From assembly GCA_963727805.1 (NCBI GenBank), contig CAVSHF010000005.1, positions 960,001 to 1,024,000 of the forward strand: a stretch of 64,000 nucleotides of DNA. The letters are read 5' to 3'. Source of the DNA: an uncultured Nitrospiraceae bacterium. Its GTDB lineage: Bacteria > Nitrospirota > Thermodesulfovibrionia > Thermodesulfovibrionales > Dissulfurispiraceae. The translations under genes and the position numbers were made by a program. Shown piece by piece: positions 1 through 64,000 of this stretch. The number at the start of each line of letters is the position of its first letter. Positions within the stretch are counted from its first letter, which is position 1. The notes under the pieces were generated by a model. The model had not been told where the DNA came from. It searched no databases and worked only from the letters and a program-made list of their open reading frames with translations.

Positions 1-30
1 ACTGCTATCTGTATAACTCTGGGATTAATA

Positions 31-726
31 TCACTTATAAAACCTGACCAAAGTATCGGGCCTCACGCCTAATAAATATAATGTCACGAGCATCCAGTTC
101 CTGACCGTGCAATATATGATACCTTCCCTTTCCCACCGCCTCGACGATGTTTTCACCTTTGTCGCAATGATAAAGATTCGGTGCCCGATATTTTTGATAC
201 TCCTCATCAGCTCCACATCTTCCATAATCGGGAACTCCCTAAAACCGCCAAGGCCATCGAAGATATCCTTTCTGATAAAGATAGCCTGGTCTCCATAGGG
301 GATGCGAGTGAGTCTAGACCTGTAAGAAGCCGCGCGTTCGATGATCCTGTAAGACGTTCTGCCGGAATCGAACCCGAGATCGAAGGCACCTCCAGCATAG
401 CGGCCGGTTCTCATTACCGCCGTGATCTTTTCAAAGGCGCCTACCGGAAGGAATGTATCCGCATGAAGAAACAGGAGGATGTCCCCCGTGGCTACTGCCG
501 CCCCTTTGTTCATCTGCCTTCCCCTGCCCTTTCCCGATAGGACCCTTATCACTTTTTCGCGAGAAACAGTTTTTATGGTACTGCCACATGGATCTCCATC
601 TGCAACAATAATCTCAACGTTAGTATTATTGTTCAAACTGCAGACGTGTTCGATGATCTGATTGATTATCTCCGCTTCGTTAAGAACAGGGATGATTACC
701 GAAATGTTCGCGTTGCTATTATTCAT
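31..726 (-). CDS. GT2 glycosyltransferase (TIGR04283-like)
   Basis: ISVIIPVLNE, GRGRQMNKGA, LLFLHADT, PYGDQAIF, IMEDVEL and TSSRRW motifs. Confidence 0.85.
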   Translation of the reverse strand: MNNSNANISVIIPVLNEAEIINQIIEHVCSLNNNTNVEIIVADGDPCGSTIKTVSREKVIRVLSGKGRGRQMNKGAAVATGDILLFLHADTFLPVGAFEKITAVMRTGRYAGGAFDLGFDSGRTSYRIIERAASYRSRLTRIPYGDQAIFIRKDIFDGLGGFREFPIMEDVELMRSIKNIGHRIFIIATKVKTSSRRWEREGIIYCTVRNWMLVTLYLLGVRPDTLVRFYK

Positions 727-748
727 TGTATAGCTATTATAGCCGATA

Positions 749-2200
749 TTAAGCCCCGCAGGCCCTGCCCCGCAGACTGAAGAAAAACTTTAATCCCTTT
801 TTCACGTTGTCGGAAAATATTTTCTGCGGAAAGAAATTTGCTGCCACTTTCTTGTTAATCTCGCCAATGGTCGGATAGGGATGGACAGCAGATACTAGCA
901 GCGAAAGCTTCACACCGCCGTTCAATGCTGCCACCCATTCGCAGACAAGCTCTCCAGCGCGTGGCCCGAAAATCTGAACACCGATAGGCATCTCCTTTTC
1001 ATTCAGGATCATCTTGATCTTTCCCGTCTCTTCGGCTTCAGCAAGGCTTCGGTCGTTTGCTCTGAATTCTTCCGTCCACAGGGAATACGCAATACCGGCC
1101 TTCTTTGCTGCTGTCTCATTCATCCCGATACTTGCCAACTCCGGATCAGTATAGGTGCACCAGGGAAGAAAGGTATAGTCTGCCTTTCTCGGCAGATGAA
1201 AGATTGCGTTAGTCACAACAATGCTGGCTTCATACCCGGCCGCGTGAGTGAAGAGATAGCCTCCGTTCACATCGCCGGCGGCGTAAATATGCGTTTGAGC
1301 TGTCCTCATTCTCTCGTCGACCTTGATGCCCTTGTCATCAAATGCGACCCCGATCTTATCGAGTCCGAGGCTTTCGATATTCGGCTTTCTCCCTGTGGCG
1401 ACAAGAATGGTCTCAGCCTTCAGAGTAACCGTGGTACCTTCACCAGTCCTGATGACTACTTCACGCTCTCTGCCGAGGTCCTGTGTGCTCACGATCGAAG
1501 TGTTCAGATAAAACCTGACTCCTTCCGTTTTGAGCACATCCATTACCTGAACGGCCATGTCCCCGTCCTCTTTGGGGAGGATCTGGCCAGAACGCTGGAT
1601 AACGACCACCTGTGTCCCAAGCCTGTTAAAGGCCTGAGCCATCTCTATCCCGATAGGTCCGCCTCCGAAAATAATCAACGATGAGGGAAGTCGCTCGAGA
1701 TAAAATATTTCTCTGTTAGTCAAGTACGGTGTCGTATCGAGCCCCTTAACCTGCGGAATCAACGGGGATGATCCTGTAGCGATGACCCAGTTCTTTGCAG
1801 AATAGGTCTGTCCGTTTAATCTCACGGAGTGCTCATCTACAAATGCTGGTTTGCCGAATTCGACCCTCGCGCCGAGGCCACAAAACCTCTCGACAGAATC
1901 ATGTTTCTGGATCTTTGAGATAACCGATTTGATCCTGCAAGAAACATCTTTGAATTCGATGGGTTTCAGTTCAACGTCGGGTAGACCGAAGTCAGTAGCC
2001 CGCTTCATAAGGTGATACACGTGAGCGATTCTGATCAGGGTCTTGCTCGGTATACAGCCACAATGACGGCAGTCTCCGCCGAGCCTGCCGTCCTTCTCGA
2101 TGAGCAGGGTTTTTGCCCCCAATTGCGCGCTGCCTGCGGCGACCGTCAGACCTGCTGATCCGCCGCCGAGCACCCCTATGTCGAAATCATATGATGCCAT
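749..2200 (-). CDS. Pyridine nucleotide-disulfide oxidoreductase (MerA/lipoamide dehydrogenase-like)
   Basis: GGGSAG FAD motif, GGDCRHCGCIPSK disulfide motif, GGGPIG NAD motif, HPYPT; AGGAGG RBS before ATG at 2200. Confidence 0.85.
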   Translation of the reverse strand: MASYDFDIGVLGGGSAGLTVAAGSAQLGAKTLLIEKDGRLGGDCRHCGCIPSKTLIRIAHVYHLMKRATDFGLPDVELKPIEFKDVSCRIKSVISKIQKHDSVERFCGLGARVEFGKPAFVDEHSVRLNGQTYSAKNWVIATGSSPLIPQVKGLDTTPYLTNREIFYLERLPSSLIIFGGGPIGIEMAQAFNRLGTQVVVIQRSGQILPKEDGDMAVQVMDVLKTEGVRFYLNTSIVSTQDLGREREVVIRTGEGTTVTLKAETILVATGRKPNIESLGLDKIGVAFDDKGIKVDERMRTAQTHIYAAGDVNGGYLFTHAAGYEASIVVTNAIFHLPRKADYTFLPWCTYTDPELASIGMNETAAKKAGIAYSLWTEEFRANDRSLAEAEETGKIKMILNEKEMPIGVQIFGPRAGELVCEWVAALNGGVKLSLLVSAVHPYPTIGEINKKVAANFFPQKIFSDNVKKGLKFFFSLRGRACGA

Positions 2201-2349
2201 GGTACCTCCTGTCCTTTGATAATCACACCTTGAAATACAAAGTCTGGCTCCAATGCGGGCACTTCTCCATTTCACAGAGCAAATCCACTAATTTCTACAC
2301 CGTGATCGTAAATTCCGCATGGCTCCGCACGAGCGGTGAGACAGATACA

Positions 2350-2464
2350 TGCTCCTTGTGCATAGTTCTCAGCCCCGACGTTAGGGAGTACTGTTTTCTC
2401 ATGTCCCTGTTCTGTCATAAGTGATGAGAAGCGAATTATTGCCGATCAGGATATCCCTGAGCAT
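2350..2464 (-). pseudogene. Possible remnant of a GH15 glucoamylase-like N-terminus
   Basis: Frameshifted MLRDILIGNNSLLITYDR...PNVGAENYAQG resembles the GH15 start MPRDxxVGNGxLLxxFD...PxVGxENH. Confidence 0.35.
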
Positions 2465-3181
2465 TTATCTTTCTCCCGCGCAGTCTGAACTATGTCCGTT
2501 CATCCTTTTTTTCAATTTGTACCAACCGAGTATCTTCTTTGTAGCGAGGGGGAATAGACCGAGAAGTACAAAAGAGAGAATTACACCCGGAGAGAGAATT
2601 CCCGAGACAGACTCTATTTTCGACAATTCCCTGCCAGCAATGACATAGATGATAGTCCCCGGAAGCATTCCGATCTGAGAGACCCAGTAAAAAGTTCCGA
2701 GGCTCATGTGAGTCAGTCCCATGATGAGATTGATTATAAAAAAGGGGAATACCGGCACAAGTCGCAGCGAAAAAAGATAAAAGGGCCCTTCCTCTTCGAT
2801 CCCTTTGTGGAGCTTCGCAAACCTGTCACCGAACCTCGTCAAAACCCAGTCCCTGAGGAGATATCGCGAAATAAAACAGGCCAGCGTCGCCCCGATAGTG
2901 CTCGAGAATGAGACGATGAGTGTGCCTGTGATAACGCCGAAGAGTGCTCCACCGGCGAGTGTCATGATTGCTGCCCCCGGCAGCGCAAGAGCGGTGAAAA
3001 GAATGCAGACAACCATATAGGCCGCGATAACAGCTACTTTGTGTTCACCGTAGAGCATCCGGAAGCGCTCCTGGGAGTTCTTGAGATAAGCAAGATTGAT
3101 GTACTGACCCGGATCGAAAAAGAAATAAGCCGCAATGATAATAGCCGCTGTAACAATGATCAAGAGTTTTTTTAGGTTCAC
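2465..3181 (-). CDS. TVP38/TMEM64 (DedA superfamily) membrane protein
   Basis: LPGAAIMTLAGGALFG and LRLVPVFPFFIINL motifs. Confidence 0.9.
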   Translation of the reverse strand: MNLKKLLIIVTAAIIIAAYFFFDPGQYINLAYLKNSQERFRMLYGEHKVAVIAAYMVVCILFTALALPGAAIMTLAGGALFGVITGTLIVSFSSTIGATLACFISRYLLRDWVLTRFGDRFAKLHKGIEEEGPFYLFSLRLVPVFPFFIINLIMGLTHMSLGTFYWVSQIGMLPGTIIYVIAGRELSKIESVSGILSPGVILSFVLLGLFPLATKKILGWYKLKKRMNGHSSDCAGER

Positions 3182-3347
3182 TAAAGAATAGTATACGGGT
3201 TTTGTATCTTTAGAAAAAATGGGGAACCTATGTATGGATCATATAAGACAAAAATGAGGGACCGTGGCCTTAGCCACTGCCCCTCTTTCTTTTTCTTCCC
3301 CTACTGCGGCACTTCGGAAATCGACGGTTAATCCAACGTGCGGCAAT

Positions 3348-3746
3348 CTACCTGCAACAGTCCTTCAATGGGCATATCTGGCGAAGCAACTTCTTGTTTT
3401 TCGCAAGCAGCCTCGAAAATTCAAAAAAGGCTGTCCGCGCTTTTTTGCCTTTGACGTTTCTGAAATTCTCCAAAATCACCTGCTCCTCTTTCGACATTTT
3501 CACTGCGAGTTTCGACTCCTTGAGGGAGCCTTTCTTCTCTACAGGGAAAAACGTGAAGATTGTTACATCGAGGGCTTTGGAAAGCTGCTTCAACCTATCG
3601 ACGCTGATACTGCTCGCTCCTTTCTCGTATTTTTGAATTTGCTGATACGATACCCCGACCAGATCTGCTAACTTCATTTGAGACATGTGCCTGGACTTCC
3701 TGATTTCCCTGATAAGCTGCCCGATTTGATTATTATCCCTTCCCAT
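3348..3746 (-). CDS. XRE-family HTH transcriptional regulator
   Basis: IREIRKSRHMSQMKLADLVGVSYQQIQKYEKG. Confidence 0.88.
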   Translation of the reverse strand: MGRDNNQIGQLIREIRKSRHMSQMKLADLVGVSYQQIQKYEKGASSISVDRLKQLSKALDVTIFTFFPVEKKGSLKESKLAVKMSKEEQVILENFRNVKGKKARTAFFEFSRLLAKNKKLLRQICPLKDCCR

Positions 3747-3980
3747 GTTAATACTATACAATAGGTTACGATAAAAATCCAGACCCATTTGCAGCACTTG
3801 TTAATCACTATATAATGCAACAAATACTCTTAATTGGTGCATTAATTTCGTCCATGAGACAGGACCCGTGATTTGACCGGCTGCCAGATCTTTTTCACAA
3901 GGCGTTGTATTTCTGCCCGCTTATGCATTACGCTTTTCAGAATGAACGATGCATGATTGCGCAGACCAAATTCGAACCGG

Positions 3981-4865
3981 ATGGATGGCGTGTATAAAGA
4001 ATACTTCAGGCTGAAGGACCTTCCTTTTTCGATCGCTCCTGATCCAACTTATCTCTACATGAGTGAAAAGCACCGCGAGGCACTTGCACACTTGCTTTAC
4101 GGGGTCAACTCCGAGGGGGCATTTGTACTTCTCACCGGCGAAGTGGGTACCGGCAAGACGACAATCTGCCGATGCATGATTGCGCAGCTTCCGCAAAACT
4201 GCGACATTGCCTTTATCATCAACCCAAGGTTGACAGAGATGGAACTGCTTGCCACCATCTGCGAAGAAATCGGCATCGAGCGCATGGCCGGCATGGCTAG
4301 CATCAAGGCCTTTGTCGACAGGATCAACCGTCACCTTCTCGATTCCCATGCGGCAGGGCGCAAAACACTGCTCATCATAGACGAAGCTCAAAACCTCACT
4401 TCCCCCGTTCTGGAGCAATTGCGGCTCCTCACCAACCTCGAGACAAGCCGCTGCAAGCTCCTCCAGATCGTTCTCATCGGTCAACCGGAACTCCGAGACA
4501 TGCTGGCGCGTCGCGAGCTTCGCCAGCTCTCCCAGAGAATTACCGCCCGATTTCATCTCGATCCTCTCTCCAAAGGGGAGATAGCCGACTACGTTGCTCA
4601 TCGATTGACGATTGCTGGCGCACGTCGTGTGCTTTTCCACCCCGCGGCCATAGCCCAGTTGTTTCGCCTGAGCGGAGGAATTCCCCGCATCATCAACCTT
4701 ATCTGCGACCGCGCACTGCTTGGCGCCTACGCGCAGAGTAAGGCGCGAGTCGACAAAACAATTATTCGCAGAGCGGCCAGCGAAGTCCTGGGAGATTTGC
4801 TATCCAAAAGCCGAATGAACAGTCAATTCGAAAGATTCAGGTTGTGGCTAAAAAGAAGATTTTAA
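3981..4865 (+). CDS. exeA: ExeA/GspA-like AAA ATPase
   Basis: PFSIAPDP, Walker A GEVGTGKT, Walker B LLIIDEAQNL, GGIPRIIN. Confidence 0.85.
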   Translation: MDGVYKEYFRLKDLPFSIAPDPTYLYMSEKHREALAHLLYGVNSEGAFVLLTGEVGTGKTTICRCMIAQLPQNCDIAFIINPRLTEMELLATICEEIGIERMAGMASIKAFVDRINRHLLDSHAAGRKTLLIIDEAQNLTSPVLEQLRLLTNLETSRCKLLQIVLIGQPELRDMLARRELRQLSQRITARFHLDPLSKGEIADYVAHRLTIAGARRVLFHPAAIAQLFRLSGGIPRIINLICDRALLGAYAQSKARVDKTIIRRAASEVLGDLLSKSRMNSQFERFRLWLKRRF

Positions 4866-4923
4866 GAATGATACATAAACAAGGCCTTGGACTAGAAAAG
4901 ACCACAATAAAGAGGGGAAACGG

Positions 4924-5709
4924 ATGTCCTATATTCTCGATGCATTGAAAAAGGCTGAACAGGAACGGAGGCGTGGCAAGGCCCCCGATATCATGACCAC
5001 CCCGGAAGGCAGTAGCTCCAGACCACAGAAACTCCTCTGGCCATATGCAGTCCTGATTATGCTGGTAGCAGCTGCCGGAAGTGTTGGCTGGTTTTTCGGC
5101 CATGAAAAAGCAGACACCTCTGCGCCCATTTCCCCGCAAGGCACACAGAATTATGTTGTGCCAGTGAATCCACAAACACACGTGACAGCCCAACCTGCAG
5201 CACCTCTCACTGAAACGGCACCGGCAAATCAACCCACAACTACATCTGAGGGGAGCCAAGCCGAAAAAGAGGAAAAATCAACTTCTACTAATACTACTTT
5301 AGGGCCTCTGAACGATAAGCGGACCCTTTCAAAAAGCCAGGTAATGCAACTGCCGGCGCACAGCAAGGGAACGTCGACTAAAATAAAACCGGGGTCGGTC
5401 ACAACGTCAAAATCCACAGAGGACAGCGCCCTCGAAGAAATCCGGCCTCAGCCGGAAAAGAAGATGGTACCCGACAACAAGATATATGCGATTAGCGAAT
5501 TGCCCGAAGCAGTCAGGCAGGGCTTGCCCTCCATCACTATTTCTACACATATTTATTCGCCGGACAAGTCGGAACGGCTCGCTGCAATCAACGGTCATAT
5601 CGGTCGCGAAGGCCAGGAGGTCATGACAGGTATCACGCTTGAATCTATCACGCCTGATGGAGTTATACTTCGCAACCAGGGCTATAAATTCAGAATTGGC
5701 CTGAAATAA
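4924..5709 (+). CDS. gspB: ExeB/GspB-family protein
   Basis: MSYILDALKKAEQER start, one TM, low-complexity linker, C-terminal HIYS...ING...EG domain; follows exeA. Confidence 0.82.
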   Translation: MSYILDALKKAEQERRRGKAPDIMTTPEGSSSRPQKLLWPYAVLIMLVAAAGSVGWFFGHEKADTSAPISPQGTQNYVVPVNPQTHVTAQPAAPLTETAPANQPTTTSEGSQAEKEEKSTSTNTTLGPLNDKRTLSKSQVMQLPAHSKGTSTKIKPGSVTTSKSTEDSALEEIRPQPEKKMVPDNKIYAISELPEAVRQGLPSITISTHIYSPDKSERLAAINGHIGREGQEVMTGITLESITPDGVILRNQGYKFRIGLK

Positions 5710-6170
5710 GGCTCTTTCATGTTGTTATGAAAAATGCTGCTACAGAGGTATCTTTAATTGCAATGGGATGCGTGGAATTGCAATTAAAATGATGTTTAAT
5801 TCAGCAAAATTTCCCAAATAAATGCATTGCCCTTACTGTAATTATTGACATAAATCCGAATGATATAATGTTAATATAACACAGGATTTCATTATTTGAC
5901 CGCTCAACCACAAACGATACAGAAACAACAAGAAAGCAACCGCTAATCAACTGGCAGAATTACACAAACAATTTGAGGAATTAAGAGATTCGCAACCGAG
6001 CACAAATAAGCATAAGTGACTTTTAGAGCCGCCGTTATCTCCGCCAATAATAAGAGGTGACATTCAGGATGCTGAGTATAGCCTTTCTTGTTCAAATCTG
6101 CCTCTTTTGGTAAAAAGTGCCCAGATACAATTTAATATCTAGACTGGTTAAAGGGGGCGGTCAGGCATCG

Positions 6171-6708
6171 CTATTTCTTTTGTGAAGGCAACTTGATTGT
6201 CTCACCGGCAACCATAAAAGCGCCTCTCCCTCGATGATGAATGTTCCACGGTTTTTTCTTTGCCGGGGTTATCCACGCCTTGAGCACCTCAAGGATGAAG
6301 AGGCTATAATTAACTACAAACTTGCCATCGACAACCTTGCATTCAAGATTCGCATAACACTCGTCGATGAGCGGTGCTTTCACATATGAGGCAGTTGCCT
6401 GCGTGAGCGCAAAGACCTTGAACTTATCAATCTTTCGTCCAGAGGTATTCCCGCAGCCCACCACTTTTTCCGCCAGCTCCAGCGTCGGGATGTTGATGAC
6501 ACACTCCCTTGCAGACTTCAGAATGTCGAACGTATGGCTTCGATTACTGATGATGCATCCCACAGTCGGCGGCTCAAACCCCATCATTGTATACCATGAC
6601 ATGGTCCATAATGTTCGCCTGCCCCTCTCGCACTGTCGTACCCATCACAACCGGCCCCGGTTCGAGTAATCCATATACTTTTGACAATAGGTAGAATTTT
6701 TTCGCCAT
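6171..6708 (-). pseudogene. Flavin reductase-like protein, frameshifted near 6605
   Basis: MAKKFYLLSKVYGLLEPGPVV...NIM joins TMSW...ECVINIPT...APLIDECYANLEC after removing one G. Confidence 0.75.
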
Positions 6709-6761
6709 ATCGCAACCCCAGTTCAACGATCTTTAAAGACCGCCTTCTAAAAGAATCTACG

Positions 6762-7416
6762 CTATTTTTTAGGATATCCAACTGACTGCGTCAGAATGAT
6801 CTTCTGATCAGATCGTAACCTCATCGTTTTTGATAGTGCTTCCTTGTCAATCGACCCACGCACGACCGTCGCTATCACCTGGGAAGCACAATACAGGTAC
6901 ACGCTCTGGCTGATAAATCCTATGTCTGCAGCTGAATAGAGTTTCTTGTCTTCCTTCGTTGCAGTGCCCATCTTCGAGAAGTCCGCTACATAGATAAGAT
7001 TAACAGGAGCTTCCTTTACGTAATCCTGTTTGCCAGTATATGAGCTGATGTCTCCGGAGAGAATAGGTTCTAGGCTTGAGTCTTCGCATCATATAAGTAA
7101 AAGCCTTCGACAATAGCAACATAGATATCGATTTCCTGCCAATTGACGGCAGATGGCGCAGTGCACTTTCCTGTGATTGAGCTATTTATTCCAAAGGCAG
7201 CCCAAAACAGATTTGAGAGTGTCTGATCAGGCAACTTCTCCGAGCCGAATGAACGGGAAGAGTTTCTGTCTCTCAGCATCTGCATAAGAGGTCTTCCGCC
7301 TTCGACTTGCGAATTAGGAAGCTTGATAAGTTTTAGCTCATCGGGATAGCTAACAGTTACATACATGATTGAAATAACCCACACTATGAACGTGATAGAA
7401 AAAACGTTCTCTGCAT
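6762..7416 (-). pseudogene. Nitroreductase/SagB-type protein with two frameshifts (about 7400 and 7072)
   Basis: LRDRNSSRSF, LSNLFWAAFG, TAPSAVNWQEID, then shifted APVNLIYVADFSKM...QSVYLYCAS...QSVGYP; RBS before ATG 7416. Confidence 0.8.
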
Positions 7417-7609
7417 GACACTCCTCCTTTCGTCATTAGCAGTTCATTTACTAGCTGTCTACTCAAATTATAGCAACGTATAAAGGCTGTTGTGAGGAAG
7501 CAGAGTATAAGGCTATGTAATGGCAAGAAAATCAAAGTTGCGTGCGGTAATCTGCATCCACGGCGAGATGTCAGAAGTGAGGTTTGTCAGGTGGACATTA
7601 TACCATGAC

Positions 7610-8782
7610 TCAGGTAGCGGGATCACTCAAAAGAGGCAAGAGATACCCATGGGGAGACAGGCTGGTAGCGAGCATTACCATATTGATGTCGCGATGCTCC
7701 GTCCAGCTGCGGGATTCTCTATTTTTGATCGCAAGCCAAAATATATTGATTAGCTCGCTTAAATGGGTGTACTCCATGAGGCGTTGCACACGGGAACGGA
7801 CATCATACTGCTTCTTAAAGACAGCTGCATGTTGGTCAATCAACCCTTGCAGTTTCACAATGGCCTGCAATCCGATCGACAATCCCAACTCTCGAAATGC
7901 CAGTCGGTAATTGGAGGGGAGATTGAGGGACGACTTTCTTACAAAGTAGTTCAGGCTCGTTAGGGAATCATCCAAAACAGTCTTTAAGAGGTCCGGCAGT
8001 ATGAAGCTGTCTGCAACTATTAACTGTGCCATCTTGTAAGCACCAATCAAAAGACCGCCAATGCCCAAGGAGTCATCAGTAGTCCAGCTGTTCCCCTCAC
8101 AAATCAATGCCATGTCGGCAATCTCCGCACTCAGATTCTGCAGCGCTGATCGCTCCAAATATCTCCCAGCAGTTGTCTGGAGCTCGCTGTAAGTTATCAG
8201 TCCGTCAACAGGATCATGATGTCCCACGGACGACACGAGAGGATACGAGAGATCTATACTCATTTTCCAATATAGGCGTTTCTCTCCTCCGTGCGACGGC
8301 AGGTAAGTGAACTTTTCATGGGCCGTCTTTGCCATCTCTATTGCCCACTTGCTGAAGGTCAAATCTCCAATAATCCTGCTCGCGCAATCGAGGGCATGCA
8401 TCCATTGCGTCAAGTAATGATAATACTGCCCATCCCGATCCCATTCAAAGCGCTCATCAAAGGGCTCTTCAAGTCCCCGTTCTTTCATCTCCTTCCCGAT
8501 CCTCAGCCCCCCTTTTGTGGGATGTCTACGACCTTCCTCCTCAGCTAACCCGCTGATCCAACCCGTCCGAGGCTCATCCCGACGGTGTCGGCCCAGCGTG
8601 GCATGCACCTGATCGATCAGGAGCAACGCGAAATGCTTGTACAGCTCATTATTCGTCTGACGATAAAGTCCGAGAAAATTACAGACCGCATAGGCATCAG
8701 TCCATAGATAACGCGTCGGAATGGAACTCTCCGGCGAGAGTCCCGTCTTCTTCGCAAATTCGATCATGATTTCATGAACCAT
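7610..8782 (-). CDS. Conserved hypothetical protein (RYLWTDA family)
   Basis: 390-aa ORF with RYLWTDA, GGLRIGK, DGQYYHYLTQW and RLAFRELGL blocks. Confidence 0.7.
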   Translation of the reverse strand: MVHEIMIEFAKKTGLSPESSIPTRYLWTDAYAVCNFLGLYRQTNNELYKHFALLLIDQVHATLGRHRRDEPRTGWISGLAEEEGRRHPTKGGLRIGKEMKERGLEEPFDERFEWDRDGQYYHYLTQWMHALDCASRIIGDLTFSKWAIEMAKTAHEKFTYLPSHGGEKRLYWKMSIDLSYPLVSSVGHHDPVDGLITYSELQTTAGRYLERSALQNLSAEIADMALICEGNSWTTDDSLGIGGLLIGAYKMAQLIVADSFILPDLLKTVLDDSLTSLNYFVRKSSLNLPSNYRLAFRELGLSIGLQAIVKLQGLIDQHAAVFKKQYDVRSRVQRLMEYTHLSELINIFWLAIKNRESRSWTEHRDINMVMLATSLSPHGYLLPLLSDPAT

Positions 8783-8996
8783 AAAATTCCTTCTTCTATA
8801 ACAATCAGATACAAAGAGCGGGCCAACGTGAAATGTTCAGAGAGACTTCGAGATTCGAAGTATCGAGTCGCGCCGCAACAGTTCCCACGGTAATATTATA
8901 CGCTCTGCGATTGCACTCGGGTGCGGGATAGCCGGTAAACGCTTCATTCGTGTTCCCCTTCCGTCAGCGATAATTGACGATTGTAATCTAGTTCCA

Positions 8997-9653
8997 TCAG
9001 CCAAGAAACTTTTCAATCCCCATCATTATGCGTTCAAGGGCTTGAAGAGATTTTATTGCGTCACCGTCAATTTCGAGACTGTGATCAGCGGCGTCAATGA
9101 TGATGCTCTCTCCTCCAGTTACCTGCAAAAGTTCATCCAGATTTCTCCGATCATAATAAGGATCGGCTGTGCCGATAACAAAAAGTGCTCTGTGCTTTAC
9201 CTGCTTTATTTGCGAAAGCAGATGTTCATTTTTCAGAACAGGAGTTAGCCAAAGGCACTGAAATTTCGGCAAGTTCTGAATCGACGTAATAAGATGTCCC
9301 ATAGATACAGTGCCGATTGACTTTCCCACAAGGGTTACTGTGTCATACTGTCGTTGCCTCATAGCAGTGGTATAGATCACGGAAGCATCGGCCGCAGCCC
9401 AGCGTCTGCGTTCATCCTGCGGCAGTGCCATAAAATCCGGAAGCTTAACATAATTGTACTCCGCCCGCAGAACATCTGCTCCCCGGGAAAGAAGAGCTAA
9501 AAAGGGGTAATACATAACCGGCATATGAGAAGTGTACCCGAGCCCAGGAAAGAAAATGGCCAAATGTCTCGTCCTATCTTTTTGACGGAAGAACGTATTC
9601 GGCACATCTGCATTTTGATTGCCGATAATAGTAAGTGTTTCGATGGAATACAT
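8997..9653 (-). CDS. Alpha/beta hydrolase
   Basis: FPGLGY, GKSIG nucleophile elbow, GTAD and ADHSL (Ser-Asp-His). Confidence 0.85.
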   Translation of the reverse strand: MYSIETLTIIGNQNADVPNTFFRQKDRTRHLAIFFPGLGYTSHMPVMYYPFLALLSRGADVLRAEYNYVKLPDFMALPQDERRRWAAADASVIYTTAMRQRQYDTVTLVGKSIGTVSMGHLITSIQNLPKFQCLWLTPVLKNEHLLSQIKQVKHRALFVIGTADPYYDRRNLDELLQVTGGESIIIDAADHSLEIDGDAIKSLQALERIMMGIEKFLG

Positions 9654-10130
9654 GTAACGATTCTCTGCTTTCTACGATGCATCCGTATTATAGCGGGTAT
9701 GCTATTCAATTATAATCTAAAATGGACTGCAAAGTCCTACCCGTACAAGAAGGCCAGAAAGCAAGTTGCCAAGAGGTTAGCTTGTTACTCCATAATAAAG
9801 ATGGTCTGTTGGCGATAACATCTGAGAAGAAAAGAGCTGGGCAGAGGCTCATGAGTCTGAAACATGAGGAAATGTTCAGGGATTGCTCATTTAAAAATCG
9901 ATTCCTCTATACCCAAATCGCATATAAATACTAATATGGATCGTGTGTGGACACTGAACTACTACGGTAGTGGGCATGGCATTTAATCTTAGATCACGCA
10001 GCATACTCTGGAAATTTATTTTTTATCTATGTCATTTCTAAGATAACTGAGCTATAATAGTGCAATTTTAAATGGTAAGTGTTTCTCATTTGTGTTTTGC
10101 ATTTAACAGCCTTTTCTCGTGTCTTAGGGG

Positions 10131-11045
10131 ATGCTCATGGGTAAGTTTCGTAAGGAGATTGTTTTAACTCTTTCGCTGCTTTTCGTGCTATGTTTTCCAG
10201 TAGCCGGACTGTGTACTCCTGAATATGCCGAGCAGACTAGTAAAAGTTGCGGTGACTGTCACGTTGATCCCGCGGGAGGCGGCAGTCTGACAAAAGATGG
10301 GTATGCATTCAAAGGACAATTGCGAATAAAGGGACTGTACAAGCCTCTTACAAACAGTCAACGTATTATCAGGTTTATCATAGGTTATGTTCACTTAATA
10401 ACAGCCATAATGTGGTTTGGTACCATTCTTTATGTACATCTCATTCTGAAGCCTGCTTATGCCGCCCAGGGTCTGCCACGAAGCGAGTTGCTAGTTGGAT
10501 GGAGTTGCATAGCTATAATGGCGTTAACAGGCACACTTCTTTCCATTGCGCGAGTGTCGAGTTGGTGGATGCTTTTTAATACAAGATTTGGAGTTCTGCT
10601 TACAATAAAAATTGTTTTGTTTCTAGTAATGGTTTTTTCGGCTATCTTTGTAACCTTCGTCATCGGACCGAAACTTAGGAAGAAAAGGAGTCTGGCTTTT
10701 GATCAGCAGAAACAAAATTTCATATCCGATGAGCTTTCGCAGTTTGATGGAAAGGAAGGACGTCCCGCGTACTTAGCGCTTAAAGGCAATATTTATGATG
10801 TCTCGAGCAGTAAACTTTGGCATGGCGGAGTACACATGAAGAGGCATTCTGCCGGCCTTGACCTGAGCGATGCTCTGAAAGCTGCACCCCATGGCGAGGA
10901 CAGGGTGCTCAAGATGAGGATTGTCGGTAAGCTGTTAAAAAGCGAACAAGCAAAAAAGCCAAAGCTCTTTTATATTCTGGCCTATACAAATCTAATAATC
11001 GTATTTCTCATAGTATTTGTTATCTGTCTCTGGCGTTGGTGGTAA
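10131..11045 (+). CDS. Fusion of monoheme cytochrome c, CopD-like TM segments and a cytochrome b5-like domain
   Basis: Signal peptide, CGDCH, three TMs, ELSQFDGKEGRPAY...IYDVS...HMKRHSAGLDLS...APHG, final TM. Confidence 0.75.
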   Translation: MLMGKFRKEIVLTLSLLFVLCFPVAGLCTPEYAEQTSKSCGDCHVDPAGGGSLTKDGYAFKGQLRIKGLYKPLTNSQRIIRFIIGYVHLITAIMWFGTILYVHLILKPAYAAQGLPRSELLVGWSCIAIMALTGTLLSIARVSSWWMLFNTRFGVLLTIKIVLFLVMVFSAIFVTFVIGPKLRKKRSLAFDQQKQNFISDELSQFDGKEGRPAYLALKGNIYDVSSSKLWHGGVHMKRHSAGLDLSDALKAAPHGEDRVLKMRIVGKLLKSEQAKKPKLFYILAYTNLIIVFLIVFVICLWRWW

Positions 11046-11701
11046 GGGTTCGACGCTGTCATTATCACTTTTTTACGTCCGCGTTGCATACAGTTCAGGA
11101 GTGATATTCGTCCTCCTTCATTTCTTCATGCTGGAAATGAGTAGGTTTGTTGTAGCATCGCGATAGAACCGTTTTCACGTAATGAAGAAATATTATGTAA
11201 TCTCCCATAAATTCTCGACCCGCCTCCGCATTTTCGTCAGCATGTTTTTTGCATCTTTTGCCTTGTCGCAATTTTCCCTGATTGTCCGGGTTACATCCGG
11301 AATCGCTATTCGAAATTCCCCTGAATATGCGGACAAAATACTCTATTAAGAGCAACAATGGGAATACCTCTGGGTTTAAAGTGGTATGAATTTAGCTGGT
11401 ACTTTATGTATCTGCACTTTCCTTGTTTTGGCAGGAGAATAGTTTTGGTATATGACTGCGAATTTCGGACCATGCCGAACACTCATTTCGGAGCAAAGCG
11501 AACACCTGTTTCGGTCTGAACGCGAACACTGATATCGGAGTCATGGCGAACACTTTTGGGTAATCCCGATATAGGTGTTCGCCATGAGACCGAAATAGAA
11601 GTGTTCAGACTACCTGACGAAATAAACATAGCCGAAGCTGGATAAATTCCACACAAATACGCCATTGTCCTTCTTCTACGAACTTTGACGAAGGAGAAGC
11701 G

Positions 11702-13240
11702 ATGGCTAATAGGGGTATATCCATGCGGATGGTTAGAGAAATCTTAAGACTGTATTATGGGCTGCATCTTGGCAAACGACAAATAAGCCGGTCCTGCAAA
11801 GTGTCGCCGAGCACAGTAGTAGATTATGTCCAGAAGGCCCAGGATAAGGGCATTTCATGGCCACTTCCTGAGGACCTTGATGACGCAAAGCTTGAAGCTA
11901 TGCTCAGTGAACGCAGTAGTCGGAAGACAGCCCTTCGTCCGCTGCCCCCAATGGAGGAGATTCATCGCGAGCTTCGCAAAAAGGGCGTCACCCTTCAACT
12001 GTTGTGGCTCGAATATAAAGAACGGCATCCTGAGGGGTATCAGTTTACGCAGTTCTGCGAGCATTATCACCGCTGGGAGAAAAACCTTGAGATAAGTTTA
12101 CGGCAGGAGCATCGCGCCGGCGAGAAGATGTTCATCGACTTTGCCGGCAAAGGGATACCCATCGTCGACTCTTTCACAGGCGAGAGCACCGAAGCTCAGA
12201 TCTTTGTGGCAGTCCTTGGAGCAAGCAACTATACCTATGTCGAAGCGCTCCCATCGCAGAGTCTCCCCTTCTGGATCAAGGCTCACATCAATGCTTTTGA
12301 ATACTTTCACGGTGTGAGCCAAATCCTTGTCCCGGACAATATCCGAGCAGCCGTATCGAAGTCCTGCCGATACGAACCCGACCTCAACCCCGTATATCTG
12401 AGTCTGGCGCAGCACTACGGTACCGCCATTATCCCTGCACGTCCGTATAAACCAAAAGATAAGGCAAAGGTGGAAGCCGGAGTATTGCTGGTCACCCGAT
12501 GGATCATTGCGGCATTGAGGAATCACACATTCTTCAGTATCGAGGAGCTTAATGCCAGCATCAGGGAACTTCTGGAACGCTTGAATACCCGGAAGTTCAG
12601 GAAACTAAACAGTACCCGCAGAGAACTCTTTGAGACCCTTGAGAGGCCGTATCTTAAGCCTTTGCCCGTTGAGCGGTATCGATACATCGACTTCAAGCGG
12701 CCAACGGTTAACATCGATTACCACGTCGACGTAGCGGATCATTACTACAGCGTTCCTTACCAGCTTCGTGGCAAAAAGTTAGAAGCCTTCCTCACTGTCG
12801 ATACGGTGGAGATCTTCCACAATAACAATCGCATTGTGACTCATCAACGCAGCTTCAAAGCAAGAGGATATACGACCATTGCTGAGCACATGCCGAAAGC
12901 GCATCAGAAGCATCTTGAGTGGACTCCATCGAGGATCATCCACTGGGCGGAGCAGACCGGCGCTGCCACAGCAAAGCTTGTCGAGACCATCCTGACGACG
13001 CGACCGCATCCGGAGCAGGGATTCAAATCCTGCATAGGCCTGTTGAGACTCGGCAAGAAGTACTCGCCGGAGAGACTGGAAGCAGCCTCTATGCGGGCGG
13101 TCCATATCAAGGCTTATTCATACAAGAGCGTCAAGTCGATGCTTGAAACCGGATTCGACCGTACTCCGATCACCGAACAAAAGGAGGTGACCCCGCCCTT
13201 ATATCATGACAATATCCGCGGTAAAGAGTACTTCAGTTGA
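11702..13240 (+). CDS. istA: IS21 transposase
   Basis: HRAGEKMFIDFAG, VPDN and KPKDKAKVE DDE motifs. Confidence 0.95.
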   Translation: MANRGISMRMVREILRLYYGLHLGKRQISRSCKVSPSTVVDYVQKAQDKGISWPLPEDLDDAKLEAMLSERSSRKTALRPLPPMEEIHRELRKKGVTLQLLWLEYKERHPEGYQFTQFCEHYHRWEKNLEISLRQEHRAGEKMFIDFAGKGIPIVDSFTGESTEAQIFVAVLGASNYTYVEALPSQSLPFWIKAHINAFEYFHGVSQILVPDNIRAAVSKSCRYEPDLNPVYLSLAQHYGTAIIPARPYKPKDKAKVEAGVLLVTRWIIAALRNHTFFSIEELNASIRELLERLNTRKFRKLNSTRRELFETLERPYLKPLPVERYRYIDFKRPTVNIDYHVDVADHYYSVPYQLRGKKLEAFLTVDTVEIFHNNNRIVTHQRSFKARGYTTIAEHMPKAHQKHLEWTPSRIIHWAEQTGAATAKLVETILTTRPHPEQGFKSCIGLLRLGKKYSPERLEAASMRAVHIKAYSYKSVKSMLETGFDRTPITEQKEVTPPLYHDNIRGKEYFS

Positions 13241-13333
13241 AAATCGGCTCTATGGGACAGCCAATAATCGACTAAGAGGCATCGACCAAGGGGTAAGTAT
13301 ACCCCACAAACATACTATAAGGAGGAGACAGCG

Positions 13334-14083
13334 TTGAATCACACTATCGAAAAACTCTCACAGATGAAGCTCTACACAATGGCAACGGCAGTGAAGGAGC
13401 AGCTTGAAAATCCTTCCCTTAGCAAACTGAGCTTTGAGGACAGATTCTCCATGATCATAGACCGGGAGTGGACTTCCAGGGAAGACAGAAAACTCACCAG
13501 AAGACTCAAGTCGGCACGCCTGAGGACCAATGCCACTATCGAAGATATCGACTATCAGCACCCCAGGGGATTGGACAAGTCGGTCGTCAGATCCCTGGCT
13601 TCTTGTCAGTGGATCTCTTCTCACCATAACGTGATCATCACCGGGCCGACCGGCATCGGCAAGACTTACCTTGCTGAGGCATTTGCAAACAAAGCCTGCC
13701 GAGAAGGATTCACTGCTGTACAATACCGGTCAACAAGACTCTTTGAGGAACTGAGGATCGCAAAAGCTGACGGCAGTTTCTTCAAGGTCCTCGGAAGACT
13801 TGCAAAGACGGACCTCCTCGTCATTGACGACTGGGCCGTGGACCCACTGACCGAAGATGAGCGCGGCCACTTCCTGGAAGTCATGGAAGACAGATACGGA
13901 CTGAAGGCGACAATCATTACCAGCCAGTATCCCGTCGCCAAATGGCATGATCGCATCGGAGAGCCTACAAAAGCCGACGCCATACTCGACAGGATCGTCC
14001 ATAACTCACACAAGATAGCTTTGAAGGGAGAATCGATGAGAAAAACTAAGACAAACTTGACGAAAGGCGAACGCTCTTCGTAA
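13334..14083 (+). CDS. istB: IS21 helper ATPase
   Basis: GPTGIGKT, LLVIDDW, ADAILDRIVH. Confidence 0.95.
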   Translation: MNHTIEKLSQMKLYTMATAVKEQLENPSLSKLSFEDRFSMIIDREWTSREDRKLTRRLKSARLRTNATIEDIDYQHPRGLDKSVVRSLASCQWISSHHNVIITGPTGIGKTYLAEAFANKACREGFTAVQYRSTRLFEELRIAKADGSFFKVLGRLAKTDLLVIDDWAVDPLTEDERGHFLEVMEDRYGLKATIITSQYPVAKWHDRIGEPTKADAILDRIVHNSHKIALKGESMRKTKTNLTKGERSS

Positions 14084-14261
14084 GATGTTTTGGTACGGCT
14101 TCGCTATGTTTCACAAGTGTTCGCCATCCTCCGGCACGACTGTTCGCCATCACCGGAATTCGCAATATGACCAAAAGCATGTCAATAATTATTTGATATA
14201 TGGAGTAAAATAAATTTTATATGAGCATATGTGCATAATAAATTTATGGGAGGGGAGGGTA

Positions 14262-14578
14262 ATGAAAATATGTTTCCAAGTGTTAGAAAATAAGGATTGG
14301 ACCAGTATGGTCTATAACCATTTGGATCCGCGCCGGCCTTTGCTGTTGTCAATACTGAGACAGGAAGTGTATCAACGATCAGCAGCAGTAATCATCACCA
14401 TGTGCATGGTGCATGGAACCCTGTCATGGCTATGAACGGCCAGCAGTCAGATGCTGTGATAGTGGGGAGTATCGGGACAGGTGTTTTAAACAAACTGAAT
14501 CAGAAAGGCATGAGGGCTTTCCAAGCACAGAAGGCAACAATATCTTTCCCTTTTAAATGTTATCGCATTGAAGATTGA
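14262..14578 (+). pseudogene. NifB/NifX-family small protein, frameshifted and degraded
   Basis: MKICF...VYNH(F)GSAPAF...HHHVHG...AVIVGSIGTG after restoring one T near 14321. Confidence 0.7.
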
Positions 14579-14678
14579 ATCTTATTCGTACCACTCAAAT
14601 AAGGGAGGTATGATTACTGCGTGGATTACTATAATTAAGTGGAGTTGTCCGTTATGTGAAGTAAACGTTGCAATGCGG

Positions 14679-17309
14679 TTAAGACGTCTTGCCTGAGACT
14701 CCTTCCGGCTTGCTCATCAGCTCGTAATTACCGTTTTTGAACCTTTGGGCATAATGCGTGATGGTGGTATCATCGCGCAGCAGTGCATCAAGTTTCCTCG
14801 CAAAGGCGATGAGCCTTCCGAGCTGGTCGAGTACATCCTCCATCTGTTCCCGGCTGATATTGGCCAGCCTCGCGATGAGCAGATCTCCCTTCGTCCAGAT
14901 CGTGAAACCGTAATCCTTAAGAATTGAAGCGATGAACTGCACCCTCCGCGAGCGCTGAGATATATCGGTCGCCCCCCCGGAGAAACGAAAATAGATATGA
15001 TTGTTTCTGGGGTTCTCGCTACAATAACAGTCCACGATATTGAAGTGGTATCCGAACTTCAGGCTGAGATTTACATACTCTCTCGATACAACGGCCACAT
15101 TCATAAGAGGGGAACTCATGCTCTCCGAGTGGATATCGGGCATGCGTGTCATGCTCATAAAAAAGTCCTTCATCTTCAAGGGTACCGTCTCATTATGCCA
15201 TGCGCCCGGATGCATCATCCCCCCCACAATCGCCTTAAGTGGGATTGAAACAATTTCGTTTACCGTCACCGTTTCCCTTGAGCCCTTTGTCCCTTTGGAG
15301 ACACTTCTGTCTAGGCCACCGCCCATGTCAATTATCACAATGCCGGCTGGGACAGGCAGGTCCAGTGTTATGGCAGCGTAGTCTTTCAGACTTGCCCTCC
15401 TATGTCGGGTGCAGTCAACTAGTTCCATGATCGATTTTTCATGAATGAACCTGAGGATGTCATGCATGGTCTTGCATTGCTCAGGCAGGAAATTACTATG
15501 CAAGGGTTCGATTAGATTAAGGGGTGAAATATGCGTCAACACATACCTTTTCTTCAGGTATTCATGTCCCTCGGTTATATCCGGCACATTTGCAGAAGAG
15601 CAATCGCGCACTTCATCAACGATTCCCTCGTATACGGCGCTGCCCTCGTCGTCCACGATTACCGTTACCTTCATTCCGTCTTTAAGTATTCGCGTGGCGT
15701 CATCCGTGTTCACGATAGTCGGTATCCTGCACTCCCTAGAGAGTGAAGCCATATGACTGGTAGGGGTACCGATGTCGGTGATTATAGCTGATACGTCATT
15801 CATCAGGCGTACGAAAACCGAGAAGTCGCGCTTTGAGACGAGGATTGCGCCTTTAGGAAAATCTCCGGCATCGTCCGGTGTCATTGCCACAAAGACCTTT
15901 CCTGCGCCGATGCCCTTTTGGACGCTGATACCTTTATTCCGCATCAATGTCGGCCTTGATTCAAAATGCCTCACGACGGACGAGCAATTACTGCCTTCAC
16001 CTTCTCCCATCCGCAGTTCCCTTGCCTGCAATATAAAAATCCTTTCATCTCGGTCAAGCGCCCATTCGATATCCTGAGGCCTCCTGCAATGCTTCTCGAT
16101 TAACTGGGCCTGAAGTGCGATTTCAGTCACAAGCCTCGGATCAACTACCATTTTGTCCCTCATCTCACGAGGAGTCGCAATCGTGTCGATTCCACCCCCT
16201 GGTATGAACACAGTCATCGATTCCTTCATGCCGCATCTCATGTCAGTTATTTGAGGAGATGCACCCCTGTTGACTCTGTAGATATCCGCTTCAACCAACC
16301 CTTCGACGATGGTCTTGCCGAGGCCCCAGTTAGCGCTGATCAAAAGGGTGTCCTTGTTGCCGATCGGTCCGCTCGGGTCCACGGAATACACAACCCCGCT
16401 CGATACCGCCTCCACCATCGCCACGCACCCGACTGACATTTTCATCTTACTGGCATCATAGCCAAATCGCTTCTGGTACGCCATGGAATGCAGCGAGAAG
16501 AGGCTCGCGACTACCTTTTTATAAGCCTCCTTTATGGCCAAGGCTTCCAGTGGAACATTCAGCAGGGTGTCGAATTGTCCGGCGAATGAAAGCTTGCCGT
16601 CTTCTTCCTCAGCGCTGCTTCTTACCGCGATGGAGCAAGATGCCCCGCATTTTATCTTCATCCTCCTGATTGCAGCATCGAACTCTCTATCCAGTGCCGG
16701 AGGTATTTTACCAATGATAATCGCAGTGCGCAGCGCAACAAAGTCCTCTTCGGATATCTCACCTTTTTCCATTAGAGACTCAACCTTGTCATTGAGTCCA
16801 TTGAATTGCAGAAATTCGTCGAACGAGCGTGTAGTGATAAAAAAGGCATCTGGGACATTGAGGTCGAGCACATTTTTTAGCTCGGCGAGTCCGGCATTTT
16901 TGCCCCCTACATCATAGTACATATCCCATGATGTATCTTCGATGAAAACAACCCTTTCACCGGATGTAGAGGCCGAGTCCGACAACATCTCCACGATCCT
17001 GCCGTCTATTCTGATGAAGGCATCGCGCAGCCCCGGATATCCGTTGCGTGTGAGCATGTCGAAGTTTTTTATTGAACTCGAGACGTCAGCGGAAAGCTCC
17101 GCGTATGCGCTCTCGATATAATTGATATCGAACAGATATTCGCCGCTGAGTTTCTCTCCCATCTCGGCGATCATCTCAATAGCTCTGTTGTGGCTTGTGA
17201 GGACCTGCCGGAACCTGCTGAACAGGACTTGAAATGGCAGTGGTGGATGGAGCGACCTCTTCATTTTCCTGCTGATGCTGCTCAATAAACCTGCAAGACT
17301 ATGATTCAT
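14679..17309 (-). CDS. PEP synthase/PPDK-like dikinase (ATP-grasp + phospho-His domain, atypical C-terminus)
   Basis: VGGKNAGL, AVRSSAEEED...SFAGQF, ANWGLG, PQDIEWA...LQAR, GTPTSHMASLSRE. Confidence 0.85.
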   Translation of the reverse strand: MNHSLAGLLSSISRKMKRSLHPPLPFQVLFSRFRQVLTSHNRAIEMIAEMGEKLSGEYLFDINYIESAYAELSADVSSSIKNFDMLTRNGYPGLRDAFIRIDGRIVEMLSDSASTSGERVVFIEDTSWDMYYDVGGKNAGLAELKNVLDLNVPDAFFITTRSFDEFLQFNGLNDKVESLMEKGEISEEDFVALRTAIIIGKIPPALDREFDAAIRRMKIKCGASCSIAVRSSAEEEDGKLSFAGQFDTLLNVPLEALAIKEAYKKVVASLFSLHSMAYQKRFGYDASKMKMSVGCVAMVEAVSSGVVYSVDPSGPIGNKDTLLISANWGLGKTIVEGLVEADIYRVNRGASPQITDMRCGMKESMTVFIPGGGIDTIATPREMRDKMVVDPRLVTEIALQAQLIEKHCRRPQDIEWALDRDERIFILQARELRMGEGEGSNCSSVVRHFESRPTLMRNKGISVQKGIGAGKVFVAMTPDDAGDFPKGAILVSKRDFSVFVRLMNDVSAIITDIGTPTSHMASLSRECRIPTIVNTDDATRILKDGMKVTVIVDDEGSAVYEGIVDEVRDCSSANVPDITEGHEYLKKRYVLTHISPLNLIEPLHSNFLPEQCKTMHDILRFIHEKSIMELVDCTRHRRASLKDYAAITLDLPVPAGIVIIDMGGGLDRSVSKGTKGSRETVTVNEIVSIPLKAIVGGMMHPGAWHNETVPLKMKDFFMSMTRMPDIHSESMSSPLMNVAVVSREYVNLSLKFGYHFNIVDCYCSENPRNNHIYFRFSGGATDISQRSRRVQFIASILKDYGFTIWTKGDLLIARLANISREQMEDVLDQLGRLIAFARKLDALLRDDTTITHYAQRFKNGNYELMSKPEGVSGKTS

Positions 17310-17679
17310 TATCACTCTTCTCTAGTGCACGCAGTATGGACGCCTTTAAATCCTTGATCCTGACCGGCTTCGGGAAAAAGTCGAAAACGTCTCCCCTCAA
17401 GGCCTCGATGGCTGTATCCAGATTGGCAAAAGCTGTAATCATTATGACCTTAGTCGTAGGGTTTAGTTCCTTTACAGTTCTGAGAACCTCCATTCCATCT
17501 ATGCCTTTCATCTTGAAATCGGTAATGACCACATCAAAAGGTTTTTCCTTGAGCCTGGCCAGTGCTGATTCGCCATTGAGGAATGTCTCCACGTAATATC
17601 CGTCATGCTCCAGTGACATTTTTGCCATGTCCCCAACTATCTTTTCGTCATCGATGACCATGATGTTATATTGACTCAT
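17299..17679 (-). CDS. Stand-alone response regulator receiver
   Basis: VIDDE, ITDFKMKGIDG, MITAF, FPKP; no output domain. Confidence 0.9.
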   Translation of the reverse strand: MSQYNIMVIDDEKIVGDMAKMSLEHDGYYVETFLNGESALARLKEKPFDVVITDFKMKGIDGMEVLRTVKELNPTTKVIMITAFANLDTAIEALRGDVFDFFPKPVRIKDLKASILRALEKSDNES

Positions 17680-19081
17680 GTCTTGCCTCCTTTGCACGTT
17701 TGTAAGATGGTAACTCTATTGTAAAGGTGGTGCCGAGGCTTACCGTGCTGTCAACCTTTATATTCCCATTGTGGTTCATTATGATCCCGTAACTGACAGA
17801 CAGACCGAGACCAGTACCGCTGCTCTTGGTGCTGAAGAAGGGGTCAAAAATATTAGGCAGATATTCCGGAGGGATTCCCTGGCCCGTATCCTGAACACGT
17901 ATCATAACTGTATCTTCTCCCACGGCTTTAGTCTCAACCGTCAGAGTACCACTCGGAGACATAGCCTGCACCGCATTTGCAATAAGGTTTACCATTACCT
18001 GTTCTATCTGATGCTCATCGATGTAAACATGTGGCAGACCTTGTCCGAAAATCAGCTTCGACTCGATATTAGATATGTCCAGAGTATTCTGCATGAGCCG
18101 TACCGATTTCCTCACTATCTCATTGATGTCCGCTTTTTTTAACCTCGCCTCCCTAGATTTCGAAAAATCAAGAAGGTTTTTGACGACATCCTCCATCCTC
18201 TTTGTTTCCTCATAGGCTTTGCTGATCAAAGATAGTCTGCTCTCTTTATTGAGAAAATCATAAAGATCCAGATAATTCTGGGTTATCATCGAGATGTTAT
18301 TAAGGGGATTGGTCAATTCGTGGGCAACCCCCGCTGTCAGAACGCCAAGGGATGCAAGCTTCTTAGCCTGGATTATCTCCTCTCCCTTATTCTTCAGCTC
18401 TTCGGACATACGATTTATTGCAAGTATTACCGACCCAAATTCATCTTTGGATCTCCCGTCCTCAATTTTGCTGAAATTTCCTTCTGCTATGGACATTGCC
18501 ACTCTTTCAATAGCCCTGAGGGATATTGATATCTTCTTTGATACGAGCCTTCCCAAGACTATGGATAGAAACAGTATACACAGGAAAGAGATGAACAGGA
18601 GCCTTTTGGCATTGAAAATGATGTCGTTGACGCGCTTCCTCTCAAGTTGAGTTTTAGCCTTAAAAAAATCTCTTAACTTCCTGCCCACCGTGCTCAATTC
18701 TGATTTGAGCCTCGGATCTTTCCCATGGGTCCTGTCAAGTTCATCGATGACTTTTGAATATTCGTCCAGATACGACCTCAACAACTGAAGATTGTTGTCC
18801 CCTATGACGCGAATCAGATCTTCTTTGGTCGCATCGATGGATTTCATCGAGTCCCCTATGTTTTCATGAATGTTGATAAGCCATTTCTCGTCGTTGTAAA
18901 GCAGAAAGTTCTTTTCCGAAATCCTCATTTCGAGGAAGGATGCGTTCAGGTCATCCGATATCTCCACAAACCTGAGCTTTGCCAAGACTTGGTTCATATT
19001 TTGAAAGGCAAAAAGGCCTATCATGATAATAAAAGCTACATTAAAGAAAAAAGAAAGCTGTATTTTATGTTCTATTTTCAT
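17666..19081 (-). CDS. Membrane sensor histidine kinase (periplasmic sensor, HAMP, HisKA, HATPase)
   Basis: Two TMs, GVAHELTNPL, NLIANA, DTGQGI, FDPFF, GTGLGL. Confidence 0.93.
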   Translation of the reverse strand: MKIEHKIQLSFFFNVAFIIMIGLFAFQNMNQVLAKLRFVEISDDLNASFLEMRISEKNFLLYNDEKWLINIHENIGDSMKSIDATKEDLIRVIGDNNLQLLRSYLDEYSKVIDELDRTHGKDPRLKSELSTVGRKLRDFFKAKTQLERKRVNDIIFNAKRLLFISFLCILFLSIVLGRLVSKKISISLRAIERVAMSIAEGNFSKIEDGRSKDEFGSVILAINRMSEELKNKGEEIIQAKKLASLGVLTAGVAHELTNPLNNISMITQNYLDLYDFLNKESRLSLISKAYEETKRMEDVVKNLLDFSKSREARLKKADINEIVRKSVRLMQNTLDISNIESKLIFGQGLPHVYIDEHQIEQVMVNLIANAVQAMSPSGTLTVETKAVGEDTVMIRVQDTGQGIPPEYLPNIFDPFFSTKSSGTGLGLSVSYGIIMNHNGNIKVDSTVSLGTTFTIELPSYKRAKEARHESI

Positions 19082-19090
19082 ACATTCCTT

Positions 19091-20299
19091 TTAATGCGGC
19101 ACGGGGCATCTGGGCATCTCAGACTGTTCCTTCCGCACAGGAAGATACCACAATATGCCGTCGACAATCATCAATAATCCGGCCGTTATCAGCATTGCAT
19201 CGACTATGATCAGCGAGCTGACAGCAAAGTAACTCACGAACACAATTCCCATACTCGAAAAGGAGACGCCCGTTCTTGCCAATGCAAGACCGGTTCTCGC
19301 CCTAGCATATATAGACCGGTAGCATGCAGCAACAGTCCGTTGCCCCGCAAGGACATTTCTTTCCCGTGCTAGCTGGGTCCGCACCTTGCTTGCCGGTTTG
19401 GGATAAAGGATTGTGCAATGGTCCGCCAGGAAATCCCCAAGGCGCGCGAGCATCGTCCCCTTTGTTACAACATTTATGCCACTATCCTCTATAAAGTGAT
19501 AATTCTCCAAAAAGGATAAAGTCGCGGATGTGACCTCAACAAGGGTCTGATGCTCGTGAGGCTTTATCCACGATTTCCTGATCCTTATATAACCGAATAG
19601 GCCCAAAGCCCCGACAAGAAGGCCCACCACAAGCATGGCCCAATACAGATAAAGATGATCTCCCAGCTTAAATGTGTGCAAGAGTATATCCGCCACCGCT
19701 ATGGTTCCAAGTCCCCACCTGAGAACGGCCAGACTTGTCCTTCCCTTTGATAAGTCATTCCTGTAGCAGGCAAGCCTCGTTCTCCAATGGGCCATGGTAT
19801 TTCGCCATAGAGCAAGGCCGGTCCTCTCTGTCCCGGCAAGACGCCCGGGTTTGGCGTGAAGAAAGTCCTTTATAAACCAGCGGATGTCCTCCCGAAGTGC
19901 AAACCACAACTCATATTCGTTCACCCCGAAAAATCTCCTCGCTTCATTTACAATCATAGGATCTTCCGGATTGTTAGCTGCTATTATAATCTTATTGCCT
20001 TCGCTCGCAACGGGAAACCAGTAACTCATAAAAAGCCTGTCGTCATCGACTCCATCGAGCAGTTCCCGGGGTATGGGCAATCTTTCATCGTATTCGATAT
20101 GCGGACAATGATAATAATCCGAACAGGCCTGCAGGAGTGCATGCCTGGTTACTCCATATTCCCTTATGAGCACCGTCTCAATATCGACAGACCTGGCCTC
20201 AGCTGAGTTTATCGCCTCGAATATTTTGTCCTTGCCCAGGATGCCGTTATCGGACAGAAGGAGGAATCTTTCGGCCTCTGTTTTAATCATTGTTATCAT
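19091..20299 (-). CDS. T2SSE_N/MshEN-like domain plus 2 extended DUF202-like membrane repeats
   Basis: GspE-N-like start (IIIAANNPED); two units of six RTxLAxx heptads followed by two TMs. Confidence 0.7.
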   Translation of the reverse strand: MITMIKTEAERFLLLSDNGILGKDKIFEAINSAEARSVDIETVLIREYGVTRHALLQACSDYYHCPHIEYDERLPIPRELLDGVDDDRLFMSYWFPVASEGNKIIIAANNPEDPMIVNEARRFFGVNEYELWFALREDIRWFIKDFLHAKPGRLAGTERTGLALWRNTMAHWRTRLACYRNDLSKGRTSLAVLRWGLGTIAVADILLHTFKLGDHLYLYWAMLVVGLLVGALGLFGYIRIRKSWIKPHEHQTLVEVTSATLSFLENYHFIEDSGINVVTKGTMLARLGDFLADHCTILYPKPASKVRTQLARERNVLAGQRTVAACYRSIYARARTGLALARTGVSFSSMGIVFVSYFAVSSLIIVDAMLITAGLLMIVDGILWYLPVRKEQSEMPRCPVPH

Positions 20300-21929
20300 C
20301 GCTGAATATCACTTTTTCCCACATATAGACAGGTTTTCCGTAATCAGGAATTGGAATTTCCATCTCGCCAAGGCAATATGGGAATTGTCTCCGTGCTTTC
20401 TCGGCAGGGGCATACCAGTAGAGCCCATCGGCGATGAGAAACAATCCCACAACGATCAACAGGCAGTACAAGACAGTCCATGCTATGACATCCGGACCGT
20501 AATAAGCCAGCAGCGCTATTCCGACAGCTGCCAAACTCATTCCAGTCCTGATAATTGCAAGCCCGGTCCGTGACCTCGCCATCATGGTACGCAGTCTTGC
20601 CATAACATTTCGCCTGTCCGCCAACATCGTCCTTTCTAGGGCGAGGCCGGTTGTCGCCCAAATGCCCCGTATATGCGATTGCCTGACAGGCGGCACGTGG
20701 GCGTGCAGGTCCCTAAAATAAGTTCTTTTGTGTACTGGCGGAAAAACTATATCCCAAATATTGATCTTCTCCTCAGCTTCTTTGACTGAGTCGACACACA
20801 CGATGCCCGCGCGCCGGCCGGGCAAGTACCAGTAAAAACCTTCCAATGCCATCATGATCCCTGTCACGATGAGGCCTGCATCGAAAAGGGTCCATCCACC
20901 CGTGGGGAATTGCCTGAGCAGCACTATGCCAAGTCCGGCAAATGCAACACCGGTACGCGTAAAGGCGAGTCCGTTGCGGCCCCTCGCCATTAATGTCCTG
21001 TGGCAGGCAAGTGTCGTCCTTTCCTCTGCCAGATCCGTCCTGTCGCTGGCCAGGAATCGCCGACGCATTACCGGCGTCAGATTGCTCCAGTCTGCTCGCA
21101 ATTCATCAGCGCCCGCCGCAGGTCTGGTTCGGAAAAAACATGGATCATTGCCAGGATTCGACACTTCAAGCACAGTCGAATTTCCCGTTGGATGTGTCGA
21201 TACGCACTCAGGCATCTTCTTGCCAGTCCTCCTAGCTGGTAAATACCACAAAAATCCGTCGACGGCCATCACCATGCCGGCGACAAGGAGTGCTGCCTCA
21301 AGGACTGTCGAATATCCAATCCCAAATATCCTGAAGAGAACTATCGAAATTGTAATAAAAGAGATCCCGGTTCTCATGAAAGCGAGGCCTGTCCTTCCTT
21401 TGGCTAGGGAAGTCCTGTAACATGCCAGCACCGACCGTCTTTCCGAGAGAAATGTCCGCACTAACGCGAGAGGCGTTCTAGCGGCGGCAACGCCGAAACT
21501 AGGATTCAAATCCAGGTTGTTCTCGATGAGCCTGATAATGTCTGAGGGAAGCGCTACCAGCAAGTTGATTCTCTTTACATTCAGCGTCTTCTTTATTTCC
21601 CCGATAGTAGACATGTCGGGATTGTACGCAATAACTTCTGCTTGGTCATTGTCGAAATAGAGGGGTATCCAAAGGGCGCCTTTCAGTCTCTCCAGTTCCA
21701 GCATTCGCACTATCTTTGAAGAGACCATTATATCCTCATCGTATTCCACGAAAGGATATCCGTAATATTCGGTCAGACAGAACAGTATTTCATGTTTGGG
21801 GATGCCCCTTGACAGTAAAAGATCTTCAGGGTATTTACCTGCAGCCGAGGATTCGTCTGTTATGTGTAGCAGGTCTTCCTCGGTGATGAATCCCTGCCTG
21901 ATCAGTCTTGAAAACTTTTTGTCAAACAT
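20283..21929 (-). CDS. T2SSE_N/MshEN-like domain plus 3 extended DUF202-like membrane repeats
   Basis: LIRQGFITEEDL...YYGYPFVEY...VIAYNP; three units of six RTxLAxx heptads followed by two TMs ending (D/E)GxxWYxP. Confidence 0.7.
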   Translation of the reverse strand: MFDKKFSRLIRQGFITEEDLLHITDESSAAGKYPEDLLLSRGIPKHEILFCLTEYYGYPFVEYDEDIMVSSKIVRMLELERLKGALWIPLYFDNDQAEVIAYNPDMSTIGEIKKTLNVKRINLLVALPSDIIRLIENNLDLNPSFGVAAARTPLALVRTFLSERRSVLACYRTSLAKGRTGLAFMRTGISFITISIVLFRIFGIGYSTVLEAALLVAGMVMAVDGFLWYLPARRTGKKMPECVSTHPTGNSTVLEVSNPGNDPCFFRTRPAAGADELRADWSNLTPVMRRRFLASDRTDLAEERTTLACHRTLMARGRNGLAFTRTGVAFAGLGIVLLRQFPTGGWTLFDAGLIVTGIMMALEGFYWYLPGRRAGIVCVDSVKEAEEKINIWDIVFPPVHKRTYFRDLHAHVPPVRQSHIRGIWATTGLALERTMLADRRNVMARLRTMMARSRTGLAIIRTGMSLAAVGIALLAYYGPDVIAWTVLYCLLIVVGLFLIADGLYWYAPAEKARRQFPYCLGEMEIPIPDYGKPVYMWEKVIFSDDNND

Positions 21930-22154
21930 ACCGAATTCAAGGTCTTCTATTCTGAAATTACCCGTTTGACTTTAAGTTTATACCTTTGCCGCCATGATAT
22001 GCAAATATTCGGATATGAGGCTCATAAATCCGATATTTATGCATTGATGGTTTATGCGTTATGGATAAAGAGATTTTTGTGTTCACGGAATATCGGGTCA
22101 TTGCGGGTTTCAATGGCAAGATTTTCAAATCTTACTTGAAAGGAGGTGAAGAGA

Positions 22155-22322
22155 ATGAAGAAGGTAGTTGCCATGGTTATAGCAGTTATTTTTGTTATGG
22201 GTCTTGCCTCCTTCGGCTTTGCGGCGGGACTTGAGAAGTGTGACAAGTGCCGCAAAACCGAAGAGGCAGTAGACAACATGAACCTTCGGTCTTTGTATCC
22301 GGTTTATGCGATGATGGCTTGA
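22155..22322 (+). pseudogene. Small secreted cytochrome c-like remnant (CDKCR)
   Basis: AGGAGG RBS, signal peptide MKKVVAMVIAVIFVMGLASFGFA, CxxC followed by R (CGC) instead of H (CAC). Confidence 0.45.
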
Positions 22323-22352
22323 AGTTAGTAGAGACATGTCTATCGTTTTTTT

Positions 22353-22760
22353 ATGTATAATGCAGCTATGACTGCGGATAAGATCAACACAGACCACAAG
22401 AAGCCTAAAAGAACACATGTTTATCGTATCATCGTTCTCATCTCGGCATCTCTTACAAAGCTGATCAGCACATTGATCATCTGCCAGAATTCTCTCAAGG
22501 CGGCCGAAGAAGCGCTTAAGCTTCAGGCCTTAGGAATCGCCGCCAGCTTTGAACCTTCCCTAGTAGATGTGAAGGGGAAAGAAAATATCTTCAGGGATAT
22601 CATCAGAGAGGCATCATGGGAAGGTATCGCCTTCACTGCTCTTTATGACCGGCACGGGGTACCCCCTCTTCATTCATATAAAAATCTTGTCGGCCGCAAA
22701 GAGAGCAATTCATTACAGGGCACGCGAAAAACCCCATCTGTTGGTATGCTCAAGGTATAG
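22353..22760 (+). pseudogene. Probable truncated N-terminal sensor portion of a histidine kinase
   Basis: TM followed by Cache-like WEGIAFTALYDRHG...LHS; no kinase core follows. Confidence 0.4.
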
Positions 22761-23060
22761 CCTGCGATCTAAACCGCGGAGGGACAGGTGGAGTAGCAAA
22801 ATAGGCATGAATTTCCGGGCAAAAGATTCAATGTCTGGCAGCAGGAACTTTCCGCAATAGCATTTCCTCTTCTGACGAAGAATTAAACACTTCTAAGACC
22901 GAGTATAATCATGACGATTAGATCTCTGAGAGCAGCGCAAACTATCAACAGAGCGTCACTGCGTTATTTTCTCCATGGCAATTTTTCACTGCATGTTGTT
23001 TTTTATTTCTGTTTTGATACCATATGGATATAGACATAGATTTCGTTAAAAGGAGATAAC

Positions 23061-23552
23061 ATGAGAAAGATATTGGCAATATTATTTTCAGTTTGTACTT
23101 GTGTATTTTTTATTACGTTCACAGCGTCATCCGAAGAAAAAACGACAGCACAGGCAATGAAACCGTGCGACGGCTGGACTCTCCACATTGATGCAAAAAA
23201 ACACATTCCTAAGATGCCTGATATGATCGTTCACCATTACTGCAAACAAGTATCAGGTGGGCTTACTGAATGTCAACTCTATGATAGCGACAAGCCGGAT
23301 GCTCGGCTTGTAGGAGTTGAGGTTGTTGTCGATAAAGAAACTTGGAAGAAATTCTCAAAGGAAGAGAAGTCACTCTGGCATTATCACAAGACTGAGCTTC
23401 TGAAAGTAGAGCCTACGCTTCCTGACGTTTCTGCTGAAGAAGGGACAAAGACGTTGAAAAGTATGGAAGAGACTTACGGCAAGGTTTTTATCTTTTGGAA
23501 TCCGGCCAAAAGTGATCCGACCGGAAGGCCTGTGGTATCGATCTTGCGATAG
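23061..23552 (+). CDS. Secreted DUF1264/OBAP-family protein
   Basis: Signal peptide, VHHYC, CQLYDSDKPDARLVGVE, LWHYH, TYGK. Confidence 0.8.
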   Translation: MRKILAILFSVCTCVFFITFTASSEEKTTAQAMKPCDGWTLHIDAKKHIPKMPDMIVHHYCKQVSGGLTECQLYDSDKPDARLVGVEVVVDKETWKKFSKEEKSLWHYHKTELLKVEPTLPDVSAEEGTKTLKSMEETYGKVFIFWNPAKSDPTGRPVVSILR

Positions 23553-23984
23553 CGGTAGGTTCAAGATAGCAGCATGACCTTCGGAAATTTATAAGTACTG
23601 CTAGGTATTAGGTGTTATTATGCCAATGTGCATATAGGCAGGAAGGTGACGATACCGAAAAGCCCCGAGGTTCTACTCAGGGAAACAAGGAACCTCGCGT
23701 AGAAAAACTTCATGCTCTCTTCCTTCCCGAAGCACACTATCATTTTTTTGCCACAAGTGTCACTTTTCCCGGGTATGCAACAGACATCGTCATTTGAAAT
23801 ATTGCCACCTCGTGTAATAGCGAACAGCGTTATAAGATCAGAAGTTGAGGCAAATGTTTCCTCGCCGAGTCCTTGAAGCCGAAGGTCGCCTGGGGTTGTT
23901 CATCACGCATTCGAAGCCTTAATATAAAGAAGTTTCTATGCACATTATGCAGGAAAGAGTCGTGAACATTCACTACACTTGTAT

Positions 23985-24570
23985 ATCAAGACCTTCCCCC
24001 ATCTTTTTGAGGAGCGTCGACGGGGTAATAGTTTAAGAAGAAATTTAATTCTAGGCTTGAGCAGGCCTTTTTTACTGATGATGTCCTCTGGATAAACGCT
24101 AATATAAATTGCTTTAGCACGGAGGCCTACTCGACTAATCTCATCAGCCGCTTTTCCTGTTTTTGTTCGGCATAATACCATCAAGGATTATCAACTCCAC
24201 GCGAGCACTATTCTCTCTATATTTTGCGCCTGCATCTTCTCCGTCGACTGCTTCGATCATGCTGTACCCATAATGTTCCAGTAAGGTAGACCCCAGCTTC
24301 CGCAGCGCTATATCACCCTCTGCCATGAATATAGTTTCAGAACCGCACTTGTTCTGGGCGACTGCCGTTTCGCTCTGCTCCCCCCTGAGGTCTCCCCTAT
24401 AGAGGGGGAGATATATCTTAAATATCAAGCCAGGCCCAGTTCGCCACACATGTCAATATATCCGCTGTCCTGCTTTATAATGCCCTATATCGAAAGACCA
24501 AGCCCCGTTCCCCTTCCCTGCTCCTTTGATCGTAAAAAATGGGTCGAATATTCTCCCACTTGTCTTTTAC
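23985..24570 (-). pseudogene. Decayed hybrid histidine kinase C-terminus plus receiver
   Basis: RIFDPFF, GRGTGLGLS, FKIYLP, GSETI, EAVDGEDA and LIILDGIMP spread over several frames with stops. Confidence 0.75.
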
Positions 24571-24990
24571 GGACAGAGGATTGTAGAGATGTTTATCATG
24601 CCGATCAAACCGAGTATCATGAACAGACTCGGCGTAAATAGGTACACGAGATGGTCTGGGAAAACGACATGCTTATACGGGACACTATCAAAGAGTCTGC
24701 GAAGGTGAGAAATACGAAAGAAAATATTCTTAAGACAGCAGATGAGATTTAGCAAGCAAACAGCCCGGAATGAGTATTCTGTGAAATACTTTAAAATAAG
24801 GAAACATCGGGGAGAGACAAATAGATCCTTCCCGATATTTTCTTTGAGTAAGACAAGCGCTGACAGGATACTTCTTAATTCCCTACAACAATATCAGACG
24901 CTATCGGATATTATTAAAGTCCATAAACATCTATTGTATATATGATTACAGACGTAGAACATATTCCATATGAGAAATGGGGGATTGTGC

Positions 24991-25185
24991 ATGAAGATCC
25001 AGGCTATCAGAACAATTGCCAAGAAGATTGGCATGACAGTCGGACGTCAGGGCAAAATTGAGCTCATCAGATCCATTCAGAGAGAAGAAGGCAATAATGC
25101 CTGCTTTGCGACGCCTTATGTGAGCGCATGCAATCAAATCAATTGCCTCTGGCTGGAAGATTGTCTCAAAGCTGCATCAGCATAA
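24991..25185 (+). CDS. Small SAP/Rho-N-like protein with Cys-rich tail
   Basis: IRTIAKKIG...KIELIRSIQREEGNNACF...CNQINCLWLEDC. Confidence 0.7.
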   Translation: MKIQAIRTIAKKIGMTVGRQGKIELIRSIQREEGNNACFATPYVSACNQINCLWLEDCLKAASA

Positions 25186-25270
25186 CCGAAATATTAGTCC
25201 TTATGGGGAACAAAAGATTGTGCATAAAAGACTATTTTCTGATATCCCGTATTAGGAGGGTAATTGTAAC

Positions 25271-25666
25271 ATGAACCAGCTGATGAAGCGTCCTGAAGAA
25301 TACAAAATATGGCGGAAAGTACTGGAGCTCGCAGAGACAATACAGATGGCTACAGAAGACCTCTCTACGTTAGGGTCCGGAGATGTCCGTAGTACAGTGA
25401 GAAAAATCACTTTTACCGTCCCATCCCACCTCGCTGAAGGGTTTATGATGATAGATTCAAACGACAGAAAGGACTCTTTTTATAGGGCACTTAATGGGCT
25501 AGATGAGATTCTCAGAAGTCTTGTCCTGACAGAACAGATAGGGCATGTCAAGAGGATTCATATCCATAAGATAAAGAAAGACATCTACGAACTCAACAGG
25601 ATGATTGGTGAACTTATAAGCCCCCTAGCGGAGAGTTTTGTCACAGCGGAAGTTTCCGAACGATAA
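25271..25666 (+). CDS. Four-helix-bundle protein (23S rRNA IVS-like), divergent
   Basis: EEYKIWRK...VPSHLAEG pattern; AGGAGG RBS. Confidence 0.6.
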   Translation: MNQLMKRPEEYKIWRKVLELAETIQMATEDLSTLGSGDVRSTVRKITFTVPSHLAEGFMMIDSNDRKDSFYRALNGLDEILRSLVLTEQIGHVKRIHIHKIKKDIYELNRMIGELISPLAESFVTAEVSER

Positions 25667-26008
25667 AAATACAATCCCGCTCTTGCGTAGCTGAGTATTC
25701 ACAACACCCTCAGTCATCTAACTAATGGGCCTTTGATGTCAAATGTAAATATCGCTGATACGCTTTTATCAATAGATGACAAACTCGCCAAGTTCACACA
25801 AAAGTCGGAAGCACCAAAATAACGAGTGATATTATGTGGAAATAATGGCAAACAATGACTTTGATTCATAGCTTGGTTTTGATAACCTAAAATTGACCAG
25901 CAAAGCGGGGTTTTGATAACCGAAAATTGATCATCCCAAGCATATCTCCTCATGATGAAGTGGGGCATAGTTTCCAAGTTGCCCCATTTTTATGCTGAGG
26001 AGGAAGGA

Positions 26009-27508
26009 GTGCTCAAGATGGATCAGTATGAATTGGTCAGGACGGGTCATCGGGTGTACGGACAGAACATCAGTGAGTTATCAAGATTAACGGGCCATTC
26101 TCGGAACACGATCAAAAAAGCCATACGCGGAGAGCCGTGGGGGTACAAGGAAAGGAGCCATCAGCCGTTTCCTGCCCTTGGCGATTACATGGTGGCTATC
26201 GATAACTGGCTTAAGAGCGACAAAGACAAACCGAAGAAGCAGCGGCATACGGCGCACCGGATATACAATAGGTTAGTGGATGAGCGTGACTATAAAGGAG
26301 GAGAGTCCACTGTTCGCCGCTATGTGAGACTTGCCAGGGTGATTTTGGGGATCGAAACACCGCGCGTCTTTATCCCATGCAATCCAGAGGCAGGGCAGGA
26401 AGCGGAAGTTGACTGGGGCACTGCGACGGCGATCATTGCAGGGGAAGAACTCCGGCTGAAGTTTTTCTGCATGCGCAGTAAGTATTCCGGCAAACACTTC
26501 GTACGTTTCTATCTTTGTGAGAGACAACAGGCATTCCTGGATGCGCATATCCACGCGTTTTCCTTCTATGACGGTATATTCCCGGTCCTAATCTACGACA
26601 ATCTAACGACAGCGGTACAGAAGGTGTTGCGAGGGCGCGATCGCATCGAGCAGTCCGGATTCAGCAAGTTCAAGGCCTACTACAGCTTTGAAGCCCGGTT
26701 TTGCAATCCCGACAGCGGTAATGAGAAAGGCGGCGTTGAAGGACTGGTCGGTTATGCACGACGCAATTACATGGTCCCTATACCGGAGGCAGCTAGCCTG
26801 GAAGAGCTGAACGAGGAGATTCTTCGGCAGTGCGTCGCTTACGGCGATCACAAGATGGCTGGACGCGACCTCACCGTGAACGAATTATACGAAGAGGAGA
26901 AAGGGCATCTTCTTGCCCTTCCCGAAGCTGTATTCAGCAATGTGCAGACATCAGTGGGCCGGGCCGACAAGTATGCCACGGTCATCGTGGATAAGAACCG
27001 ATATTCGGTACCAAGCCGTTATGCTGGGTTCAGAGTGAAGGTGCTGCTCCGTGCTGATCGGGTGGAGATCTTTACAGGCACGAAGAAACTGACAACGCAT
27101 GAGCGTTTGTACGGCAACAACAAATGGGCTCTGAAGGCTGACCATTATCTTGAACTTATCCAACAGAGGCCGTTGGCATTCAATAGTGCACGGCCAATCC
27201 AGCAATGGAGGAAGAGCTGGCCGCAGTTCCTGCACCTTCTTTTGGAGCGTTTTTGCCGTTCCCAGGGTGAAACAAAAGGAATCAAGGACTTCATCACCGT
27301 TCTTATGTTCTATCGTGATTATGAGGCCGGCGAGATTGAAGCGGCAGTGGAACTGGCCATAGAGAACAACATCAGCACCAGCGACGGCGTGCATCATGTG
27401 CTCGCTTACACGGGTGACACCGTCAGCCCCATACCCCCATTGGCCTGCTGGCCGACGCTGCCACCTCCGGATTTGGCTGTCTATGCGCAGTTTGGAGGTG
27501 TTCAATGA
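26009..27508 (+). CDS. istA: IS21 transposase
   Basis: GQEAEVDWG, IYDNL, GNEKGGVE. Confidence 0.93.
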   Translation: MLKMDQYELVRTGHRVYGQNISELSRLTGHSRNTIKKAIRGEPWGYKERSHQPFPALGDYMVAIDNWLKSDKDKPKKQRHTAHRIYNRLVDERDYKGGESTVRRYVRLARVILGIETPRVFIPCNPEAGQEAEVDWGTATAIIAGEELRLKFFCMRSKYSGKHFVRFYLCERQQAFLDAHIHAFSFYDGIFPVLIYDNLTTAVQKVLRGRDRIEQSGFSKFKAYYSFEARFCNPDSGNEKGGVEGLVGYARRNYMVPIPEAASLEELNEEILRQCVAYGDHKMAGRDLTVNELYEEEKGHLLALPEAVFSNVQTSVGRADKYATVIVDKNRYSVPSRYAGFRVKVLLRADRVEIFTGTKKLTTHERLYGNNKWALKADHYLELIQQRPLAFNSARPIQQWRKSWPQFLHLLLERFCRSQGETKGIKDFITVLMFYRDYEAGEIEAAVELAIENNISTSDGVHHVLAYTGDTVSPIPPLACWPTLPPPDLAVYAQFGGVQ

Positions 27509-28278
27509 AAGCCGGAGAGTCGATGGAACTGCAGGCAAATCTCAGGGCGCTGAATCTATCAGCCATGGCTCGCGACATTGAGGGGTTCGTGCGTCAAGCC
27601 CGGGAAGCCGGGATCGGCTATGACGAGTTTCTCCTCAATCTGACCGTAGCAGAACTGCAAGCCAGATCGGAAAGCAGGTTGAACCGCCGCGTCAGGGAGG
27701 CAAAGTTCCCCATTATCAAGCCACTGGAGACCTTCGATCTTGCAGCAGTACCGGAACTGGACCTTCGGCTGTTCCGGGAACTTACCGCAGAAGGCTATAT
27801 AAAGGAGTGCCGGAATGTCATCTTTCTTGGAAGAAGTGGCACTGGCAAGACGCATATGTCCACTGCCCTGGGGATCGAAGCCTGTAAAAACAACTTTCGG
27901 ACCCGGTTTGTCACCTGTTACGGCCTGGTCAACGAACTGATCGAAGCAAGACAGCAGCGGACGCTACAGCGTCTTATCCAAAGGTATGTTCGCTACGATC
28001 TGCTCATTCTGGACGAACTGGGGTATATACCTTTCTCCAAGGAAGGAGCGGAACTACTGTTTCAGGTTTTGGCGGAAAGGCACGAGAAAGGGTCAGTGAT
28101 GATCACAACCAATCTTGGGTTTGCCGACTGGACCCAAGTATTTGGCGATCCGGTAATGACCGCCGCGCTGCTGGATCGGCTGACCCATAAAGCCCATATC
28201 ATTAACTGCACCTGGGACAGCTATCGTCTGAAGCAGAGCCTTAAGGAAAAAAGAAAACATGGAGGCAAGGAGAAATAA
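27505..28278 (+). CDS. istB: IS21 helper ATPase
   Basis: GRSGTGKT, LLILDELGY, ALLDRLTH; ATGA overlap with istA. Confidence 0.95.
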   Translation: MKAGESMELQANLRALNLSAMARDIEGFVRQAREAGIGYDEFLLNLTVAELQARSESRLNRRVREAKFPIIKPLETFDLAAVPELDLRLFRELTAEGYIKECRNVIFLGRSGTGKTHMSTALGIEACKNNFRTRFVTCYGLVNELIEARQQRTLQRLIQRYVRYDLLILDELGYIPFSKEGAELLFQVLAERHEKGSVMITTNLGFADWTQVFGDPVMTAALLDRLTHKAHIINCTWDSYRLKQSLKEKRKHGGKEK

Positions 28279-28281
28279 CTT

Positions 28282-28533
28282 ATGGAAACCACAGTGTACA
28301 ATCCTCAAAAAGGCAGACTTGAAACGGTTGAAGTCGCATTCACCAGAGACAATACGACCTGGTTCAAGCAATGCAGCAATGCCGGCGATATCTCGATGAT
28401 AACGGATCTCGACGGCGATATGCTGATCAGCGAGTCCGGGTACGCCTATCCACTCAGGGTTCCTGATACTTCGAGGGCTGATATCGGGTATGACCGGAAG
28501 AAAGCAAGGCAACTGAGACGCCAGTACGAATAA
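28282..28533 (+). CDS. Hypothetical IS passenger protein (83 aa)
   Basis: Starts 3 bp after the istB stop, AGGAG RBS, inside the right IR. Confidence 0.6.
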   Translation: METTVYNPQKGRLETVEVAFTRDNTTWFKQCSNAGDISMITDLDGDMLISESGYAYPLRVPDTSRADIGYDRKKARQLRRQYE

Positions 28534-29125
28534 ACGGCGGGATGATTACCCACTATCATCCCTGATTATCAACTAGCTTAGGGTGATCAATATTCGGTGA
28601 TCGCAGATGGTCAAATTTCGGTTGCTTTTTCGAATAGCTTTCTAATGAGGCATATTGGAGCTATTGGAATACTATATAGGTATGGGTGTGCAAGAATGAG
28701 CCGAAGTGTTCAAGCAGAGGCAGAGGCAAATCAGTGCCCTTTTCTCAGTCGCTTTAACATCTTAATCAATTGTCTTAGTCTGCCCTTTTCTTTGGTTTCA
28801 TGAATGGATGGGTAGGTTCTGATAAATCCTTCATTGGTTGATTCAAATGATTTATTTCTCTTTTGTTTCATGAATTCATTTTAGCAAAGAGGATATATCT
28901 TATCCAAATTGCTTTAAGATTTATGCCGTAGAGATGCGCGTCCTGTTGACCTGCAACAGCCTTTATTCTTGGCTTCGTGTGCTAGACACGGGGTAAGATA
29001 ATGGAAGAATGCCCCTTGTAGACTTAAACATTGGGGGATAACCTGTTGCCTTTCTATTGTCTTACTTAATTTAACGGAATTGTATATTTGGAAAACCCAA
29101 TAGCGCAGGTCAGTTTTGAAAAGTT

Positions 29126-29711
29126 TTATTTCTCGCTGGAATATGGCAACCAAATATATTTTCCTGATGTTGTTGAATCGGTCTTGAACCTAATTTCTTC
29201 TGTCATTGTATATGGTATTAGATATGGGCTATATGATAAGTGGATGTTAATATCGGCACGGTCGATTGAACTTGGCGGCAGATCAATTTGTCCTTTCAAA
29301 AAAGTAGTAGCTGACTTATTGGGGCTTAGGGTAGACACATAATAGAAATATTTCTCGCCGTTGCCTGAAAAGGAGGAGTTATTAATGGTCAGGCCGCCAG
29401 CCTCTAAATGTGTAACATTTAAAGAGATATTAATATCTCGAACCGGTAAGTACCCGTCATTTTTAATAATAAAGGGGGTCTTGAATGGAGCGTGTGGATC
29501 TAGGATTTCGCCAGGCGAAACAGAAAGTCGAGGATAAGCAGCAAATAAGAAACAGACAGCACCCATCAAAAAAGAAATTACTGCAACGAGTTTTATGGGA
29601 ATTTTATGATATATTGAGATTGTTTCTGGGGGTTCTGATAGGGCTTTCTTTCGCTGTTGTATTTGCTTGGATCGTTTTAAAGCTTTTGCTTTAGACCCAT
29701 TTTTTTGCCAT
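29126..29711 (-). pseudogene. Single-TM hypothetical passenger, frameshifted in an A7 run just after the start
   Basis: Shortening A7 to A6 gives continuous MAKNGSKAKALKR...TM...YPRLSVSPGE... Confidence 0.5.
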
Positions 29712-29986
29712 GCGCTATTATGACATAAATAACTATGAAATCCAAAGGCTTTGAAAACATTTTCAAACTAACTCGTACCATTATTCCAAACTGATCTGCT
29801 TTTTTGAGTTTTTGCACAGTTGTGCAAATCTGCCCACCATAAAACCACAAGATATTGAGTCCAACCATCTGCATTGTAACAAGCCCATCTTCGTAAATCA
29901 CCCCATTAATTTTAATTGACAAATGCGATGGCGAGTATTTATTATTAATGGGGTACATAGAAATCCAAGCAGGGGGTGATGGGGAT

Positions 29987-30370
29987 ATGCATGCGGACAT
30001 CGAAAAAGCCATTGAGCTTATTGATGAAAAAATTAAAGAATTGCGCCAAGCTAAACATGCTTTGTTTAATGCCTTTGGCAATAGTCAACAACAACCAGTC
30101 ACTGCAGAGGAACGCCCAACCTTAACAGTAACTAGAACATTCGGCAGAATGAATGCTGCACCGGGATCAAGAAAGGGGGAGGTTGTTAAGTTGCTTAAGG
30201 ATAGGGGGCCATTAACCCGCAGTGAAATTAGAGATGGTGTAAGCTTTCCTGAAGGGACCATTTCCTATGTTTTGACGGATGCTACATTATTCGCAAACAA
30301 AGATGGAAAATGGTACTTAAAGGAGCAAATGGAAAAGCAGGGAGGAGATATCGAAGATGTTAAAAGTTAG
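29987..30370 (+). CDS. Coiled-coil plus winged-helix-like passenger protein
   Basis: IEKAIELIDEKIKELRQAK; VVKLLKDRGPLTRSEI...GTISYVL...DGKWYL; upstream TTGACA-N18-TATTAT. Confidence 0.6.
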   Translation: MHADIEKAIELIDEKIKELRQAKHALFNAFGNSQQQPVTAEERPTLTVTRTFGRMNAAPGSRKGEVVKLLKDRGPLTRSEIRDGVSFPEGTISYVLTDATLFANKDGKWYLKEQMEKQGGDIEDVKS

Positions 30371-30561
30371 AGGCGTATAGGTAGCACTATACGCCTCTGA
30401 TAGGGTGCCCTTTGAGCAGGGCTAAGACTCTTTCTAGTTTTAGTCTAGCATATTTCCTGCTCAAAATCCATAGGGGCACTAAATACGGGAGGTGCGCCAT
30501 GAGGCGTCCACCCAGGAAAAAGGAAGAAATAGTGAGGCCAAGACCAAAGCCAAAGCCGGTC

Positions 30562-30730
30562 TTAGTGCTCAGGTTGTAATCTTCCTGTCTTCTTTAAAAG
30601 AGGGGACTGCTTTTCAGCAGTCCCTTTCTTTTTCTTTACTGGTGGCACGTCTAAGAGTGCTGATACGATCCTATCGAAATCCTGATTCTCTATTTGTTCT
30701 TTAGCCTTTTCTTTTTTTTCTTTAGTCATA
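30562..30730 (-). CDS. Small basic protein immediately downstream of the transposase
   Basis: MTKEKKEK...DFDRIVSALLDVPP abutting the transposase stop. Confidence 0.4.
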
Positions 30731-31633
30731 TTAGTCCCGGTAGTAAAGCCTCTTACCTTCAATGCCCTTCAATGCTGCATCTGTTCTTACGCTATCGCTT
30801 ACTTTTCTATAATTATATCTAAAATCAAATTCAGTTGTGTATTTCTGTAAGTGTTGCTCACCAACATGATGGAAGGTTCCAACTAGTCCGCGCTTCAATA
30901 AGCTGAAATAATTTTCCGCTGTATTAATATGCGCTATCCCCTTTACATATTGCTTATGGCTATGAAAAACCTTGCCGTGATCGGCAAATTCTGTTCCAAC
31001 TTTGTTATAGCTTTTATGCTCATCGGTCATTAAATGTGATTCCTTATTTATTTGTTCAATTAGGATACTTCTTAATGTCTTTGCGGTTACGTTAGGTACA
31101 TGAAATGACCGTGCATCACCATTCCGTTCTACCAGTGTTAGGATTTTCATTTTATGATCTGCGCCACGTGCGCCTTTTTTCTGAGTGTCATTATTGCCCC
31201 AATACGTTTCATCGGCTTCTACGATTTTGCCCTTACCGCCGAGCTTATTGATAAATTCAGGGGACTTCATGGCTTCTCTAATTCTATGAGTCATGAACCA
31301 CGCGCTCTTGTATGTGATGCCAAGCATGCGGTGTAACTGGTGTGAGCTCATGCCTTTCTTAGAGGAGCAAATAAGATATGTCGCGTATAACCATTTATCA
31401 AGAGAGAGATGACTACCCTCAAACAGAGTGCCGACAGTTACAGTAAATTGCTTTCTACATTTGCCACACTTCAATACACCCTTTCTTGTGGCCTTACCTT
31501 CTAATCGATATATCTTTTCAGTATTTCCGCAATGAGGGCAAACAGGGCCATTAGGCCACCTGATAGATTCAAGATATTCCCTTGCTGCTTCTTCACTTTT
31601 AAAATGATCTGCTAATAAATTTGATGTTCCCAT
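30731..31633 (-). CDS. IS1595-family transposase
   Basis: Zn ribbon CPHC...CGKC, VEADETY, LMTDE, HINTAENYF. Confidence 0.95.
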   Translation of the reverse strand: MGTSNLLADHFKSEEAAREYLESIRWPNGPVCPHCGNTEKIYRLEGKATRKGVLKCGKCRKQFTVTVGTLFEGSHLSLDKWLYATYLICSSKKGMSSHQLHRMLGITYKSAWFMTHRIREAMKSPEFINKLGGKGKIVEADETYWGNNDTQKKGARGADHKMKILTLVERNGDARSFHVPNVTAKTLRSILIEQINKESHLMTDEHKSYNKVGTEFADHGKVFHSHKQYVKGIAHINTAENYFSLLKRGLVGTFHHVGEQHLQKYTTEFDFRYNYRKVSDSVRTDAALKGIEGKRLYYRD

Positions 31634-31657
31634 TTTTTATTCCCTCCTGATACTATA

Positions 31658-31686
31658 ATTGTATCAGATATAAATGGGTTTGTCAA
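31658..31686 (-). promoter_or_regulatory. Sigma70 promoter for the IS1595 transposase, overlapping the IR
   Basis: TTGACA-N17-TACAAT on the minus strand. Confidence 0.7.
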
Positions 31687-31737
31687 GTATATAATTGCGT
31701 AATTTAAAGCTAACTCATTGATTAATATACATCAAGA

Positions 31738-31829
31738 TGGCGGAGGGGGTGAGATTCGAACTCACGGTAAGGGTCGCCCCCTACAACGGTTTTCAAGACC
31801 GCCGCTTTCAACCGCTCAGCCACCCCTCC
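31738..31829 (-). tRNA. tRNA-Ser(TGA)
   Basis: GGAGGGG acceptor stem, CTTGAAA anticodon loop, long variable arm, TTCGAAT, encoded CCA. Confidence 0.96.
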
Positions 31830-32180
31830 ATTCGCAGAAATATTATCGTACCAAACTCGTGTTACAAATTTCTACTTGAAGTACCGGTTTACTGTATCGG
31901 GCAATACACCCATCATCATGAAAAATCTATAGATATCAGATGAATCCCTAACTCTGTACTTAAGCCGGAGAGTTGGGGTCGGCTTTGATCAAAACCCTGT
32001 CGAATGCTTCTGTGGCGTGCTTGGGGGCAAACAAATACAACCATCTGCCCCTCTATTGTAACGAGAAATTGATGGATTATTGACGAAATAAAAGCGTGAG
32101 CCGGTTTTGATATAATACAATAGAATTTACGAGAACGAATCAATCGTCCCGCAACGCTCTGCATATGATTCAAAAAAAAG

Positions 32181-32372
32181 CTATCTCGCTTTAAATCTGA
32201 AAGACTTGGCCTTTCTCTTGCGCGCCTCTGCCTGCTTCCTTTTTTTCTTCACGGAGGGTTTTTCGTAAAATTTCCTCTTTTTGATCTCCCTGAAGAGGCC
32301 CTCTTTCTGGAGCCTAGTTTTCAGCGTTTTTAAGGCCCTTTCAACGTCGTTCCCCTGTACTTTTATCTCCAA
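32181..32372 (-). CDS. rpsU: 30S ribosomal protein S21
   Basis: VERALK...FYEKPSVKKKRK. Confidence 0.93.
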   Translation of the reverse strand: MEIKVQGNDVERALKTLKTRLQKEGLFREIKKRKFYEKPSVKKKRKQAEARKRKAKSFRFKAR

Positions 32373-32378
32373 GAAATA

Positions 32379-32750
32379 TTATCTCCTTCCTCTTTCGGGC
32401 CTTCTCCCACCACCAAAGCCTCCACCACCGCCACCGCCAGGCCGCCTTGCGCCTCCGAACCCGCCGCCGCCACCTCTGTTACCAAAACCTTTGTCCCTCG
32501 GCTGCTGTGGCCTTGCTTCGGACACTGACAAGGTTCTTTCCATAAAGGATTTACCGTTAAGCGCCTCTATCGCCTTGTTCGCTTCATCGGCTGATGGCAT
32601 TTCGACAAAGCCGAAACCCCGTGCCCTTCCTGTCTGCGGATCGGTAATCAGCTTTACCGATTCAATCTCTCCATATGGCGAGAAAAGACCCCTAATGTCA
32701 TCCTCTGTCGCATTGAAAGAGATATTCCCGACATAAATCTTAGTGCTCAT
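32379..32750 (-). CDS. RRM RNA-binding protein with Gly-rich tail
   Basis: RNP2 KIYVGNI, RNP1 RGFGFVEM. Confidence 0.93.
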   Translation of the reverse strand: MSTKIYVGNISFNATEDDIRGLFSPYGEIESVKLITDPQTGRARGFGFVEMPSADEANKAIEALNGKSFMERTLSVSEARPQQPRDKGFGNRGGGGGFGGARRPGGGGGGGFGGGRRPERGRR

Positions 32751-33113
32751 AGCCTACCTCCAATAAAAAATCCCCAGGGGCTTTATCAAGTCTCTGGGGT
32801 CCCTAAGCTTTGAAAAGCTTGTTGTAGTATATATGAAACGAATTCCAAATGTATACAAGGAATTTGGCTGACAAGAGCGAGCGAAAGCTCAGAATTGCCT
32901 CGCTGAGAGGGGAGTCGATGTCAAAAAGCTGTTTTGAATTTTCTGCTCTCCTCACGTGCCAAGGAGGGACAAAACTTCCGCTTTCTCGTATAACTAATCT
33001 ATTCACACTTCTATTCACAAAGGGTAGAGAGGACATTGGTGACAGCAAGCAAATATTCACACCTCTTCGCCTGCATTTTCGTAGTAAGGATCGTAAAAAT
33101 CAGATCGGGGTCG

Positions 33114-34379
33114 TCAAAATCTGTACGTCAGGCTCAGAGCGATCATGTGTACCTGTGAATTGTAAGACCCATTGGCGGAAAGGTCAGGATTACTGGTAAC
33201 GGGATCAGTAATAGTATTATTCTTGGTCCTCTTAGCAAATATCTGATAGCCATATCCTAGGTCGATGTTCAGCGATTTAAGCTTGATGTCGGCGCCAATG
33301 GAGATGTAATGACTGTTTGAGTCGGGGATGGCGGGCTCGAATGTCTGATTGGGCACGGCGTTTCCCGAATACTGATATCCTGCGAGCAATGCCACTGTAT
33401 TATTAATATGATATTTAAGCCCTATCATCCCCGCCCATGTGTCGTGCCAGTTTCGTGCGGTGATTGAGGCAGTGCTTCCCGCCACAGGCTGATCAAGCTG
33501 TACATTAAGTTCCTTGAATGTTGCCCATCCTTCCCATCTAGTTGCAATCTCAAACGTGAAAGGATAGAGTTGTTTAAAGAAAATGCCCGCGTATGCCTGT
33601 GGCGGCAAATCAATTGAGGTCCTGGCACTAGTATTCGGGAAAAGAGCCGCTAGCCCCGGACTAGGTAGCCCGAAGGTCACATCGCCGCTGATTGGCACGT
33701 GAATCCTGCTGCGATACGAAAGCCCGACGGCAATGTCCTTTGAAGGTTCTATCAGAAGCCCAAGATTACCTCCGTAGCCATCGCCAGTCCCATGGAGCTT
33801 CTGAGTCCCATCGGGAAGACTCAAGGGAGAGAAATTGACATTACGCTCAAAGGTGGCGTCAAGAGTCAGATAGCTAATACCTCCCGCTACTGTAATCCAA
33901 GGGGCCAGGTTGATAGAAGCAACAGGATTAAAGGCAAAAGTCGTCATCTTCGACTTCGTGGCGATGTAGCGACCCTCCCAATTCTTAGGCCAAGTAGTAC
34001 CGAGCCCGAAGGGATAGAATACCCCAAGCCCGATGCTGAAACGGTCGCTCACAGCATGCGTGATATAAAAAGATGATGGGTAGAACACTTCACTCTCAGT
34101 CTTTGTCTTTTGGCCTGTCAGCATGCTCTTAAATTCACGGATAGGGAAAATGAGGGTAGTGCCTGCCTGGATTTGGGTGCCTGGGATTTGATTGATAAGG
34201 GCTGGATTGTAAAAGATTACTGAAGGGTCAGCTCCATGCGCAATGGTAGCATCTGCTTGATCGAATGTCCGTCCTCCCTGAGCAAAAACTGCAAAACCGG
34301 CAGCGTGCGAATCGACAGTGGAAAAAGAACAGGAAAGTAATGATAGAATCCCTGCTACAAAAATATTAATCTTTCTCAT
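33114..34379 (-). CDS. OmpP1/FadL outer-membrane transporter
   Basis: Signal peptide, YNPA, PFGLGT, PDS, terminal LTYRF. Confidence 0.88.
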   Translation of the reverse strand: MRKINIFVAGILSLLSCSFSTVDSHAAGFAVFAQGGRTFDQADATIAHGADPSVIFYNPALINQIPGTQIQAGTTLIFPIREFKSMLTGQKTKTESEVFYPSSFYITHAVSDRFSIGLGVFYPFGLGTTWPKNWEGRYIATKSKMTTFAFNPVASINLAPWITVAGGISYLTLDATFERNVNFSPLSLPDGTQKLHGTGDGYGGNLGLLIEPSKDIAVGLSYRSRIHVPISGDVTFGLPSPGLAALFPNTSARTSIDLPPQAYAGIFFKQLYPFTFEIATRWEGWATFKELNVQLDQPVAGSTASITARNWHDTWAGMIGLKYHINNTVALLAGYQYSGNAVPNQTFEPAIPDSNSHYISIGADIKLKSLNIDLGYGYQIFAKRTKNNTITDPVTSNPDLSANGSYNSQVHMIALSLTYRF

Positions 34380-34445
34380 GGCTGTCCCCCGGTAAGCCAG
34401 ATCTTACAAAGTGCGCTAAGGCATGCAACATTAGAATTGTTCTAT

Positions 34446-35770
34446 CATTAGTGTCCGGTTAAAAATGAATAAGCAGCCCATAAGCATATGATTAACAATC
34501 GCAATCTGAGCAAAAAAGGTGGTGTCGATTTGAAATTGCATCTGCATATCAGTGATGGTTTCGGAACATGTTGTTCCGGAGGCACCAATGAATACAGGCA
34601 AGACCCTTTTTGCTCAGATTATGGACGTTCTCCCGTGGAGCACTTTTCATCGTATTGTTCAGAAATACAGCGGCGACCATCGTGTGCGCTGTCTTCGTTG
34701 TGCCGAGCAATTTCGAATAATGGCTTTTGCGCAACTTACTTATCGGGAGAGTCTCCGCGATATCGAAGCCTGTTTGTCGGCTCAAGCTGCAAAACTTTAT
34801 CACATGGGCCTTCGAGGACCAGTCAGTCGCTCGACCCTGGCCGATGCCAACGAATCTCGCGATTGGCGCATTTACGCAGACTTCGCTCAACGGCTGATCG
34901 GTCAAGCAAGAAAGCTCTATGCCGGAGAGAGCTTCGGTGTGGATATCTCCAATACCGCCTACGCTCTGGATTCTACGACCATAGACCTCTGCCTGTCGAT
35001 GTTTCCTTGGGCTCCTTTTCGGACTGCCAAGGCTGCCGTAAAAGTTCATACGCTGATGGACCTCAGGGGTTCTATCCCAAGCTTTATTCATATCTCCGAT
35101 GGCAAGCTTCACGATATCAATGTTCTGGACCTGCTTATTCCAGAAGCCGGGGCCTTCTATGTGATGGATCGAGCATATCTCGACTTCGAGCGTCTGTATG
35201 TCCTGCATCAGGCCGGCAGCTTTTTTGTTACCCGAGCCAAATCCAATCTGAATGCCAGAAGACTTTATTCCGCCTCTGCAGATCGAACTACAGGCGTGAT
35301 CTGCGATCAGACCATCGCCATGAATGGTTATTACAGCAGCAGACACTTTCCGGGCCATCTGCGCCGCATCCGTTTCAAAGACGCGGAGTCCGGCAAAACA
35401 TTGCTGTTTCTCACCAATCACCATACCTTGCCAGCATTGACCATATGCTCACTATACAAGAGCCGCTGGCAGATCGAACTGTTCTTCAAATGGATCAAGC
35501 AACATCTTCGCATAAAGCGTTTCTACGGCATTTCAGAAAATGCCGTCAAATCCCAAATCTGGATCGCTGTTTCCGTTTATGTTCTTATCGCTATCATCAA
35601 GAAAAGGCTCAATCTCGATGTTTCGCTCTATACGTTGTTACAGATCCTATCGGTCACCATCTTCGAGAAAATGCCCTTGCAGCAAGCGTTTCAGGAAAAT
35701 GGCACAGCATTAAATGCTATGGTAAATCGTAACCAATTGAATCTATATGATTCTTAACCGGACACTAGTG
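34446..35770 (+). mobile_element. IS4-family element
   Basis: IRs CA(T/C)TAGTGTCCGGTTAA; imperfect 9-bp duplication TTGTTCTAT / TTGTTATAT. Confidence 0.92.
34588..35757 (+). CDS. IS4 transposase (DUF4372 + DDE)
   Basis: ALDSTTID, VMDRAY, YKSRWQIELFFKWIKQHL. Confidence 0.95.
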   Translation: MNTGKTLFAQIMDVLPWSTFHRIVQKYSGDHRVRCLRCAEQFRIMAFAQLTYRESLRDIEACLSAQAAKLYHMGLRGPVSRSTLADANESRDWRIYADFAQRLIGQARKLYAGESFGVDISNTAYALDSTTIDLCLSMFPWAPFRTAKAAVKVHTLMDLRGSIPSFIHISDGKLHDINVLDLLIPEAGAFYVMDRAYLDFERLYVLHQAGSFFVTRAKSNLNARRLYSASADRTTGVICDQTIAMNGYYSSRHFPGHLRRIRFKDAESGKTLLFLTNHHTLPALTICSLYKSRWQIELFFKWIKQHLRIKRFYGISENAVKSQIWIAVSVYVLIAIIKKRLNLDVSLYTLLQILSVTIFEKMPLQQAFQENGTALNAMVNRNQLNLYDS

Positions 35771-35878
35771 TTGTTATATATAAGCAAATACACAGTCTGT
35801 CAGTCAAAAAAAGTCACCCATAAGGTATAAACTGAATTATAATTACAGGTGAGAAGCATTGTCTATAATCTCCTGACT

Positions 35879-36290
35879 ATGAAAAAACTTCTGCTTATAA
35901 ATCATGTCGCTCGGAGGACTGTATGCCATTTAAACAAGATTTGAACTTTTCTACATTTGAGTCTTGTCTAAATGCGGCAACCCATACCCACTGACAGGTT
36001 AAGATTCTCGATGAGAACTTCAACATCGTCACCCTTGAACACGCTGGCCTGGTGGGCATAGTAGCTTCTGCGAGCAAGGTAAATAGGGCCTATGACATGG
36101 CCGGATGGGTCAGGACCGAGGAATAAAGCTCGTCATGGGAGGCCCCTCCCGATGAAGCATTGCATTATGTCGTCTCGGGGAGTGATAGGCGAGACCGAAG
36201 GCATATGGGAGCAGTCATCAGTGACTTCGAGCATAAACACCTTGCCGCAAAATGTGAGGGACGAAGGATCAAACTCCGAGCAGCTGCGCT
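35879..36290 (+). pseudogene. B12-binding N-terminal part of a radical SAM protein, decayed
   Basis: MKKLLLIN, VKILDEN, LVGI...NRAYDMA, PDEAL and VIGETEGIW across stops and frameshifts. Confidence 0.6.
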
Positions 36291-36545
36291 AGTGCTTCTG
36301 ATGATACCTCAATTCCCGGAACGGATGATCTCTCCCGAGATCTTAGATGTGATTTGAGGAAAACACGCTCCAAGTGCGTGTGTGACTTGATCTGATATAC
36401 CGGAAACAGGTCTCGAAAAGACTACGTTTGCGCTACTGCATCTAGCATTTTTTAGGTCAATTGTTGCGCGATGTCAATACATTTCTCCATAAAGCGGATA
36501 GCGTGTCTATTATATTCTTTTGTTGTGCGTTGAAGTATCGGCAAC

Positions 36546-37172
36546 TCAGTTAATCATACGTGCAAAAGGGTTCTCTCTTTTTTCCCTGCCGATAGTTGAA
36601 GAAGGGCCGTGGCCGCAGAGGACCGCGGTTCCTTCCGGTAAGGACATCAGCCAACCAAGGGACTTGCGTATAGCCCGGTCATCCCCTCCGGGCAGGTCTG
36701 TCCTACCGATCGATCCTGCGAAGAGGGTATCCCCGGTGATGGCGATCCCCTCACCGTAAAGAACGATGCCGCCCGGACTGTGGCCGGGAGATTGATTAAT
36801 GGTAAAGCTTAAAGTTCCCACTACAATGTTATCCCCCTCCGTGATGAACACATCTGGTGCAGGCTGTGGCTCAAGGTCTAACCCGAAAAAGTGAGCCAAC
36901 TCAGCTGCCGAGTCATAAATTTCAAGATCGCCCTGATGCAGAACAACCTTTGCACCGGTCTCTTTTTTAATATCTGCAACAGCGCCGACGTGGTCGAAAT
37001 GGCCATGGGTACAGATGATGTACTCAACGGTCAGATTCTTCTTCCTGACCGCGTCAAGGATCATATCAGGCTCATCGCCTGGGTCTATAATCATCGCCTT
37101 ACCCGTCATCTCGTCGCCGATGATATGGCAGTTTACTTGAAGCGGCCCGACAACTATGGTCTTAACAATCAT
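36546..37172 (-). CDS. MBL-fold metallo-hydrolase (glyoxalase II-like)
   Basis: THGHFDH, PGHSPG, GDTLF, GHG. Confidence 0.92.
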   Translation of the reverse strand: MIVKTIVVGPLQVNCHIIGDEMTGKAMIIDPGDEPDMILDAVRKKNLTVEYIICTHGHFDHVGAVADIKKETGAKVVLHQGDLEIYDSAAELAHFFGLDLEPQPAPDVFITEGDNIVVGTLSFTINQSPGHSPGGIVLYGEGIAITGDTLFAGSIGRTDLPGGDDRAIRKSLGWLMSLPEGTAVLCGHGPSSTIGREKRENPFARMIN

Positions 37173-37173
37173 G

Positions 37174-38805
37174 CTATTCCTCCTGTATATTTTTTATTCT
37201 ATTCGGCGGTCGTTTGCGTATTTTCTCCTTAATCTTTTTAACAAGGTAATCCATTTCTTCGTTCTTAAGCAGATAGGAAGTAAAAGAGTATATCCCCAGG
37301 CATCCGAAAATGACCGCCGTCAGTAGTGTCGCTTTCTGAGCGATGTGACCACCTGAGGTCCAGTGCCCCCCCTGGGTAGCAAACCACCCACAGCCGCCCA
37401 TCACTGCCGCTGCAGTCCCGGTTTTCATAAATGAAATAGAGATACGGCGCGTGCCAATCCCTCCAAGTTTTTTCCTCAGGAAATAGTAGAGCAGGATAAA
37501 ATTGAATGTAGCGGCGATCGAATTCGCGAATGCGAGTCCATTATACCTGAGCGGTCCCATCAGCGCTATACTGCAAAGTATGTTGAGCGCGACACCGCAA
37601 ACCATTATCTTGAATGGAGTCTTTGTATCCTGCATCGAATAGAACGTTGAATTTAGAATACGAACTCCTACCATCGCCCAGATGCCGAACGAATAATACA
37701 TCAGAGCGTCGGCAGTACTAACGGTCGCCGTATAGGTAAACTCACCGTGCTGAAAAAGGGCGCTCACGATCGGAAGTCTCAGCGCAATCAGCCCAACCAT
37801 TGCAGGCACAGTGATGAAGAAAAGCAATCGGAGCGCAAATGAAAAATCCTCCTTTAGCACCCCGAACTCCTTTTTTGCTGCATGTTCCGAGAGCGTCGGC
37901 AGTACCGCCATGCCCATTGCAACGCCGAAGATCCCAACTGGGAACTGGATAAGCCGCATGCTGTAGTAAAGATAACTAATGCTCCCGTCCGCCAGATAGG
38001 AGGCAAGGATAGTGCTGATAAAGATATTAATCTGATTGGCCGCAAGCACGGCAGTCATGGGAATGATCAACAGGCCGATGCGTTTTAGGCCGGGATGAAT
38101 CCCATTGTTGGGGCGAGGCGATGCTTCGCCCTTGCCGACACCTCCCGCAAAAGAGAATCCCTGCTTGAAAAAGGCTGGCATCTGAAAGAGAAACTGCACC
38201 AGCCCGCCGAGTGTTACGCCGATTGCAGCCGCAATTATGGGATTGGTGAATTGGCTAGCAAGCGCAACAATACAGACGATCGTGACAACATTAAGGATTG
38301 CGGGAGCCAATGCAGGGATGAAAAAGACTCCGCGTGTATTAAGTGCACCCATTACAATAGATGCGAGGCTAATGAAGAGCAGGAATGGGAACATAATGCG
38401 CGTAAGAACGACCGCTGAGGCAAATTTTGCTGAGCCCGGGTCCCAGCCTAATGCAATAACCTTTACAATAGCAGGTGCAAAAATGATACCGAGCGCACAG
38501 AGGGCACCCACAACAACAAGAAGAAAAAAGAATGTCACCCGCACGAGGCCATTCGCTTCATCATTGCCCTTTTTCGTCTGGTATTCGGTCAAGACCGGCA
38601 CAAAGGCTGATGACATCGATCCCTCGGCAAAGAGCTCACGGAGTAAGTTCGGAATACGAAATGCAACGAAAAATATGTCAGATGTACCGGTTGCTCCAAA
38701 GTAACGCGCAAGGATCATGTCCCTGATAAAACCGAGAATACGGCTGATAAAGGTGGCAATGGACATCAACCCCGCAGCCCTCGCTATTTTCCCTCTTGAA
38801 CTCAT
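37174..38805 (-). CDS. murJ: Lipid II flippase MurJ
   Basis: SRILGFIRD, FRIPNLLRELFAEG. Confidence 0.95.
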   Translation of the reverse strand: MSSRGKIARAAGLMSIATFISRILGFIRDMILARYFGATGTSDIFFVAFRIPNLLRELFAEGSMSSAFVPVLTEYQTKKGNDEANGLVRVTFFFLLVVVGALCALGIIFAPAIVKVIALGWDPGSAKFASAVVLTRIMFPFLLFISLASIVMGALNTRGVFFIPALAPAILNVVTIVCIVALASQFTNPIIAAAIGVTLGGLVQFLFQMPAFFKQGFSFAGGVGKGEASPRPNNGIHPGLKRIGLLIIPMTAVLAANQINIFISTILASYLADGSISYLYYSMRLIQFPVGIFGVAMGMAVLPTLSEHAAKKEFGVLKEDFSFALRLLFFITVPAMVGLIALRLPIVSALFQHGEFTYTATVSTADALMYYSFGIWAMVGVRILNSTFYSMQDTKTPFKIMVCGVALNILCSIALMGPLRYNGLAFANSIAATFNFILLYYFLRKKLGGIGTRRISISFMKTGTAAAVMGGCGWFATQGGHWTSGGHIAQKATLLTAVIFGCLGIYSFTSYLLKNEEMDYLVKKIKEKIRKRPPNRIKNIQEE

Positions 38806-38809
38806 CTCC

Positions 38810-39451
38810 TTATTTCCCCGATGCGCGGCGGTGGCGAAGGAATTCGGTAACGCTCGGCGCCAGCGAAATTATAATGATCGCGATTATCACAAGAGTGAGA
38901 TTCTTCTTCACAATCGGGATATTACCAAAGAAGTAACCACCAACAACGAAGGAGGTTATCCAGGCGATACAACCAGCAAGGTTGTAAAGGAGGAAGCGGC
39001 GATAGTTCATCCGACCAATTCCCGCGACAAAGGGAGCGAAGGTCCTTATGATGGGAAGGAACCTCGCGATAACGATGGCCTTTCCCCCATGCTTTTCATA
39101 GAAGGCATGGGTCCGTTCAAGATATTCCCTTTTGAGGAACCTCACGTCTTTCTCAAATACTTTCGGCCCGACAAAACGACCGATGTGATAATTGGCCATG
39201 TTGCCTGTGACAGCAGCCAAGCATAAAAGGACATAGATCAATACCGGATCGAGATCCCCCTTGGCAGCAAAAGCACCGACAACAAAGAGCAGCGAATCGC
39301 CTGGCAGTATCGGAGTGACGACAAGACCGGTTTCACAGAAGATCACAAGAAAAAGGATCACATAGGTTAGAGTTCCGAATTGCTGGATTATGGCACTAAG
39401 ATGTTTATCCAGATTCAGAAAAAGGTCGATAAAAGAGGCAAGCAGTTCCAT
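38810..39451 (-). CDS. dedA: DedA-family protein
   Basis: FCETGL...LPGDSLLF, ARFLPIIRTFAP. Confidence 0.92.
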   Translation of the reverse strand: MELLASFIDLFLNLDKHLSAIIQQFGTLTYVILFLVIFCETGLVVTPILPGDSLLFVVGAFAAKGDLDPVLIYVLLCLAAVTGNMANYHIGRFVGPKVFEKDVRFLKREYLERTHAFYEKHGGKAIVIARFLPIIRTFAPFVAGIGRMNYRRFLLYNLAGCIAWITSFVVGGYFFGNIPIVKKNLTLVIIAIIIISLAPSVTEFLRHRRASGK

Positions 39452-39574
39452 TCCGCTCCTTAACATTGAGATCAATAATTATAGCCCAAAATGAAACGAC
39501 AATGTTATCACGGATGTGCTAAGATGAAATTATGGAGGCGCAAGCAATCCAATCTGCCTTCGGAATGGCGGGGC

Positions 39575-40945
39575 ATGCCTTTTTTTCGACGAATCAGTGA
39601 GGTTCTGAAAGTCCTTTTCATCTATGATGAAAAGGCGCGTGTTGATCTCTTTGACGCGTTTCCGGCATTCAAAAAGTTCTTCCTCAATCGCCACAACCTT
39701 CTCTACCTCCGCACCTTGGGTGATGTCTCCTTCAGCGTCATAATCATCATGGGTCTTTTTGGCCCCCAGGACCCATCGCGCAACGTCTCGCTTTTTTTAG
39801 CGTGGGGGATATGGTGGACAAGCGTCGTAATGAGCTGGTTTTTCATCGGCAAGTTCTGGTGCGGGATCTGCCCTTTCCCCGGCATCGGGCGCGTGTTTCA
39901 GAAACTGGGATTGAGCCTCAATCGTGAACCTTCCATTCTCCTGACAAAATATCGCATTCCATTCGCTCTTATCTTTTTTGCTCTTATAATATGGGCCGAA
40001 TCGGTAACGGATATGAAGAACTGGCCCTTGGGCACCGCACTTCTCCTGTTGAGTATTCTCCTCGGAGCTGCGGTAATGGGGGTAATCTTCAGGGGGCAGT
40101 CCTGGTGCCGTAATCTCTGCCCCATGGGAAAGATTATCGGTACGGCGGCCACTTTATCCATTATCGAATTACGGCCCGACCTGCGGAAATGTAAAACCTG
40201 CAAATCTTTTTACTGCAAAAAGGGAACAAATGATGCAGGGGGATGTCCTGTCTATCTCGGAACTATCAACATCAGAAATAATATTGACTGCCTCATGTGC
40301 GGACGCTGCGTGCATTTATGCGACAAGGATGCCCCTCGCCTGAATCTGAGAAACCCCTTTGTAGAACTTATCATCAACAAGGGTCGTTACATTACCTGTT
40401 CGTATATCATCCCCTTTTTGATGGGCTCACAATTGGCGAGGTTCATGCAACACGCTTCCTGGTATGATCGGGCCGAGTCATGGTTTTTCGGCTCAAACAC
40501 TATGGCTTTTACCGTTTTTTTAGGTCTGGGATTTATCCTTGCTTTGCTCGCAATAAGGATCGGTGCCTGGCTTTTTGGCATAACCGAAGACCCCTCGTTC
40601 GGCAAATTTTCTCCGATGGTACCTGTCCTCGTACCGCTCGCCTTTACCGGAGAATTGGCCTACCGCCTCGATTACTTCCTTGCAAACATGGGGAATGTCC
40701 TGCCCACATTCGGCAGACAGTTCGGATTCAGTCTGGAGCAACTGCAATTTTCGATCTCCCAGCCCGTTATCGAATGGATATGTATGGCGTCGCTTGGGAT
40801 CGGAGCAATCTCTGGCAGCTATGTGCTCCATCTTTTCAATACACGCGACTTCGAAGACGTTATCCCGAAAATGAATTATTACGCCCTGCATGTACTGGTG
40901 TTACTCGTTTTCACGGGCTACGCTGTTTTGATTGGAAAATATTGA
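39575..40945 (+). CDS. Membrane 4Fe-4S binding protein (NapH/MauN-like)
   Basis: WCGICP, WCRNLCP, CLMCGRCVHLC, multiple TMs; start uncertain. Confidence 0.8.
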   Translation: MPFFRRISEVLKVLFIYDEKARVDLFDAFPAFKKFFLNRHNLLYLRTLGDVSFSVIIIMGLFGPQDPSRNVSLFLAWGIWWTSVVMSWFFIGKFWCGICPFPGIGRVFQKLGLSLNREPSILLTKYRIPFALIFFALIIWAESVTDMKNWPLGTALLLLSILLGAAVMGVIFRGQSWCRNLCPMGKIIGTAATLSIIELRPDLRKCKTCKSFYCKKGTNDAGGCPVYLGTINIRNNIDCLMCGRCVHLCDKDAPRLNLRNPFVELIINKGRYITCSYIIPFLMGSQLARFMQHASWYDRAESWFFGSNTMAFTVFLGLGFILALLAIRIGAWLFGITEDPSFGKFSPMVPVLVPLAFTGELAYRLDYFLANMGNVLPTFGRQFGFSLEQLQFSISQPVIEWICMASLGIGAISGSYVLHLFNTRDFEDVIPKMNYYALHVLVLLVFTGYAVLIGKY

Positions 40946-40955
40946 AGGATCGCAA

Positions 40956-41798
40956 TTACAGGCCTTCACCGATAAAGATCCTCTCAATGCCGGCGTAGTC
41001 CTTCACGAAGCTGATATTCTTGAACCCATGCTGTGCGGCAAGTCGCCGGATACAGTCCGCCTGATCAAAGCCGATTTCAAGGATAACAAAGCTGTTTTTT
41101 TTGAGGTGGCGTGGAGCTTTATCCATTATCCTGCGATAAAAATCGAGGCCATCTTCGCCGCCATCGAGCGCCTCAATAGGTTCATAGCCAATCTCCTTCT
41201 GAAGTCTGGAGATGTCATTTGTTCTGATATAGGGAGGGTTCGAGATAATGCAGTCGAATCGTGCATCAGCGCTAAGCGGATTGAAGAGATCTCCTTTAAT
41301 GAAAACGGCATTCCCGATGCCATTACACTGAGCGTTTCTGAGCGCATAAGAAAGCGCCTTTTCAGACCTGTCGATTCCGAGCACAACAGCACGCTGAATT
41401 TCCTTTGCGAGGGTAAGAGCGATACATCCACTCCCCGTGCAAAGGTCAAGGACTACAAGGCTTCCGTCTCGTGCTGTTATCAATCTTATTGCTTCTTCGA
41501 CCATTAGCTCGGTCTCGGGTCTCGGAATGAGGACGCCTTTACCGACATCTATTCTCAGTCCGAAAAAGTCGACATGGCCGATGATGTAGTGTAGGGGCTC
41601 GCCCTGAATGCGTCTCTCAGCAAACAAATCGAGTTCTTGAGAGATTTTTTCATCGATCTCAAAGGTACTGGCATGAAGAGCTGCTTTATCTATACTAAGG
41701 GTTTCGGTAAGGAGGGTGGCTGCTTCTCTAGCATGGTCTTCGATGCCTTCTCTTTTAAAAAGCAGTGAAAGTTCCTTCAGCTTGGCTAAAGCCGTCAC
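40956..41798 (-). CDS. prmC: Release factor glutamine methyltransferase
   Basis: [20 protein letters not shown]; follows prfA. Confidence 0.95.
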
Positions 41799-42856
41799 AG
41801 CTCTTTAAGCTTCTCCGTCTGATAATGTGTGCTCAGAGCATCGATCATCTCATCGAGGTCCCCTTCCAATACTTGTTCGAGTCGATGGAGTGTAAGGCCG
41901 ATGCGATGGTCCGTCACCCTGTTCTGCGGATAATTATAGGTGCGGATACGCTCGCTCCGATCACCGCTGCCCACCTGCGTCTTACGCTCTGCTGCGCGCT
42001 CTTTATCCTTCTTCTCGGTCTCGATCTCAAACAGTCTCGACCTAAGTACTTTCATCGCCTTCTCGCGGTTCTTGATCTGGGAACGTTCGTCCTGGCACTG
42101 CACGACCGTATTGGTCGGGATGTGGGTAATACGCACCGCCGAATAGGTAGTATTGACGCCTTGGCCGCCGGGCCCCGAGGCGCAGAAGGTATCCACACGG
42201 AGGTCTTTCTCTTCGACCCTGATATCCACATCCTCAGCTTCAGGAAGGACCGCCACAGTGGCAGCTGATGTATGGATACGTCCCGAGGCTTCAGTCGACG
42301 GCACTCGCTGCACGCGGTGAACTCCACTTTCGTACTTGAGTCGGCTGTACGCGCCTTTACCGATGATGCTGGCGACGATCTCTTTCAGCCCTCCAAGCCC
42401 GGTGGGGTTCGAGTCGATCACCTCAATTTTCCATCGTCGGGCCTCAGAATATTTTGAATACATCCTAAAAAGGGAAGCGGCAAAAAGGGCAGCCTCTTCT
42501 CCCCCAGTCCCTCCCCTAATTTCGAGGATAACGTTCCTGTCGTCTCTGGGGTCCTTAGGCAGAAGCATCAGTTTAAGCTCGGCTTCAAGGTTCGGCTTTC
42601 TCTTTTTCAGCTCTTCAAGCTCCTGCTGGGCCAGTTCCCTAATGTCGCTGTCACCGCCCTTGGTCAACTCCTCAGCGTCTTGAATCTCACTCAGCACCCT
42701 TTTATAGTCCTGGATCTTCTCGCAGATGGGCCGGAGGTCAGACTGCTCCTTTGAATGCTTCTGGTATTCAAGGTTATTGGAAAGCACCTCGGGCTTCATA
42801 AGTGTCGCTGTGATCTCTTCATATTTTTGCTCTATCGATAAAAGCTTCTCTAACAT
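41795..42856 (-). CDS. prfA: Peptide chain release factor 1
   Basis: GGQ motif, PST specificity loop, IRTYNYPQ. Confidence 0.97.
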
Positions 42857-43755
42857 TGCCCGCATCCCTCTTTTATTGATTCCTCCATCTTTAAAACCTC
42901 GTTCAGGGCCGCAATAGCCACTTCGATCTGTGAATCATCGGGCTCTTTGGCGGTCATCCTCTGCAGAAGGAGACCGGGAAGGATAATGACCCCCATCGCT
43001 GGATGGTCTTTTAGTCGTGCCGTAAGCTTCAGAACCTCAAATGAAACTCCCGCAAGGACTGGAAGCAGAAATATCCTGGCAATAAGTTTCTGCAGAAAAC
43101 CCCAGTCCTGGGGTATGAACATGAAAGTGATGATGCTAATAATCATAACTATTAACAGAAAGCTCGTGCCACAGCGAGGATGGTATGGTTTATATTTGCG
43201 CGCATTTTCGACCGTGCATTCCTCTCCCGCCTCAAAGGCATAGATGACCTTATGCTCAGCACCATGGTATTCAAATATCCTTTTCATCTCCTTCCAAAAA
43301 CCGATTGCATAAACATATAAGAGGAAAATGCAGACTCTGGTTATGCCGTCAACCGCATTGAAGAGAAGGGAACTCTTTGCAACTTCTTCATAAACATTCC
43401 CGATAAGGGTCGCAACGAGCAGGGGAAGGAATTTGAAAAGTGCAATGGCCACGACAAGTGCTGCGCCGATGGACAAGCCAATACTCCAGGTGCTGAGAGG
43501 TTTTTCGCTTATATCGTCTCCCTCCCGATAAGCGACACTGCCTGAAAATTCTATCGCTTTAATGCCTATTATAAGTGCTTGCAGCAGCGCCACCGCCCCC
43601 CTGACAAAGGGAAGTTTGAAGAGCGGATACGTTTTCTTCGTCCTGACGGTCTTGAAGTTGATCTCCCCCTTAGGGTCGCGCACCGCAACGCTCCATCCCG
43701 AGGTGGACTTCATCATCACCCCTTCGATAACCGCCTGACCACCTACTGTTTTCAT
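42850..43755 (-). CDS. DUF1385 membrane protein
   Basis: [26 protein letters not shown]. Confidence 0.92.
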
Positions 43756-43856
43756 TATCTATTTTATCCTTTTAATCTATGGGGTCTTTTTACCAATAAA
43801 AAAGGGTTAGAATTTAGAGGTTCTCTAATCCCTAACCCTGAAACTTATTTACTCAG

Positions 43857-44057
43857 CTACTTTTTCGCGTATTTCTTCTTGAACTTCTCTACCCTGCCCT
43901 CAGCGTCGAGGATCTTCTCGCGGCCGGTGAAGAAGGGATGGCATTTCGAGCAGATGTCTACCTTGATTGCATTCATGGTCGAGCGAGTCACGAAAGCCTC
44001 TCCACATGCGCAGGACACCTTGCTCTCTTTATAATTGGGATGTATCTTCTCTTTCAA
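43857..44057 (-). CDS. rpmE: 50S ribosomal protein L31 (Zn-binding type)
   Basis: [19 protein letters not shown]. Confidence 0.96.
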
Positions 44058-44117
44058 TGTAGTGCCTCCTCACGGTGAATTTTGAATTATTATTATACTT
44101 AATAAGCAGCAAACTTA

Positions 44118-44753
44118 TCAAGATTTGGTATGATCACCGGCGCCTAACCCTTTTCCCGGATCGAGCATTCTTATTTCCAGCACTTTTGCAACTACGATAC
44201 CGACAATCGCACCAGCCATCACATCGGCAGGAAAATGAGAGGTCCCGTCGATCCTGGCGAGGCCTTCAACCGCAGCAAAAAAATAAAATAGAATCCAATA
44301 ACTCGGATAGTAGCGCGAGAGAATAGCCGCCAGACAGAAGGCCATGGCACTATGCCCTGAAGGGAAAGAGTCATATCCGCCCATCAATGAAGGTCCGATT
44401 ATGACCAGGCTGTCGGATACTCTGGGTCTGGCCCTGCCGATAATGTGCTTGAATATCTGGACGCTTAGACCCGAAACGATCAGGCCGACAAGAATGGACT
44501 TCCCTGCTTTGTAAAATCTCCGATTGACATATCTGCCGAACAGACAAAACAGAAATGCACCCGCGATCATAGTCGTTCCGTGAGCCGCATAATACATTAC
44601 GCGGTCGACCGCTCTCAGTATGCGGTCGAAATCAGGGTGGGCATCGTGAAAAAATCTCACCCATGTGAGCACTTGCTCGTCACAATAAAATAGAACAAAA
44701 GGCGTTAATATAGCGATAGAAATAAGTATCTTATTCTCTTTCAAGGAGCACAT
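44118..44753 (-). CDS. PAP2-family phosphatase
   Basis: KHIIGRARP, SFPSGH, RIDGTSHFPADV. Confidence 0.88.
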   Translation of the reverse strand: MCSLKENKILISIAILTPFVLFYCDEQVLTWVRFFHDAHPDFDRILRAVDRVMYYAAHGTTMIAGAFLFCLFGRYVNRRFYKAGKSILVGLIVSGLSVQIFKHIIGRARPRVSDSLVIIGPSLMGGYDSFPSGHSAMAFCLAAILSRYYPSYWILFYFFAAVEGLARIDGTSHFPADVMAGAIVGIVVAKVLEIRMLDPGKGLGAGDHTKS

Positions 44754-46266
44754 ATTCCTTATCCGTATCGCAAACGATCAGGCCGAACTGCTTCAACCGT
44801 TCGGCATCTTTTGCTTTGGCAATGACTATTCGTCCCTTGCCTTCTGCGATGAGTTTCTGAAGTGTGTCGATTCCACCGGCCATGGCAACTTTATGCCCCG
44901 AATAGAAGACTATGCTAGGCTTATTGAGGCCATATGCGATAATACGCTCATCATCGTGTGCTTTTACTTTTCCATACATGCTGTATTTGTACAGGGCGCC
45001 CTGAAGATAGTCGCTCGCCATGGGCAGCACCGTTACCACCAGAGTCATCAGAAAGATGAACATAACTGTGGACATCACTCCGTACAGAGGCCGCGCCGTA
45101 AAGACGACATAGAAACACAAGGCAGCCATCGCCAGCACAATAACAGCAACAATCGACATCCAGCCTGTCGCAGTAATCCCCTTTTGTGAAAGATAGGGTG
45201 GTAAAAAAACAAAGGCCAATCCTGCAGCGGCCGTAACCATCCCAATGAAGCCCCAGGCCGAACGCTTCCACCGCATGCCGTCTTCTGTCATGCCTGAGGC
45301 AATGAGTATCGCTGCAGCTGGGACCGCGGAGAGAATATAGTCGGGGAGCTTGGTCGTTGCAAAAGAAAAGAAGAATACGATAAAGGCTAGCCATATACCA
45401 GAAAAAAGAAGCAGCGAGTCTCTGTCTTTGAATAGCTTACTGATGCCAGCGGGTAGGAATGCAACCCATGGGAAAAGGCCCACAATAAGAGCTGCGAAAT
45501 AATAATAGAAAGGACCTTTATGCCCAGATATGACCTCGGTATATCTCTTGAAATGATGTTTTAAGAAAAACTGCTCGACAAATTCGTTACCCTGAATATC
45601 ATACTCGGCTGCGTACCACGGCACGCCGATTACCAGGAAGAGAACAGCCGCCTTGAAATGAAGCATCTTCCTGACTCCGCCGATACCCTCTGTCACGAGA
45701 AGGAAAATGAGCGCTATGGCAGCCGGGAAGATGATCCCGATAAGCCCCTTGGTAAGAAACGCCAATGCCGAAAATGAGTAGAAGCCATAAATAAAGCGTC
45801 TGTCATGCTTAAGTGAAAGATAAAAGCAGAATAATGACAGCGTAATAAAGAGTGTCAAAACCATGTCGGTAACCGCAGAACGGGAATAGATAAAGTAATA
45901 TGTGCTCAGCACCATCGACAGCACAGCATATATGGCTTTCGACACGCCTAAAAAATGCCTGACGAAAAAGAAGAGGGCCGCAGCCAGCAGGCATCCGGCA
46001 AATGCCGACGGAAACCTCGCGCCGAATTCATTGATACCGAAGGCCTTGTATGAAAGGGCCATCATCCAATAAAAGAATATTGGCTTGTCATACCGGACAT
46101 CACCGTTATAGGTCGTGGTTATATAGTCTCCGCTCTGGACCATCTCTTTCGTCGCCTCGGCAAATACAGCCTCGTCGACATCGAACAGCAGTACGGATCC
46201 CAGCCGGAACAGCGATACGAAGAGCACAATGGCAAAGACGAGCAGGATCAAACAGGATTTATTCAT
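44731..46266 (-). CDS. ArnT/PMT-family GT-C glycosyltransferase
   Basis: DVDE, DKPIFFYW, ARFPSA, LTKG, TKLPDY. Confidence 0.88.
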   Translation of the reverse strand: MNKSCLILLVFAIVLFVSLFRLGSVLLFDVDEAVFAEATKEMVQSGDYITTTYNGDVRYDKPIFFYWMMALSYKAFGINEFGARFPSAFAGCLLAAALFFFVRHFLGVSKAIYAVLSMVLSTYYFIYSRSAVTDMVLTLFITLSLFCFYLSLKHDRRFIYGFYSFSALAFLTKGLIGIIFPAAIALIFLLVTEGIGGVRKMLHFKAAVLFLVIGVPWYAAEYDIQGNEFVEQFFLKHHFKRYTEVISGHKGPFYYYFAALIVGLFPWVAFLPAGISKLFKDRDSLLLFSGIWLAFIVFFFSFATTKLPDYILSAVPAAAILIASGMTEDGMRWKRSAWGFIGMVTAAAGLAFVFLPPYLSQKGITATGWMSIVAVIVLAMAALCFYVVFTARPLYGVMSTVMFIFLMTLVVTVLPMASDYLQGALYKYSMYGKVKAHDDERIIAYGLNKPSIVFYSGHKVAMAGGIDTLQKLIAEGKGRIVIAKAKDAERLKQFGLIVCDTDKEYVLLERE

Positions 46267-46350
46267 GCATGATGATACATGTTCCTTCAAAAGCATGACT
46301 TTTATTATAATTGTTCCGGTGGAGAAAAGTAAGCAAAAGACAAAACAAAA

Positions 46351-46382
46351 AAAACCGGCAGGAGAAAACCCCTGCCGGTTTT
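46351..46382 (-). terminator. Rho-independent terminator after hppA
   Basis: AAACCGGCAGG / CCTGCCGGTTT stem with A/T tails. Confidence 0.75.
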
Positions 46383-46396
46383 GCGATACTTAAAAA

Positions 46397-48475
46397 CTAT
46401 CTACCATACTTGATCAAGATCGGAGCAATCAGCAGAGCTACGATGTTGATAACCTTGATCATCGGGTTGATAGCCGGGCCTGCGGTGTCCTTGTAAGGAT
46501 CTCCGACGGTGTCACCCGTAACAGCAGCTTTATGTCCATCACTGCCTTTCTTATGCAGAACACCCTTGTCATCGGTGACGCCATCTTCAAAGGCTTTCTT
46601 GCCGTTGTCCCACGCGCCGCCGCCACTTGTCATGGCGATGGCCTGGAAGAGACCAGTAAGGATACAGCCGATGAGCATGCCGCCGAGTGCTTCCTTGCCA
46701 AGGATAAAGCCGACAAGGATCGGTGCTATAACCGGAATCAGCGCAGGCAACATCATCTCCTTGATGGCAGACTTGGTTACGATATCAACGCACTTTCCGT
46801 ATTCCGGCTTTCCGGTGCCTTCCATAATGCCCGGGATCTCGCGGAACTGTCTGCGAACCTCGACAACAACGCCGCCAGCAGCCCTACCGACCGCCAGCAT
46901 GAGCAGGCCGCCGTAATAGTACGGGATAAGGCCGCCGAGGAAGAGACCGGCGATGATCATCGGGTTCGACAGGTCGAACATGATAGCGCCCGGGAACGAA
47001 CGTGAATACTCGGCAAACAGAACGAGTGCTGCAAGTGCCGCAGAGCCGATAGCATAGCCCTTCGTAACAGCCTTGGTGGTGTTGCCGACTGCGTCGAGAG
47101 GGTCGGTGATTGCACGAACGCTCTCCGGGAGGTGTGCCATTTCAGCAATACCGCCGGCGTTGTCCGTGATCGGACCATAAGAGTCAATCGCAACAACAAT
47201 ACCTGTCATCGAGAGCATCGAGACAGCTGAGAGTGCTATAGCAAAAAGACCGACTCCCGGGTTACCGTCAAAACCGTGGCCTAGGTAGTAGGCCCCAAGA
47301 ATAGATGCAACGATCGTAAGGGCAGGAAGCGCAGTCGCTTCCATACTCATAGCGAGACCGGCGATAACATTCGTGCCGTGGCCGGTAAGAGATGCCTTAG
47401 CAATAATCTGTACTGGACGGTAGTCCTTCGCGGTGTAGTACTCAGTGATCCAGACTATGAGACCGGTGAGAACCAGACCGATAACTGCAGTAAAAAATAC
47501 CCTGCTAACGCTCATTACCTGTTCCCCCACCGGGATGAGAGTGAAGAACCATGTTGTTGCGAAATAGAATACGACAGCTGCCAGGACACCAGCAACCGCC
47601 AATCCCTTGTAGAGCGCGCCCATGATGTACTCGCTGTTCTTACCCATTCTGACGGCGTACGTTCCGATAATCGAGGCGATAATTGAGATACCGCCGAGCA
47701 TCATCGGAAACTCAACCCAGAGACTTCCTGCGCCAAAGACGGTCTTTGCGAGCAGCATTGCTGCAACGAGTGTAACGGTATAGGTTTCATACAAGTCAGC
47801 TGCCATACCGGCGCAGTCACCGACGTTGTCACCGACGTTGTCAGCGATAACAGCAGGGTTGCGCGGATCGTCTTCGGGAATGCCTGCTTCGACCTTACCG
47901 ACTAGGTCGGCGCCGACGTCAGCAGCCTTGGTATAAATGCCGCCGGCGATACGGGCAAAGACGCTCATGAGAGAGCAGCCGAAGCCAAGGCCGATCAGTG
48001 CATGGAACGCTGTGTCAACGTCAACTGCCCCTTTGGCAACCGTATAGAAGATGGCGAGGCCGAGCAGGGCGAGGCCAACGACCATAACGCCGGTAACAGA
48101 ACCGCCCTTGAATGCAACCGAAAGGGCTGGCCCAAGTCCTTTCTTGGCAGCTTCCGCGGTGCGTACGTTCGACATAACGCAAACTACCATGCCGAAGTAT
48201 CCTGCGAACGCGGAGCCGGCAGTACCAATAATGAATCCAAGTGCTGTCCACATGCCAAGTGAAACAAAGAGAAGAACAAACATTACGACAGCAACCATTG
48301 CAACGGTCTTGTACTCTCTGGCAAGAAACGCTTGTGCGCCTTCCTTGACTGCATCGGAGATCTCGATCATTTTCTGAGATCCGGTCGGCTGACTACGTAC
48401 CCATGATTTGGTAACAAATGAATAAACAATTCCTAATGCACCGCAAATAAGGGCAAAAATAACTATTGGTGACAT
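46397..48475 (-). CDS. hppA: Membrane-bound H+-translocating pyrophosphatase, K+-independent type
   Basis: [33 protein letters not shown]. Confidence 0.95.
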
Positions 48476-48637
48476 CCCTTTTTTATCCTCCTTATGATTT
48501 TGTTACTTCTTGTGATCCTGCTACTAAGACAGTTGCAATACTGATTTACCTGTCCCCCCCTTCACCTCCTTCAATATACTTTCGCTCACCCGAAGAGCGA
48601 GCCATTTATAAGTAAACTTCTAAAACTCGCTAATTTA

Positions 48638-49762
48638 TCATTCCCTGCCGGCATGGCGCGCAAAAACCATCGCCATAGTCCTGTAAACCATATGTGCCAT
48701 CTTCGAAAAGGGTGCATAAGCAAAAAGAACGAAGATAAACACCAAATGAGCGAAATACATTATATAGGCAAATACCGCTGCATTTGCAAGTCTGACGACC
48801 TCGGCAAGTATTCCTGTCACGCACACGCCAGAAATAACAGCGATCAAAAACCAATCGAAATAGCTTCCAATCCCGGACTTTGCCTGGTTTTTCATTCGGT
48901 TGGTGATCATATACGTGATGCCCACGAGTAGGCCTATGGCGCTCGAATTACCGATAATCTTAAGGATGTTGGTCTGTGGATACGGCATCTCCCACTTGAG
49001 TCCGTAAACATAGAAAACACCAAGAGAGGTTGTGATCGCCAACCCTATAAAGGAATAGAAAACGAGCAGGTGAGAAACTTTCCTTTCCTTTGAGACACCG
49101 CAGAGGCTGAACTTCTTGTGAGTAAAGATATCGATGAGCGTATCTTTTATGCTCGCAAACAGATCTCCTCCAGCAACTCCGCCCATACCCGCTGCCATTG
49201 CCGACCAATACCTGGTAATGCCCAGGACAAAGACTAGAGCTGCGAAGGCTGCGGTCGGTACCATAACGATGTCGACATAGATGTCTGGGATGAACTCAGG
49301 AAAAGCGATCTTACCGTCAGAATTCAACTCTATCGCACTCAGGTCCAGATGCCCAATGGCACCGAGTATCCCGAGGAAGATCACTATCGGGATTGCAAAG
49401 AGCAGAAGCATATACTTAGGGTCCGCTGTCAATTCAGCCAAGAAACGAGGCGCCGAATATTCCTTAATGGCCACCTTCCTTACAGCGCCGAGAACCTCGC
49501 CCGGCTTCGCCCCCCTCGGACAGTAGGCAGTGCAATCGCTGCACTGATGACATAGCCATATGTCAGGGTTGGTCATTAGCTGGTCCTTCATCCCCCACTG
49601 GGCATGCAGCATCTCCTTCCGGGGGAAAGGCTTCTTATCCTGGGTGACTTCGCAAACGACGGTGCAGGTTGAGCACTGATAACACTTCTTCAGCGAATCA
49701 GCGCCGGCCGCAATAACTTCTTTGACAAAATTCAGATCGGGACTTACTATCTGTTCAGCCAT
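48638..49762 (-). CDS. qmoC: QmoC membrane subunit
   Basis: CYQCSTC and CHQCSDCTAYCP plus cytochrome b-type TM domain with His ligands. Confidence 0.93.
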   Translation of the reverse strand: MAEQIVSPDLNFVKEVIAAGADSLKKCYQCSTCTVVCEVTQDKKPFPRKEMLHAQWGMKDQLMTNPDIWLCHQCSDCTAYCPRGAKPGEVLGAVRKVAIKEYSAPRFLAELTADPKYMLLLFAIPIVIFLGILGAIGHLDLSAIELNSDGKIAFPEFIPDIYVDIVMVPTAAFAALVFVLGITRYWSAMAAGMGGVAGGDLFASIKDTLIDIFTHKKFSLCGVSKERKVSHLLVFYSFIGLAITTSLGVFYVYGLKWEMPYPQTNILKIIGNSSAIGLLVGITYMITNRMKNQAKSGIGSYFDWFLIAVISGVCVTGILAEVVRLANAAVFAYIMYFAHLVFIFVLFAYAPFSKMAHMVYRTMAMVFARHAGRE

Positions 49763-49786
49763 GTATCTATCCCTCCTAAAGAAACC

Positions 49787-51922
49787 TTATTTGAATGGAT
49801 TAGGTCCGATTACCTTGACCTTATCCACGAAGTCAGTAATTATCTGTGGCAAATTGCCGTATTCATCTATGGCTATCTGTACCAGTGCTACCCTGTCGGC
49901 TTCGAGTTGTAACTTGTCCAGGGTCTCACGGACTTTGCCAAAACGATAGTTCGCAAGTTCGCTGCCCTTTGCCATGTGGCACTGATAATTCTCACCATAC
50001 TTACATCCCAGCACGAGCATGCCGTCGATGCCTCGAGAGAAAGCATCAGCGATCCAGACCAGGTTCATAGAACCGAGGCACCTGAGCTGGATAAAACGTA
50101 CGGCAGTATCTATCTTCTGGTGCTGAAGTGCCGCTGTATCGAGCGCTGGATAGGCATCGTTTTCGCAGCACATAACAATGATCCTCGGTTGCTCTTCGTC
50201 ACGGGGAATAGAGACGGACTTCAGCATCGCCCCGATCATATCTACATGGAAGTCCTTGAAGGAAACTATCCTTTCAGGACAGGCCCCCATGCAGGTGCCG
50301 CATCTCCGGCAGCGACCGATCTTATAAAATGGAGTGCCTTTCTCATCCTCGTCGATGGCTCCAAAGGGGCATTCCTCAGTACAGCGCTTGCAAGACGTAC
50401 ATTTCGTCATAAATGGGTCGGGATATGTGAGGTCCCACGCCCTTGGATGGACTGCCATACCGACAGCCACATGTTCATTGGACTGTATCGCTTTGAGAGC
50501 AGCGCCAGATGCATCTTCCTGTGCCTCAGCCATATTCATGGGCTGCCGTACCGCACCAGCAGCATACACGCCGGTCCTGCGCGTCTCATACTGGAAGCAG
50601 ATAAAGTTTGAATCGGCAAAGCCGTTGAAGAGATCAAGATCGGGAAGGCCCGGCCCCTGCCGGTAACCGAGATTCAAAACAGGGTCCTCGAGAGTGGCAG
50701 GTACCATGCCTGTTGCCAGCACCACGAGGTCAGCCTCTACGGTAACATCGCCCAAGAGGGATTCCTGCATCTCGATGTAGACATTGTCATAGGCAGCTTC
50801 GGTCATCCCTTTCACTTCGCACTTGGTGAGCATGATACCGGGATCGTTCTGGGCTTCCTTGTAGTAGTATTCAAGCCTTCCGGGTGTCCGGATGTCTTTA
50901 TAAAGGATCATCGCAACAGCATCATCATCCTGGCGCACATACTTGGCTTGTTTGAGAGAGGTTGCGCAGCACATCGCAGAACAATACGGAAGGTGATTCG
51001 GGTCTCTCTGCCCGGCGCACTGAATAAAGGCGACCTTTTTTGCAGGCCTGTTGTCCGAGGGTCTCAGAATCTTACCCTTCTTAGCGATCTCTTCGAATTG
51101 GATGTTCGTAACGACATTCTTGAGCTTGCCATATCCCAAATGTCCGAGCTTTTTTGCATCATAGGGTTTCCATCCGGCAGCTAGGATGATCGATCCGATT
51201 TTGATCGTCTCTGTTTTATCGCCGGTGGAGATTGTCACATCGAAAGCGCCCGGCATACCGTCGCTCTTTTCGACCTTTGAAGATTTATAGACCTTGATAT
51301 TGGGATTGGTCTCGACCTCTTTGATCATCTCGTCGATATTTGTATCGACAATGAGGGGTTCCTTATAGTAGTCGGAGGTCGGGATCTTTTTATAGAGCTT
51401 GTTGGCGAAACCGCCGAGATTGGCCTCTTTTTCGACAAGAGAAACCTGGTATCCCATACTGGCAGCATCCAAAGCAGCCTTCATTCCAGAGACGCCGCCG
51501 CCGATAACAAGTATCGTCTTTACAGTCTCCATTTTGTACGGCTCGGGGAGATCTCCTTTTTGGGTCTTTATGTAACTCATCTTTATGTAATCTTCAGCAG
51601 CCGATTGCGCCTCGGGTGAACCCGCTTCCTGGGTCCAAACGGCCAGTTCGCGAATCGGAACTCGCTCGACGATGCAGCCCGGAAAATCGAACTCCTCGAA
51701 TTTCACGCGAGGCGAGCAGGCAGCCAGCACCAGAGTATTGACTCCCTCGGCTGCGATATCGTTCTTTATCAGCTCGATGCCCTCATTTCCGCAAAGAGCG
51801 AAGTGGCTTTTGATGACCGGGATCTTGAGGGAATTTTTCGCGATAGTGGTCATCTTCTCGACATTTACGGATTCTCCGATCGAGCAACCTGTGCATATAT
51901 AAAGTGCGTATTTCTTATCCAT
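49787..51922 (-). CDS. qmoB: QmoB (HdrA-like plus MvhD-like domain)
   Basis: IGGGVSG, IQCAGQRD, CSAMCC, two 4Fe-4S motifs, CENDAYPA. Confidence 0.93.
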   Translation of the reverse strand: MDKKYALYICTGCSIGESVNVEKMTTIAKNSLKIPVIKSHFALCGNEGIELIKNDIAAEGVNTLVLAACSPRVKFEEFDFPGCIVERVPIRELAVWTQEAGSPEAQSAAEDYIKMSYIKTQKGDLPEPYKMETVKTILVIGGGVSGMKAALDAASMGYQVSLVEKEANLGGFANKLYKKIPTSDYYKEPLIVDTNIDEMIKEVETNPNIKVYKSSKVEKSDGMPGAFDVTISTGDKTETIKIGSIILAAGWKPYDAKKLGHLGYGKLKNVVTNIQFEEIAKKGKILRPSDNRPAKKVAFIQCAGQRDPNHLPYCSAMCCATSLKQAKYVRQDDDAVAMILYKDIRTPGRLEYYYKEAQNDPGIMLTKCEVKGMTEAAYDNVYIEMQESLLGDVTVEADLVVLATGMVPATLEDPVLNLGYRQGPGLPDLDLFNGFADSNFICFQYETRRTGVYAAGAVRQPMNMAEAQEDASGAALKAIQSNEHVAVGMAVHPRAWDLTYPDPFMTKCTSCKRCTEECPFGAIDEDEKGTPFYKIGRCRRCGTCMGACPERIVSFKDFHVDMIGAMLKSVSIPRDEEQPRIIVMCCENDAYPALDTAALQHQKIDTAVRFIQLRCLGSMNLVWIADAFSRGIDGMLVLGCKYGENYQCHMAKGSELANYRFGKVRETLDKLQLEADRVALVQIAIDEYGNLPQIITDFVDKVKVIGPNPFK

Positions 51923-51928
51923 CTCGAA

Positions 51929-53176
51929 TTACCTCCCCTTCCCGGTCTGCAGGGCCTTCATGACTGCCCCTGTGGCATCCTGCGCCGACTTGGCCACGTC
52001 GAGGGGATTCTTTGCGCATCCTGCAGCAAACATTCCCGCGCCCACGAGAGCAAAGCCTTCATCGGTATAAGAGGCCCCCTGAATTTTCGATGCTGGTTCC
52101 ATTCCGGTGGCGAGGACAACCATGTCTGCCTTTGTCCGGATCTTTTCGCCGGTAAGCATATCTTCGGCCTCAACGATAACATCGTCTGAGCCCGGATCTT
52201 GCTCAATCTTTGCAACTTTTCCTTTTATGAAGGTAACATTGGGATCGTCTTTAACTTGCACGTAAAACTTCTCGTACCTGCCGGGCGTCCTTATATCAAT
52301 ATAAAAAATGCTCGCTTTTGATTCAGGATTCTGCTCCCTCAGATAAAGAGTCTGCTTTAGTGATGCCATACAGCAAATATATGAGCAGAAGGCCAGGTGG
52401 TTCTCGTCCCTGCTTCCGGCGCACTGGACAAAAACTATCGACTGCACAGGCTTCCCGTCAGAAGGCCTTACTATTTTACCGCTAGTCGGCCCTCCAGGAG
52501 ATGCTAGACGTTCCATCATCATGTTGGTGATCACATTTTTTACCTTGCCAAAATTGAGGTTGTCTATCTTGGCGGCATCGTACGGCTTCCATCCGGTTGC
52601 AACAATTACAGCATCCACCTTGAGGTTGATCGTCTCAGCCTTCATGGTTAAATCGATAGCGTTGTATTTACATGCATCCTGACAAGCCTTTCCACAATCT
52701 CCGGAGCAGTGCTTGTCATCTATAACATATTTCTGGGGGAATGCCTGATTATACGGAAGATAAGCAGCCTTGATCCTGTCCATTCCGAAATTGAATTCAT
52801 TCACTCTTTCCGCTGGACATGCTTCAGCGCAGGCATTGCAGGCCGTGCAATTATCGTTCACATACCGCGGATCGACCTTAACCGTTACGTCATAGTTGCC
52901 GGGGCCTCCTTTCAACTCCTGCACTTCGGCCATGGTGTAGAAAGTTATGTTTGCGTTCTCTCTGATCCTTCGAAAATTTATCTCAAGACCGCAGGCTGGC
53001 GGGCACAGCTTGGGAAAATATTTATTGAGCTGCGCAACCCTACCGCCGAGATAGGGGTTCTTTTCGACGATGGTCACCTGGGCCCCTGTTTCCGCAGCCT
53101 CGACCGCAGCCGTCAAACCGCTGAATCCGCCGCCAATCACTAATATACGATTGGCTTTTTCACTCGACTCCGACAT
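51929..53176 (-). CDS. qmoA: QmoA (HdrA-like flavoprotein)
   Basis: IGGGFSG, YFPKLCPP, VQCAGSRD, CSYICC; follows aprA. Confidence 0.93.
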   Translation of the reverse strand: MSESSEKANRILVIGGGFSGLTAAVEAAETGAQVTIVEKNPYLGGRVAQLNKYFPKLCPPACGLEINFRRIRENANITFYTMAEVQELKGGPGNYDVTVKVDPRYVNDNCTACNACAEACPAERVNEFNFGMDRIKAAYLPYNQAFPQKYVIDDKHCSGDCGKACQDACKYNAIDLTMKAETINLKVDAVIVATGWKPYDAAKIDNLNFGKVKNVITNMMMERLASPGGPTSGKIVRPSDGKPVQSIVFVQCAGSRDENHLAFCSYICCMASLKQTLYLREQNPESKASIFYIDIRTPGRYEKFYVQVKDDPNVTFIKGKVAKIEQDPGSDDVIVEAEDMLTGEKIRTKADMVVLATGMEPASKIQGASYTDEGFALVGAGMFAAGCAKNPLDVAKSAQDATGAVMKALQTGKGR

Positions 53177-53288
53177 GCCGTTCCTCCTTTAACAATGGTT
53201 ATTAAGACGATTAATTCTCACAGCATGAAACACTTCCGCAAGGGATTGCGTGGCATTCCCTGCTTTGAGAACTAATTAGGGAAAAATA

Positions 53289-53310
53289 GGAGGGGCTTTT
53301 CAGCCCCTCC
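53289..53310 (-). terminator. Hairpin between aprA and qmoA
   Basis: GGAGGGGCT-4nt-AGCCCCTCC followed by a T-rich tract on the minus strand. Confidence 0.65.
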
Positions 53311-53321
53311 CCGGAAGTCAA

Positions 53322-55301
53322 CTAGGCAAACAGCTCTTTGTACGGAACTTTCTTGATTTCCCATGTGTTTGCTTCGGCGTTGTAGGTGGAGTTAACAAAG
53401 CACTTCCAGTCTTTGTCATTGATTGCGAGGAAGTCGCCTCTGTAGTAGTAGCCAGGATACCTGGACTCTTCCCTGAAGAGCATATGCCTTGCATGTGCCT
53501 CGACGGAAAGGATTCTGTGGTAGTTCTCCCAGCATCTCATGAGCTCGTGAAGGTTTGCCGCCGCCATCTTGTTGGCATCCTCTTTGAGCATCTCAAGTGC
53601 TTTCAGGCCCGTGTCGAGCATCGTCTTGGAGGTCATGTACCAAGTGCTGATACCGCCAAAGTACTCATCAGAGATCTTCTGAAGTCTTGCCTGAAGCATC
53701 TTGGGCTTGATGTAGTTCGGGTTAATAGTAGGGTCAGTCGAGTATACTTTGTATTTCTCGTAGACCTCATAAGGGAGATAGAGCTCTCCGGCGATTTCGT
53801 CGTTGGTCGCCTTGATTACCGGTTTGTAAGAAGCGTTGTCGAGGATAAAGGCAATTGCTGCCTTTGCAGCCATTCTTCCTTCGGCATGAGAGCCTGAGGA
53901 GAACTTGTGGCCGGAAGCACCGACAACGTCGCCGGCCATGAAGAGGCCCGGAACGGTCGACATCCTGTTATAGCCCCATGACCATTCTTTGGGTGTGCCC
54001 GGTATGTCGCCGGGGCCGCTGCACCAGAAACCTGCGCAACCTGCGTGCGAGCCGAGAAGGTATGGCTCAGTCGGCATGATTTCAGAAGGCTCCTTGTCCG
54101 GCTCAACGTTCTTGGATGCCCAGAGAACAGCTTGGCCGATACACATATCGAGGAAGTCTTCCCATGCTTCTGCCTCAAGGTGTTTGATCCTCTTGGCGTC
54201 CATCTTCGTGGCAAGCTCGGCCATAGCATCGTGGGTCCTCATGAGGATCGGGCCTTTGCCTTTTTTCATATCCATCATCATCATGTGGTTTCTGATGGCG
54301 GTTCCGAGCTTCTCAGCATAGGGGCTGTAAAGCTTCTTGGTCTCTTCAAAGTTCTCGCCTACGCAATAGTCTTCGCCGAGGGAGTTCGTCGCTTTGGCCT
54401 TAAAGAAAAGGAACCATGCGCCGACCGGACCGTATCCGTCCTTGAACCTGGCCGGTACGAACCTGTTTTCCATCAAGGTCAGCTCTGCACCGGCCTGCAT
54501 GCCGAGGGCATAACCTGAACCGGAGTTCCATACAGGATACCATGCACGACCCTGGCCTTCTGCAACCGATCTCGGCCTGAAACAGTTAACTGCACCACCA
54601 GCGGCGTTGATCATCGCCTTGGCCTTGAATAGATATATCTTGTTCTCTCTGACGCTAAATCCGGCGGCTGCGGCAACCCGTTTCGGATCATTGGCATCTT
54701 TGTAGAGCTTAACGATGAAGACTCTCTCATAATGGTTCTGGGCAACGCCGGTGGCTTTCCTGTTTACTTCGAGGGCTGCCTTTGCTGCTTCGGCTACAAC
54801 GACCTTGTAGGATTCGCCGTTGATCATGATCTGCCATTTGCCAGAACGGACAGGAACGCCGCCGTCTTTCAGCATGGCCTTGCCTGCTTCCTGCGCCTGG
54901 AACCCGTCGAGTGAGAAGCCGTCGTCGGCCTTTTTCCAGATTGGAAGTCCCCACTCCTCGAATAGATGGACTGAATCGTCAACGTGCCTTCCAAGGTCAT
55001 AAATAAGGTCTTCCCTGACAATACCCATCAAATCGGCTCTTACATATTTAACATAGTCTGCGCATTTATTCTCACCAAGATAGGTGTTGATGGCAGACAA
55101 TCCCATGGCCACGGCGCCGCTTCTGTCAGTGGCAGCCTTATCAACCATGGTAACCTTTAACCCCTTTGGGGTCGCCCAGCGGGATGCTTCAAAGGCTGCG
55201 CCGCAGCAAGCCATACCGCCGCCGATCAGCAGCAGGTCGGTCTCAACTTCAATGACTTCCGGCTTCTGGCAAAATGAAAATGTACAGGTCTCTTTTTCCA
55301 T
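53322..55301 (-). CDS. aprA: Adenylylsulfate reductase alpha subunit
   Basis: RSGAVAMGLSAINTY, WQIMINGESYK, GHKFSSGSHAEG. Confidence 0.97.
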   Translation of the reverse strand: MEKETCTFSFCQKPEVIEVETDLLLIGGGMACCGAAFEASRWATPKGLKVTMVDKAATDRSGAVAMGLSAINTYLGENKCADYVKYVRADLMGIVREDLIYDLGRHVDDSVHLFEEWGLPIWKKADDGFSLDGFQAQEAGKAMLKDGGVPVRSGKWQIMINGESYKVVVAEAAKAALEVNRKATGVAQNHYERVFIVKLYKDANDPKRVAAAAGFSVRENKIYLFKAKAMINAAGGAVNCFRPRSVAEGQGRAWYPVWNSGSGYALGMQAGAELTLMENRFVPARFKDGYGPVGAWFLFFKAKATNSLGEDYCVGENFEETKKLYSPYAEKLGTAIRNHMMMMDMKKGKGPILMRTHDAMAELATKMDAKRIKHLEAEAWEDFLDMCIGQAVLWASKNVEPDKEPSEIMPTEPYLLGSHAGCAGFWCSGPGDIPGTPKEWSWGYNRMSTVPGLFMAGDVVGASGHKFSSGSHAEGRMAAKAAIAFILDNASYKPVIKATNDEIAGELYLPYEVYEKYKVYSTDPTINPNYIKPKMLQARLQKISDEYFGGISTWYMTSKTMLDTGLKALEMLKEDANKMAAANLHELMRCWENYHRILSVEAHARHMLFREESRYPGYYYRGDFLAINDKDWKCFVNSTYNAEANTWEIKKVPYKELFA

Positions 55302-55319
55302 AGTTCTTTCCCCCTTACC

Positions 55320-55739
55320 TTAGTCTTTCTTCGCCGGAGCATTGAAGAATCCCGGCTGTTTGATGGTTGCGAAATCGGCCTCCGGTTTCCCTGTATAGGG
55401 ATCGATCGAGCCTTCAGGAGTTGTCCTGATGGGGAATTTGAATCTCTTAAGAGACCCGTTCCTGAATTTCACGGTCCACATGATCGAGTCAGTGCCTCTC
55501 ATCGGGATAACGCTACCACCTAGCGGAACGAAATCCTGGTAGCCTCTCACTTCAATCGCCTGCTGAGGGCAAATCTTTACACAGTTGTAGCACTCCCAGC
55601 ACTGCTCGGGTTCCTGATTGAATGCCTTCATGATGCCCCTATCAAGAGCCATGAGGTCATTCGGACAGATGTACTGACAGGCTGTCTTGTCCTGAGCCTT
55701 GCAACCGTCACACTTCTCAGTAATTACGAAACTTGGCAT
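55320..55739 (-). CDS. aprB: Adenylylsulfate reductase beta subunit
   Basis: CDGC...CQYICP, CWECYNCVKICP, RFKFPIRTTPEGS. Confidence 0.97.
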   Translation of the reverse strand: MPSFVITEKCDGCKAQDKTACQYICPNDLMALDRGIMKAFNQEPEQCWECYNCVKICPQQAIEVRGYQDFVPLGGSVIPMRGTDSIMWTVKFRNGSLKRFKFPIRTTPEGSIDPYTGKPEADFATIKQPGFFNAPAKKD

Positions 55740-55911
55740 TATGCAACCTCCTTGTTGTGTTATGAGTGATTTAAGCCTTAATACATTTAAGAAATGGCGC
55801 CGAACCCCTGCTATCTCTAACCTTTCCGGACACCTCCTTTCATTATAGCCATAGGAAACAGCCTGATTATCCTGATCACGGCGGCTTCCCCCCTAGCCTG
55901 ATGTTTCAATA

Positions 55912-57132
55912 TTATTTTTTCTCTCCTTCGGCGTACTTGTGCAACTTAATCTCTACCTTTTCGGTGAGCCCGGCATAATACTCTCTGAGGATATTGAGAA
56001 CCTCGATTCGGCTGAACTTCGGCGTAACCTCTTCGCCCTCTGAAAGCATCTTCCTCAACTTGGTTCCACTGAGCATAATCCGATCGTCTTTGCCATGCGG
56101 ACAGGTCTTCATCGACGCCATGCCTTCGCACTTGTCGCAATAGAAGGTCCAGTCGATGTTCAGCGCCTTGGTCTCAAGCGCATCTTTCGGGATGACGTCG
56201 AATATCTTCTGCGCATCGAACGGGCCGTAGTACTCGCCAACGCCTGCATGGTCACGGCCGACGATGAGATGGCTGCAGCCGTAATTCTGCCTGAAGAGAG
56301 CGTGAAGCAACGCCTCTCTCGGACCGGCATAACGCATATCGAGCGGATACCCGCCAACCTGGACGGTGTTTTTCACAAAGTACTTTTCGACAAGGACATC
56401 GATGCATTTCTGCCGGACATCAGAAGGAATGTCCCCCGGTTTGAGTTTGCCCAGAAGCATGTGAATGTAAACGCCGTCGCAGACTTCAACTGCGATCTTT
56501 GCAAGAAACTCATGTGAACGGTGCATCGGGTTCCTGGTCTGGAATGCTGCAACCCGGCTCCAGCCCTTTTCTTCAAAAGATTTTCTAGTTTCAGCCGGAC
56601 GCTGATAGATGGTCGGATACTCGGTCGGGAAGGTGCCTTCGCTTATGACCTTGACCGGTCCTGCAAGGTTGACCTCTGCCTGGTCCATAACCATCTTGAC
56701 GCCAGGATGCTCGACTTCGGTGGTCTTATAGATCTCTTTGCACTCATAAGCTTTGTCGATGGTGTACTTCTCGGTGACCTTCATGGTCGCCATGATCTCG
56801 TTAAACTCATCAGAGAAGAGTGCAATCTCTTGGCCTTCTTTGATGCCGTCGGCATCAGCCTTGGAGCATGAAACAGTAATCGGGATCGGCCAGAAGGTGC
56901 CATCGGCCATCTTGAACTCGGCGCAGACGCCTTTCCAGTCAGCTTTGGTCATAAAGCCAGTGAGTGGGGTGAAGCCGCCAATACCCATCATGATGAGGTC
57001 GCCGGTTTCGCGTGAGCTTATGTTGATCTTCTTGAGTCCCGCAGCTTTTTTCTTCTCGGCCTCGAGTGCCGCACCAGTTAGCAGCAGCGGTTTAAGTTTC
57101 TTTTCTTTACCATGGGGATTTACTAATGCCAT
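55912..57132 (-). CDS. sat: Sulfate adenylyltransferase
   Basis: [30 protein letters not shown]. Confidence 0.97.
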
Positions 57133-57188
57133 ATAAAATATCCTCCTCTTTATTGTTACTCTTCAAGACAAAGCTTGAAATTCAGAGA

Positions 57189-57836
57189 TTAACTGAGTCC
57201 TAGCTTGCTGCATACTTGTTTGAATATATCGTCGATGCTGCCGGTACCGGCAACCGATTTTACAATACCCTTCTTGTTGTAATAATCGATTAGTGGAGCG
57301 GTGGAGGCGGTGTATACCTCAAGGCGCTTCTTGATCGTTTCTTCTTTGTCATCATCCCTCTGGAACAGCGCGCCACCGCACTTATCGCAGACACCTTCCT
57401 TTTTTGACGCAGAGGAATATATGTTGTACATCTGTCCGCAAGCCTTGCAGGTCCTCCTTCCGGTAAGCCTTTTCATAAGGTCCTCAAAGGGGACGTCAAC
57501 GCTAAGAGCTGCATCAAGCGACATTTTGAGCGCTGCCAACATCTTGTCGAGAGCCTCTGCCTGCGATGTATTCCTCGGGAACCCATCGAGGATATAGCCT
57601 TTCTTACAGTCATCCTGTTTCAGCCTTTCTTCGACCATGCCGAGAACGACTCTATCCGGGACGAGTTCACCCTTATCCATAAATGATTTTGCTTCCTTAC
57701 CAAGCGCCGTACCGGACGCCACAGCTGCCCTCAAAAGGTCTCCTGTCGAGACCTGTGGGGTACCATACTTTTCAACTAACTTCTTTGCTTGTGTACCTTT
57801 TCCGGCACCTGGCGCACCGAGAAGAACGATTCTCAT
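57189..57836 (-). CDS. adk: Adenylate kinase (Zn lid)
   Basis: GAPGAGKGT, DGFPR, CKAC...CDKC. Confidence 0.97.
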   Translation of the reverse strand: MRIVLLGAPGAGKGTQAKKLVEKYGTPQVSTGDLLRAAVASGTALGKEAKSFMDKGELVPDRVVLGMVEERLKQDDCKKGYILDGFPRNTSQAEALDKMLAALKMSLDAALSVDVPFEDLMKRLTGRRTCKACGQMYNIYSSASKKEGVCDKCGGALFQRDDDKEETIKKRLEVYTASTAPLIDYYNKKGIVKSVAGTGSIDDIFKQVCSKLGLS

Positions 57837-57959
57837 TCAGAGACCTCCAAATTTATAAGGATAGTAATTGCGGTATATACGTTAAACAGTGGGAAATTTG
57901 AAAATCAATTTTAAAATTATAATCAGAAGATTAGTTTTCCTTATAAATAATGCAAGTGA

Positions 57960-58562
57960 CTAATATAAATGACTTTTTATGTGAGCTTTGAGCTTTTTAA
58001 GTGCCTCATTACGGTGACTGAGAGCATCTTTTTCTTCCGGCCCCATCTGTCCGAAGGTTTTTTTAAGGCCTGTTGGGTAGAAAACAGGGTCATAACCAAA
58101 TCCCATTGTTCCGATGGGATATTCACCGATTCGCCCTTCGATGGTACCATTAAATGTATATATTTCGCCATTAGGGCAAACCAGCGCAATCACGCAGACA
58201 AACCGGCCTCCTCTCTTTTCTGGAAGCAGGTCTTTCATGTCAAAAAGCAATTTGCTATTATTGGTCTTATCATCGGCAATCGTGCCGGCATATCGCGCTG
58301 ATCTTACGCCGGGCGCGCCGTTCAGCGCATAGACCTCAAGCCCCGAGTCATCGGATACCGCCATCTTCCCAGTACATTTCGATATTGCAACAGCTTTTCT
58401 TATTGCATTCCCTTCAAAGGAGTCCTCATCTTCATCAACTTCAGGACATAAGGGAAAGTCGTCAAGGGTCAAGACCGTGATTTCCATCCCGTCGAGGATC
58501 CGGCGAATCTCTTCGACCTTTTTTTTATTTCTCGTGGCAAGTACGATCTCCATGGTCTTCAT
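57960..58562 (-). CDS. rdgB: Non-canonical purine NTP pyrophosphatase (Ham1)
   Basis: ATRNKKK, DDSGL, GFGYDP, SHR. Confidence 0.95.
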   Translation of the reverse strand: MKTMEIVLATRNKKKVEEIRRILDGMEITVLTLDDFPLCPEVDEDEDSFEGNAIRKAVAISKCTGKMAVSDDSGLEVYALNGAPGVRSARYAGTIADDKTNNSKLLFDMKDLLPEKRGGRFVCVIALVCPNGEIYTFNGTIEGRIGEYPIGTMGFGYDPVFYPTGLKKTFGQMGPEEKDALSHRNEALKKLKAHIKSHLY

Positions 58563-59701
58563 CTTAACAGAGGTGGGGAAATAATTTCTGCATAACCATC
58601 TTGCAGTACCCTATCATTATTATGTCACTGTTATTGGTTTGAAGAAGCTATGCATGTTGTACTGCTGAGAAATATTTCCTGGAAGTGCTTAAAAGCCTTT
58701 CTTTGCAAATTGGCTCAGCTGCCCACGCACGACTTATTTTACCCGGATAGGCTGCGTTGCATCCGTCATCGGGGGTGCAGCCAGCGGTGTCGGATTAGTA
58801 ATTCATGTATAAAGCGACAATGTCTTGCTCTTCAGGAACTGTCGGTCATCGGAGACGAACATGACGGTTTTGCCGTGGAATGGCATCGCCGTTCGCCGAC
58901 GGGGAAACTCATATCTAAGGATGTCTCTCCTTTGGCAACGCATCTGTCTTTCTTACAAGACCCTTCACTTTCTCCTTTACTCACAAAATTGTTAGTTCTA
59001 TCAGAATCCCCTCTCCCTGTTGCTTATATAAAAAAAATAAGCGTTTTACTCATTTTTAATGGCTCAGGAGCATATATTTTTACGATACCATATTTTCTAC
59101 CTGGACAATGTTAAGGGCGGACCCTTCTTCTTCTTTTCATTTCTTGGCCTTCGTCATCCACGATCCCTAGCCCTCAGAGTCGGGAAATCCCCAGCATCGT
59201 CTACAAAAAGTATATATTTGCCTCAGAGCCTCTAGCCCAAGCATAAAAAACTATCGCTATCGAGCGACTGGCCTTCAAGAGGGGAAGCTTCAGGGCAAAC
59301 TGTATTGAAGTGCCGCAGCCTGTTGCTATGGCCGTATCTGCCGGCAATAGACCTTCTGCAGGGCTCGACGTATGCGAGCTACCTTGGTGCGGGTCCCCGA
59401 TGCAGAAGAATGTCGCTGGATAGCAAGTAACCGCTGACACCCTAAGATCATAAGGCTGAAAATTCAGGTATCCTTTCTTGGACAGCATTTGTGTAATAGA
59501 GCTATTGAGTCATAGAAATACATGGAAATTAAATAATATTTCTAAGTAATCAAGCGGTTTAGCTATCTAAGTTCAGGACTATTTCTCAAATATATCTTTG
59601 TGGCTATTTATTTATAAGGGATTTAGATGTATTAAGTCTATGCGGGTGGGCAATTTGTTTCAGCAAAGGCATCTCCTGAGATTAGGACAAGAAATACATA
59701 A

Positions 59702-59737
59702 AAAAGGAGGCAAATTCGTCAGACTTTGCCTCCTTTT
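59702..59737 (-). terminator. Rho-independent terminator
   Basis: AAAAGGAGGCAAA / TTTGCCTCCTTTT just after the stop at 59756. Confidence 0.75.
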
Positions 59738-59755
59738 CCGCTTAAAAGAATCGGC

Positions 59756-61639
59756 TTATTTTACGATTGGCTTGTCCCCTGCCATTCCAAAAGTCATCAC
59801 AGCATCAATCCCCGGATCCCAAATATTATTTCCGTTAGTATCGACATACCAGGTACCATTTCTGAATACGCCAATCTTTGTCTTTCCGTCGCCATTCCAG
59901 TCGCCGATAACGGGGATATCCCCGGCTGTACCGAAGGGAATTGTTGCATCAACACCTGGATCCCATTCATTGTTCCCGTTCGTATCGAGGTACCAATAAC
60001 CATTTCTGAATACGCCGATCTTAATCTTTCCGGTACCATTCCAGTCGCCGACAACGGGGATGTCTCCGGCTGTACCGAAAGGAATCGCCGCATCAACACC
60101 TGGATCCCATGCATTATTGCCGTTCGTATCGAGGTACCAATAACCATTTCTGAATACGCCGATCTTGGTTTTCCCATCACCATTCCAGTCACCAACAACA
60201 GGGACATCTCCGGCCATACCGAAGGGAACCACAACATCAACACCCGGATCCCATGCATTATTCCCGTTCATATCGAGATACCAAATGCCGTTTCTGAATA
60301 CACCGATTTTTTTCGTGCCAGTGCCATCCCAATCACCCATGACTGGTATGTCTCCGGCTGTTCCAAAGGGACTAGCAGTGTCCACACTTGCATCCCACAT
60401 TCCGTTTTGATTCATATCCATGTACCACATGCCGTTTCTGAATACACCTATATGTGATTGTGTGGCGGTTACCGAAACCGTAGCGCTCATGCTTGTAGAG
60501 ACATTACCAGCTGCGTCCTTGGCCCAGGCATAGAAGGTTCTGCTGCCTGCTGCAGAGGCAGTGTGCGATGTCGGAGCGGTTGCGGACCATCCTGCGGCGG
60601 AGGCAGTAGGCGCAGTTGCGGTCTCTGTAACAATATATCCAGTTACTGCTACGTTGTCCGTGGCGGTGAAAAGGGTAATCGGAACATTGAGAGAAGTGGC
60701 AGTGGCAGGCATAGTGAATCCAGTCACTGTGGGAGCCGTAGTGTCAATGGTAATGGTTATAGAAGCACTGAGACTGGTCGAGACGTTACCCGCAGCATCC
60801 TTTGCCCATGCGTATAGGGTATGAGCGCCTGCGGCAGCTACAGTATATGAAGTAGGGGCCGTTGCGGACCATCCCGCTGCTGAAGCGGCTGGCGCCGTAG
60901 CCGATTCACTAACCAGATAACCGGTCACCCCAACGTTATCCGTTGCGGTGAAACTGGTGATTGATATGGTCAAAGAGGTTGCAGTTGCCGGAATAGTGAA
61001 AGCTGAGACAGTAGGAGGAGTGGTGTCAGGGGGAAGGGTGATTGTGACTGAAGCGCTTCTGCTTGCTGACACGTTACCCGCAGCATCCTTTGCCCATGCG
61101 TAAAGGGTATGAGCACCTGCGGCAGCTGCAGTATATGAAGTAGGGGCCGTTGCGGACCAACCCGCTGCTGAAGCGGCTGGCGCCGTGGCCGATTCACTAA
61201 CCAGATAACCGGTCACCCCAACGTTATCCGTCGCTGTGATGCTAATGCCTGATACGGTCAGTGAAGTTGCGGTAGCCGGGACCGTAAAAGCGGTCACTGT
61301 CGGCGGAATAGTGTCTACTGTGGCAGCTGGATGACTCGTTGCGTCGCCCGGCCATGTTAATGCTTGAATCTCGACAATGTTGGTATAACCATCACCATCC
61401 GAATCCTTTTGCTCAATAGCAGTAAAACTATGACCCGCAGTTGCAAAATCGTTTCCATATCCATTACGAGTACCGCCTCCCGCCGGGTCTATATGGCACA
61501 GTTGACATTGACCAAGTGTCGCAGCCGCTGCTGGATAGGTAGTCATAAAAGTGTCTAGATAGGTCGGCAATGCGCTTGCTGCAGTAGCACCCACGGCTAC
61601 AATTGCTAATGCGACAATTAATTTGATAATCCGTTTCAT
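59756..61639 (-). CDS. Secreted modular protein: monoheme CxxCH domain, 3 Ig-like repeats, 5 FG-GAP-like repeats
   Basis: Signal peptide, CQLCH, three ATDNV..TGY...YAWAKDAAGNVS repeats, five 48-aa IGVFRNG.WY...FG..GD.P repeats. Confidence 0.85.
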   Translation of the reverse strand: MKRIIKLIVALAIVAVGATAASALPTYLDTFMTTYPAAAATLGQCQLCHIDPAGGGTRNGYGNDFATAGHSFTAIEQKDSDGDGYTNIVEIQALTWPGDATSHPAATVDTIPPTVTAFTVPATATSLTVSGISITATDNVGVTGYLVSESATAPAASAAGWSATAPTSYTAAAAGAHTLYAWAKDAAGNVSASRSASVTITLPPDTTPPTVSAFTIPATATSLTISITSFTATDNVGVTGYLVSESATAPAASAAGWSATAPTSYTVAAAGAHTLYAWAKDAAGNVSTSLSASITITIDTTAPTVTGFTMPATATSLNVPITLFTATDNVAVTGYIVTETATAPTASAAGWSATAPTSHTASAAGSRTFYAWAKDAAGNVSTSMSATVSVTATQSHIGVFRNGMWYMDMNQNGMWDASVDTASPFGTAGDIPVMGDWDGTGTKKIGVFRNGIWYLDMNGNNAWDPGVDVVVPFGMAGDVPVVGDWNGDGKTKIGVFRNGYWYLDTNGNNAWDPGVDAAIPFGTAGDIPVVGDWNGTGKIKIGVFRNGYWYLDTNGNNEWDPGVDATIPFGTAGDIPVIGDWNGDGKTKIGVFRNGTWYVDTNGNNIWDPGIDAVMTFGMAGDKPIVK

Positions 61640-62039
61640 TTGCATCCTCCTCTTAGGACTAATGATCTTGAATAGATCCCACGCACTATGCAGTGCCATG
61701 CTGATTTAATAATACAGAATTAATATGAAATAATTATTAAGAAAGAATTAAGTTTTCTTAATTATTACTCTGTAAGCAGATTCTTTATCCTTGTCAATCG
61801 GGGGCTAGGTAGCGTGCAAAAGTGGCTCCCAGCATTGGAGTCAAAAATAGGACAAGGGCGCCTACGGCTTTAGATGAATAACATTCAGCGTATTAAGCCA
61901 TATATGAATCCAACTGAAAGAACTCAATTCTGAGGCCTAATCTAGTATTATAAAAGCGTCACACATATATAGAGCATTTTGAGCGTACATGGCACGTGAA
62001 TCTCTCATGATCACAAATGAATGTTCTCTTGCCAACGAT

Positions 62040-62220
62040 CAGCTATTGCCTTTCCATTGTCTGCGGCAAACCCGCAGGGATGATCGCGAACTCATCACCG
62101 TCGATTATTGCAATCATATCATCAAGTCAGATAAGCACCCTGTCTCCCTCCCGGTGGCCAAATTAATCGTTAATTTTCTTCAGGCAGTCGAGGTTAGCTA
62201 ACATTAGAAAATAGGTCCCG
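62040..62220 (-). pseudogene. GGDEF-domain remnant
   Basis: LANLDCLKKIND*FGH and DDMIAIIDGDEFAII. Confidence 0.55.
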
Positions 62221-62495
62221 CCTACGATCATCTATTATAAGGGTGCTTGTGTAGGCAACCCCAAAAGACGAACTGTTCAAAACTGGTCATAGTCGTAATG
62301 TTCGAGGGCATAGGGCATTACCGGATAATATAAAGTCATCAGGAGCATTAGCAGAAACTGACGGCACCCCATAATGTTCATAGAAACTTCTGCATGACCG
62401 GAGGGGGTATGTTGTGGATCAAATCTGTTAATAAGAGCTGAGAGGCCTGCATCAAGTCATAATTCTCAAGGTCAAAGCAAAAGCGGTCAGGACAA

Positions 62496-63002
62496 CTAGA
62501 AATACTTAAGCATTTCCCCAAATATCAGGGCATCTTCAATTTCGGTGTCAAGTGTATGTTCAACTGACCCGTTACTGATCAAGGAATAATATTGCTCAGC
62601 GGAAACGGTATGTCCTAAGGTTCCTAATCTGGGATTGGATTCAAAATATTGCCATATTTTATGCGGGGCGAAGGCTCCTTTGATCAAATCTGAAAATTCG
62701 CCCAGAATTGCCTCAGTATCAATAATTGTTTCTTTTTCCTGCTCGTAGGTCTCATCTAAGTTCTCTACATACTTACTATTCCCATACATCCTTTCACGCA
62801 AGGGATTGTACCAAGTCTTCTTCCGTTCTTCAGAAATTGTTCTTATACTACGTCGTGACTCGTAAATAGAAGCGGCAAGATTATAGAATTTCTCTCCTAT
62901 GACATACCCTAAGGCCTTTTCAATTCCAAAACGACGTTCAATCCCTTCGGCGGCTTCCACCCATTCTTTTAGTTGATCACCATTTGTAAATATTCTACTC
63001 AT
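62496..63002 (-). CDS. Hypothetical protein
   Basis: 168-aa ORF (FGIEKALGYVIGEKF); family not recognised. Confidence 0.55.
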   Translation of the reverse strand: MSRIFTNGDQLKEWVEAAEGIERRFGIEKALGYVIGEKFYNLAASIYESRRSIRTISEERKKTWYNPLRERMYGNSKYVENLDETYEQEKETIIDTEAILGEFSDLIKGAFAPHKIWQYFESNPRLGTLGHTVSAEQYYSLISNGSVEHTLDTEIEDALIFGEMLKYF

Positions 63003-63760
63003 ACTGATTATTATACCGTTCTATGCAGCGGAACGGGAATGACTCTACAGACCAATCCGGGATCATATCCTTAATCCTGATGGGTCTTTGGTGCATTAGA
63101 GTCCGAATCTTAAAAATCTCGTCACTAAAGGTTCGTCAGGAACTCGGAGTGATGTCGAGGAAAGTAACCCATTGATGGGTGTTATCCAAGCACCAAGCAC
63201 TCGGGGAAATCGATAATACCATTCTTTTACCGGTAAAATGAGTAACATCGGATTCCTCCGGTCAATCATGCCCCTCAGTCCCTACGTGTCGACGATCTCA
63301 TACCATCCCCTCACCATTTCATGGGCAAAGGTAACGGTTAGCTTCTCATTATCAACTCACCTGCTAAACAAAACGAGGAAGCAGCAATGCTATAACCCAG
63401 TACAAAATAATCTACTCGATGCCTTTTTCCCTCCCATGATACGCCCTCCTCTGGTGGATTCTGTGGGACGGGAAATTAATTATAATCGTACAAATGGCCT
63501 TGCATGGGAATACAATAGGTTAAGTCGATTTAACATTAGGGGATAAATTTTTAGTATATTAATCAAACAGCAGCAAAAATGCCCAGGAGGCTCACTCTTC
63601 GCGAATCAATCGCAGCCAGCCATCAGATAAGCATAATCGAATATCATATGATGTCGCAGCTAGCACTGCAAACAATAATTATGCAGTACCTATAGCAATT
63701 GGAAATTCTTACTTGGATTGAGCAGACGATTCAAAGAGAGGGAAAACTGTTGAGAGGCAA

Positions 63761-64000
63761 CTAGACCGGCAGCGTCTTCATGCCGGCAACATTTTTGGCA
63801 ACTCTGTCATAAGCTGACTGATTGATACCGAGCACTTCAAGCAGCCTCGGCAAATCCATTTCGGTCGTTACCCCAAGCCCAATGCCTGCATCTAACACCA
63901 TTTTGTCTGAAACTCGTATGAGATAACAGAGCCCATCAAATTCGGACAGTTTGCCTGCTGATATAGGCTTGTCATGATGGTGCTCAAGCGTATACTGGTA
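63761..64000 (-). CDS. C-terminal part of a possible HDOD/HD-domain protein (runs off the window)
   Basis: Open frame YQYTLEHHHD...LIRVSDKM...GIGLG...; absent from the ORF track because its start lies outside the window. Confidence 0.5.
   Translation of the reverse strand, partial: YQYTLEHHHDKPISAGKLSEFDGLCYLIRVSDKMVLDAGIGLGVTTEMDLPRLLEVLGINQSAYDRVAKNVAGMKTLPV

Follow-up and report, generated by a model that had tools for sequence, protein, structure and literature searches.

Do two adjacent bacterial genes encode, divided between two chains, the five arginine-bearing membrane units of a pentameric anion channel? The question is raised by a locus in a 64,000-nucleotide stretch of DNA from an uncultured, sulfur-metabolising Nitrospiraceae bacterium (contig CAVSHF010000005.1, positions 960,001 to 1,024,000; hereafter the window), for which a sequence-only reading had proposed that two paralogues supply 3+2=5 extended DUF202 units to a channel resembling that of the yeast VTC complex. 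DUF202 proteins occur widely among bacteria; a solved channel is known for their eukaryotic VTC relatives only. In the literature searched, with most subscription journals and supplements outside its scope, we found no published account of an MshEN + DUF202 pair and no functional study of bacterial DUF202/YidH-like proteins, YidH appearing in a table row only. With five units in two chains, the complex would be a defined one whose pore helices can be altered one at a time, making the question of whether bacterial DUF202 proteins are VTC-type anion channels directly testable.

Anatomy of the gene pair

Both genes lie on the minus strand, gene A at 20283..21929 (548 aa) and gene B at 19091..20299 (402 aa), with the start of B overlapping the end of A by 17 nt. 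Gene A encodes an N-terminal domain of the MshEN/GSPII fold (residues 1-141; 21507..21929) followed by three extended DUF202 units, R1 (A151-235; 21225..21479), R2 (A290-374; 20808..21062) and R3 (A426-512; 20394..20654). Gene B encodes an MshEN-fold domain (about residues 8-150; 19850..20278) and two extended DUF202-type units, R4 (B159-243; 19571..19825), which is the most divergent of the five, and R5 (B307-391; 19127..19381), all of these features being on the minus strand. The two proteins are paralogues with 31% identity over 381 aa.

Each unit comprises six R-T-x-L-A-x-x heptads that form one long helix with TM1, followed by a short loop and TM2. The heptad strings begin at A151, A290, A426, B159 and B307 and read, in that order, RTPLALV RTFLSER RSVLACY RTSLAKG RTGLAFM RTGISFI (R1), RRFLASD RTDLAEE RTTLACH RTLMARG RNGLAFT RTGVAFA (R2), TTGLALE RTMLADR RNVMARL RTMMARS RTGLAII RTGMSLA (R3), RTGLALW RNTMAHW RTRLACY RNDLSKG RTSLAVL RWGLGTI (R4) and RTQLARE RNVLAGQ RTVAACY RSIYARA RTGLALA RTGVSFS (R5). 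The open reading frames and all five strings are thus as originally described, and a recount agreed that Arg opens 29 of the 30 heptads, the exception being heptad 1 of R3, where a Thr is invariant across the family. Runs of at least five Arg at seven-residue spacing number three in A and two in B. None of 20,000 shuffles of either protein matched its own run count, and even one such run arose in 26 (A) and 17 (B) shuffles out of 20,000 each; the pattern is therefore not due to chance.

An AlphaFold2 model of A, based on 136 sequences (pLDDT 82, pTM 0.76), shows heptads and TM1 as a continuous helix of ~52 residues in each unit (H151-202, H286-340 and H425-477), then a short loop and a second helix. 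The model and hydropathy give two TM helices per unit, as had been claimed, but the separation of TM1 from the heptads that the sequence-only reading implied does not hold.

Affiliation with DUF202 and the N-terminal domains

Scanned unit by unit against PF02656 (cut-off 23.4 bits), R1, R2 and R3 score above the cut-off at 28.8, 27.0 and 33.6 bits. R4 (20.9 bits, E 5e-4) and R5 (14.4 bits, E 0.052) fall under it, but R5 is 46-47% identical to R1-R3. The whole of A reaches 53.4 bits over three stretches, past the gathering cut-off, and the whole of B remains sub-threshold at 16.3 bits; the B units are homologous to the A units, and PF02656 is present in many B orthologues. The proposed similarity to DUF202 is thereby upheld. 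In the unit comparison R1 groups with R4, and unit types are position-specific, with identities of 62-72% within a type and 33-48% between types.

At their N-termini, both proteins match PF05157 above the cut-off (E 8.6e-7 in A, 9.2e-9 in B). Residues ~1-140 of A superpose on MshE-N (5HTL) with a Z of 13.6 and an rmsd of 3.5 over 137 aligned residues, and the N-terminal fold of the model also matches XpsE-N (2D28) and PilF domains. The MshEN motif that binds c-di-GMP is described as a tandem RLGxxLxxxG...LxxxLxxQ with the opening part RLGxx(L/V/I)(L/V/I)xxG (PMC5013675). None of 136 A and none of 136 B sequences contains this opening part, and neither do the two proteins of the window; on these grounds a role of A and B as c-di-GMP receptors was rejected. 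By comparison with the N-domains of GspE/PilB, we assume that the MshEN-fold domains of A and B have a docking or dimerisation role.

Conservation of the pair and of the 3+2 count

Searches recovered 856 relatives of A and 1014 of B (8000 scored candidates each), the named ones belonging to Nitrospirota and some Desulfobacterota. Within the window's phylum, A was matched at E<1e-50 in 60 of 401 genomes; B is present in 58 of these 60, all 58 genomes with B also have A, and none has B only. The B count rests on a search with the C-terminal part of B, which returned 59 genomes, one of which (G076) was excluded as it had matched through A units only. The A gene of each of the two A-bearing genomes without B (G076 and G085) is cut by a contig end. 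A set of 42 wide loci, 39 with wide flanks from genomes of the phylum and three further, includes 37 that are cleanly 3+2, two with the order A-A'-B (3+3+2), in which the A copies are 71-74% identical and represent a duplicated A, and three that are frameshifted or broken (L043, L051 and L069). Metagenome loci (the best 80 of 218) comprise 52 complete 3+2 pairs, 27 cut by contig ends and one (L114) with a short one-unit B near a contig end. The surveyed loci are related by kinship, and these counts accordingly measure conservation, not independent origins. The 3+2 pair is conserved across orthologues, and the expectation that orthologous pairs keep this count was confirmed.

No natural fusion of A and B was found among proteins of 960-2740 aa (8000 candidates scored), the one candidate, P0122, being a CHAT protein with a two-unit piece attached. 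Plasmids yielded no match, and matches in the ESM Atlas were limited to DUF202 and DUF202/MshEN clusters, below 0.9. Mutual-information covariation over 95 A/B pairs, underpowered at an effective number of 56, gave no signal clear of background.

Stalk length and heptad register

The stalk measures 42 residues in 91, 95, 95, 95 and 92 of 95 non-redundant pairs for R1, R2, R3, R4 and R5, respectively, and the linkers between units span 43-64 residues in the same set. A profile of 78 units searched against 1.84 billion representatives retrieved three-unit, two-unit and many single-unit proteins, and in the single-unit relatives the stalks vary from 7 to 20 Arg heptads. A fixed stalk in A and B as against a free length in single-unit proteins would be expected if five stalks must keep register.

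Pooled over the 30 heptads, mean entropy is 0.02 for R (position 1), 0.18 for T (position 2), 0.38 for A (position 5) and 0.50 for L/M (position 4), and positions 3, 6 and 7 are the least conserved (0.67-0.83). Positions 1, 2, 5 and 4 can be read as d, e, a and g, which would make them the interface positions of a Type-2 helical barrel. In such barrels, as described in bioRxiv 2021.01.20.427391, the interface is formed by a/d/e/g with a and d lining the lumen, and in designed examples a large Leu/Met at the flanking g position goes with pentamers and not with larger rings.

In VTC structures, according to PMC9911596 and bioRxiv 2023.01.27.525886, five TM1 helices line a pore with basic rings at K24 and R31 and a constriction at M42, and each subunit has three TM helices, of which TM3 takes part in the subunit interface. 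The A/B unit profile matched no VTC chain in the PDB at E<=10. The profile of 30 single-unit relatives, which aligns with the A/B unit profile at 99.8% and E 2e-28 in hhalign, had Vtc1 chains as its top four matches (E 0.0016-0.011), and through this intermediate the A/B units show a modest resemblance to the Vtc1 membrane domain that suggests homology. The same alignments place heptads 4, 5 and 6 opposite Vtc1 K24, R31 and N38. Arg occupies heptads 4 and 5 in 98-100% of family members in all five units and, judged by these alignments, would fall in the register of the K24/R31 rings, in line with the earlier likening of the heptad arginines to the basic residues of the VTC channel; these side chains may face a lumen. 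Vtc1 M42 coincides with heptad position 5, where the five units have Ser, Ala, Ser, Gly and Ser; each of the two heptad positions expected to point into the lumen thus has a pore-lining counterpart in VTC. Fold searches with the single-chain model of A, which cannot probe a ring, matched the membrane part to generic bundles only (Z<=10.1) and listed no VTC chain.

A record of another kind bears on the number five. P0319 (476 aa), a single record on a 2-kb contig, carries five DUF202 stretches, joined by short linkers, in one polypeptide, which hints at five as a favoured number for DUF202 units of two helices. P0381 is a three-unit partial relative with 33% identity, and no viral relative of P0319 was found. 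A poor AlphaFold2 model of P0319 from a two-sequence alignment (pLDDT 45, pTM 0.41) gave five helical hairpins, and its fold matches were generic helical repeats, with no VTC chain listed.

Genomic context

Nine nucleotides downstream of B lies a HAMP-HisKA-HATPase sensor kinase (17666..19081), followed by a receiver-only response regulator (17299..17697) and a dikinase-like enzyme with PPDK_N and PEP-utilizer (His-swivel) domains (14679..17315), all on the minus strand and found downstream in 35, 37 and 34 of the 42 wide loci, respectively. The dikinase-like enzyme scores under the PEP-synthase cut-off, and its translation has a TSH motif in the swivel domain, presumably the phospho-His site. 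Neither this operon nor the MshEN-fold domains on both proteins had figured in the sequence-only reading.

Upstream of A, 28-29 of the 42 loci have TauE (28), Alph_Pro_TM and USP genes; the downstream and upstream counts both include some loci that lacked room. In the window's own genome the TauE-Alph_Pro_TM-USP block is on another contig (C3), so the link to sulfur is not local in this genome. In sulfate reducers no substrate has been assigned to TSUP/TauE (PMC5840216, PMC4641369), and in Dissulfuribacter a TauE and the membrane protein associated with it increased during thiosulfate disproportionation (PMC13490349). The own genome also has one canonical single-unit DUF202 copy, whose stalk is short and which contains a third hydrophobic segment; its neighbours are TauE, USP and a sulfur-transport gene. 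As an independent test of context this association is weak, TauE being within 1.5 kb of single-unit DUF202 in 7 of 30 loci only. The gene dsrA was found in 53 of 58 carrier genomes compared with 203 of 401 genomes overall; this correlation was discarded as support for a sulfur cargo, being confounded by lineage, with carrier families nearly all dsrA-positive.

Proposed mechanism and alternatives

On balance, and with no great confidence, we favour the reading that A and B assemble 1:1 into a regulated pseudo-pentamer with six stacked Arg rings, which conducts or binds a small oxyanion under the neighbouring phosphorelay. A and B would be partner subunits of the inner membrane whose five units stand parallel in a ring, as the subunits are arranged in the VTC membrane domain. 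Along each long helix, Arg and a small residue (Ala/Ser/Gly) would point toward the lumen, and Thr and Leu/Met toward the neighbouring helices. Two of the six Arg rings would match the basic rings of VTC, one would lie deeper in the membrane and three would lengthen the stalk into the cytoplasm. The ring could then be a regulated conduit, or else a binding well, for an oxyanion that is small or oligomeric. Sulfur oxyanions and phosphate/PPi species would be the likeliest cargoes, ahead of long polyphosphate. The MshEN-fold domains may provide sites for docking or gating, with the phosphorelay or the dikinase-like enzyme of the same operon as their probable partners. The movement of sulfur oxyanions in sulfate reducers and sulfur disproportionators is poorly assigned (PMC5840216, PMC13490349), and A and B would be a new candidate for it if this reading is true.

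We favour the pseudo-pentamer because of the strict pairing, the fixed 3+2 count, the locked 42-residue stalks, the conservation of an a/d/e/g barrel face, the VTC register, P0319 and the gene context. It is weakened because a conserved 3+2 may be plain inheritance from one ancestral operon among kin that are not independent, and because the units have no TM3, the link to Vtc1 is modest (E 0.0016), P0319 is a single record and two genomes are 3+3+2. Some of these points bear on a different view of the number, namely that five is a historical accident and that A and B work in other assemblies, such as A2B2, homo-oligomers of each protein alone with six or four units, or a bundle of helices that is not a ring. 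The missing TM3 and the 3+3+2 genomes would suit such assemblies, and the descent of A and B from one ancestor, seen in their 31% identity and in the grouping of R1 with R4, means that the count may be inherited. We nevertheless regard this view as decidedly unlikely in light of the strict co-occurrence of A and B, the locked stalk length, the position-specific identity of the units and the existence of P0319 as a separate five-unit chain. The large Leu/Met at g also speaks against it, by extrapolation from designed barrels whose core residues differ.

One point against a conduit is that a narrow lumen with thirty Arg side chains may retain anions instead of letting them pass. It is possible, if unlikely, that the Arg barrel of five units does not conduct but serves as an anion sensor or a scaffold, with oxyanions bound in the rings and the MshEN-fold domains relaying a signal to the kinase, the receiver and the dikinase-like enzyme. 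This would agree with signalling genes being the most constant neighbours (receiver 37, kinase 35 and dikinase-like enzyme 34 of 42 loci), with a protein-docking type of domain on both A and B, and with P0270, a single-unit relative fused to a receiver domain. P0353, a partial unit joined to receiver and PPDK_N pieces, would also fit, but all its parts are truncated and it looks like a deletion chimera. The small residues at the position of the M42 constriction in all five units suit an open path, and the sole characterised relative is a translocation channel, both of which favour conduction over sensing. As for what might be conducted, the polyphosphate named in the sequence-only reading has lost ground, and we consider it very improbable that A and B translocate polyphosphate as VTC does. 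The homology and the register match to the basic rings of Vtc1 would accord with such a role, as would an ATP-using dikinase-like enzyme in the operon. However, of the 58 carrier genomes, 37 of which are at least 90% complete, 3 gave a match to PPK1 and none to PPK2. The VTC polymerase family PF09359 had no match in the window's own 100%-complete genome, and Pfam assigned neither a TTM nor an SPX domain to A or B.

A bolder extension of the pseudo-pentamer reading, which we hold to be doubtful, sees in this operon a VTC counterpart that bacteria have made from other parts. The two-chain pore with its six Arg rings would receive the dikinase-like enzyme or the phosphorelay on the MshEN-fold domains, and phosphoryl transfer would gate or feed the movement of an anion through it, either a sulfur oxyanion (sulfite, thiosulfate or polythionate) or an unknown polyanion; the bacteria concerned cycle sulfur and lack known polyP kinases. 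Were this so, bacterial DUF202 proteins might generally be pentameric anion channels with tunable stalks.

Comparison with known systems

The A/B pair is a real and conserved architecture, apparently undescribed, inside the known DUF202 family, and not a member of VTC. The bacterial single-unit DUF202 proteins (YidH-like; PF02656) have the motif and profile in common with A and B, whereas they possess one unit and no MshEN-fold domain. With V. cholerae MshE (5HTL), XpsE-N (2D28) and T. thermophilus PilF, A and B have a fold of ~140 residues in common, but the c-di-GMP motif is absent from A and B and no ATPase follows the domain. The VTC membrane domain, composed of Vtc1 x3, Vtc3 and Vtc4 (PDB 7YTJ, 8I6V, 9UMG), resembles A and B in the DUF202 helix pair, in basic residues at seven-residue spacing and in the same register, and in a total of five units. 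VTC reaches this total with five separate subunits of three TM helices each, whereas A and B have two TM helices per unit and the units fused 3+2 in two chains, which may assemble together. The polyP polymerase domain of VTC is absent from A and B, which carry MshEN-fold domains in place of its SPX and TTM domains. Unlike VTC, A and B have three more cytoplasmic heptads, an Arg at the N38 position and small residues at the M42 constriction.

Copies and surroundings of the operon

Gene A, encoding the 548-aa protein with three DUF202 units, is tandemly duplicated at two loci, L036 (genome G322) and L037 (genome G386), giving the order A-A'-B, with the two copies 71-74% identical. A broken fragment of gene A also lies away from the operon on the same contig of the window's own genome (G000:C5:4351-4850), covering residues 1-167 of A at ~66% identity and containing stops. 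Upstream of A, the TauE block is headed in 29 of the 42 loci compared by a conserved protein of ~165 aa (L050:16574-17074 and relatives), for which no Pfam or NCBIfam match was found. Within the window, the operon region has a transposase/ATPase gene pair on either side (11702-14083 and 25952-28278), both of which we take from their translations to be of the IS21 type. Other genes include an IS1595 transposase (30731-31633) and, on the forward strand at 10131-11045, a gene whose 304-aa product has CopD as well as cytochrome b5-like domains.

DUF202 proteins of other architectures

A canonical single-unit DUF202 gene is present on the same contig (G000:C5:571220-571657, corresponding to L155:7218-7658) in a run of TauE, USP, DUF202 and sulfur-transport (PF04143) genes, divergent to a kinase and a sigma54 regulator. 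Database records P0264-P0329 belong to a two-TM DUF202 family with one unit each and an R-T-x-L-A-x-x stalk of 7-20 heptads. Units were also found joined to other domains, including a receiver domain fused to one long-stalk unit (P0270) and a single protein carrying partial DUF202, receiver and PPDK_N pieces (P0353), which may be a deletion chimera. One metagenome record (P0122) joins a large CHAT-domain protein to two units of A, a junction that is possibly a frameshift artefact. Five DUF202 units connected by short linkers occur in the single 476-aa chain of P0319, with which P0381 was grouped; this one record apparently represents a separate, single-chain pseudo-pentamer.
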